From Octopus vulgaris (taxonomy: Eukaryota): DNA of 64,000 nt. The notes beneath the pieces were generated by a model that was given only the letters and a program-made list of their open reading frames with translations, ran no database searches and was not told the origin of the DNA. The translations under genes were made by a program, and so were the position numbers. Shown here piece by piece: positions 1-64,000 of the stretch (its first letter is position 1; each line of letters begins with the position of its first letter). The DNA is taken from assembly GCA_951406725.2 (NCBI GenBank), contig OX597839.1, forward strand, positions 29,760,001-29,824,000, read 5' to 3'.

Positions 1-629
1 AGCATTTCGCCCGGCGTGCTAACGTTTCTGCCAGCTCGCCAGTGGCATCTGTGATATATTTGTCTTTACTCATCCATCCATCTGTCCTCACGATTTCTGA
101 GAGTGTTTTCGAGCAGAATTCTCAGGCATCTCCGCCTTATAGGGTCTTAACAGGACCAGCCATCATTAGGTTTTACGGTTCGATTCCTAGGCGTAACCAA
201 AACTAGATCTCATTGTTGGCTCACAAATCGGCCCCTTGCCTGTTGACTCGGCTTCAGCGAGCTGCCTTGCAAGTCTTTGCTGAAATATTCTAATCGCATT
301 CGCGCAGTTCCTCTCAGTGAGAAATGCTGGCTCAATCTGGAGAGACACTCCTGATATCTGATCGTCGCAACCTCTTGTCTAATGGTGACCCAGAGATCCT
401 TCTCAGGAACACACCGTTTTGGATTCTTGTATACGTGAGTATACTCTAAGCCCAACTTAATTGAAAAATTACTCAATACCGTAAAAACGTATTTATGTCC
501 ATTAAAGTGGTGGGACCGGGTGGGGTTCGTGTGGGTAAACAGGTGCGCTGATGACGTTTGTTGAGGCAGAAACATTTGCCCGCGAATAAATTTGTCAGGC
601 GCATCAGATATATACATAACAAACACACG

Positions 630-700
<71 letters not shown>

Positions 701-705
701 GTCTG

Positions 706-762
<57 letters not shown>

Positions 763-767
763 ATATA

Positions 768-2148
<1,381 letters not shown>

Positions 2149-2163
2149 TATATATATAGTTTA

Positions 2164-2470
2164 TGGGATTATTTTAGGTTTCCCGTCGGTAAAGAGTTTA
2201 GCTTTATGGCGAATCGTCAGATCCCAAAAACCTCTTGGCCCATGACATCTTCAAAATATAGTGGGCGGAATGCCTTAAAGGTAACAATTGGGGATTATCT
2301 CCCTTTGCTATTGGTTATCGACTTCCGGCTGTGCCGTCAGTTGTTGCCTTTGGGTAGTAAGGCATTTCCCCTCCATATATTGAAGAGCTTACAGGTGAAC
2401 AAGATTTTTGAATCTGACGATACGCCATAAAGCTAAATCCATTATGGACGTGAAACCTAAGGTAATCTCA
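2164..2470. ncRNA. Inverted pair of type I hammerhead-like motifs (2164-2226 on -, 2408-2470 on +)
   Basis: + copy: CTGACGA T ACGCCATAA..TTATGGACGT GAAA CCTAAGG TA ATCTCA, with stems II and III intact and stem I weak. - copy: TGGGAT CTGACGA..GAAA CCTAAAA TA ATCCCA, with a perfect stem I and mutated stem III. Confidence 0.65.
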
Positions 2471-2526
2471 TAAATCGGCCTTCCCTATTTTTAATATATG
2501 TATGTGTGTGTGAAAGTGTGTTTCAA

Positions 2527-2830
2527 GGCTCGTGGCTTAGTGGTTAGGGCATTCGGTTCACGATCGTTAGGTCGTGAATTCAATTCCCGGCGACGCGTTG
2601 TGTCCTTGAGCAAGACACTTTATTTCACATGGCTCCAGTCCACCCAGCTGGCAAAAATAGGTCCTACCTGTATTTCAAAGGGCCAGCCTCGTCACGTTCT
2701 GTGTCACGCTGAATCTCCCTGAGAACTATATCAAGGGTGCACGTGTCTGTGGAGTGTTCAGCCACTTGCACGTTAATTTCCCTAGCAAGCTCTTCCGTTG
2801 GGACCCTCGTCGCCGTAACCGACGGTGTTC
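2527..2830 (+). mobile_element. tRNA-derived SINE (family C type)
   Basis: A-box-like TGGCTTAGTGG, B-box-like AATTCAATTCC and the GTCCTTGAGCAAGACACTT core. Related heads occur at ~31634, 33577, 49327, 52921 and 56447. Confidence 0.75.
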
Positions 2831-3169
2831 TCCGCGTGTGTGTGTTTTATGTATTTATATATATATATAATAAAAATAATAATAATAATAATAATAGTAA
2901 TATTAGGGAGTAAATCCAAACTTACAGGGAAAAATTAGATTTAGGATTAAATCTAATTTTATAGTATAAATATATATATATATATTATATTAAATTAGAG
3001 ATAAAACCACTATTAGACAAATCAAACAGTGAAAATCATAAACCAATATATAGAAATAAAATCAATTAATAAAAATATATAAAATATAAAATTCAAAATT
3101 TAAAATATTTAAATTAAAGTTAAAATTTTTAAAATTATTTAAATTAATAATTTATACTTATAAATGTTT

Positions 3170-3206
<37 letters not shown>

Positions 3207-3210
<4 letters not shown>

Positions 3211-3468
3211 AGGAAATGAAAAAAATGCTGACAAAATAATTTAAGTAAGGGAGAGTGTATTTAATTAGGTGAAAGTTCTTTTTACCGGTTGCGCATTTGT
3301 TATGCTTATCAAAAGATATTTTTTAAAGAGAGATAGAGTTCCTTTCTGATAGATTTTTTTCTCTTGATAAGCATAACAAATGCGCAACCGGTAAAAAGAA
3401 CTTCACCTAATTAAATACACTCTCCCTTACTTAATTTATTTTGTCAGCATTTTCTTCATTTCCTTTTT
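3207..3468. repeat. Fold-back element (~110-bp inverted arms) between (TA)n tracts, carrying a degenerate U3-A8 hammerhead in each arm
   Basis: Arms ~3207-3316 and ~3362-3468 are reverse complements. The motif is TTGATAA GCAT-AACAA-ATGC GCAA CCGG TA, with GAAA mutated to GCAA. Confidence 0.75.
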
Positions 3469-3504
3469 TTATATATCACAACTCGTGTTCCACATCTCCT
3501 TTTT

Positions 3505-3552
<48 letters not shown>

Positions 3553-3554
3553 AT

Positions 3555-3597
<43 letters not shown>

Positions 3598-3601
3598 ATT
3601 A

Positions 3602-3651
<50 letters not shown>

Positions 3652-3732
3652 CTATCAAAAAGTATTAAAAGTTTAATATAAGATAAAGAAAAAAATATAA
3701 TAATGATAACAATACATATATATACATATATA

Positions 3733-4146
3733 TACTCTTTACTCTTTACTCTTTTACTTGTTTCAGTCATTTGACTGCGGCCATGCTGGAGCACCGCCTT
3801 TTAGTCGAGCAAATCGACCCCGGGACTTATTCTTTGTAAGCCCAGTACTTATTCTATCGGTCTCTTTTGCTGAACCGCTAAGTGACGGGGACGTAAACAC
3901 ACCAGCATCGGTTGTCAAGCAATGCTAGGGGGACAAACACAGACACACAAACACACACACACATATATATATATACATATATACGACAGGCTTCTTTCAG
4001 TTTCCATCTACCAAATCCACTCACAAGGCATTGGTCGACCCGGGGCTATAGCAGAAGGCACTTGCCCAAGATGCCACGCAGTGGGACTGAACCCGGAACC
4101 ATGTGGCTGGTTAGCAAGCTACTTACCACACATCCACTCCTGCGCC
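3733..4146 (-). mobile_element. tRNA-derived CORE-type SINE (family B)
   Basis: Reverse complement of the family head GGCGCAGGAGTGGCTGTGTGGTAAG..GGTTCAGTCCCAC..CTTGGGCAAGT, with an internal (TA)/(TG) tract and an (AAAGAGT)n tail. Other copies: ~9534-9760(-), 10601-10912(+), 10918-11358(-), 27024-27425(+), 32870-33272(-), 38498-38785(+), 42224-42620(+), 43415-43822(-), 51145-51545(+), 61217-61612(-). Confidence 0.85.
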
Positions 4147-4470
4147 TATGCATACATATATACATACTCAAAATAAGCAATAAGGATATCCAAAGGTAGT
4201 GTAGTACTTCATTTAATTAAACAATGTAAGTATTACATCAGTTTGAAAATGCAGAGAAATCTTCAGCCACATACGGAATTTTTTAATTAAATTAACAATA
4301 TTCATTTTATACTTGGGTGATAAGAAATCTACCCATGAGTAGAGATCATTCACTACCATGTTTCTATTGATGAGATTCACCTCTCTGTCTATATACCTAC
4401 CTTCTTTGTAATGCTGGAAAATGGAATAAGTATAAAATGAATATTGTCAATTTAATCTAAAAATTCCGTA

Positions 4471-4558
4471 TGTGGCTGAAGATTGCTCTACGTTTTAAAA
4501 CTGATGTAATACTTACATTGTTTAATTAAATGAAGTAGCATGAAACGATTGTACTACA
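4471..4558 (+). ncRNA. Type I hammerhead ribozyme motif with long stem II insertion
   Basis: TGTGG CTGAAGA TTGCT..(~50 nt)..AGCAT GAAA CGATTG TA CTACA. It lies in the right arm of an inverted repeat (~4168-4315 / ~4428-4590) whose left arm has lost the GAAA/stem III segment. Confidence 0.7.
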
Positions 4559-5171
4559 CTACCTTGGATATCCTTGTTGCTTATTTTGATTATAATCACC
4601 CCATTTGATTTATATGGATAATACCATACCAAATTCTGGTGCATTTAACTTAATCTAAATTTTTACACGAGCTGTGGCCATGGTGGGGCACCGCCATTTG
4701 GTGTTGCTACATGATTTTACTTCAAGAATGCTTTTTAGCAATTGCCATTTGGTGCATGAGAGAGTTCGATGCAGCTGCCCTCATCTGCACATCCTGCCGT
4801 GAAGTTGGTTCATATATATATATATATATATATATATACCTACTAGAAGATGAGCACTAGTGTGTGTGTTCGCCGCCGTATGTATGCATAAATATAAAAA
4901 TGGAACAAAAACGCAATAGAGGACAAAAAAATATTCGGATAGCTAGTCGATAGAAAGGTGGACACGAGAAACAACATTTAGAAGGCCCAAAATGGTCGTG
5001 ACGTCTGGTACTTGAGTGAAGAAATAAGGCCACGGAAGACCCGTCTCTTTTTGCCCGTCCTTCTAATTGTTGTCTGTCTTTGTATCGTCTAACTGTCCAA
5101 ATGTTTTTATTGACCTCTATTGCGTCTTTGTTCCATTTTTATATTTATATATGTATGTATGTATGCATGTA

Positions 5172-5229
<58 letters not shown>

Positions 5230-5422
5230 AATGTGTCTGTCTTTCTGTCAGTCTATCTATCTAATGTTGAAAAGAAGAGGCTTTGCATTGGGACTGAACC
5301 TGGTATTATGGGATTGGGACGAAAACCAATTCTCAGTCAATCAAACCTTCACCTACGGACGTAACAGATACGCATATATTTACATATGTACATACATACA
5401 GCCACATACAATATAATATCAA

Positions 5423-5469
<47 letters not shown>

Positions 5470-5494
5470 ATTATACACACACACACACACACAT

Positions 5495-5549
<55 letters not shown>

Positions 5550-5945
5550 TATATATGTCTGTTTTCAAATTGAAAATAGAGAGTAGGAAGGCAGCTACTT
5601 TTAAAGATAAACACTCACAAGCTCACACTCATACGCACACACACACAAACACACATTTATTTCTCTGCGTGTATGTGTTTGTGTGCATGTGCGGTGTATA
5701 TATGTGTGTTTGTGTGCGTTGGTATATGTTTGTGGGTGTACCCACTCCCACAATTGTGAGACTTTGTTCATATTCCTGTTTGTGTTGTTTTAACATATGG
5801 GTATTCCAGTTCTCACGTTTGGTCTTTTATCTGACTCTGAGGTAGTCTGATGGTTCTGCTGGTCGGAGAGGGCGCGCAGGGACCGTCTTTTCTTGTCTTT
5901 GTTTTAACTTTCCGGATTTCGATGATATCAAAACCGTATTTTCGA

Positions 5946-5987
5946 CCAATCAGTTTGCAGCGGAGATTGTTGGGGATTTGTTATAAA
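5946..5987 (+). promoter_or_regulatory. Putative CCAAT box (5946-5950) and TATA box (5982-5987) of the EMI-EGF gene
   Basis: GACCAATCAG and TTATAAAT lie ~250 nt upstream of ACAGCCATG, with no ATG between ~6010 and 6234. A possible acceptor TTGCAG at ~6089 leaves room for an upstream non-coding exon instead. Confidence 0.5.
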
Positions 5988-6233
5988 TGTGAGCGTTTAG
6001 TAGAGATGTGACAGAGCCAGGCCGATTGTGGATCGGGATTCTGCTGCTGATAACCCCGCTACGTAGTTCGAAGACATCTTTGTATTGCAGGAATCACCAC
6101 AAGTCAACTCCAACCAGAAGATTTAGACGTTTATTCTCTATTCTGTATTAATCACCTCTATCCGCTCTGTTAATACAAGCTGTTCGTGTGTCCGTCGAGA
6201 GGAGAATCACTGAAAAGTAGAAAAATAACAGCC

Positions 6234-6445
6234 ATGAAGAATCTCGTCCTTTTCTTATTTGTTTTCGTTGTTGGTGTTTGGGTAACTGAAGGACAGCAGC
6301 CGACTGAAGGGCCGTCAGAGGTTACTAAAGGACAGCTGCCGACTGAAGGGCCGTCAGAGGGTACTGAAGAATTGACTGACGAACCGTCCGACAATGAAGA
6401 TGGTAACTCAACTACAGGAGAAAGTCTTGCTGCGTGGACAACTAA
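6234..6445 (+). CDS. Exon 1 of secreted EMI + 6x cbEGF protein: signal peptide and acidic repeat region
   Basis: GCCATG start, hydrophobic MKNLVLFLFVFVVGVWVTEG, two 39-bp repeats (TEGQQPTEGPSEV / TKGQLPTEGPSEG), and donor AA|GTAAGT (phase 2). Confidence 0.88.
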
Positions 6446-7767
6446 GTAAGTTACTGTTTCACTCCACCCGATTTAACATAAACCTATTTCCCTTTGGGTA
6501 TCTCTAGTGGGGTTCTATCTACTTTGTTATCAGAAATTTGGATCACGTTTATGATCTGGTGAGGGTTTTGCGCTGTGAAGATAGAGGGGTATAGACCATA
6601 ATGCTTTTCAGGGATTCAGTGATTGGTGGGAAGAAAAGGAAGGAAGGGGACCTGACTTTAACTCTTATAACAGAATGAACTCAGAGTACCTAGTGGTGAT
6701 ATGAAATTGAGTCGCAGGTTAAGTGTGCCATCCAACCAGACATTGTCTTTTGAAGAACCTCAGCGTTTGTTCTTTTAATGCGGATCTGCTTCTACTCAGC
6801 TCAGTTCCTCTCTGATAATAGTTAACAAATGAGAATCTGTATATTATAATTGTATGCTTTTCGTTATTTGTTCATGGATCTCCTTTTCACGGATATATGA
6901 TTAAATATACCGCACAGCTAATCTCTACTAAGTGCATGACGTTTGTTTCCGATCCCCTGGAACAATATCTGGACTGTTGTATTTAATCGAGTTTTCCGTT
7001 TCCGTTGGAAGGTTCCACCGGTATTCTTGATGGAATCTGCTTCGTTTGTGCCTTTAGCATGGCTATCAGAGCAGACTTTCCTGCATTTGGCATCAAAGTT
7101 TATTTTTGTGACAATGTCATGCCTCAATGGGGACGTAATACCTTACGGATGTTTTCTGACAGCTATTGATGATACGGGTGATAGCATCCACCCTTTCTGT
7201 TAAATACAATAAACATTTCCTGTCACAGCGTGGAAGTTTTCAATCTATTAATAGCATCGCCAAAAGAATTTGAGATCTCTGGTCCGGGGACAAAAGCGTA
7301 GTTGATCTTCTTCCCAGATCCTCCTGTAATGACGATACATTCTAGGCAGAATATGTAAAAATTCTATTCGCCTATCCTCTGGCGAACCTAACGGAAAATT
7401 CCCGCAACTCATGCGGCCACAGCATCCGTCCAGAACGCTAACCCCGAAAAGAAAGTGACCCACGCTGGTCATGATTCCGCTCACATGATTTCACTCGTTC
7501 GTCTCCTTCCTGCAAGGTCCCTGTATTGCGGCACACTTGAGTCCCACATGATCTTAAAAAGGCAAACTGACTCCATTCAAAATGAGAGAGGGAAAAAGCG
7601 ATTCATTATGTGTATACTTTATCGATGTATACATGCATATATACCTACATGTTTATATGCATGCATGATGTATGTACATAAGTAAATATATATATGTACG
7701 TATGTGTGCGTGCCAGTGTGTGTGTGTGTGTGTTCTGTTTTTATATGTTCCATATTTTTGCTTCCAG

Positions 7768-7860
7768 GAGAACGTGTCGAGTGAAATGTTTCAAAACCAA
7801 GTCCTACAAGCAATCACGAAGAACCTGGTGTGGGTTTTTAAGAAGATGTACAAAATACAG
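7768..7860 (+). CDS. Exon 2, N-terminal half of EMI-like domain
   Basis: TTTTTGCTTCCAG| ... |GTAAAT, phase 2-2. Encodes (K)RTCRVKCFKTKSYKQSRRTWCGFLRRCTKY. Confidence 0.85.
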
Positions 7861-8363
7861 GTAAATACGAAGCCACAGTTTCTGTTTTTTTATATCTTTC
7901 TATACTGAGTAAACTTTCCATATAACGGCATCCACAATAACAAAACATTTAAGATAACGGCATTTTTGTCTCTGCTATTTTGGAATCTATATTCATCCAT
8001 CCGTCCATCCATCCATCGTTCCATCCATCCATCCATCCATCCATACATCCATCCATCCATCCATCCATCCATCCATCAATATATCGATCGACTCATCAAT
8101 ACATACATATATACCTACATACATACATGTATGTTCTGAGTTCAAATAAGCCGAGGTCGACCTTGCCTTCCGTCTTTAGTGATCGATAAAAGTACCAGTT
8201 GAGCACAGCTCTCGATGTAATCGATTTAACCCCTTTCTCAAAATTGCTGGTCTCGAGACAAAATTTGAACCAAATATTCTGATATTTCTCTGTGTGTGTG
8301 TGTGTGTCTCTCTCTCTCTCACTTTCTCTGATGCTGTTTACACACACACACACACACACACAC

Positions 8364-8429
<66 letters not shown>

Positions 8430-8526
8430 CAGCAAACAATTTAGATTCAAATGAATATGGTACTTAATTTAGATGCACCAGAATTTTGTATGTTATTACC
8501 CATAAAAATTTGCAGGGTGATTATAA

Positions 8527-8580
8527 TCAAAAATAAGCAACAAGAATGACTCTGGAGTCATTCTTGTTGCTTATTTTTGA
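8527..8580. repeat. Perfect hairpin, 26-bp arms with 2-nt loop
   Basis: TCAAAAATAAGCAACAAGAATGACTC-TG-GAGTCATTCTTGTTGCTTATTTTTGA. The arm resembles the terminus of the 4168-4650 element and abuts (TA)n. Confidence 0.9.
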
Positions 8581-8628
8581 ATATATATATATATATGTAT
8601 ATATACATACATGCATACATATACACAC

Positions 8629-8698
<70 letters not shown>

Positions 8699-9570
8699 TA
8701 CATATATATGTTGATATACATACATACATATATATATATACATATGTATAGGTATATACGTACTTATATGCGCGCGTGTGTGTGTATGTATATATATATA
8801 TATATGTTATATGTGACAATTGTTTGGCCAGCCTGATAAAACTCCGAGTTTCAGATGCCAAGGTGGAAATCCTTTGACGTTTCCACTTATTTCCACTCTC
8901 ATTACCGAAACTCGAATAGCCATTTTGTATTTACTATTTACAGATAAATTTCTATTTATAGAATATCGAAGTCTCTATCTTTCTTTTGTGTGTCTTACAA
9001 TTTTTATCTTCTGGTTATATACATTCTGTGTAATTTGGTAAGTTTTGTTTTTGTTGTTGTTGCTTTTGTTCTAATTTTGTTCATGTGTTTACATCCACCC
9101 ATTATTATCATTACATATGCTTGTATGTATGTATAACAACAATATTAGTAATAATAATAATAAATCTGTATCGAAAAAAAAAAAAAGAATATACATATAC
9201 ATATATATATATACATACATATACATATACATATATATATATATACATATATACACACATATATACACATATACATATACATATATATACACATATACAT
9301 ATATATAGATATTCATTTCTATTTCTTTAATTACCTGTGCATTTATTCATGTTTGCAGGATCCACTATTGTCATATGTTGTGGTGTGCGCTATTGCTCCA
9401 TTCTAGACTTATTCTATTCAGGCTAGGTTTATTTTCTATTATATGTGTAGCTTCTGTAATTTGTCTAATTGTTGCATCTGTTCTATGTGTGAGACAATAT
9501 CTTAATCTCTATGTTATTGATTAAGATATTGTCAGGACAAACACAGACACACAAACTTATACACGCACAC

Positions 9571-9631
<61 letters not shown>

Positions 9632-10769
9632 CGACGGGCTTTTTTCAGTTTCCTCTCCCAAATCCACTCACAAGGCTTTGGTCGCCCACGCAATGGGACT
9701 GAACAAGGAACCATGTGGTTTGTAAGCAAGCTACTTACCACACATACCACTCCTATATGCCTGTATATGTGTATATATTTATCGGAGCAAATGCACTATA
9801 TATGTGTTTACGTATATGTATATGTATTTAGTATTAATATACATGTATATGTAGGAAAGAACGGGGAAGCACCCCATTTATTATTATTATTACTAATAGT
9901 TCAGTGTTGCCCTCCCTCAGGAACTTAGATGATCAATAATGGGTGGATGTAAACATCGATGTCTCATTCCCAAGAAACGTCGACACTGAATTACAGAGGG
10001 TGTTTATACATTTGTACAAATATTGCAGGCATCCCCCCACACACACTAAATAAACATAGACTTTGTCTACCACATCTGCAGTGTATTTGCTTTTAGCAAT
10101 TGAAATATTTGAGAAACATATTTCAACTAACCTAAAGTGACCAATATCATATATATACATACATGCATACGTGCATACATACATACATACATACATACAT
10201 ACATACATACATACAATATCTGTTTCATACACGACACATAAAAAAATCTTGCACAACAAATATTTAAACGTATATATATATATATATATATACATATATA
10301 TGTAGATATACATACATACATATATATATATACATATGTATAGGTATATACGTACTTATATGCGCGCGTGTGTGTGTATGTATATATATATATGTAATAT
10401 GTGACAATTGTTTGGTAGCCATGATAAAACTCCGAGTTTCAGATGCCAAGGTGGAAATCCACGCAGACGTTTCCATCGATTTCCACCTCGGCATCCGAAA
10501 CTCGAATAATTGTTACATATTACATTTACAGATAAATTCTCTATTTATAGAATATCGAAGTCTCTTTCTTTCTTTTGTTGTCTTACAATTTTTATCAATA
10601 TGCAGGAGTGGCTGTGTGGTAAGTAGCTTGCTTACCAACCACATGGTTACGGGTTCAGTCCCACTGCGTAGCATCTTGGGCAAGTGTCTTCTGCTATAGT
10701 CCCGGGCCGACCAATGCCTTGTGAGTGGATTTGGTAGACGGAAACTGAAAGAAGCCTGTCGTATATATG

Positions 10770-10804
<35 letters not shown>

Positions 10805-11146
10805 ATGTTTGTGTGTCTGTGTTTGTCCCCCTAGCATTGCTTGACAACCGATGGTGGTGTGTTTACATCCCCGTATCTTAGCGGCTCGGCAAAAGAGACC
10901 GATAGAATAAGTAATATACTCTCTTTTGCTCTTTTACTTGTTTCAGTCATTTGACTGCGGCCATGCTGGAGCACCGCCTTTAGTCGAGCAAATCGACCCC
11001 GAGACTTATTCTTTGTAAGCCCAGTACTTATTCTATCGGTCTCTTTTACTGAGCCGCTAAATTACGGAGACTTAAACACACCAGCATCGGTTGTCAACCG
11101 AAGTTAGAGGGGGACAAACACAGACACACAAACTTATACACGCACA

Positions 11147-11230
<84 letters not shown>

Positions 11231-11825
11231 CGACGGGCTTTTTTCAGTTTCCCTCTCCCAAATCCACTCACAAGGCTTTGGTCGCCCACGCAATGGGACT
11301 GAACAAGGAACCATGTGGTTTGTAAGCAAGCTACTTACCACACAGCCACTCCTATGCCTGTATATTTATATATTTATCGGAGCAAATGCACTAAGCAGTG
11401 TTTACGTATAATCACAATTTAGATTAATTACATGTTCGGGTAGGAAAGAACGGGGAAGCACCCCATTCGTTCAGTGTTGCCCTCCCTCAGGAACTTAGAG
11501 TCAATAAACTCGAAACATCGATGTCTCATTCCCAAGAAACGTCGACACTGAATTAAGAGGGTGTTTTCCTACATTTGTACCAGAAGAGAGATTTTTTTGT
11601 CTACCACATCTGCAGTGTATTTGCTTTTAGCAATTGAAATATTTGAGAAACATATTTCAACTAACCTAAAGTGTAATATCATATATATACATACATGCAT
11701 ACGTGCATACATACATACATACATACATACATACATACATACATACATACATACATACATACATACATTCATACATATATGTATATATACACACACACAA
11801 ACACATATATACATATATATATATA

Positions 11826-12750
11826 CATTATGGCTTCCCCCTCGTTATCAAATATGGCCATTGCACGAAGCTTAACTGTTATTGGTGCTGTGATCGAATG
11901 TGACTTTTTAGCCCAGCTAAAGACCTACAATGTCTTGTACAGAATTGGCAGCTAAAACCTTTACCGGTAATAGCCGGCTGTAGTTGTAACTGGGCTTCAT
12001 GTACCTTTGCATGTCGTTTAAGTCCTCCTGCCGAATTACACTCTCTTCCACATGCCTGGCAGATATGATTAGTATGGTGTGTTACACCATCACCAGTGGC
12101 CAGGTTGTCACTCATCTGTCTCGCTTTATGACTACGAAGATGACTCTTGAGTCCAGCTTTACTGAGGCAGGGTCTTGCACAGACACAGTATGTCAGCATC
12201 ATTGGAAGAGCCTTCCCATCTGGAAGCGTAACAGCGATGCCTTTCCTGACATCCCTCCTTACTTTCTCATGCGCAACTCGAGATTTCTCAAAAGTAGCTG
12301 TCCCATCGTGCACAATCCTTCTTCACCTGCTACGATCAATAGCTATGCCCTCCCATGTGCCAGGAGAGATGCAAGCATCTCTTAAGGAAGCCTTCAGCAA
12401 GTCCTTATACCTCTTTTTTTGGTTTATGTGGAGGTCGTTCTCCTGTAGCTAACTCTCCATAAAAGAGTTGTTTTGGCATCCTTGAATCCTTCATCCTGAC
12501 CAGATGACCACTCCATCTGAGCCTTTGCTTTAACACAAGACCTTCTATACTTTCACACCGAGAGCCTTCGAGTATTTCAAGATCACTGATGCGGTCCTTC
12601 CACTTAATGCCATAAATCCGTCTGAGGCACATCTCATGGACACGTTCCAGATGTTTAAGGTGGTATCGATATGTGAGCCACGTCTCGCAGGCATAGAGAA
12701 GAGAAGGGAGCACACATGCCTTGTACACCTTTATCTTTGTCTTTGTCTTT
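11826..12750 (-). mobile_element. 5'-truncated RTE-clade LINE with three C-terminal C2H2 zinc fingers
   Basis: KTKIKVYKACVLPSLLYACETW..QRLRWSGHLVRMKDSRMPKQLFYGEL is a typical RTE ORF end. After a frameshift there are three C2H2-type fingers (ORF 11879-12313). Confidence 0.9.
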
Positions 12751-12774
12751 ATATATATACATACACACACACAT

Positions 12775-12809
<35 letters not shown>

Positions 12810-12826
12810 CACACATACATACATAC

Positions 12827-12896
<70 letters not shown>

Positions 12897-13264
12897 TTAA
12901 AATTTAATAAGGGTAGAAATTGATGTTAATCAATTAAACCAGTGGCCCAGCATATTAAAAAATCCGAAGATTAAAATATGTAGAAATATATATATATATA
13001 TGCATGCTGGACCGCTGAAATCTACGAGTAATTTTTTCATTCCCTTCCATTGGCTAGACAATTCATTAAGTTTTCGACGCCATGTTGTTATGAGAATAAA
13101 TGTGCCTGTGTATATGTGTGTATGGTTGTTTATGTTACTGTCAGTCTACATAAGTATGTGTGCTTGTATGTGTGTGTGCGTGTGTGTGTGTGTCATTGTC
13201 TGAGACTATTATCATGGTATTCTGTTTTTATATTCTGCTATTCCATTATTCTTTCTCTAAATAG

Positions 13265-13341
13265 TTTGAAATACACTCGATATTCTACAACCTGTACCAG
13301 ATGTTGTAAAGGATGGACTGGCGTGCCTGGACGTTGCAGAG
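13265..13341 (+). CDS. Exon 3, C-terminal half of EMI-like domain
   Basis: TTTCTCTAAATAG| ... G|GTAAGG, phase 2-1. Encodes (S)LKYTRYSTTCTRCCKGWTGVPGRCR, which contains the EMI CCxGW motif. Confidence 0.9.
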
Positions 13342-14015
13342 GTAAGGAATATTAGTTCAATACTGACTTGATGTTACATGCAGATAAGGGCTAAGGTTTA
13401 CTTAATGTTTTATATTTTATATCGTAAGAAATGAACAATAGCGTCGTTAATTCTTTCTTTCTATTCTATATCCCATGCATAAACAATAGCGTTGTTTTTG
13501 TCATGCTTCCGACATAGTTAATCAGTTTCTGTCCATTCTGGTGTTATATAAAACCCGTAACTATTTCTAACTGTTTGAGTTGGATGATAATTTCGAGAAA
13601 TTTTCCTTTCGTTTCTTCTTCACTTCTCAACTGAATCAACCTCCTCTTTAACAAAACTTTGTCTCTCATCAAATATCCGGCCCTAGTGTAACATTACCAA
13701 TTTTAATACCGACGTATGTCGAAATGGGAGTGAAACCCTCTCCCTTACAACTGACAATAGAATGTCTCATTACCTGTGCTTCAAGGAGGACCCAAACTTC
13801 AATAGTGCCATACTCACTGGTTTGTATGTCACAGTCGATATCACTCCAAATGCCTAGTTTCAAATACGACGAGTTGTAATAATTTACAGAGCCGATACAC
13901 AACGTACCTACTTCTTCCACCTTAAATATTATACACATAATTGTAATAACAATAATAATGATGATAATAATCTTAATAATAATAATAATAACAATAATAT
14001 GAAACCTTAATATTT

Positions 14016-14086
<71 letters not shown>

Positions 14087-14236
14087 ATACTATTGGTACA
14101 AGGACTTGTCGATTATAACAACCTCAGTGTTCCGCTCGTACTAAAGTATGACAGTCAAAGTCGACCTCGGCGGAATTTGAGTTCAGAACGTCGCGACGAG
14201 CGAAATATAATAATGATAATAATGATAATAATGATG

Positions 14237-14332
<96 letters not shown>

Positions 14333-14439
14333 TTGTTGTATTTGTGGATGGTCATGTTGCCAGTTTAGCCAATGAAAACACTCGCACTGTATATTCGGTG
14401 TTCACTTGCTTCAGCTTCATTTCAAATTTATTATATTTC

Positions 14440-14484
14440 GGCCAGAGTTCTTTCGTCACACCTCTGTGGCCTCATCAGTGGTCC
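14440..14484 (-). ncRNA. Minimal hammerhead-like motif (family shared with 60862-60906)
   Basis: GGACCA CTGATGA G GCCAC-AGAGGT-GTGAC GAAA GAAC TC TGGCC. The other copy has a perfect GTCAC/GTGAC stem II but the core reads CTGATGC. Confidence 0.6.
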
Positions 14485-15189
14485 TTTGCTTTCTTCTTTC
14501 TTATTTGTGACTCTCCTTCCTAACGATCTGCCATTTTGTATTCCTGTTGCATGTGTCTTTATTTGCGGATGCGTATATCAACGTGTGTGTGTCTGTGTTT
14601 GGTAAGTGTGTGTGTGGGAATGTGTACGGTACCTGCATTATCTGTAACCCCTGTTTATTCACGTTCAATTAATTTTCATAATCTTATTTATTTGTATTTT
14701 TTTTATTCTCATCTGCTTACTTTATTATTTTTTCTTTCTCTGTATTAATTTATTGTATTTTGTGTATATATATAATTAATTAAAAAGGAAAAAAATTATC
14801 AGTAATAGTAAAACAAAAGTTTTGTGATATAGAGATAAATGTCTGATAATAGGTTTTAGAGTTTTGTCTTGGGGGTGAGGGTCATAAATCACTTCCTAGT
14901 TTCGGCGGGGGAGGGGAGGTTGAAATTTGATATTGTTGTGATGAGTGGTCAGTCTACATCTATCCATCACTACAGGTTTATAGCTTTAAGTTTATAGTGT
15001 GTATGTGCGTGCATATACACACGCATACATACATACATACAGACAGACATACATACATACACACAGGCGTACGTACATACATACATACATGCATGCATGC
15101 ATACATGCGTGTATACATACATACACACATACATACGTACATATATATATAACGAACTAACTGTTACTTTCTCAGATGCAGCATGGATT

Positions 15190-15240
15190 TTTGTCAGTGA
15201 ACAGGTCGCGGTCTTAAAGCGACGAAAATATTTTGACAAA
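15190..15240 (+). ncRNA. Type I hammerhead motif with G3-C8 swapped core
   Basis: TTTGTCA GTGAACA G GTCGC-GGTCTTAAA-GCGAC GAAA ATAT TT TGACAAA. Stem I is 7 bp, stem II is 5 bp and stem III is the palindrome AATATT. Confidence 0.75.
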
Positions 15241-15496
15241 TTAAACTTAAATGTTGAAGTGAATCGAACGGCTTTTGTGTGTTTCTTAAATGGCTTACAA
15301 ACACCTTCCACGCTGCAATTGTTATAATTATTTAATTCCAATTATTTATCTATAGTATTACTTTCACATTATTATTAGTTTATTGCGATCTTATTCTGTC
15401 ATCAGGTTGTGGTGTGGGGGCGTGGGCTAGTGTTCCGTTCTAGTTTTCTATTTACGCTAGATTTATCTTTTATTATGTATGTACTATTAATAATAA

Positions 15497-16052
15497 ATGC
15501 CCTGATGCAGTACCAGTCAGTGGATCTCATGGCTTCTGATCTTAACTGATTGGATTTGTTATCATGTTCATAGTTTTGTCTTGGTATAAAAGATGGGCTT
15601 CAGCAAATATTCTGCTCAATATCATAGATTTGCTTGTCAGTTGTTTGACCTTAACCAGTTGAGCATGTCCCTTAGTGGCTGACGATATGTGCATCTCTGA
15701 TCATGAGCAGAAGTAGTGGGGGAGCATCATAGCCGTGTGTCGAGAGGAATTCTTTGGGGCTTGGATAATTCACCTTTGGAAACAATGATGTTTTGTTCAA
15801 CTTCCTTAAACAACCCTTATTCAGGGACATTTTGAGCGGGATGGGTTACTCGACCAGAAGAAAATTCTAACTGGGCCCCACCTGCAAGGTCATGTGCTGT
15901 TTATCTTGATATGAGATCACTATGTCATGCACATATGGTTGTGATGCATGTGCCTGGTGTATCCTTATCAGACGGGTAGTCATGATGGGTATACTGGGCT
16001 TCGTATATTTTATCCCAGTGTCACTTTGATGGCATGCACTGCTCTCTCACTC
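15497..16052 (+). mobile_element. ~555-bp non-coding interspersed element flanked by (AAT)n, copy 1
   Basis: ATGCCCTGATGCAGTACC...GCACTGCTCTCTCACTC. The same ends recur at 17910-18464 and 34996-35551. Confidence 0.85.
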
Positions 16053-16076
16053 AATAATAATAATAATAATAATAAC

Positions 16077-16133
<57 letters not shown>

Positions 16134-16149
16134 CTGATCCAATTTTTAG

Positions 16150-16266
16150 ATGTCAACGAGTGTCGAGGAAAGCCTTGTGCATGGAATGCTAGATGCATCA
16201 ACACAGCCGGTTCCTATCGCTGTGTTTGCGACCGTGGATATACAATGGGACGACGGGAATGTGTTG
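16150..16266 (+). CDS. Exon 4, cbEGF 1
   Basis: TTTTTAG| DVNECRGKPCAWNARCINTAGSYRCVCDRGYTMGRRECV |GTAAGT, phase 1-1, 117 bp. Confidence 0.95.
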
Positions 16267-16913
16267 GTAAGTAAAGAAAGATAATACACACACACATACA
16301 CACACACACGCATACATTATCAGCTTGAGTTATCTTTACATTGCATAAAAGTCTGTCAGAGCAGGTACGTGCCTGCTTCCTCAGATGTGTATGGTAGGGA
16401 TGAAGAAAATTTAAAGATAGCCTGAGCCGGTTGGTTGGTCCTCCATTGGTCGGTTGATGCCATGTGGACCAAGAAAACTCTGGTATCTTTTAATACTAGC
16501 TAAATGTCAAAGAGACGGTTTGTGTAAATGCTTTTGGGACACACGTAGACCACATCTGCTGATTGTCAAGGAATTTTTAGAGGTGTCGTAGCCTCTGTAC
16601 ATGTCTGCAAATCATCAACAACGTGCCCAAACTCAACAGAATACAAAATACTGCTTAGAACTTTTTGGTAGATTTTCACCCTAACAACTGACGGTGCGAA
16701 CCAAAATTGCTTCCATGAGAACAACACCTAGTATTGTGGTTTTTAGGCTCCACTATTTCTGTGTTCGAGGTATCGAGGAGAAATTCGGAAAAAAATATAG
16801 AAACAGAATCGAGAAATAAAAAAAAAAATCATTATAATAACAACAGAATAATAATAATAAAAATAAAAATAAAAATAATAATAATAATAATAATGATAAT
16901 AATAATGATAATA

Positions 16914-16987
<74 letters not shown>

Positions 16988-17072
16988 TATTATTATTATT
17001 ATTGAGACTTGGAGCCGACTTGTACAGATGTTTTCTAAACATGCGACAATTGTTTCTTCTTTTATTTTCTAG

Positions 17073-17189
17073 ATGTAAATGAGTGCAGACGGGATCCGTG
17101 TGGTAAATACGGGAAATGCAGCAACACAATAGGGTCCTACAAATGTTATTGTAGACGAGGATTTCAATGGAACGGGAGAACATGTATTG
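17073..17189 (+). CDS. Exon 5, cbEGF 2
   Basis: TTTTCTAG| DVNECRRDPCGKYGKCSNTIGSYKCYCRRGFQWNGRTCI |GTAAGT, 117 bp. Confidence 0.95.
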
Positions 17190-17247
17190 GTAAGTACATC
17201 CTAAATAGACAACAACACACGCACATGTTTTATTGGTTTCAAGTTCT

Positions 17248-19529
<2,282 letters not shown>

Positions 19530-19562
19530 CTGGCAAAATAATTTGATAAGCTTAGAAAGTAT

Positions 19563-19980
19563 AAAGATCTGCTCATCGAAATCGAAAAGATGCGGCATTT
19601 GAAGACACTTTCCATATCAGTGATTGTAGGAGCATTTGGAAAAATTTAAAAAGGAAATCAGAATTATCTAAGAATGATCGCTGGCTTACCATCCATGCAA
19701 TAAATGTCTTAACAAGTACGTCACACGCATTGAGATGATCGTTATCACTGTAAATTCTTTCTCTCTCTCTTTTTCTCCCTTTATTTTCCTTGTTGACTAT
19801 TTTATTTTTTACTTCTATTTTCTGTCTCTGTCTTTCTTCCACTTTTACGGTGTCACATGACTTGGTACATGGACAGTTAGGTGTGTTTATTTTAATGAAC
19901 TACCAGTGTATACAGTGCGTTTCTCTGCCGTAGATGTCAGGAAGACACTCGGCAAGAAATGGAAAGAGAATTGAAAGAAG
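19563..19980 (+). mobile_element. Degraded 3' end of an R4/Dong-like LINE
   Basis: KDLLIEIEK..PVIVGA-like remnant and a 3' UTR ending ACACTCGGCAAGAAATGGAAAGAG..GAAAGAAG(ATA)n, similar to 23720-24090. Confidence 0.65.
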
Positions 19981-20044
<64 letters not shown>

Positions 20045-20123
20045 TTATGATAATGATAATAATAATGATGATGATGATAATAATAATGATTTTCATTTGA
20101 TATTGCAATACATATATTTTCAG

Positions 20124-20246
20124 ACATCAACGAGTGTAGACGTCGGAGAGTCTGTGGTCGTTATGCAAGATGTTACAACACACCTGGTTCCTACTATTGC
20201 AAGTGCTACAGCACGGGCTACAAGATGATCGGACAGACATGTGTAG
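20124..20246 (+). CDS. Exon 6, cbEGF 3
   Basis: TTTTCAG| DINECRRRRVCGRYARCYNTPGSYYCKCYSTGYKMIGQTCV |GTAAGT, 123 bp. Confidence 0.95.
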
Positions 20247-20284
20247 GTAAGTAGAAGCCAACAATAGCGATCGCAATATTACAA

Positions 20285-20341
<57 letters not shown>

Positions 20342-20414
20342 GGAATATTATTCCTAACTTACAGGGAAAAATTCAATTTAGAAATACTAAATCAAATTTC
20401 ACAAAATATATTAT

Positions 20415-20760
20415 ATATATAAAAATTAGAAAAAAACCCACCTTTTATCAATTCAAAATGAACAATTAAATTACACCATCTAGAAAATTACATATAATAG
20501 AAATATTAAAAATAAAATAACAATAATATACTAACGATTAAGTAAATTGTAAAATATTAATAAAAACGTACAACAAAAACGTATTATACGTTATTTTATC
20601 AAATATATACGTTTTCATTATTATTTTGCAATTTACTTAATCGTTAGTATATTATTGTTATTTTATTTTTAATATTTCTATTATATGTAGTTTTCTAGAT
20701 GGTGTAATTCAATTGTTCATTCTGAATTGGTAAAAGGCGTTTTTTTCTTATTTATATATA
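20415..20760. repeat. AT-rich fold-back element (~155-bp inverted arms)
   Basis: ~20415-20570 is the reverse complement of ~20607-20760. The adjacent terminus ATTAGGGAATATTATTCCTAACTTACAGGGAAAA resembles 2902-2945. Confidence 0.8.
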
Positions 20761-20885
20761 TGTATATATATCACTGTGTGTGTGTGCGTATGTATACGCA
20801 TGTGCATATTTGTGTGTATGCATGTATGTACAGGAGCTTCTAATCTACTTAATATTTAGCCGATATCAAAGTAATAATAATAATG

Positions 20886-20950
<65 letters not shown>

Positions 20951-20961
20951 GAATAATAATA

Positions 20962-22950
20962 ATGCTGGATAAAGAAATGCCTGGAAATGCACCTACTCTG
21001 CAAAGCCTTTTATCTGTAAGTATGAGATCATGGAGAACCACACTAACTTTGAACAGTGACAATGAATCTCTAAATGCTGGTGATGTAAAAATTTCATGTG
21101 GCATTTTCCAGGGTGACTCACTATCACCACTCCTCTTTTGTTTAGCCTTGATACCTCTCTCAAAATTGCTCAATACGGATATAAAATGTTTGATAAAAAT
21201 ATAAATCATCTCATTTACATGGATGATTTAAAGCTCTTTGCAAAAAACGACCAACAACTCAAGGGCTTAGTAGCGATTGTTAAACAATTCAGTGATGACA
21301 TCAGAATGCAATTTGGCCTTGATAAATGTGCAAAAGTACATTTATCAAAGGGAAAATGACAGAAACATCTAACGTGAACCTTGACCAGCAGAATGTCATA
21401 AAAGAATTAGACCCAGCGGAGAGCTACAAGTACCTAGGGGTAATTGAAGGGGGCGGAATAAGGCATTCAGTGATGAAGGAAAGGATCAGGAGAGAATGTT
21501 ATCGCAGAGTAAGAGCAATACTCAAGACAGAGTTGAATGCGAGAAACAGGATCGAAGCGATCAATGCTTTAGCCATACCAGTCGTGACTTACAGTTTCAA
21601 TATCGTTAACTGGTCAATTACTGAAATATGTCAGCTCGACAGAAAAATACGAAAACTGTTGACAATGCATAGAATGCACCACCTTAAGGCAGATATAGAA
21701 CGACTTTATCTGCCAAGAAAAGAGAGAGGCCGTGGTCTTTTACAACTGGCAATAACAATGAAGATTGCTACAATTAGCCTAGACACCTACCTGAAAAGCT
21801 CTGGGGACTGGATGTTAAAACTTGTCTCAAAATATGAAAACAAGAAAGCATCATACTCAGTAACAAAACAGGCAAAGGAATATCTAAGTGAATTCCGAAT
21901 ACAACAAATTTCGGAATTAGACATACAAGAAACACGCACAGAAAAAGCTAGGCGCATGAAAACCCGTGCTAAAACTGCGGCCTTAGATATTCTGAATGAT
22001 AAATGGCAAAAAAAACTTCTCTATGGCAAATACCCAAAGAGAGCGAATAGTGCAGATGTTGACAAAGCCCTGACACATCAAGGGCTAATGGCCTCTGGCT
22101 TAAAATCTGAAACAGAAGGGTTTATCATAGCAGCTCAAGATCAATGCCTACCAACAAGAAACTACCAGGCCAACATATTAAAGAACGGCAGTAGCCCAAC
22201 ATGTGTATGTCAACAACAAAATGAAACCATCGATCATGTTGTCTCCAAGTGCAGTCTTCTAGCGCCTACAGAGTATCTCAACCGGCATTATAGAGCTGCA
22301 CAATATATTCACTGGGTAATTTACAAAAACCTGGATTTGCCCCATGAAAAAAACTGGTGGGAGCACAAACCACAAACCACATATCCCTCCTCTGGAACTT
22401 CACCATTCAAACTGACAGAAAGATAGGTGCAAATAGGCCAGACATCATATTGAAAGACTTCAGACAAAGAACATGCCTCCTCATTCATATGACTGTCCCA
22501 ATCGATATAAACGTATCTGTCAAGACCTACCAAAAACTGAGCAAATATAAAGATCTTGTAATGTGTAAGATCATGTAATCAGCAAAATGTGGAAGCTGAA
22601 GACTAAAACAATACCTGTTGTCATAGGTGCCCTGGGAATGATAGCGAAAGGGGCTGATTGCTACATAACTCAGATAGCAGGAAACCCCAAAATGGCAGAA
22701 ATTCAAAAGATAGTGCTCATGGGAACTGCTCATATCTTACGCAAAATACTTTCTATGTAATCTCAAGGTTTAAAACAAACATAATTTTCGTATGTTATTT
22801 TTAGACATTCACTAGTACAACACTAAATAGAAAACCAAATATATGGCACACTAGGCATAACAACACCGTGAACTTCCAACCTATTGTCTCTTGAGGTCTC
22901 TGGGTGAGACTTGGAGCCAACTTGTACAAATATAAAGCAAAAGTCAAACA
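20962..22950 (+). mobile_element. 5'-truncated R4/Dong-clade non-LTR retrotransposon (RT, CCHC, restriction-like endonuclease) inserted in (TAA)n
   Basis: GIFQGDSLSPLLF, HLIYMDDLKLF, YKYLG, GLKSETEGFIIAAQDQ, C..C..ETIDHVVSKC and RPDII..KLSKY motifs, with frameshifts. Flanked by (TAA)n on both sides. Confidence 0.92.
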
Positions 22951-22969
22951 TATAATAATAATAAAAATG

Positions 22970-24093
22970 ATGCTATGTTGAAACTATGTTGAAACTATGC
23001 TAAAACTTGTTAAAAAACATGAAAGACCGGAAAAACTTCACTCTATTCTGAAAGAGAGCAAAAAATTCGCTATTGATCTCTTAGATACCCACCAGGTCGA
23101 TCAGGCAGAAGGAAATGTGCAAACTGCTGCAAAAAAATAATAAAATTAATCGCAAAGACAAAAGCACGTGAAAAATTAGCTAGCAGATGGGAACAGAAAC
23201 CTCTGTATGGCAAGTATGTGACCCGTAGCAAACAAGCTGATGTCGACCAGAAACACACGCATCAATGGTTACGAAGCGGAGGGCTAAAAGCGGAGAGTGA
23301 AGGTTTCATAGATGCTCAAGACCAAAGCTTATTAACCCGGAACTACCAAGCAAATGTGTTAAAAAATGGAGCTGATCCAAAATGCCGATTCTGTAACGAT
23401 GAGATTGAAACTATAGACCACCTGCAGAATATAAAGCAAGACATGACAGAGTCGGCCAGTAGTTACACTGGACAATATGTCGGCATTATAAAATGAAAAC
23501 CGCTGACAAATGGTATAAACACCATCCTGAAGCTGTGACTGAAGGAGAAAATGTGTCGATTCTCTGGGACTTCCCCGTACATATCGACAAAACTATAAAA
23601 GCTAATAAACCGGATATTATTACAAAAAATCAGACAAAAAAAGGTGTGTTTATTAATTGACAGGTGTAGTCCTTGCGATCACAATATTGCGGCGAAAGAA
23701 TTTGACAAGATTAGTAAATATAAGACTTGCTAATAGAAATTGAAAAACTGTGGCATCTCAAGGCGACTACAGTACCAGTGATTGTAGGATCTCTAGGAAT
23801 TATAAAAAAGGCTACTGAAACCTATTTGAAAATGATACCAGGCTTACCATCCCTACAGGAAGTGCAAAAATTCGTGTTAACTGGAAAGGTTCATGAACTG
23901 AGAAGAACATTATCGCTGTGAAAACAACAACCATTCATGAATTTATTTATTTATTAATTTTTTAAAATACATATTTTACCTGTGAATTTGCGTGGGTAAT
24001 CTGGGAATGCATACAATGAGCTTCTCTGCCCTAGGCGTACGGAACACACTCGGCGAGAAACGGAAGAAAATTTGAAGAAAGAAAGAAAATAGT

Positions 24094-24146
<53 letters not shown>

Positions 24147-24148
24147 TG

Positions 24149-24221
<73 letters not shown>

Positions 24222-25130
24222 AACTAAGAAACTATTACAAAATAACTACCATAACACTACAGAAATACTTACATCAGAAGCAAGGAATACTAACTCATAT
24301 AGCCACAAAATACGAACAAAACAAAAAAAAATGTTTTTAGATTTTAAGGAAACTGACAAATTCAAAACAGGAAGTCATACTACCTGACAACTATGAAAGA
24401 AAAGAAGAAACAACAAAAGCTATCAAACTGGAACCGCAACGGATCATGATAAAACGATGGCGAGAAAAGCCCCTTCATAGCAAATACTGGGTTAAAATAA
24501 ACAGAAAAGAAGTAGGTAAAGCAAAACCCCAACAATGGCTGAGAAGCGCAGGACTCAAAGCAGAGACTGAAGGATTTTTTAATTGCAGCACAAGACCAAA
24601 GCTTCCCCACCAGAAATTACCAAAAACATGTTATGAAAAGTAATATAACAAGTAACTGCAGAATATGTGGTGATGGACAAGAAACAATAAATCATATTGT
24701 CTCTGGCTACCCAGTCCTGGCTAAGAAGGAATATATTCACAGATACGACAGAGTTGGGACCTATATACACTGGAAGCTATGCCAACATTATGAAGTAACA
24801 ATAGAAAAAAGATGGTATAGGCACACGCCAGAAATGGTCACAGAAAATGAGAAAGCAACCATACTCTGGGATACGACAGTATACAGATATTGAGAAATTA
24901 AGGCCAATAGACTGGATGCAGTTTTCAGAGGTCATTCAGAAAAAGATGATTTTTAATCGATCTATTAATACCAACAGATGACAATGTTTCTCCAAAAGAA
25001 ACGGAGAAACTTTCAGAATGTAAACATCTGGAAATAGAGTTTGTGAAATCTAAAAACAGAGACAATTCTTATCATAGTGGGTGCATTAGGTATGATAAAA
25101 TAATATTCAGACCATCACATAACTAAGAAG
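22970..25130 (+). mobile_element. Two further degraded R4/Dong-like LINE 3' fragments of different families (~22970-24090 and ~24350-25130)
   Basis: WLRSGGLKAESEGF..QDQSLLTRNY..CRFC and WLRSAGLKAETEGF..CRICGDGQETINHIVSG, separated by (TAA)n. Confidence 0.85.
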
Positions 25131-25277
25131 TATATGTAACATACAGAAAAACTAAGAGCATTACAACAAACCACAGCAAATACCCAAGGTATACAGACAG
25201 AGCTACGCTCGGTTGTACGTTGAAAGCATGCGATAAAAATATGATACTAAAACTACTAATAACTACTAATACTACAT

Positions 25278-25506
25278 GGCGGCGAGCTGGCAGAAACATT
25301 AGCATGCCAGGCGAAGTGCGTAGCCGTATTTCGTCTGCCGTTACGTTCTGAGTTCAAATTCCACCGAGGTCGACTTTGCCTTCCATCCTTTCGGGGTCGA
25401 TAAATTAAGTACCAGTTACGCACTGGTGTCGATGTAATCGACTTAATCCGTTTGTCTGTCCTTGTTTGTCCCCTCTGTATTTAGTCCCTTGTGGGTAGTA
25501 AAGAAA
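25278..25506 (+). mobile_element. tRNA-derived SINE (family A)
   Basis: GGCGGCGAGCTGGCAGAA..GAGTTCAAATTCC..CATCCTTTCGGGGTCGATAAA..GTACCAG. Other copies: ~1-40, 8131-8275, 27631-27846, 33930-34300(-), 39908-40321(-), 40910-41140(-), 43171-43390, 50940-51130, 52285-52676. Confidence 0.85.
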
Positions 25507-26056
25507 ATATTATATAACTGCAACTACTACTAATAATGATGATGGTTTCACACTTTATTACAAGGACATCCATTTTGGCGAAGGATGGAAGGAAAGGAGT
25601 CGGGTTTATGTCAGGAAATTAAAGGTTTAAATATAAGAGAAGAGGAAAGGTTTCCGTCCGTAGAGGAGCAATATGGCTTCTCACGTTTTAGAAGAGAGCT
25701 TTAGGAACCATCTTTTAGGATTTGAGAGGGAGATAACTTGTGGTGGTGAGGTGTCCGTATGGACCCTTAATGCACGAGGAGAAAAGAACTGAACGTGGAC
25801 GAAAGACTATGATGTATTTGTGTAGTGATTGTAAGGGTGTTTACATAAGAGTCAGAGATGGTTGGAAACGGGGAACAGATGAAGGAAGAACTGAGGGATA
25901 ACATGGAGAGAAAGTAGGAAGAGTCGACGAGAAGCTTAGAAAACGGGTTCGCTTCAGGGTAGAGTGACTAATGTAAAACAATAACAAAACCAACAACAAA
26001 AATCATACCAGTTCCTTATTAATATGTTCAATGTTTATTTCTTCTTCAAATTTCAG

Positions 26057-26173
26057 ACATCAACGAGTGTTTAAGGAACCCTTGTCCTTCTGGTGCCACA
26101 TGTCACAATTTCCCCGGCTCCTATCGTTGTGCATGCAAACCGGGTTACTACTTCGCAAATAACACTTGTGTTG
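26057..26173 (+). CDS. Exon 7, cbEGF 4
   Basis: TTTCAG| [39 protein letters not shown] |GTAAGT, 117 bp. Confidence 0.95.
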
Positions 26174-26452
26174 GTAAGTAAGCTATAAAATCTAATCCAG
26201 AAGAACAAAAATAAATGTTTTAAGTCCACATTGCTTTACCAAATAGTCTGTGGTGATTTTTTAACCCTAGGTTAGTAATGATCCGGCAGGTCTAAAATAT
26301 GTAGTTTATCAGCCGAGATGAGGTGATCTGTTATTCCAAATATACCACGAGTGTTATTAAATAGACGATCATACTTTTGTACATGTAAACAGACATTGGT
26401 TCCTTCCTGCTTTTGTGTTTAAATAACATTTATTTATTTAATACTTTAACAG

Positions 26453-26569
26453 ATTACAACGAGTGCAAATATAAAGGAAGATGTGACCACATCTGTGTCA
26501 ACACTCCCGGATCCTTCTATTGCCTCTGTAGAAAGGGTTTTGAATTATTTAAGAAACGTTATTGCGTGG
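26453..26569 (+). CDS. Exon 8, cbEGF 5
   Basis: TTTAACAG| DYNECKYKGRCDHICVNTPGSFYCLCRKGFELFKKRYCV |GTAAGT, 117 bp. Confidence 0.95.
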
Positions 26570-27194
26570 GTAAGTTCATCATTTCTATATAATATTTTAC
26601 GCAAAAAGCGCGCGCATACACATTGTTTTTTCTATTCGTAATAGAATAACATCTACTCTGTCCAGCTCCCTATTACCAGAAGGCCCTTTATCTCATCCTT
26701 CCTTGTTTAATATAGTCTTAAAGGGTTCTTCCTTGATACCCGCATAATTTTGTACCTTCTTAGACACCTTCAGGTTATTGGAGACAGCCACTCTCACATC
26801 TATAACTATTTCTCTATTACTTTGATTATTACGACAGCATGTGACCTTACCTCAATATCAAAGCCTCCTTTTGTACTGGTTTGGGCGGTTTACTAAAATA
26901 TCTTCTGGCCCTCATTTAACATTTGAGTGACGTAACTTAACAGCTTTGTGAGGACGTGCGTAGATATTGAAAGAAACAACGTCTCAATATAACATCAAGT
27001 GGAAAGTTCTAGAGAAGTGCATCAGTGGCTGTGTGGTAAGTAGCTTGCTTACGAACCACATGCTTCCAGGTTCAGTCCCACTGCGTGGCACCTTGGGCAA
27101 GTGTCTTCTACTATAGCCTCGGGCCGACCAAAGCCTTGTGAGTGAATTTGGTGGACGCAAACTGAAAGAAGCCCGTCGTATATATGTATGTATG

Positions 27195-27262
<68 letters not shown>

Positions 27263-27263
27263 T

Positions 27264-27312
<49 letters not shown>

Positions 27313-27908
27313 TGTGTCTGTGTTTGTACCCTCCGTAACTTAGCGGTTCGGCAAAAGAGACCGATAGAATAAGTACTAGGCTCCAGCAAGGCCACAGTCA
27401 AATGACTGAAACAATTAAAAGAATAACTGGAAGTTAGTGGGAGCTGTAGACTGCATAGCAGAGAAACGAAGAAAACTGCAGGAATCCGTCAGCCCAGTGG
27501 CAAACCGAGAAAATACGAATGACAATCTTCCATTATAACACCATCAAAGCAAATTTAAAATTATACGGCTGGTTAGGTATCCCATAAATATAGGGAACGA
27601 CTATTTTCCATCGTATATATTGTTTAAAAAGGCGGCGAGCTGGCAGAAACGTTAGCACGCCGGGCGAAATGCGTAGCCGTATTTCGTTTGCTGTTACGTT
27701 CTCAGTTCAAATACCGCCGAGGTCGACTTTGCCTTTCATCCTTTCGGGGTCGATTAAATAAGTACCAGTTACGCACTGGGGTCGATATAATCGACTTAAT
27801 CCGTTTGTCTCGTCTGTGTTTAGCTACTTGTGGGTAGTAAAGAAATATATATTGTTGTTTTTTATTATTATTTTTACTTATGTTTGTTTATTTCCTCCTT
27901 ATTTTCAG

Positions 27909-28141
27909 ACATCAACGAATGTAGGTGCAACAATGGTGGATGCCCTTTCCCTTACAGATGCGTTAACAAACCCGGGCACCACTACTGTGATTGCCCCTTC
28001 GGGTTTGGAGTTAGAGGGAACATGTGTCACCTTTTGATACCTCAAAAGAAACTGAACTTCACTCTCCCCAATAACCCAACAGCCTTACCAAGAATGAAGC
28101 CGCAATTGCAAACCACAACTGTGATACCACCTAAAAAATAA
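27909..28141 (+). CDS. Exon 9 (terminal), cbEGF 6 plus Pro/Thr-rich tail
   Basis: TTTTCAG| DINECRCNNGGCPFPYRCVNKPGHHYCDCPFGFGVRGNMCHLLIPQKK..TTTVIPPKK-stop. The nine exons sum to 1206 nt in frame. Confidence 0.93.
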
Positions 28142-28161
28142 CTTTTTCATCAAATTAGTCA

Positions 28162-28182
28162 AATAAATGATAATTTAATAAA
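28162..28182 (+). terminator. Tandem polyadenylation signals
   Basis: AATAAA at 28162-28167 and 28177-28182, shortly after the stop codon. Confidence 0.65.
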
Positions 28183-28353
28183 AAGAAACATTGCGTTTGC
28201 GTCTAATTGTCTCTTAATGTAGCAACTATGAAGAGAAACACCTACCGTATATATATATATATATATAAATAGATGAGTGTATTTTCCCCTTGTTAACAAT
28301 TAACACGGAAACAGTTTTCTGTTAAAATTTCTTATTTACGAGTTTCGGTTTTC

Positions 28354-28437
28354 ACTTCCCTGAAGAGAAGATTGTATTGTTTTATACCATTTATTCTTTT
28401 GAATATTAGTGAAATCATCGAAACATGTGTCGAAAGT
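28354..28437 (+). ncRNA. Type I hammerhead motif downstream of the gene 3' end
   Basis: ACTTCC CTGAAGA GAAGATT..AATCATC GAAA CATGTG TC GAAAGT, with a GUC site. Confidence 0.75.
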
Positions 28438-28470
28438 AAAAGTATTTGATTTATACCTGCGTTAAACTCC

Positions 28471-28540
<70 letters not shown>

Positions 28541-28885
28541 GGGTGTCTGAGAGACACCACCATGCCGAAATAGCAGTCAAAACCCTGACTTTAACAACCA
28601 CGTGAAATGTTCATATCGTACCATGAGATAAGACAGAGGGACAAAATCGACTAGCAAAAATATTATTGAATAATTCAAGAATCCAGGATTTCTGGTTTTC
28701 CTTTAAATAAGCTTTACCGTCATCGGTTGAATATATCAAAGTACATAAATACATATATATATATGCAGAACAAACGTTATACGTACATATTCGAACGTCC
28801 ATTAATTTGTACGGTATTTTTCCCATGCTGGCCACTTGGTAATATCGATATTTAAATAATATCGATATATTATCCTTATTTATAA

Positions 28886-28931
<46 letters not shown>

Positions 28932-28946
28932 TTAAATATATATATA

Positions 28947-29007
28947 CAGCAGAAAATTCCACAAAACCTGTAACTCTGAGTAATAGGTTTTGTGGAATTT
29001 TCTGCTG
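28947..29007. repeat. Hairpin with 23-bp perfect arms next to (TA)n
   Basis: CAGCAGAAAATTCCACAAAACCT / AGGTTTTGTGGAATTTTCTGCTG. Confidence 0.9.
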
Positions 29008-29077
29008 CATATTACTCTACCACTGGTATTTGAGTACTCTTTTTTCCCACCTTGTTTCACATTTATGTGTTTACTCC

Positions 29078-29177
<100 letters not shown>

Positions 29178-30269
29178 CTGTGTATGTGTGTGTACTGGTG
29201 GACACACATACTGGTCGTGGCGTGGCTAATGATACACAGACAGACGATGAGGTTGCAACATCTCCAGCGTTACTTCGCTGGTGAGCAGGTGTGGTCTCCG
29301 TTTGTCAGATTTACATTTTGTACAGCTGGAGTCTTGAAATGAAATATCGTCCTGGGCCAAACATCCTGAACCGACAGCATCCTCGAAGAAACTCTGAGTG
29401 TCGATGAAATTCAAGTAACTGATTTCATCTCGAGGTCTTTCGGTCCAGGGCCAATAGATAATTCCAGAAATACCTGGCCTGGCAGTGTTAACAGAGATTA
29501 TTTTCTTTTGGGGATACAGTATTACAGGCATTGAAGCAGCCGGGCTTGTCAGAGATGCGAGAGGACCGAAGGAGCCGTCCTGCACGCACTTGGCAATGCA
29601 TAAACATTGCTAACTGGTAGAGTTAAGACAATGTCGCTGCGTTTCGTTGGTCGAGAAGAATACTTCTATTTCCTCCGCCAGGTGGCTAAAGTGGAAGAAG
29701 TGATGTGGTGGACAAGACTGAAAAGTTTGAGGGCAGACACTTCTTCTTTGGCCAAGCCCTCATCAAACGTTTTAAGCTCCATCTGAAAAGGAAGGTGAGA
29801 ATGAAAAAGGACATGGTGCCCAACTGCCTTGTGTTGTGACGTAGTTGAATGTGACTCTGATGGCTTACGGTTGTTAGATGGGTAGAAGTGCCCATAGTGA
29901 TACCATTCACAGTCGGAATGATCGAGTACCTGTAGGATTTCTTGTTTGCTCTTAGGTCGAAGTCCCTACACTTAGAGAATTTTGCTGTTACATTTTTGTT
30001 AATTGCTTTTGTTAGTCACATGTATTGTTTTTGTTAGTCATGCTGAGTCAAACGTTTTGCAATATCGGAACAAGTAATAATCCCAGGAATTGTAGATATT
30101 TCCTTTACAAAGTCAAGTTAGGTGAGAGAAAAGAAAACAAAGGAAAAAAACAGAAAGCAAAAACATCCATGATTTGTAATCGTTTTCTTAGCAGCAAAAC
30201 CCTTCTCAATACGTAATATATACCAGTTAAAACAATCCATTGCTCTTCCGGCAGAGACGGCAAGCCAGG

Positions 30270-31610
30270 GACCATTCTGAAATAATTTTCAGTTCGCTCT
30301 TAATCATTCCCAGTGCTCTACAATCACTGATCTTGTAACTGCCTTGAAATGGAACACTTTTGCAGTTTCAATGAGCAAATAGTTATATTTTCTGAGCGTC
30401 TCAAATACTTTTGCCAAGATATTATGATCTCAAGGAATAATTATCTCAATTAATAAACAAAATTCATTATTTCAATATTTCACAACAATATCCCACTTAT
30501 TAGCCCTGAGAGTTCTGTCTCAGTTTTCCTGAATGTTTGAAAGAATCGTTACATTTTCTCTCTCACTTACAGCCCTCTCAGGGTCTCGCTCATACCATTT
30601 GTCAACGGGTTCAATTCATAATGCCCACATATTATGCAGTGTAGACAACGATCGACTTTATCATGTCTTGATTTATAATTCATTGATAGGAACCCTTTAC
30701 ATATAGAGCTTAGATTGCCTATACCACCATGACCGATATCCAGTCTACAGTGGAGAAGGCTAGCCACTGGATTTGGTTAAAAAGAGACGATGAGCGATGG
30801 CTAGAAGGATATTGAGCTTTATTTGATAACCAGCGGATCTAGCAAGCGGGGCCTCATATCAGTGAGGTGCCGTCGAGAGGTAGGCCCTGAAACGACGCGC
30901 ATTCTCTCCTGATGACCCCATACACTTGCTGGCTTCCGGTATACGGAGTTTTTGACTGGTAGCACTTGCATGTGCAAGTTGTTTGCAAGACATTTCAATC
31001 ACAGCCTTACAGAAGCGGCATTTTGTGTCTACTCAATGGTTCATCATATTAGTTTGGAAGTTCCAGCTCAATAAGATCCGATCTTGCACAGCTAAGATGA
31101 AGGTTTCGATCTCCACCGTTAGCCCTGAGCTATGTAGCCACTGATTGGTGTGCTTCTGTTCAATATAAGTTTGTTTCCCACGGACCACATATTTGCCATG
31201 CAGCCTATCATTCATTCATTCGCAGTTCCCTGATACTGTTCGTCCAAGATATTCATGAAATCAATAGCAAATTTGTTTGCTCTCATATTAAGATAGAATA
31301 AATCTCCTTCTGCCTCTCGTATCTTTCAATGACATTTAGCATCTGGTCGATAGTTGTTTCAACGTATTTTTTGATCAGTCCAATTGTATTGTTTTGGTAA
31401 GAACGTTCAAGCTGTATCAAATCTCGATGTCCTCCGGCTCTGCAACGATTTACGACTGCTTCGGTGGATTCACCATATCACAAGTCAAATTTTTTCTCTC
31501 AGTTGGCTATAATTCACGGATATTACAGTACAAAGCATTGAAGCTATAATTACCAAAAAGACTCTAAAGAATTTATGGCTAGCGCCAGTTTGTGTGAATT
31601 TATCTTAAAT
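30270..31610 (-). mobile_element. Degraded R4/Dong-like LINE fragment with an unrelated GC-richer insertion (~30712-30995)
   Basis: LHGKY..QWLHSSGLTVEIETFILAVQDR and YKSRHDKV remnants. Confidence 0.7.
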
Positions 31611-32435
31611 ATAAGAACTACTCACACTTTGTGGAGACACATGACCCAGCGGTTAGAGCAGCGGTCTCGCGGTCGAGTGATCGCGGGTTCGAATCTCAGA
31701 CCGGGCGATGTGTCTGTTTATGAGCGAAACACCTGAGCTCCACGCGGCTCCGGCAGAAGGTAATGGCGAACTTCTGCTGACTCTTTTGCTACAACATTCT
31801 CTCATTCTTTCCTCCCGTATCTTGCAGCTCACCTGCGACGGACCAGGTGGGGAATCTATATGCCAAGGAAACCGAGAAACCGGCACTTATTATCCAGGCA
31901 TGGCTGAAGAAGGAACCAACATCAACAAAAAATACATGAGGTGGTCATAGGATTAGACAACCCCCACTATGTATGAATGTATGTACGTATGCCATTGTTC
32001 CGTTTTATTTCAAGATTTCTTGCAACAGAGAAAGAGGCTGTTTCTAACCTAGGTCCAATGCTCTTTCCTTGGAATTTCAACATCAACAACAGGGTATTTT
32101 TGTTTCTAGGTATGTATATGTGCAGATTTGTATGCTTTGCTTTGTGTATTTATTCTCATGCATATAGCTACATATCTTGATATGCTCATATATATTTAAA
32201 TGTTAAACTTCTGGAAAGTTTTACAAATTGTTACAGTTCCAGTGATAGATTGGATCTGTAGTCTTCGAATTAGCTTTCTCCTATCTGGCTTTGAGAAGCC
32301 AAATTACTCAAGATTGGTATTTATTCAGCGTATTGCGTATCCCTGGCTATGTATGTATGTATGTATGTATGTATGTATGTATGTATGTATGTATGTATGT
32401 ATGTATGTATGTATGTATGTATGTATGTATGTATG

Positions 32436-32471
<36 letters not shown>

Positions 32472-34321
32472 TGTATGTATGTATGTATGTATGTATGTAC
32501 AGACATATGTATGTACGTACTTATGGATGGATGACTCTTTCCTTCCTTAGGCTTGTGTTCAGAGTGTTCACGCCGGTTACTAACAAACACATTTTGAGTT
32601 AAGGGATTTCACGGCGTTTTTGAATATGTGGTTGAGTCCGTGTGTTGGTTGAACTATCGAGTCACACACGCAAATATTTACATCTATTCACCTAAAGAAT
32701 CTCATTCGCATCAGTTTCTTATGAATTTTTCCGTGAAACCAAGTGATACTAGGTTCTTTTGCACATTTGTCTCGGTACATAACCTAATGCACTTATGATG
32801 ATAGGAACAAACTTAGAATTCATTGTCAGGGCAGAAGGGCTGTAAGTTCCGCATTAATTCAGCATAAATACTCTTTTACTCTCTTTTACTCTTTTATTTG
32901 TTTCAGTCATTTGACTGCAGTCATGCTGGAGCAACTCGACCCCGGCACTTATTCTTTGTAAGCCTAGTCCTTATTCTATCGGTCTCTTTTTGCCGAACCG
33001 CTAAGTGACGGGGACATAAACACACCAGCATCGGTTGTCAAGCAATGCTAGGGGGACAAACACAGACACACAAACACACACACATACATAAATATATAAA
33101 CATATATATGACGGGCTTCTTTCAGTTTCTGTCTACCAAATCCACTCACAAGGCTTTGGTCGGTCCGAGGCTATTGTAAAAGGCACTTGCCCAAGATGCC
33201 ACGCAGTGGGACTAAACCCGGAACCATGTGGTTGGTAAACAAGCTACTTACCACACAGCCACTCCTACGCCTATTATAAATAGACTTTGCAAATATATCA
33301 TATCTCAGAGGAAGGTAGCATCTCACAGACATTTGGGTGCAGCCGCTGCTGATGTGTGTGATATCTTTCACTCTGGTACAGCAGAAACGATATTCAGTGG
33401 TGACGTCATTCTATCACATGATGCACAAGCAACACATGGTTAAGGAGATTCATAACTACAAAGAAATCTATTAAAGGTACGTGGTGAGACAGAGGAAATA
33501 ACTCAGGAAAGCATCTGTGAGTTGTTTCCCTTACAAGCAGATTCAGTAAATATAAATAATCCTAACATAGGTACAAGAGGCGCAATGGCCAAGTGGTTAG
33601 GGCAGCGGACTCGCGCTTGGAGGATCGCGGTTTCCATTCTCAGACCGGGCGTTGTGTGTGTTTATTGAGTGAAAACACCTAAAGCTCCACGCGGTTCCGG
33701 CATTGGGTGGTGGCAACCCGTGTTGTACTCTTTCGCCACAACTTTCTCTCCCTCTCTCTTCCTGGTTCTTGAGTAACGCTGCGATTGACTGGCGTCCCTT
33801 CCAGCTGGTGGGGAACACATACGCCACAGAAACCGGGAAACCGGGCCCATGAGTCTGGCAAGGCTTGAAAAGGGCGCAACCCCCCCCCCATAGGTACAAG
33901 GGCTGAAATATAGGGACGGGAAAAGTCGGTTACATCGACCCTAATACTCAATTCGTACCTATTTCAACAACACTGAAGGGATGAAAGGCAAAGTCGACCG
34001 CGACGGAATTTGAACTCAGAATAAAAATGCCGACGAAATGCCGCTAAACATTCTTCCCGGCGTGCTAACCATTCTATCAAGAAATACAATATTTTCTGCT
34101 AGAGGAACAGGGTCTGAAATTTTGTGGACGGGGTTATTTCAATTGCATCGAGCTCAGTACTCAACTGGTACTTATTTTATCACCCACGAAAGAATTAAAG
34201 GCAAAGTCAACCTCGGTGGAATTTGAACTCAGAACGTAGCGACGGGCGAAATACCGCTAAGAATTTCATCCAGCGTGCTAATGATCCTGCCAGCTCGCCA
34301 GCTTTAAAGTATATATACATA

Positions 34322-34422
<101 letters not shown>

Positions 34423-34432
34423 TAAAATAAAG

Positions 34433-34810
34433 ATCTTGAAATAGAAATCAGCAAAATGTGGAAGCTGAAGACTAAAACAATACCTGTTGTCATAGGTGAC
34501 CTGGGAATGATAACGAAAGGGGCTGATTGCTACCTAACTCAGATACCAGGAAACCCCAAAATTGCAGAAATTCAAAAGATAGTGCTCATTGGAACTGCTC
34601 ATATCCTACGCAAAATACTTTCTATGTAATCTCAAGGTTTAAAACAAACATTTTTTTTTTAGACATTCACTAGTACAACGCCCAAAAACCCCGCAAATAT
34701 ATGGCACACTAGGCATAACAACAACATGGACTTCCAACCTGTTGTCTCTTGAGGTCTCTGGGTGAGACTTGGAGCCAACTTGTACATACATAAAGCAAAA
34801 GTCAAACATA

Positions 34811-34876
<66 letters not shown>

Positions 34877-34883
34877 CGACGAC

Positions 34884-34976
<93 letters not shown>

Positions 34977-35558
34977 ACTACTACTAATAATAATAATGCC
35001 CTGATGCAGTACCAGACAGTGGCTCTCATGGCTTCTGATCTTAACAGATTGGAAGTGTTATCATGTACATTGTTTTGTCTTGGTATAAAAGATGGGCTAC
35101 AGCAAATATTCTGCTCAATACCACAGATTTGCTTGTCAGTTGTTTGACCTTAACCAGTTGAGCATGTCCCTTAGTGGCTGACGATATGTGCATCTCTGAT
35201 CACGAGCAGAAGTAGTGGGGGAGCATCATAGCCATGTGTTGAGAGGGATTCTTTGGGGTTTGAATAATTCACCTCTGGAAACATGGGTGGTTCTTTCAAC
35301 ATCCTTAATCAACCCTTATTCAGGGACCTTTCGAGCGGGATGGGTTACTCGACCAGAAGAAAATTCTAACTGGGCCCCACCTGCAAGGTCATGTGCTGTT
35401 TATCTTGATATGAGATCACCATGTCGTGCACATATGGTTATGATGCATGTGCCTGGTGTACCCTTATCAGACGGGTAGTCATGATGGGTATACTGGGCTT
35501 CGTATATTTTACCCCAGAGTCACTTTGATGGCATGCACTGCTCTCTCACTCAATAATA

Positions 35559-35595
<37 letters not shown>

Positions 35596-35694
35596 TATAA
35601 TAATAATGATAATAATAATAATAATAATGATAATAATAATGATAATAATAATGATAATAACAACAACAACAACAACGACGACAACAACAACAGC

Positions 35695-35750
<56 letters not shown>

Positions 35751-36901
35751 GGACTGGATGTTAAAATTGTCTCAATATATGAAAACAAGAAAGCATCATA
35801 CTCAGTAACAAAACAGGCAAAGGAATATCTAAGTGAATTCCGAATACAACAAATTTCGGAGTTAGACACACAAGAAACAAGCACAGAATAAGCTAGGCGC
35901 ATGAAAACCCGTGCCAAAACTGCGGCCTTAGATATTCTGAATAATAAATGGCAAGAAAAACCTCTCTATGGCAAATACCCAAAGAGAGCGAATAAGGCAG
36001 ATGTTGACAAAGCCCTGACCCATCAATGGCTAATGGCCTCTGGCTTAAAATCTGAAACAGAAGGGTTTCTCATAGCAGATCAAGATCAATGCCTACCAAC
36101 AAGAAACTACCAGGCCAACATATTAAAGAACGGCAGTAGCCCAACATGTGTATGTCAACAACAAAATGAAACCATTGATCATGTTGTCTCCAAATGCAGT
36201 CGTCTAGCGCCTACAGAGTATCTCAACAGGCATTATAGAGCTGCACAATATATTCACTGGGTAATTTACAAAAACCTGGATTTGCCCCATGAAAAAAACT
36301 GGTGGGAGCACAAACCACCTCCAGTGCTTGAAAATGACCACATCTCACTCCTCTGGAACTTCACCATTCAAACTGACAGGAAGATAGATGCAAATAGGCC
36401 AGACATCATATTGAAAGACTTCAGACAAAGAACATGCCTCCTCATTGATATGACTGTCCCAATCGATATAAACGTATCTGTCAAGACCTACCAAAAACTG
36501 AGCAAATATAAAGATCTTGAAATAGAAATCAGCAAAATGTGGAAGCTGAAGACTAAAACAATACCTGTTGTCATAGGTGCCCTGGGTATGATAGCGAAAG
36601 GGGCTGATTGCTACCTAACTCAGATACCAGGAAACTCCAAAATGGCAGAAATTCAAAAGATAGTGCTCATGGGAAGTGCTCATATCCTACGCAAAATACT
36701 CTCTATGTAATCCCAAGGTTTAAAACACTTTTATTTTTTTAAATTTATTTATCAGACATTCACTAGTACAACACAAAAAAAAACCAAGTGTATGGCACAC
36801 TAGGCATAGCAACAATGTGAACTTCCAACCTGTTGTCTCTTGAGGTCTCTGGGTGAGACTTGGAGCCAACTTGTACAGACATAAAGCAAAAGTCAAACAT
36901 A
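34433..36901 (+). mobile_element. Cluster in (TAA)n/(CAA)n: Dong-like 3' fragments (34433-34811, 35751-36901) plus copy 3 of the 555-bp element (34996-35551)
   Basis: ORF 35901-36710 is nearly identical to the C-terminus of 20962-22950. Both fragments end ..AAAGCAAAAGTCAAACATAG(AAT)n. Confidence 0.92.
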
Positions 36902-37094
<193 letters not shown>

Positions 37095-37319
37095 CATTCG
37101 TTTCCACTAAAGTCATCAGGTTTGACTAAAGTCATCAGGTGAGGGAGTTCAAAGGCTTACATCGACTGCAGAGCTTCATTGATTAGTTTTATATCGACTC
37201 TGGGTGGATAAAAGGTTTGAGTAGACAACGGCAGAATTAGAACGCAGAAGTATGGAGGAAATGCTAGAAAACTCTGCATCCGGCGTGCTAACTATTTTGT
37301 TAACTCGCCGGAGAGATAT

Positions 37320-38495
37320 CCTGAAAAAACACCTGAATGGTTAGAAAGTGTAATTATTTACCTGCTCCCAAACAATGAAAACCACATGCCAAAACAAAAA
37401 CGATTTACCCACCCGTAATCTCTTTATCAAGCACTTATAGAATTTGAACACCTATTTTCTTGGAGAAAGCTTGTATTTATGGAAGAGAACGCTATTTTCT
37501 CGAGCGTACCAACGAAGCTCATACGGATACGAAGATCAACACTTCATTCATCGCATGATGCTTGGAAGCTATCGTACCAAGCGCAGGAATCTGTTCCGCG
37601 TGGTTTGATTTCAACAGGCTTTTGAGAGCACAATGCATTCACGGATCCTTAAATCGCTGGACATCTTCGAGATTTCTCTTGTAATTTACTTACTTGTACT
37701 TGTGGCGACATTCACCCTGGTCGGGTTGAGTCGGATTCTTCTACCACCCTCAAGGCATCTCGAACCATGGCGGTGGAAGAAGTTTCGTGGGAATATGTGA
37801 ATTTCACAAGCGGTCCCCAACAATCCCGCATGTAGAGACATCCTGTTTGCCGCAGATTGCCCGCAGACGCAGGGACAGAACGACCGAGGAGCCGCCGGTT
37901 GCCGAAACAGACACTCCGAGTATCTTCACCAGGTTGTGGACGGGGTTATGGCCATAATACCACTCGGTGTCAGACCAATCCGCCTTGGGTGGCCCTACCA
38001 GGAACCGAAGTTCCCGACGGCATAGCTCTGACACTACCCGTTGCCAGCGTCCCCACCACGGTGAGGAGGGCATGGACTTTGGGGACGCAAAGTCTTGTAA
38101 TTTCAAACATCCTGAAGCCTAATATCACACCATGTAACACGAATCTACAATCATATTATTCTAATGGTGTTTTAGCTTCGAACAACATTAGCGTCAACAG
38201 CGGAATTTTCCAAGTATTTCATAGCCAAAATACACCTCACACGTGAACTTAATAAAAGAGGGTATGCGTTGAAAACTAACAAGAAAATAAGCCATCTGTT
38301 TCATATGGACTTAAAACTCTATGGGCAAGGAAATGGTGAGCTTGAAGCCGTGTTACATACTGTGAAAGCCTTCTGTGATACTTTCAGGATGGAGTTTGGT
38401 TTTGATAGGTGCCAAAGCGACTTTCCAGAAAATATAAAATTCAATCATGTTGGATTTTGAAACAGTTATAAAAGAACTTGAACAAGAATGAAACT
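37320..38495 (+). mobile_element. Degraded Dong-like RT fragment interrupted by a minus-strand LINE 3' end (~37685-38092)
   Basis: KISHLFHMDLKLY..MEFGFDRC remnant. The insert ends on - in CAAGTACAAGTAAGTAA short repeats. Confidence 0.6.
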
Positions 38496-38664
38496 AAGGC
38501 GTAGGAGTGGCTGTGTGGTAAGTAGCTTGTTTACGAACCACATGGTTCCGGGTTCAGTGCCACTGCGTGGCACCTTGGGCCAGTATCTTCTACTATAGCC
38601 TCGGGCCTACCAAAGCCTTGTGAGTGGAATTGGTAGACGGAAACTGAAAGAAGCCCGTCGTATA

Positions 38665-38711
<47 letters not shown>

Positions 38712-38852
38712 GTGTGTGTATATATGTTTGTGTGTCTGTTTGCCCCCCCCCCCCCAGCATCGCTTGACAACTGATGCTAGTGTGTAATATCCGTGAAATA
38801 TATATATATATATATAAATGGAGTTTAACGCAGGTATAAATCAAATACTTTT

Positions 38853-38936
38853 ACTTTCGACACATGTTTCGAAGATTTGACTGATATTCAAAAGAATAAA
38901 TAGTATAAAACAATGCAATCTTCTCTTCAGGGAAGT
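38853..38936 (-). ncRNA. Hammerhead motif, inverted duplicate of 28354-28437
   Basis: ACTTCC CTGAAGA GAAGATT..AATCTTC GAAA CATGTG TC GAAAGT. Stem II has 7 perfect base pairs here. Confidence 0.78.
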
Positions 38937-39015
38937 GAAAAACGAAACTCGTAAATAAGAAATTTTAACAGAAAATTGTTTCCGTGTTAATTGTTAACAA
39001 GGGGAAAATACATTC

Positions 39016-39127
<112 letters not shown>

Positions 39128-39590
39128 GGTAGGTGTTTCTCTTCATAGTTGCTACATTAAGAGACAGTTAGACGCAAACGCAATGTTTTTTTTTTTATTA
39201 AATTATCATTTATTTGACTAATTTGATGAACAAGTGACATAATGTGATGATGGGATTATCCTCATGTGACCTGGTGAAATGATTACCTGCCATGCTGCTC
39301 ATGTAATACAGAAATGACCTTTGTTCTATGGAGGTTACCCCCACAGAGATGTCCCACTGTCAACTGTTTAATATTGGCTGGTGTTTATGTTTCCAATGTT
39401 ATGTATAAGTCGGCGAACTTGTTTTATGAGCAGATAGTGAAGGTTTAGACTATGTGTATCGAGGACTACAATATATAATGTGTGATAGGTAGTAATAGTC
39501 GATAATGACTTTGTTGTCGATGTTGTTTAGATTCCATGGCAGCTGCGATTGAAGAGATTGGTGCAAATGAAGCAATGGATAGCATTCCAT

Positions 39591-39850
39591 TTATGACCAT
39601 CCTGCCTCGCTTCTGATTGATTTTTTAGGTGGTATCACAGTTGTGGTATGTAATTGCGGCTTCATTCTTGGTAAGACTTTTGGGTTATTGGGGAGAGTGA
39701 AGTTCAGTTGCTTTTGAGGTATCAGAAGGTGACACATGTTCCCTCTAACTCCAAACCCGAAGGGGCAATCACAGTAGTGGTGCCCGGGTTTGTTAACGCA
39801 TCTGTAAGGGAAAGGGCATCCACCATTGTTGCACCTACATTCGTTGATGT
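39591..39850 (-). CDS. Inverted copy of exon 9 (pseudo-exon, or last exon of a convergent paralog)
   Basis: Intact acceptor TTATTTTCAG. The EGF part is identical to 27909-28033, and the tail is extended to ..PPKKSIRSEAGWS-stop. No upstream exons were found in the window. Confidence 0.6.
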
Positions 39851-41772
39851 CTGAAAATAAGGAGGAAATAAACAAACATAAGTAATGATAAAAAGGAACA
39901 ATATATATTTCTTTACTACCCACAAGGGGCTAAACACAGAGGGGACAAAAAAGGACAGACAAACGGATTAAGTCGATTATATCGACCCCAGTGCGTAACT
40001 AGTACTTATTTAATCAGCCCCGTAAGGATGAAAGGCAAAGTCGACCTCGGCGGAATTTGAACTCAGAACGTAACGGCAGACGAAATACCTATTTCTATAC
40101 TACCCACAAGGGGCTAAACACAGACGAGACAAACAAGGACAGACAAACGGATGAAGTCGATTATATCGACCCCAGTGCGTAACTGGTACTTATTTAATCG
40201 ACCCCGAAAGGATGAAAGGCAAAGTCGACCTCGGCGGAATTTGAACTCAGAACGTGTCGGCAGACGAAATACGACTACGCATTTCGCCCGGCGTGCTAAC
40301 GTTTCTGCCAGCTCGCCGCCTTATCAACACCTATCCCAGTTCCACAAAAATTTTAGTGAAGATACTTCAAACTGATACATGAGGAGACTTGCAGCTAGGG
40401 CCATTTCAAGATACCTATAGCAAAATGGATTGAGTACCTGGCGAGTAACAAAGGCAACTTATTATGTGCAATGCCCAGGAGCTGTTAACGTGAATTCTTT
40501 AAATCCAATCTATTTACACCTCTGTGACGATTTGTAAGACATTTCAAATCATTCTGAGATTCTTTAGACCGATAAATGCTCGCGTTTGGGTGTGGACCTC
40601 GACAGCTCTGCCAGCAAACCAACTCAACCACATGAAATAAAACGGGAATTCTCTTTAAAAGAACTTCAAGAAATATGAAAAACATACGTACAAGCATTTA
40701 CTTCTCTCTCTCTCTCTCTCTTTCTCTCCCTGTCACTTCATTATGTATTCTTTTTTTATTTTGACACAGGGCAAACAGGTTTCAGGGGTGGAGTAATCGA
40801 TTACACAGGCCTCAGTCCTCAATTTTTCTTATTTCATTGATCCTGAACGATGAAAGACTCGGCCTCGAAGAAATATTAACTCACAATGTTACGACGAAGG
40901 ATATATCTGTTTCTTTATTACCCACTAGGGGCTAAATACAGAGGGGACAAACAAGGACAGACAAACGGATTAAGACGATTATAGCGACCCCAGTGCATAA
41001 CTGGTACTTAATTTATCGACCCCGAAAGGATGAAAGGCAAAATCAACATCGGCGGAATTTGAACTCAGAACGTGTCGGCAGACGAAATACGGCTACGCAT
41101 TTCGTCCGGCGTGCTAACCACTCTGCCAGCTCGCCGCCTTCTTTACGACGAAGGAAAAATCGGTAAGCTTTTTCTCCGACGTTCAAAAAAAATTATGACA
41201 CCTCGTTTGTATCATCCTGTGACTCCACCTTTCTTACTATCTCTAAGGGAGGCTACTTACAAATACTTAAGCTGTACTTAAGAGGTTCTCTCTCGAGAAT
41301 CAGGTCTGCTACAGATGTAGATCAAACTCAGTAATTTACTGTTAAATATTTTATTCGATCTGAAATTGTGGAAGGCAAATTTTGACAAGAAATTTTGCTT
41401 TGCATTTTCTACGATGTGCTATAAATATTCCCACCATATTATACCTTATGACACTGCGTTTCATGCAGCATCTAAGGGAGGCAACTTTACAATACTGCGA
41501 TTATATTTCCACATTTAACTCACTAAGGTCTAACGCATTGTTAGAAATAACAGCCTAGTACCCTGTTGTTTGATTTTACATTTTCCATAGAGAAGTGAAG
41601 GGCACTTGACGAAGCATCGGTAAAATATTGCCCTATGAACAATCTCATATAATGCTAGATATAACGGACAAGTTCATTCAAATATGTATTATTCTTTATA
41701 CAAATGGAGGATTATTTCGGACCAGATACATTTCTTAAAATTCAAGTGGTTTCCGACTATGTCGATTGGTCT

Positions 41773-41809
<37 letters not shown>

Positions 41810-41875
41810 GCATATATACATATACATATATATATATTATATTAATATATATATATTATATTATGTATATATGTA

Positions 41876-41941
<66 letters not shown>

Positions 41942-42080
41942 ATCCAAACAAGAAAGTACAAAAAAACACAACAACGCGAGGACGTGGAACAAATATAGTC
42001 GGAAACATAGGAGAAGGAAAGATCCAGAGAAGGGAAGACAGAGGAAAAAAATCGCTAACGGTACACACGAGGTCACATTC

Positions 42081-42226
<146 letters not shown>

Positions 42227-42817
42227 CGCAGGAGTGGCTGTGTGGTAAGTAGCTTGCTAACCAACCACATGGTTCCGGGTTCAGTCCCACTGCGTGGCAT
42301 CTTGGGCAAGTGTCTTCTGCTATAGCCTCAGGCCGACCAAAGCCTTGTGAGTGGATTTGGTAGACGGAAATTGAAAGAAGCCTGTCGTATATATCTATAT
42401 ATATGCATATGTATGTGTGCGTGTATGTTTGTGTGTCTGTGTTTGTCCCCCTAGCATTGCTTGACAACCGATGCTGGTGTGTTTACGTCCCCGTCACTTA
42501 GCGGTTCGGCAAAAGAGACCGATAGAATAAGTACTGGGCTTACTTGGGTCGATTTGCTCGACTAAAGGCGGTGCTCCAGCATGGACGCAGTCAAATGACT
42601 GAAACAAGTAAAAGAGTAAACAGTATATTTTTTTTCTCTCCTTGTTTCTCTCCTTGTTTCTCTCCGTGTTTCTTTTCTGTGTATCTTTCTGTTAAAGAGC
42701 GTAGGCTCGAAACGTAAAAGACTTGTTTTATTTCTATTCCTGAGCGCCATACTGAAACAATTGTTTGTTAGTTTTCCACCTGCTTTCGTCTTTTGTTTAT
42801 TTTCATAAAGCTTCCCG

Positions 42818-42905
<88 letters not shown>

Positions 42906-44059
42906 TGCATTTATGTCCAAGAACTGGAAGCGTGAATTTAAGCTAGTTGTACTCCCGCTATTTACTTGATCTCCAATAACATCAGACCGTTGGGTCTTTT
43001 TTCTCACTCGTCTAAGTATTAGTTCTCTCATGTTGTGCTTTATGTATGTTTGTATTTAGGTTCTTAAACCTCGATGTAAACTGGGACTATGTATTTCATA
43101 TTCAACTAATTGTTTCTCTGAACAATTTGAGAAGATTGGGTAATTATTATCCTAATATTCTACAAGTCTAAGGCGGCGAGCTGGCAGAAACGTTAGCCCG
43201 CCTGGCAAAATGCTTAGCAGTATTTCGTCTGCCGTTACGTTCTGAGTTCAAATTCCGCCGAGGTTGACTTGGCATTTTATCCTTTCGGGGTCGATAAAAA
43301 GTACCAGTTGCATACTGGGGTCGATCTAATCGACTGGCCCCCGCCGCCTCCTCCACAATTTCGGGCCTTGTGCCTAGAGTAGAAAAGAATATTCTATGAG
43401 TCTCTTCTCTCGACTCTTTACTCTTTTACTTGTTTCAGTCATTTGACTGCAGCCATGCTGGAGCACCGCCTTTAGTCGAGCAAATCGATTCCGGTACTTA
43501 TTCTTTGTAAGCCCAGTACTTATTCAATCGGTTTCTTTTGCCGAACCGCTCAGTGATGGGGACGTAAACACACCAGCATCGGTTGTCAAGCAATGCTAAA
43601 GGGACAAACACAGACACACAAACATACACACACACATACATATACATGTATATAGATATATACGACAGGCTTCTTTCAGTTTCCGTCTACCAAGTCCACT
43701 CACAAGATTTTGGTCGGCCCGAGGCTATAGCAGAAGACACTTGCCCAAGATGCCACGCAGTGGGACTGAACCCAGACCATGTGGTTGGTTAGCAAGCTAC
43801 TTACCACACAGCCATTCCTGCACCGGAGTGTAGCTTATTGAGTAAACTTCCTTCTCGATTGTTCCTCTGTCTGCGATTGCGATTCGGAAATCATTCGCCG
43901 CCGAAGTCTTTGTAGAATACATTTTCCACGTATTATATATTTCTCCGCTTCATTTCTGCCACGGTTTTTCCAAATAAGATTAGGCAAAAATTATAAGAGA
44001 TAGCATTAATTATCCAGGAGAATGAATAGACCTCAACCCCCACGTATATTTTCGTCGCC

Positions 44060-44196
44060 ATGTATGTATTTATGTATGTATGTATGTATGTATGTATTTA
44101 TGTATTTATGTATGTATATATGTATGTATGTATGTATGTGTATGTATGTATGTATGTATGTATGTATGTATGTATGTATGTATGTATGTATGTATG

Positions 44197-44228
<32 letters not shown>

Positions 44229-46191
44229 TGTATGTATGTATGTATGTATTTATGTATGTATGTATGTATGTATGTATGTATTTATGTATGTATGTATGTA
44301 TTTATGTATGTATTTATGTATGTATGTATGTATGTATGTATGTATGTATGTATTTATTTATTTATGTATGTACGTATGTATGCATGCATGCATGCATGTA
44401 TGTATGTATGTATGTATGTATGTATATATGTATGTATTTATGTATGTATGTATGTATGTATGTATGTATGTATGTATGTATATATGTATGTATTTATGTA
44501 TGTATGTATGTATGTATGTATGTATGCATGCATGCATGCATGTATGTATGTATTTATGTATGTATGTATGTATGTATGTATTTATGTATGTATGTATGTA
44601 TGTATGTATTTATGTATGTATGTATGTATTTATTTATTTATGTATGTACGTATGTATGCATGCATGCATGCATGTATGTATGTATGTATTTATGTATGTA
44701 TGTATGTATGTATGTATGTATTTATGTATGTATGTATCTATGTATGTATGCATGCATGCATGCATGTATGTATGTATGTATTTATGTATGTATGTATGTA
44801 TGTATGTATTTATGTATGTATGTATGTATGTATGTATTTATTATGTATGTATGTATGTATGTATGTATGTATGTATTTATGTATGTATGTATGTATGTAT
44901 GTATGTATTTATGTATGTATGTATTTATGTATGTATGTATGTATGTATGTATGTATGTATGTATTTATGTATGTATGTATTTATGTATGTATTTATGTAT
45001 GTATGTATTTATGTATTTATGTATGTATGTATGTATGTATGTATGTATGTATGTATGTATGTATGTGTGTATGTATGTATGTATGTATGTATGTATGTAT
45101 GTATGTATGTATGTATGTATGTATGTATGTATGTATTTATGTATGTATGTATTTATGTATGTATGTATGTATGTATGTATGTATTTATGTATGTATGTAT
45201 GTATGTATGTATTTATGTATGTATGTATTTATGTATGTATGTATGTATGTATGTATGTATGTATGTATGTATGTACGTATTTATATATGTATGTATGTAT
45301 GTATGTGTGAGTATGTATGTATGTATGTATGTGTGTATGTATGTATGTATGTATGTATGTATGTGTGTATGTATGTATGTATGTATGTCTGTATGTATGT
45401 ATGTATGTATGTGTGTATGTATGTATGTATGTATGTATGTATGTGTGTATGTGTGTATGTATGTATGTATGTATGTGTGTATGTATGTATGTGTGTATGT
45501 GTGTATGTATGTATGTATGTATGTATGTATGTATGTATGTGTGTATGTGTGTATGTGTGTGGTTTTTTATATACTTATATATATGTATATATATATATAT
45601 GTGTGTATATATATATGTATGTATATATGTATGTATGTGTATGTGTATGTATGTGTATGTATGTATATGTATATATATATGTGTATATATGTGTGTATGT
45701 ATGTGTATGTATGTATATATATATATATATATATGTGTGTAGATATATATATATATATGTGTACACTCGTGTGTTTATGTATATGTAAGTATGTAGAGTT
45801 ATGTGTATGTGCATGTATGTATGTATATATACATATGTGTAGATAGGTATATACGTGTATGCTTATATGTATGTTTCCGTCTGTACAAAGGGTAACTGCA
45901 TGTGTATATATATCTATTATTCTTTATTCATTATTTATTACATGAGTATGCGTTTGTATGCATGTATGTATTTATGTATATAAGGAGGCGCGTGAGTGTG
46001 TGTATGTGTATGCACTTGTATAAACATATGTATACATTTATGCATGTATGTGCTTGTGTGTGTTTATATATATATATATATATATGTATGTATATATACA
46101 CACATATATATGTATATATATGTATATATATATATATATGTGTGTGTATGTGTGTGTATATGTGTATGTGTGTATATATGTATATGTATAT

Positions 46192-46239
<48 letters not shown>

Positions 46240-46379
46240 GCTTGTGTGTTTATGTATATGTAGGTATGTAGAGTTATGTGTGTATGTATGTATGTATATA
46301 TACATATGTGTAAATAGGTATATATGGGTATGTTTATATGTATGTATCCGTCTGTATAATGGGTAACTGCACGTATATA

Positions 46380-46417
<38 letters not shown>

Positions 46418-46596
46418 TGAGTATGTATGTATGTATATATGTATATGCCTGTATGCATGTATGTATTTATGAATATAAGGAGGCGCGTGTGTGTGTGGAT
46501 GTGTATGCATATGTATAGACATATGTATACATTTATGCATGTATGTACTTATGTGTATATATAGATGCGCGCGTGTGTGTGTGTGTATGTGTACGC

Positions 46597-46652
<56 letters not shown>

Positions 46653-47380
46653 GTATATATATATGTGTGTGTAAGTGTATATATGTATGAATGTATATGT
46701 GTATGTATATGTACATGTATATATATGTATATGTATATATATGTATATGTGTATGTATATGTATGTATGTGTATGTATGTGTATATGTATTTGTGTATAT
46801 ATATTAATTAGTATATGTATGGACTAGTTTTCTGTGGGTGTGTTGAGGTATGTATGTGTATGCGTGTATGTGAATATACGTGAATGTATGTAGACGTATG
46901 CGTGTATGAATAAAAGACGTGCGTGTGTGTATGTGTATGTGTGTACGTGTGAGTGTGTGGGCGTGAGTGAGTGCTTGCGTTCGTATCAGTAAGTAGATAG
47001 ATAAACGGAATCTTTAGATCATCCCTTGAGACCGGCTGAACTCGGTCAAGATAAAAATAAAGATATAAACAAAAGTAGTAATAATAAAATTAAAATAAGA
47101 GAATAAAAATGTGTGTGTATGTGTGTGCATGTATATGCATTTGTATAGGTGCGAGTGTGTATACATATATGTATGTATATGTATGTATAGGTGTATCTGT
47201 GTGTACGTTCATGGGTATGTGTATGTATATGTATATATATGTATATGTATATGTATATGTATGTGTATGTATGTGTATATATATATGTATGTATATGTGG
47301 GTATGTATGTATATGTATAGATATATGTGAATATGTGGGTGTATATATGTGTATATATATATATATATATGTAGATGTAC
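44060..47380. repeat. Giant (TATG)n / (TA)/(TG) microsatellite field
   Basis: About 1.5 kb of near-pure (TATG)n followed by a degenerate field with a ~480-bp internal duplication (~45720-46040 vs ~46190-46550). Confidence 0.95.
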
Positions 47381-47601
47381 AAGTGAGAGTCTCCTTACTT
47401 ACCTAAAACTCTATTTTTCTATTTATTTTTTTATTCTTTTCTTTTATTTTATTTATTCTTTTATCTACTTTACCACCGATTCCTTTGACCACTCCCCTAA
47501 TAATGACAGTTTTGCGCCATACCTACCCCCAAAAATGTCCCCCACCACCACCCATTTAAACCTGCCTAAATGTATAAATGCCAAAACAACTCTTGTCTAC
47601 T

Positions 47602-47652
47602 AGCTTCCTGATGATTTCTTTTGAATGAAACAGTTCTAGTCCTGTAGAAGCT
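47602..47652 (+). ncRNA. Type I hammerhead motif with 4-bp stem III
   Basis: AGCTTC CTGATGA TTTC-TTTT-GAAT GAAA CAG-TTCTAGTC-CTG TA GAAGCT, followed by AATAAA. Confidence 0.78.
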
Positions 47653-47734
47653 CCTTCTATATAATAAATTAATTTACTCTGCTATGTATTGAGTACCTTA
47701 TTTACTGTGGTTAACCCCGACTCAACCCGGGACC

Positions 47735-47781
<47 letters not shown>

Positions 47782-47867
47782 TTAGAGACAAAACCACTAT
47801 TATGCAAATCAAACAAAGAAAGACTTAATCCAATACATAAATTGGGATTTATTCCCTAATATTTATT

Positions 47868-47936
<69 letters not shown>

Positions 47937-47960
47937 TATATATATATCGTATATATATAT

Positions 47961-48011
<51 letters not shown>

Positions 48012-48290
48012 AACAAAGGGTAAAATTAATTAATTAACTAGTAATCAATAATTTCACCAAGTAGAATTCGGTATGAAAAATGAACATTTCTCGGTAAACT
48101 TTAGTAATATCTTATAATTAGGATTCATCAAAGATTTGCTTTACCACATACCGAAGTTTAGAAATAGCAGCCAAAGAACCTTAGCTATTTCTTCTACTTT
48201 AAAAAGAGACTTCCGGACAAAAACAAAGTACTCGAAAACAATCCACGCAGTCAAAGAGGAAAAATAACGAAATCAATCGATATTTGGTGA

Positions 48291-48373
48291 CCCATGGACG
48301 CGTTTCGGAATTAGATCGGTATAAAGAATGTAGAATTCATACTTTACCCAAACATTTTCCTCTTCAGCATGGG
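48291..48373 (-). ncRNA. Canonical type I hammerhead motif
   Basis: CCCATG CTGAAGA GGAA..TTCC GAAA CGCG TC CATGGG. Stem I is 6 bp, stem III is the palindrome ACGCGT, and the site is GUC. Confidence 0.88.
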
Positions 48374-49765
48374 ACTTCACAATATTAAATCCGAAATCAC
48401 TGGAAGAATTGAATATACCTCTTCAACTAACAGTATCAGACACATCATATTCAACGTCCAGTACCGCCGAATTCAAAATATACGAATCTTTGGTTGCTAT
48501 TTCTAAACTTCGGTATAATATATATATATATATATATATATGCGCGTTTATGTCGCCGTGTTTGTGTGTGTCAACATGTAAGTGCTTCTATGTATATCCG
48601 TGTATATGTCTCCATATTTATAATATATATGGTATGTGGGCGATCATCTTAGAATTTTAATGTAACTGTTTTCATGTTAGTATGTGTATTTGTGGATGTC
48701 GATGCGTGCGGAGTTTTGAGGTTTTTATCGGGGAAACGGACGAATCAATTAAAAAATATAGGCCTTCTTTCCGAATTTTATCTTTCTGCTACTGACACCA
48801 TACAAGTCTTTGAGTGATTAATTACAATTCAACAGCCGGGGTTGTCAATAATTTTTGTCTATGGACCCCATTGAGTACTATTTTGTTCTGGTGGGCCCCG
48901 TAAACATTCCATGTTTAAGAACTAGTTTTATAGGATTTCCTTTCAAGATTCTACCTTTATCTTCGCACATGAACTTGTGTAGGTTGTTCTATGTAAAATG
49001 TCAGAGAAATAAACCTGGCTCTTTCTTGTAATATGTACAAATGCATACATCTAACGCAACATTTTTGTTACTCAACTTTAAAATGCTACTATTTTGTTAC
49101 GTGGATCCCCAAACATCTTATATGGATTCTCAGGGGCCAAGTGAACACGACCGAAACTCCCCCGTTCTACAGGCTATACTTTGGTCTTTAAGATTAACTC
49201 CTACAGATTTACGTTAACTTCAATTTGGCTTTCTTCTAAATCTTTTTATTAAGATTTATTTTCTTAAAACTAGGAGTAGATATCAAGTGAAAATAATAAG
49301 TTATTGGTCTCTTTACAAATTAAGGTAGGGGTGTGTAGCTTAGTGGTAAGGGTGTCAGCATCATGATCGTAAGATTGTGGTTTCGATTCCTGGACCGGGA
49401 GACGCGTTGTGCTCTTGAGCAAAACACTTCATTTCACGTTGCTCCAGTCCACTCAGCTGGCAAAAATGAGTAACGCTGCGATGGACTGGCGTCCCGTCCA
49501 GCTGGGTAGCACATACGCCATTGAAACCAGGAAACCGGGCCCATGAGCCTGGCCAGGCTTTAAAAGGGGGCATTTATTTATTATACTATATTATACATAT
49601 TAAGACATATCCAAATGAACCCATCCCAAAAACGTTCCTTTGGTCGAAGCTGCCTTCAAATCATGAAATCTGAGGAAACGAATAGGGTACAGGATTATTA
49701 CACGTTTCCATATATGATATATCGTTTATTACATAAGATTCTACGTCTTATGTGATGAAAGTAGC

Positions 49766-50646
49766 ACATACATACATACATACATACATACATACATACA
49801 TACATACATACATGCATATAGGTATGCATACATACATACATACATACATACATACATACATACATACATACATACATACATACATACATGCATATAGGTA
49901 TGCATACATACATACATACATACATACATACATACATACATACATGCATATAGGTATGCATACATACATACATACATACATACATACATACATACATACA
50001 TACATACATGCATATAGGTATGCATACATACATACATGCATATAGGTATGCATACATACATACATACATACATACATACATACATGCATATAGGTATGCA
50101 TACATACATGTACATACATACATACATACGCACATCACATACCTACATACATACATACATACATCATACATACATACATACATATATACATACATGCAAA
50201 CATACGCACATACATACATACATACATATATACGCACATACATATATACATACATACACCCATACATACATACATATACACATACATACATACATACATA
50301 CATACATACATACATACATGCATATAGGTATGCACACATACATGTACACACATGTATATATACGCATATCACATACCTACATACATACATCATACCTACA
50401 TACATACATACATACCTACATACATACATACATACATACATACATACATACATACATACATACATACATACACACATATAGTTATGCACACATACATGTA
50501 CACACATACATACATACGCACATACATACATACATATATACATACATATATACATACATGCAAACATACGCACATACTTACATACATACGCACATACATA
50601 CATACATACATACATACATACATACATACATACATACATACATACA

Positions 50647-50677
<31 letters not shown>
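49766..50677. repeat. (TACA)n microsatellite with periodic TGCATATAGGTATGCA interruptions
   Basis: Read directly. Confidence 0.95.
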
Positions 50678-50716
50678 CATGAACTAACTGTTACTTTCTC
50701 AGATGCAGCACGAAGC

Positions 50717-50767
50717 TTTGTCAGTGAACAGGTCGCGGTCTGAAAGCGACGAAAACATTTTGACAAA
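50717..50767 (+). ncRNA. G3-C8 hammerhead motif, copy 2
   Basis: TTTGTCA GTGAACA G GTCGC-GGTCTGAAA-GCGAC GAAA ACAT TT TGACAAA. Confidence 0.72.
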
Positions 50768-51662
50768 TTACATTTAAATGTTGATGTGAATCTAACGGTT
50801 TTTGTGTGTTTCTTAAATAGCTTACAAACACCTTCCACGCTGCAATTGTATCGTTTTACAGAAACATTTGAAATTGGAAATTGTTTTCTCCTTTTCTCAT
50901 TTAACTTGTTACATTTATTTATTCACCCTTCGAGGCTTATATAGTATTTCGTCTGTCATTACGTTCTGAATTCAAATTCCACCGAGGTCGACTTTGCTTT
51001 TCATCCTTTCGAGGTCGATAAATAAAGTACCAATTTCGCACTGGGGTCGATGTAATCGACTTAATCCGTTTGTCTGTCCTTGTTTGTCCCCTCTATGTTT
51101 AGCCCCTTGTGGGCAGTAAAGAAATAGGTATTTAACATTAGCATAGGCGCAGGAGTGTCTGTGTGGTAAGTAGCTTGCTTACCAACCACATGGTTCCGGG
51201 TTCAGTCCCACTGCGTGACATCTTGGGCAAGTGTCTTCTGCTATAGCCCTGGGCCGACCAATGCCTTATGAGTGGATTTGGTAGACGGAAACTGAAAGAA
51301 GCCTGTCGTATATATGTATATATATGTATATGTGTGTGTGTGTTTCTGTTTGTTCCCCAAGCATTGCTTGACAACCGATGCTGGTGTGTTTACGTCCCTG
51401 TCACTTAGCGGTTCGGCAAAAGAGACCGATAGAATAAGTACTGGGCTTACAAAGAATAAGTCCCGGGGTCGATTTGCTCGGCTAAAGGCGGTGCTCCAGC
51501 ATGGCCGCAGTCAAATGACTGAAACAAGTAAAAGAGTAAAAGAGAGAGTATACAGTTGACTGGTGCTCCAATTTATATCAATCCAAGTTGTACGGATGCT
51601 ATCCAAGACCTGGCATGATGTGCTAATGAGGTGACAATGAGGTTTATAATTTTCCCCTTCAG

Positions 51663-51743
<81 letters not shown>

Positions 51744-51829
51744 GCCTGTCTATCTGTCTGTCTGTCTGACTGTCTGCCTGTCTATCTTTCTATAAATCTA
51801 TCTAGCTATCTGTCTGCCTACCTGTCTGC

Positions 51830-51917
<88 letters not shown>

Positions 51918-53464
51918 TTATCTACCTATAACTACGCGTGTGAACGCACGTGTGTGTGCGTATGTATGTCTGTGTACCTGTGTGTGTATGTCCGACGGCC
52001 TTCTCTCAGTTACTGTTTTCGAAATTACCCTCACAGGGTTCTCCTCGGCCGGTGATTATAACAGAAGACATTTGGCGAAGGTGACGAGCAGTGGGACTGA
52101 ACCTATGTGATTGGGAAGCAAGCTTCTCTCCACACAGCGACGCCTTCAACTGCAACAATGCCGGATCTCTTACTAATTCTATCGTTATTTTGAATGAATC
52201 TCCCGATATTGAACTCATTAAGTCACATGATACAAAGCCATACCCGTAATGAATAACTGAAACCATATATAGGTAGCGCGGTATTCGCCCAGCGAAATGC
52301 GTAGCCGTATTTCGTCTGCCGCTACGTCCTGAGTTTAAATTCCGCCGAGGTCGACTTTGCCTTTCATCTTTTCGGGGTAGATAAATTAAGCCCCAGTTAC
52401 GCACTGGGGTCGATATAATCGACTTAATCCGTTTGTCTGTCCTTGTTGTCCTCTCTGTGTTTAGCCCCTTGTGGGTAGTAAAGAAATAGGTATTTCGTCT
52501 GTCTTTACGTTCTGTGTTCAAATTCCGCCGATGTCAACTTTGCCTTTCATCCTTTCGGGGTAGATAAATTAAGTCCCAGTTACGCACTGGGGTTGACGTA
52601 ATCGACTTAATCTGTTTGTCTGTCCTTGTTTGTCTCCTCTGTGTTTAGCCCCTTGTGGGTAGTAAAGAAATAGGTATTGAGTACTACATTCATTCCACGT
52701 TTGCTGTCGTTGATGGAAGTAGGCACACACACTCATACATACACACAGAAGCAAAGACACATTCTAACTCATTACAAACACACTACAACCATACCACAGC
52801 ATCCAGCCCCACCATTACAAATACTGCCACCACCATCATCAGTACAACCACAGCCACAGCCATCACATCCGCTACCATCAACACTTCAATCACTCCCAAC
52901 TTGCCAGCAACAGCAACAGTGGAGGCACAATGGACCAAGGGTTAGGGCAGCGGACTCGCGGTCGGAGGATCGCGGTTTCGATTCCCAGACCGGGCATTGT
53001 GTGTGTTTATTGAGCGAAAATACCTAAAGCTCCACGAGGCTCCAGCAGGGGGTGGTGGCGACCCTTGTTGTACTCTTTCGTTCCAACATTCTCTCACTCT
53101 TTCTTCCTGTTTCTTGTCCCCGACTTCCTACGCAACCGCTGAGCCTAGATGCGCATTCATCCATCCGTCGACGTTCTCGGTGTCGCGGGTTGACCTGCTT
53201 TCTCTTTTGCGGGTCTTACGAATAGCAAAGGACCACGTTTCGGACTTCTCCCACTAATGGAACGAAGACCGCTTCGCTCATCAGCATCAGAAACAGCAGT
53301 TCAAGAATTTGGACCTGGAGATCTCCATTTCCAGCGACTTCGAGGGCCACCTCCCAGTGGTGTCGGGCGACAACGAGGAACCCTCGGCCACAACAACACG
53401 ACCAAAGTTTCCCGCCGCTAAGCCCTAGACCATCACCTAATTACCCTAACCCGTCATGTTGCTT

Positions 53465-53618
<154 letters not shown>

Positions 53619-53914
53619 GCGTCAAGACTGACTAGAAATGAATGAGTTAAGAACAGATTTCTTTTGTTCAACAACTTATGAAGGAAGTCTGTCTGCACGG
53701 GTATTGTGAGCTGGAGACGTGGTGACAATGGAAGCTCGAAGTGTTGCATTTCTTCTCATGGGGAAACAATGATAGGCTTAATAGAATAATGGAAAGGCAA
53801 ACAAATTGGCAAGGAAAAAACAACAAAGAAAATTTGAAAAGGACGAAGATTTAAAGGAAAAGTGAAATATACGAGAGAGTGAGGGAGAGATAGAAAGAGT
53901 CAATATTTACATAC

Positions 53915-54664
53915 ATTTTTTTTATTGCCCACAAGGGGCTAAACATAGAGGGGACAAACAGGGACAGACAAACGGATTAAGTCGATTACATCGACCCCAG
54001 TGCGTAACTGGTACTTAATCTATCGACCCCGAAGGGATGAAAGGCAAAGTCGACCTCGGCGGAATTTGAACTCAGAACGTAGCGGCAGACGAAATACCTA
54101 TTTCTTTACTACCCACAAGGGGCTAAACACAGAGGACAAACAAGGACAGACAAACGGATTAAGTCGATTATATCGACCCCTGTGCGTAACTGGTACTTAA
54201 TCTATCGACCTCGAAAGGATGAAAGGCAAAGTCGACCTCGGCGGAATTTGAACTCAGAACGTAGCGGCAGACGAAATACCTATTTCTTAACTACCCACAA
54301 GGGGCTAAACACAGAGAGGACAAACAAGGACAGACAAACGGATTAAGTCGATTATATCGACCCCTGTGCGTAACTGGTACTTAATCTATCGACCTCGAAA
54401 GGATGAAAGGCAAAGTCGACCTCGGCGGAATTTGAACTCAGAACGTAGCGGCAGACGAAATACCTATTTCTTTACTACCCACAAGGGGCTAAACACAGAG
54501 GACAAACAAGGACAGACAAATGGATTAAGTCGATTATATCGACCCCTGTGCGTAACTGGTACTTAATCTATCGACCTCGAAAGGATGAAAGGCAAAGTCG
54601 ACCTCGGCGGAATTTGAACTTAGAACGTAGCGGCATACGAAATACCTATTTCTTTACTACCCAC
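53915..54664 (-). repeat. Tandem array of ~183-bp SINE family A 3' units (~4 copies)
   Basis: The unit ..CCCACAAGGGGCTAAACACAGAG..GAACTCAGAACGTAGCGGCAGACGAAATACCTATTTC repeats head to tail. Confidence 0.92.
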
Positions 54665-55138
54665 TCTTTATAAGGGCTGATAGGAGCTAAAACTACGTTA
54701 CTTAAGGAATTTTTGAAACCCACTTTCGGTAATATATTGTTATAGACAATAAGATATTAAGTTGTGCAACTGAAATTATTGAGGTTAATTATCGAGTACA
54801 TTCAGACATTTAGAGTCACATGACAGTAGAGTCACATGACCTGATTACATGAATAAATATGATAGAAATATGTTACAAAAAGAAAATAGAAACTATATGT
54901 GGTAATGTAAGGGGAAAGTAAGAAAAATACACGAAAATGCACATCGTAAATCAAAAAAAGTAAAGGCTTTTTATGCAAAGTAAAGAAAGATGTATACAAT
55001 TAGATGAACTGAGGTCGGAATAAAAGTAATAAAAGTCATTATTGGGAATTGTTAAAGAGATTCAAGCATACCGGTTTTGTAAGTTACTAATCATTGCTTT
55101 GCATGCACGCCGTATATATATATATATATATATATATA

Positions 55139-55654
55139 TGCAATAATAATTCTCTAAACGAGATATAGACAGTAACTGCTCCATCACATAAGGGACATTA
55201 GCCATTTGAATGTGGCTAGGGACAGGGCAGGGCGGTGGGGGTGTTACTGATGCATTTAGCCCCAGGCGATCATCAACGTCACCAGGTCCCTTATGTGATG
55301 GAGCAGTTACTGTCTATATCTCGTTTAGAGAATTATTATTGCTGTCGAACAGATTTTCGAAATCAGTAAATGTATTTACGTGAAAATCTATATATAAATA
55401 TCCTGCACAGGAAGTTGTTCGTCGAAGAGCGGTGCCTGCCATACGTTGACGATAGGCAAATACCTTGAAACCTCGGTCCGTATGTGGCATCCGCTTCTTC
55501 GGGGAATGATCTCCCCTTTGCAGGATAGAGGACACCGTGATGGTGTCAGCCTATCTGGTGACGTTGATGATCGCCTGGGGCTAAATGCATCAGTAACACC
55601 CCCACCGCCCTGCCCTGTCCCTAGCAACATTCAAATGGCTAATGTCTCTTATGT

Positions 55655-55657
<3 letters not shown>
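55139..55657. repeat. Nested inverted element A-B-A'...B' between (TA)n tracts
   Basis: 55139-55196 is inverted at 55286-55342, and 55197-55285 is inverted at ~55556-55645. Confidence 0.88.
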
Positions 55658-55698
<41 letters not shown>

Positions 55699-55702
55699 TA
55701 TA

Positions 55703-55748
<46 letters not shown>

Positions 55749-55755
<7 letters not shown>

Positions 55756-55806
55756 AATGAAGGATAAAATTTTTTTCGAAAAAAATTTTATCCTTCATTA
55801 GATATA
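55749..55806. repeat. 58-bp perfect palindrome with no spacer
   Basis: TATATCTAATGAAGGATAAAATTTTTTTC|GAAAAAAATTTTATCCTTCATTAGATATA. Confidence 0.92.
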
Positions 55807-55991
55807 AATTTAAGCGTTCACTTCCGGTCTCTTTCACTCTGTGAGTGCATTAGTTCAAATCGCACGTGTCTCGAATGGGCTGGAGTATTTCTATTTTGGA
55901 TGTATTTGGGGTACTTAATTGTGCTCATGACTTAGTGTTTGCTTCTTCCATGGGTATGAGTAAGTATCTCATTTATTTCTTTTGCCACATG

Positions 55992-56045
55992 TATCACTGA
56001 CGAAGGGAGGGCTGTTATAAGCTAACCCTGAAATCGGTCCGATAT
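55992..56045 (+). ncRNA. Type I hammerhead motif, slightly degenerate
   Basis: TATCA CTGACGA AGGG..CCCT GAAA TCGG TC CGATA. Confidence 0.65.
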
Positions 56046-56948
56046 GGTAATAATGGAATGTTTTAGAAATTTCTGTCGAACTTTTTTCGAGTAGCGTGCA
56101 TATTGTGAAAAAATTATATGGTTAATGGACAATATGTCCAATTATTCGGCATATCTGGCATTAGAAATTTTTTCGTTTGCCCTAAATTATGAATTATATA
56201 TATATATATATGGAAAAAGTCAAGATAGAAAATACTAAAATCATTTTATAAAAAGAGTTCAGTACCGGTTTATGTCATTGAGAGTCTTTTTTTTGGAAAA
56301 ATTAAAAGAAAAGTTTTTAAAAGAATATTTGCAGTGTTCAAATACAAGTGGCATTTTCCTTGTTTCTGCCTGTCTCTGTCTCTCTTCTTTACTCACGTAT
56401 ATATATGTTATATGTATTATGTATGTGTGTATGCATGTATGTTAACTCGCGTGGCCTAGTGATTAGCGTGTTGCACTCAGGATCGACAGATCGTGGGTTC
56501 CATTCACAGAGTCGACGGTGCGTTGTATCTTTGAGCAAGATAGTTCATATCACGTTTCTCAACTCCCTCTTCCGATCAGGGGGGAATATTGGCTTGCTCG
56601 CCCCTAATTAGCGGGGTGGCCTCATTTGAAGGATAAAACGATTCAAAAAGCGCATTATAACCAGCTAAGTGTAACAATATTTGATAACATGCTCGGTTAG
56701 GTGATCCGTGAATATATACAAATATATATAGCCACTCCATTACCCCTTTCTCTGTGTTGCTATCACATTTTTATTAAATCTTTATTCTTTTGCTATTTTC
56801 TTTGATGTTCTGTCCTCTCTGTGGGAACCTCTTCTCATTCTATTAATCTAATAACTCTCCCATTCTTCATGTCCTGCAGTAATTGTTCAGACTTCCATTT
56901 TCACCATGTCACAATGACCTGTACAGACACATTCACTTTAATAGACAA

Positions 56949-57010
<62 letters not shown>

Positions 57011-57147
57011 CGGAGATGTACTTGCATAGCAAGTGACTTGATTTGAGATCGTGTGCTGGAACGAAAACAATTGCAGCGTGGAAGGTGTTTATAAGCCATT
57101 TAAGAAACACACAAAACCGTTAGAATCATTTCAACATTTAAATTTAA

Positions 57148-57198
57148 TTTCTCAAAATATTTTCGTCGCTTTGAGACCGCGACCTGTTCACGGACAAA
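57148..57198 (-). ncRNA. G3-C8 hammerhead motif, copy 3
   Basis: TTTGTCC GTGAACA G GTCGC-GGTCTCAAA-GCGAC GAAA ATAT TT TGAGAAA. The element continues to a 3' end at (TA)n near 57008. Confidence 0.65.
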
Positions 57199-57259
57199 GC
57201 TTCACACGCACATATATATATATATATACATATATGTATATATATTATATATATGTATA

Positions 57260-57298
<39 letters not shown>

Positions 57299-57326
57299 AG
57301 AAAAAACAACAAAAATGGATCAGTAT

Positions 57327-57414
57327 TTCGGTACAATTGTTTCATACGAAGACCAGCTTTATTAAGGCTGCAAATATTGCAGCAAATACAAGTGACCCGT
57401 ACTCATCAGCCAAA
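57327..57414 (-). ncRNA. Type I hammerhead motif with extended structured stem II
   Basis: TTTGG CTGATGA GTACG..CGTAT GAAA CAATTG TA CCGAA. Stem III is the palindrome ACAATTGT, and there is an inner hairpin GCTGCAA-TAT-TTGCAGC. Confidence 0.85.
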
Positions 57415-58690
57415 CACACATCTGAGTTCTCCAAACATCTAAGGGGGTGAGGCTACACTCATGAAACATCAGGGATAGTTCTATAAAAATCAGATTTAGA
57501 TAATAAACGGACTTCCAAAGTTCTCTAATGTTGCACAGTCATATAACAGGTCTTAAAAAAGTATTTTAAAAAACCTGTTAGTTTCACAGAAAATGAAAAT
57601 GTAAATCCATCCCTAATGAAGTAGGTTTGATTTCTGGAGATATGAGGAGAAATTTCATACTCACAGACGATGAATTTATCCATAATTGGTCCATAATAAA
57701 GTGGGTATAGTTTCCTGATGTATGATGATATAATGGTTACCCTTCTGTTCATTTCTCAAAACTGCTATGTTAGAATTCTATTAGTTGAAGGAAATTTAGT
57801 GGAGCGTAGAGACAATCACTCACATAGGGTATTATGGGGTAACTGAGAGGAAAAGCGGTTGTAAATACCCAACTACACAGAATAGTCTATTTCAGTGGAG
57901 ACAGACAGACTGGTTCAGAATTTGTATGAATCTAAGAGTTATAAAGAGGAACGCTATTCTTGACCAGTATACAGCTGTTAATTGCCAATCCGACAGAGCA
58001 AAAGCAGATATAAGAATATAAAGAGGACACGGGAAAGTAATGGCGGGTCAAAGGTTATCACTATAGGAAAAAACATTAACAGATTTCAGTGCAACGCTAG
58101 AAAGGAGGTCATTTAATTTATTTCTTTATTTATTATTGTTACTATTTATACAATGGCAGACTTTGGGTCTATACTTAGAGGTCAAAAAAAAAAAAAAAGA
58201 ATTGAGAATATTATTTTTCATAATGAAAAATCGTTATATTATTTTTATGGGATTAGCATTATTTACTTATAGTATATAAAAGAATTACGAAGTCTTATTA
58301 ACTTATTTGCTTTAAGTTGACTTACCTAAATTAGACTAAAAATTAGAATAACTTAATTTAAATTACCTATATAATCTATTAGAATGAAAATTTTTTTGGC
58401 AACTAATTCATTTCTTTATGTTCCAAATTTGGTACAGTTAGAGAGAAATAACCATAGCTTAAGAGCTCGCAGCTTTCTATTTAAAATATATTAGAGTATT
58501 GTTTTATTACTATAAGCAAGATAGACAAATCACAATATGATTTTTATATACGATTATCATTTAAAATATTTTAGAGTCTTAATTCTTGCGTGAATACAAG
58601 AGGTACCCAATTCTATACGGTTATTTAACAAGTCACCATTTCTTCTATTTCAAATGTTTCCATATATATATTTATTCACACACACACACA

Positions 58691-58769
<79 letters not shown>

Positions 58770-58975
58770 TGTATTTGTATTTGGTTTGCAAGATTCTTGA
58801 TGTGAATTCTTGTGTTGAAAGAAATAGAATTGAACCTTGGGATGGGCATTTTGTCGGTAATAATAAACACACACACTGGTTCGGTTCTTCATTGTTATTG
58901 TTAGATAATGGGTTAGTTACTCCGTTAACCAGTTTATCAACCAGTCGTTTTCTACTAGGTTTTCAAACTCATATG

Positions 58976-60305
58976 TTAAACACTTTGACATCTTCGACTG
59001 CATGAGGAAATTAAATTTTCAATTTCTTGCTGGGTGATCTTATTCCATTCTTCCTGAAGGGCATTCCATAATTGCTCGGTTGTTTTAGGATTTCTGGCTT
59101 TCAAACGTTCTCCTAGAATATTCCACACATTTTCAATAGGATTGAGATCTGGGCTTTGAGCAGGCCAATCCATAATAATAACCTTTTCAGCCTTGAGGAA
59201 GTTCATGACCTCCTTAGCCTTGTGACATGGGGCATTGTCCTGCATGAATATGGGTGGTCGCTTAGTTGAATTTCTCAGCACAGGCAAGACGTGATCTTTT
59301 ACAAGTTGTTTATAAACTCCTGCATTTACATTTACATGTAATCGCAGCAAAGGGCCCACAACATCTCCAGATATCATCTCACAAACCATGACACTTCCTC
59401 CACCGAATTTAACACTAGTCTTAAGGCCATTTAGGCGACAATTTTTCACCTACTTTTCGACGAACGTACCTTTTCCCATCTGAGCCAAATAACATAGACT
59501 TAGATTCATCACTGAAATGCACCGTTTGCCATTTTTCTTGAGACCAAAACACATGTTCGGTTGCAAAGGTAAGACGACACTTTTTATTCTTGGAGCTGAT
59601 CAGTGGCTTTACTGCAGGTGATATTGCTTGTAGGTTATGTTCAACTAAGCGATGAGACACAGTTTTTCGAGATAACGTTTTCTTCAGTACAATGCTCATT
59701 TCCCAAGAAACAGCAGCAGCAGTTTTAAATCTGTCCTTTTTAACCAACTTTACCATAGCACGATCTTCTCTCGTGGTCGTTTTTCTTGGCCTACCTGTAG
59801 ACTTTCTTGCTTCACACGAACCACAATCATCGAAGACCTTAAGAATATCGTGAACAACACTTTTTGACTTGTTAACAATCTTTGCAATAGACCCAATACT
59901 TAAATTATCCTTCTTTCGAAGCTTAATAATCTGCTGACGAATTGGTAACGGAGTAAGTGGCATTATATTAACAAAGTACACTGCAGATATTCTTACTAAT
60001 GTTTAGTAAACGAACCATCACGTAAACAAATTCAAAACATTAGAGTTCGCCAGTTAAATATACTAAAACACGGAGTAAAAGCAACCGTTCAGATCATTTT
60101 GGCCGCCATGGGTTTTGCAGTAAATCACTAAATCATCCATAACTTTTGTATTATCCTCTCAAATTACACCAAACTCTCAGACAATAACAAATAATATTGT
60201 ATTTATTGTGTGTGCAAATTATTGAATATAAAACAACTTTGATAAAAACTTATACCTACTTTTCTGGCGAAAACAATGCCGTTCTGAACATTTTGGTCGC
60301 AAAAA
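58976..60305 (-). mobile_element. Tc1-family (DD34E) transposon, frameshifted and 3'-truncated
   Basis: HTH region with GRPRKTT, and FSDES, MQDNAPCH and WPAQSPDLNPIENVW motifs. Frameshift near 59435. Direct repeats CCGTTC(A/T)GA.CATTTTGG.CGC at ~60085 and ~60279 indicate an IR/DR-type end. Confidence 0.92.
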
Positions 60306-60343
60306 GCTTGCTGCGCATTTGTTTTGAGATTTTAAATTCCTGG

Positions 60344-60429
60344 ATTTTCCTGAAGAGAAAGCTGCAGAATGGTCTCCTTATTCAATCCGAATTTGGGAAT
60401 TTGCAGCCTTTGAAACATGTGTAGAAAAT
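60344..60429 (+). ncRNA. Type I hammerhead motif with long stem II
   Basis: ATTTTC CTGAAGA GAAAGCTGCA..TGCAGCCTTT GAAA CATGTG TA GAAAAT, followed immediately by AATAAA. Confidence 0.85.
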
Positions 60430-60637
60430 AATAAAAAGGAATTTTGTAGAATCTTCGTTCGGCTCCATTTCTTCCCTTCACTAAATATATAAAACTTCAA
60501 TTATCCGCGCTAAAACACGGGGGCGAAACCCCATGGTCGTAACCCCAACCGTGTCTTTTCTGGTGTGATTTTTGCTACACAGGTAACGGTGAAATTTTGA
60601 ATAATCCGTAACAAGCTAATTCATTTATCCATTTCAT

Positions 60638-60686
<49 letters not shown>

Positions 60687-60861
60687 GTTTAAATATTTGT
60701 TGTGCAAGATTTTTTATGTGAAGTCGTGTGTTGAAACAGATATTGTTATATTTCGGAATGGTCATATTGCCAGTTTAGCCAATAAAAAAGCACGCACTAT
60801 ATATTTGGTGTTATTTTGCTTCAGTGATATTTATTTTTTACATTAATCTTAATCTTATTTC

Positions 60862-60906
60862 GGCCAAAGTTCTTTCGTCACACTCCTGTGACCGCATCAG
60901 TGGTCC
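60862..60906 (-). ncRNA. Degenerate hammerhead, same family as 14440-14484
   Basis: GGACCA CTGATGC G GTCAC-AGGAGT-GTGAC GAAA GAAC TT TGGCC. About 200 bp of flank is shared with 14345-14580. Confidence 0.5.
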
Positions 60907-61090
60907 TTTGTTTTCTTCTCACTTATTTGTGTCTCTCCTTACTAACCGTCAGCCATTCTGTATTTCTATTGTATGTCTTCATTTGCGCATGCTTATATCT
61001 CTATGTGCGTCTATGTTTATTTATTGGCTAAACTGGCAATATGACCATTCCGAAATATAACAATATATATATATATACATTTATATATAC

Positions 61091-61139
<49 letters not shown>

Positions 61140-61143
61140 AATG

Positions 61144-61218
<75 letters not shown>

Positions 61219-61609
61219 TCTTTACTCTTTTACTTGTTTCAGTCATTTGACTGCGGCCATGCTGGAGCACCGCCTTTAATCGAGCAACTCGACCCCCGGG
61301 ACTTATTCTTTTGTAAGCCCAGTACTTATTCTATCGGTCTCTTTTGCCGAACCGCTAAGTAACGGGGACGTAAACACAGCAGCATCGGTTGTGAAGCAAT
61401 GCTAGACACACAAACATACACGCACACACATATATATATACATATATACGACGGGCTTCTTTTAGTTTCCGTCTACCAAATCCACTCACAAGGCATTGGT
61501 CGGCCCGGGGCTATAGCAGCAGACACTTACCCAAGGTGCCACGCAGTGGGACTGAACCCGGAACCATGTTGTTGCTTATCAAGCTACTTACCACACAGCC
61601 ACTCCTGCG

Positions 61610-61737
<128 letters not shown>

Positions 61738-61932
61738 CATGATACATATATCTGTATGTTTATATAAAATAAACGGAGAGATAGAATAAAAAAAGGTTTG
61801 ATGGCTAGCAGTCAGAAGCATCCATCATCGACTGGGATGAAAGCTGCCAAAATTCTACTGTGAATATTTAAAGTTATTCACTTAAATTATATTGAACATA
61901 CAGTATATAAGAAATGCTTAACTTTCATGTTT

Positions 61933-62020
<88 letters not shown>

Positions 62021-62021
<1 letters not shown>

Positions 62022-62565
62022 GGTGGACGCGCCTGAAAGGATTAGAGACAAACACTTTCCTCTCTGGTCAATCTCTCATCAACTTCTTCAAGTACCACTT
62101 GAAAAGGAGAGTGGAGAGGCAAGTTTTGTCTAGTAAATATTTTAAAAAAAGATGGGTGAATGTAGCAAGGATGGCACGTATGAATGACGAAGCCACCTTG
62201 ACCATGATCCTATGAACCGTAAAAATTAATACAGAAAGTTGCTTATTTGTAAAAAATTATAAATGTGACTTCATTGACCGAGGTTACCGTGGTCTTTCTT
62301 TCCACGTAAGCCTTTCTTTCCACGGGTAAACTTTACCTGTCCTCCCTTTTACACTTTATATTGACATTTCTGTGACAACGATCCCTATTGATAGATTTTT
62401 TCTTTTTCTTTTTATCCCCCGCCTTTTTTTGCTTCCCTCTTTCTTTCTTTTTACGATCCGTTTTGATCGAAAACCAAACCCCCTTTTTTCTATCCCCAAA
62501 AAGTTAAGCTCTACCTTGTAAGTTGTCAAGTCTGTGTGCAGCCCTGTATGGCTAATAAAGAAACA

Positions 62566-62566
<1 letters not shown>
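62021..62566 (+). mobile_element. Short 3' fragment of a Tx1/L1-like LINE in (TATC)n
   Basis: WTRLKGLETNTFLSGQSLINFFKYHLKRRVERQVLSSKYFKKRW ORF2-end-like peptide, a pyrimidine-rich UTR and AATAAA, then (TATC)n. Confidence 0.7.
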
Positions 62567-62655
<89 letters not shown>

Positions 62656-62656
<1 letters not shown>

Positions 62657-64000
62657 AAGGTGTTAGCCAAGAGGTTGGCGCTTGTCATCGAGAAACTGGT
62701 CGACAAGGCGCGAACGTGCGCCGTGCCCGGCCGGACCATCCATGACAATCTCCACCTGATACGCTACATCATTGACAGGGTAGTTAACGAACCTGGCATG
62801 GGTGGGGCGCTGATCAATTTGGATCAATCGAAAGCTTTCGATAGGGTAGACCATCGATACTTGGAGGCGGTCCTCTGAGCGGCTGGCTTCGGTCCCGTCT
62901 TTCGCAGTTGGATAGCCGCTTTTTACAGAGGCATCCGTTCGGTAATTCGTGTAAATGGACATCTATCGAGACCTTTCGACATCGCACGTTCGGTCTGTCA
63001 GGGATGCCCCCTCTCGGCGCTTCTATACGTATTGACTCTCGAGCCACTATTGCGGAAGCTGGCGACTCTGAGGGGCATCCCGCGAGAACTGGGATGCGGG
63101 ACGAGCGTATCTGCATACGCGGACGACGTCACCGTCATAATGTCTAGCCACGTGCACATCGAGCAGGTCGGCGAGACACTGAAAAACTACGAAGCGGTGA
63201 CAGGAGCAAAAATCAACCGGGAAAAGTCAGTGGGCTTGCGACTAGGCACCTGGAGAAGCAAGCCCGTGCCGTCCACCAGCGCCTCCATCGTGGGACGCTA
63301 GACCGACGGCCCGGTTAAGTTGCTCGGGGTCTGGTTTGGTCCGGACCTCCAAGTGGAGAAGAACTGGAACGAGATAACGAGTAGGGTGGTCACTCTCGCC
63401 CGGCAGTGGGCCGAGAGGAAACTGTCCCTAAAAGGTCGGGCGGAGGTGGCGAACACGTACATCGCGTCCGTCATCTACTACAGCCTGACCGTCGTGCCTT
63501 GTCCCGACCCTACCATCATCAAACTAGAACGCATTCTCTTTCGCTTCTTGTGGAAAGGATGCGTCCCGATGGTCAGGCGATCCATTTGCTGTCAACACCC
63601 GTCTCCATGACCGAACTGCAGTCGTGGATCAAAAAGAGGCCGAGGAAGGGCGAATGGCACCGCGAGAGTCGCGTTGCTCTCAAGCAACTCTGCTGTCCTG
63701 GGTCGACCTTGAGTGACTTCATTACAACCAAGGCATTATATAGGGGATTAGTGGAGGGGAGGTACGACGACGATCTTGGGGCGAACCTGGACGTCGACGA
63801 GGAGTACCTGACCCGCCTGTTCGGGACGATTTTCGGGCCAGGGCCCATGGACAACTTCCAGAGATCCCTGGCCTGGCAGTGCTACCGAGAAGCGCTACCC
63901 GTTCGGGATAAGCTCTACAGACATGGCTCGAGAAACACGGGGCCGACCTGCCCGAGATGCGGTCAGAGCGACGAAACCGTTCTGCACGCACTCGTGCTGT
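62656..64000 (+). mobile_element. 5'-truncated Tx1/L1-clade LINE RT, starting directly in (TATC)n and running off the window
   Basis: YKVLAKRL..PGRTIHDNL..LDQSKAFDRVDH, QGCPLS, SAYADDVTV, KINREKS, LLGVWFG, LSLKGR and a C-terminal CPRC..ETVLH motif, with in-frame stops. Confidence 0.92.

Follow-up and report, generated by a model that had tools for sequence, protein, structure and literature searches.

A swapped G3-C8 core pair in a predicted hammerhead of a high-copy Penelope-like element family in Octopus vulgaris

Three copies of the motif in the window

The window analysed here, a 64-kb stretch of Octopus vulgaris DNA, holds three copies of a motif for which a minimal type I hammerhead fold is predicted, its core pair swapped to G3-C8. 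Copy 1 lies in a 5′-truncated pseudo-LTR (pLTR) of a Penelope-like element (PLE) family, hereafter family A. This pLTR occupies 14804..15323 (+) and is 86% identical over 525 nt to the element at locus L115; it takes in the hammerhead, the beginning of the ORF and an internal microsatellite. Its hammerhead (15190..15240, +) consists of stem I (15190-96/15234-40), stem II (15205-09/15219-23, closed by G10.1-C11.1) and a palindromic 6-nt stem III (15227-32) around a core with G3 at 15197, C8 at 15202, A9 at 15203, an extra G at 15204 and G12 at 15224. GAAA is present, and U17 at 15233 places the predicted cut at 15233/15234. The first PLE ORF codons align to 15290..15323 (+), and the copy ends there at the first 3′-end site. 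Copy 2 is a pLTR fragment at 50535..50856 (+) with its hammerhead at 50717-50767 (G3 50724, C8 50729), in which one change breaks the stem III palindrome. Copy 3, a pLTR fragment with tail at 57007..57199 (-), carries its hammerhead from 57198 to 57148 (G3 57191), and two of its seven stem I pairs are broken, the innermost among them.

The first-pass annotation had reported three copies sharing a G3-C8 core, two of them with a perfect 7-bp stem I. All three were located and their core letters confirmed (G3 at 15197 and 50724 on the plus strand and at 57191 on the minus strand), and copies 1 and 2 indeed have a perfect 7-bp stem I together with a 5-bp stem II. The 13-nt core has three exact matches in the window, against an expectation of 0.43 even with two mismatches allowed. 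A descriptor that leaves the 3-8 pair free gave two strict matches in the window, copies 1 and 2, and none in each of ten block shuffles. With RNAfold, stems I and II form the minimum-energy fold of copy 1 (z -2.6) and copy 2 (z -1.7), and the minimum-energy fold of copy 3 differs from this hammerhead.

Two points of the earlier description need correction. The 5′ boundary that copies 1 and 2 were said to share about 40 nt upstream is the edge of the internal microsatellite, and element DNA runs on past it through the microsatellite, to 14804 in copy 1 and to at least 50535 in copy 2. Substitutions between the two copies, which had been placed in the loops of stems II and III, carry no information on selection, being differences between individual insertions. 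In copy 2, the change in stem III looks like decay, since it breaks a palindrome that a dimer would require and that is intact in 126 of 140 distinct arms.

Other repeats surround these copies. Three more motifs resembling hammerheads, at 57409 (-), 60350 (+) and 48367 (-), have canonical cores and a long insert in stem II, and probably come from other PLE families. Two microsatellite-rich segments, 44645-45501 (-) and 50149-50609 (+), match the element 3′ UTR at 74-78%. The frames at 1183-1902, 21326-22423, 35892-36707 and 62879-63999 (+) resemble what we take to be mariner-type transposase and LINE RT fragments.

The parent element and its relatives

A search of the 2.8-Gb genome with a 17-nt core motif gave 6,746 exact matches (3,429 + 3,317), counted as arms rather than insertions, against one in a reversed control. 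The copies belong to a dispersed family with a type I fold and a genuine G3-C8 swap, in line with the initial proposal of a natural hammerhead family. Most are short pLTR insertions in (TA)n, often inverted pairs, and longer ones carry a microsatellite-rich region plus RT and endonuclease frames upstream. The 30 loci that we fetched were single copies or head-to-head inverted pairs with (TA)n flanks and fell into two 3′-end classes about 55 nt apart, the longer tail of an inverted pair usually lying on one arm. Tandem short repeats each with a hammerhead, a trait of non-LTR retrozymes, were absent from these 30 loci. Inverted pairs, (TA)n flanks and tail classes are PLE traits (PMC8557442, PMC11167929), and the tail and internal RT start sites of an anole PLE match the two 3′-end classes (PMC11167929).

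A 26-nt motif used to seek the continuation of the ORF found two matches and no full element; the elements came from a protein search, which recovered numerous near-identical copies whose long open frames reach 1,025 aa. L115 has the structure pLTR-ORF-pLTR, with hammerhead, ORF, endonuclease and hammerhead in that order and a spacing of 4.26 kb. Its ORF begins with an ATG 56 nt after the predicted cut, whereas in the anole Poseidon element the ORF starts inside stem II (PMC11167929). Pfam placed a C-terminal GIY-YIG domain above cutoff in one of three proteins tested (E=1.8e-5). The RVT_1 match was weak (E=0.018), and protein relatives are named RT-domain proteins, the best of 136 showing 54% identity with the source label Octopus vulgaris. 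A C-x3-C-x2-C linker precedes the endonuclease, fitting the CX2-5CxxC of Neptune-type elements. The family thus has the features of an EN+ PLE, namely one ORF with RT and C-terminal GIY-YIG, ORF-flanking pLTRs, inverted 5′ arms, a tail at one end and AT-rich targets; the N-terminal endonuclease of Naiad/Chlamys is not seen. Neptune-type EN+ PLEs likewise have RT followed by C-terminal GIY-YIG, the Cys linker, (TA)n targets, inverted truncated arms and a one-arm tail (PMC8557442). This likeness is by description only, and the tail is about 55 nt here versus 30-40 in Neptune-type PLEs.

The motif therefore sits in the pLTR of a young, high-copy RT + GIY-YIG PLE. All 11 young family-A loci checked (L113-L120, L127-L129) carry G3-C8, and the same core appears in loose-end consensus rows of contigs from organisms A, C and D. 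Long copies of an older subfamily, many of them G3·G8, are concentrated on contig C16. On contig C31 (L133, L134), RT fragments resembling one another form a cluster and contain TGA stops in frame. An unbroken 182-aa frame beside a family-A copy (L049:1571-2116, +), possibly a retrocopy, bears what we take to be a resemblance to dCMP deaminase.

As in minimal type I hammerheads of PLEs, stems I and II enclose the core and the motif ends in stem I. Family A has U4 G5 A6, A9, G12-A15.1, G10.1-C11.1, U16.1, H17, an unpaired base between 9 and 10.1 (the G bulge) and a short palindromic stem III; the consensus letters C3 and G8 are replaced by G3 and C8, making it a variant. Published PLE hammerheads share the pLTR site, the extra base between 9 and 10.1, G10.1-C11.1, the short palindromic stem III, a common U17 and thousands of dispersed truncated copies (PMC4209133). 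The extra G before stem II had been taken as distinctive, and by our hand count an extra base is ordinary in the published set (54/56) but is a G in only 1/56. The UU cleavage site, described as unusual, is not, as U17 occurs in 24 of the 56. What sets family A apart from that set is its 7-bp stem I and G3-C8 itself: the 56 comprise 53 C3-G8, 2 U3-A8, 1 U3·G8 and 0 G3-C8 (hand count), and the descriptors used there could not have detected G3-C8.

The nearest natural precedent is the compensatory U3-A8 exchange, listed as a natural covariant in the main text of Perreault 2011 (PMC3088659) and present in Schistosoma PLEs (PMC4209133). That exchange consists of two transitions and keeps a pyrimidine at 3 and a purine at 8; the family A exchange is two transversions and, unlike U3-A8, puts a pyrimidine at position 8. 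In the literature searched, as far as its accessible text goes, G3-C8 occurs only as an engineered variant (PMC3884650, PMC11167929), although Lünse 2017, on PLE hammerhead variants, might hold a precedent. The core motif is absent from the supplement of PMC8557442, and the available text of PMC7229834, PMC6155905 and bioRxiv 10.64898/2026.07.22.740005 does not mention G3-C8. A natural G3-C8 hammerhead would be new, the combination so far being a laboratory mutant in the literature searched. The first-pass annotation expected searches for CUGANGA to miss the family, and descriptors that fix C3 and G8 indeed cannot find it. Rfam gave no hammerhead match for copy 1, for a canonical-core sister copy or for six related-family loci; its miss of copy 1 need not reflect G3-C8, since canonical-core controls were missed too. 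Among the 150 of 365 Rfam matches listed for the whole window, we saw only microsatellite-driven miRNA and similar hits.

We identified related families with other core states. Family B has a C3-G8 core, an RT about 55% identical to that of family A and an intact 1,312-aa frame in L121. The window contains a young copy at 60679..60928 (-), with a C3-G8 core, C9, U17, C3 at 60900 and 98.8% identity to L143, and an old one at 14436..14485 (-), with a canonical C3-G8-A9 core, C17 and C3 at 14478. C9 is a second deviant core: among the first 100 listed of 4,371 family B matches (hand count), position 9 is C in 88, A in 9 and U in 3, and young intact family B comprises the window copy at 60679-60928, L121-L126 and L139-L148. 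Separately, L135:4464 (-) and L143:4059 (+) each hold a hammerhead-like motif that belongs to a different repeat family; the bulged base is an A and stem III is CG. Among the best matches, family C has C3 in 20/21, G8 in 20/21 and C17 in 21/21, and family D, an old family with a wobble in the core pair (L066, L224-L243), has U3 in 18/21 and G8 in 18/21. Families C and D are linked to PLEs by the shared pLTR and ORF start and by the related copy L062, which has a canonical core and, upstream of it, part of an endonuclease; no ORF was recovered at the sampled loci.

A covariation alignment of 12 hand-picked rows from about five related lineages supports a fold that would have been maintained across these families by compensatory changes, which appear between families in stems I, II and III and in pair 3-8. 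In this alignment 91% of cells pair. Two-sided changes affect 6 of 12 pairs and 17 cells versus 5.5±2.8 after shuffling, a control that overstates significance for related rows. Pair 3-8 is CG in 7 rows, GC in 4 and UG in 1, the Watson-Crick states being G-C in family A and C-G in families B and C. U4, G5, A6, A13, A14, A15.1, U16.1 and the pair G10.1-C11.1 are invariant in 12/12 rows, and G12 is kept in 11/12. By blastn, the similarity of family D to copies 1 and 2 is limited to the 49-nt hammerhead, and fold and core still appear to have outlasted the flanks. These patterns bear on neutral hitchhiking, in which a decayed hammerhead was amplified by one successful source lineage with its structure unselected. 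Copy number does reflect a few source elements, and majority differences between young and older copies (0/22 in the motif's unselected 3′ half vs 11/101 elsewhere) are too few for significance. Inside the motif, however, such differences occur only in loop II (4/8), and together with the between-family compensatory changes this makes hitchhiking very unlikely.

Insertion ends and the predicted mode of action

We looked for a cleavage footprint at the 5′ ends of 30 young copies, selected solely on sequence 3′ of the cut, and none (0/30) begins within 3 nt of it. Twelve of the 30 ends lie at -55 to -59 from the cut, 11 beyond -200 and 7 between -10 and -50, six of the latter at inversion joints. 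The cluster about 57 nt upstream of the cut indicates that these insertions were copied from uncut RNA. An untemplated G precedes the retained AG at 8/11 plain junctions (p=0.001), a count that leaves out L135, L086 and L091 as mis-assigned (a looser count gives 14/22), and long copies have C or T at this position in 62/62 cases. The junction G fits a cap-derived base, with transcription starting there. The candidate start in copy 1, at about 15174, overlaps a splice-acceptor-like signal at 15157..15175 (+), which consists of a branch-point-like motif, a pyrimidine tract and YAG and has an equivalent in copy 2 at 50684-50702 (+); the 5′-end hot spot falls at the equivalent place. Since an internal promoter and an intron are described in the corresponding region of Penelope (PMC2377424, PMC4209133), this putative signal just before the hot spot is possibly the end of a pLTR intron, and splicing is an alternative origin of the hot spot; in both cases the template ran across an uncut hammerhead. 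A search for the upstream donor that a spliced exon would need gave no junction match except microsatellite matches in 5/50 arms. A DPE-like reading of the core was dropped as its spacing did not fit. A predicted 6-bp helix (15177-15182/15313-15318; L115:5984-6120) encloses the hammerhead, pairing the probable 5′ terminus of the RNA with nucleotides immediately upstream of the first 3′-end site, and may position reverse transcription.

That positions 3 and 8 pair and that a compensatory swap can restore activity, as previously stated for this motif, agrees with PMC8495972, in which G8C slows the reaction 10^5-fold and adding C3G recovers part of the rate. The closest known case is an engineered C3G/G8C mutant of the anole Poseidon element, which has the same core letters, also in a PLE, and is partly rescued in vitro; that hammerhead needs the element protein (PMC11167929). 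There the swap is a laboratory mutant; here a large family carries G3-C8 as its wild-type form. PMC3884650 reports, as data not shown, that C17 leaves a G3-C8 variant less active than G17 does. PLE hammerheads are generally slow and likely act as dimers (PMC4209133, PMC6765202).

In the full 5′ region of family A, stems I and II have predicted probabilities of 0.66-1.0. Such stability would suit a ribozyme that works efficiently as a monomer and defines the 5′ end of the insertion RNA, but closing stem III in a monomer is predicted to cost 5.4 kcal/mol and 0/30 copies start at the cut, which leaves this reading with hardly any probability. The reading that we prefer, at a probability of roughly 0.6, is slow and conditional cleavage at U17, in which two copies would pair through the palindromic stem III, an all-A-U duplex that is itself weak (-0.2 kcal/mol), or the element protein would aid folding. 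Transcription would begin some 58 nt before the cut, and reverse transcription would start inside the ORF and copy an uncut, probably capped RNA. Cleavage would then be a regulated or late side step, such as the processing of tandem read-through RNA, that insertion does not need.

The same observations can be taken to mean that what preserves the fold is a role other than catalysis, for instance binding of the element protein, or its overlap with promoter or splicing signals, with cutting at a useful rate lost and G3-C8 having arisen by drift through tolerated mismatches. Besides the uncut templates, this would account for the spread of three deviant cores and for a motif no more than about 65 nt from the 5′-end hot spot, beside the splice-acceptor-like signal. 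The anole hammerhead is also dispensable for insertion in vitro, its mutants having no effect, and the reported RNA-seq shows no ends at the cut (PMC11167929). It fits less well that the catalytic-core letters and A15.1-U16.1 are kept across families whose flanks cannot be aligned, and that the 3-8 pair is Watson-Crick in 11/12 rows. We regard a non-catalytic role as rather unlikely, though it is the strongest competitor of the preferred reading.

The path to G3-C8 and its meaning

To examine how the swap may have arisen, we compared the 6,746 paired G3-C8 matches with those changed at a single position. With C8 fixed, 200 matches differ at position 3 (A 64, T 27 and C 9 among the first 100 listed), and with G3 fixed, 422 differ at position 8 (T 44, G 38 and A 18 among the first 100 listed). 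Fixing G8 and freeing positions 3 and 7 gave 309 matches, the first 100 listed comprising G3 62, U3 21, C3 15 and A3 2; all three are hand counts. G3·G8 is present in about 160-190 matches, where about 18 are expected from decay, which is 8-10 times the transversion rate at position 3, and it occurs in several loop II backgrounds (17 rows). This excess and the variety of backgrounds argue that mismatched sources were copied. G3·G8 may be an intermediate or a later change: the endonuclease tree (47 rows, several of them chimeric fragments with long branches) gives no family A root, and the old family-A copies L135 and L136 already carry G3-C8.

The first-pass annotation had argued that a double compensatory change is unlikely by drift. 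The change need not have been simultaneous, because mismatched 3·8 states propagated, as G3·G8 in family A and U3·G8 in a related family. An ancestral C3-G8 could have changed in two steps through a tolerated mismatch, with pairing restored as G3-C8, and U17 may have eased the swap, as G3 could have mispaired with a C17. By chance alone, the odds of ending on a pair would be near 1 in 10. Of the changes at position 3, G-to-C is the least frequent (9 of the 100 listed), so restoration of the pair favours selection about tenfold, a modest argument that assumes the same mutation spectrum in source elements. The further claim that the family was selected for cleavage is plausible but weaker than proposed, and unproven, because the G3·G8 subfamily spread, the C9 sister family spread and 0/30 insertions start at the cut. 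On a stronger version of the preferred reading, held only tentatively and at somewhat less than even odds, family A would carry an active, hitherto unreported natural G3-C8 hammerhead, fixed in a retrotransposon family that still moves. The genome would then preserve the path of the swap, from C3-G8 families, a U3·G8 family and a transposed G3·G8 intermediate to the restored G3-C8, on a permissive U17 background.

A large family with near-identical young members provides a ready natural test of G3-C8, known elsewhere as a partly rescued laboratory mutant. Searches whose descriptors require C3 and G8 would undercount PLE hammerheads, a point relevant to elements described as having none. Insertion from uncut RNA, as the 5′ ends indicate, is consistent with the in vitro results for the anole element, and G3-C8, together with the C9, U3·G8 and G3·G8 forms, bears on whether PLE hammerheads need to cut.
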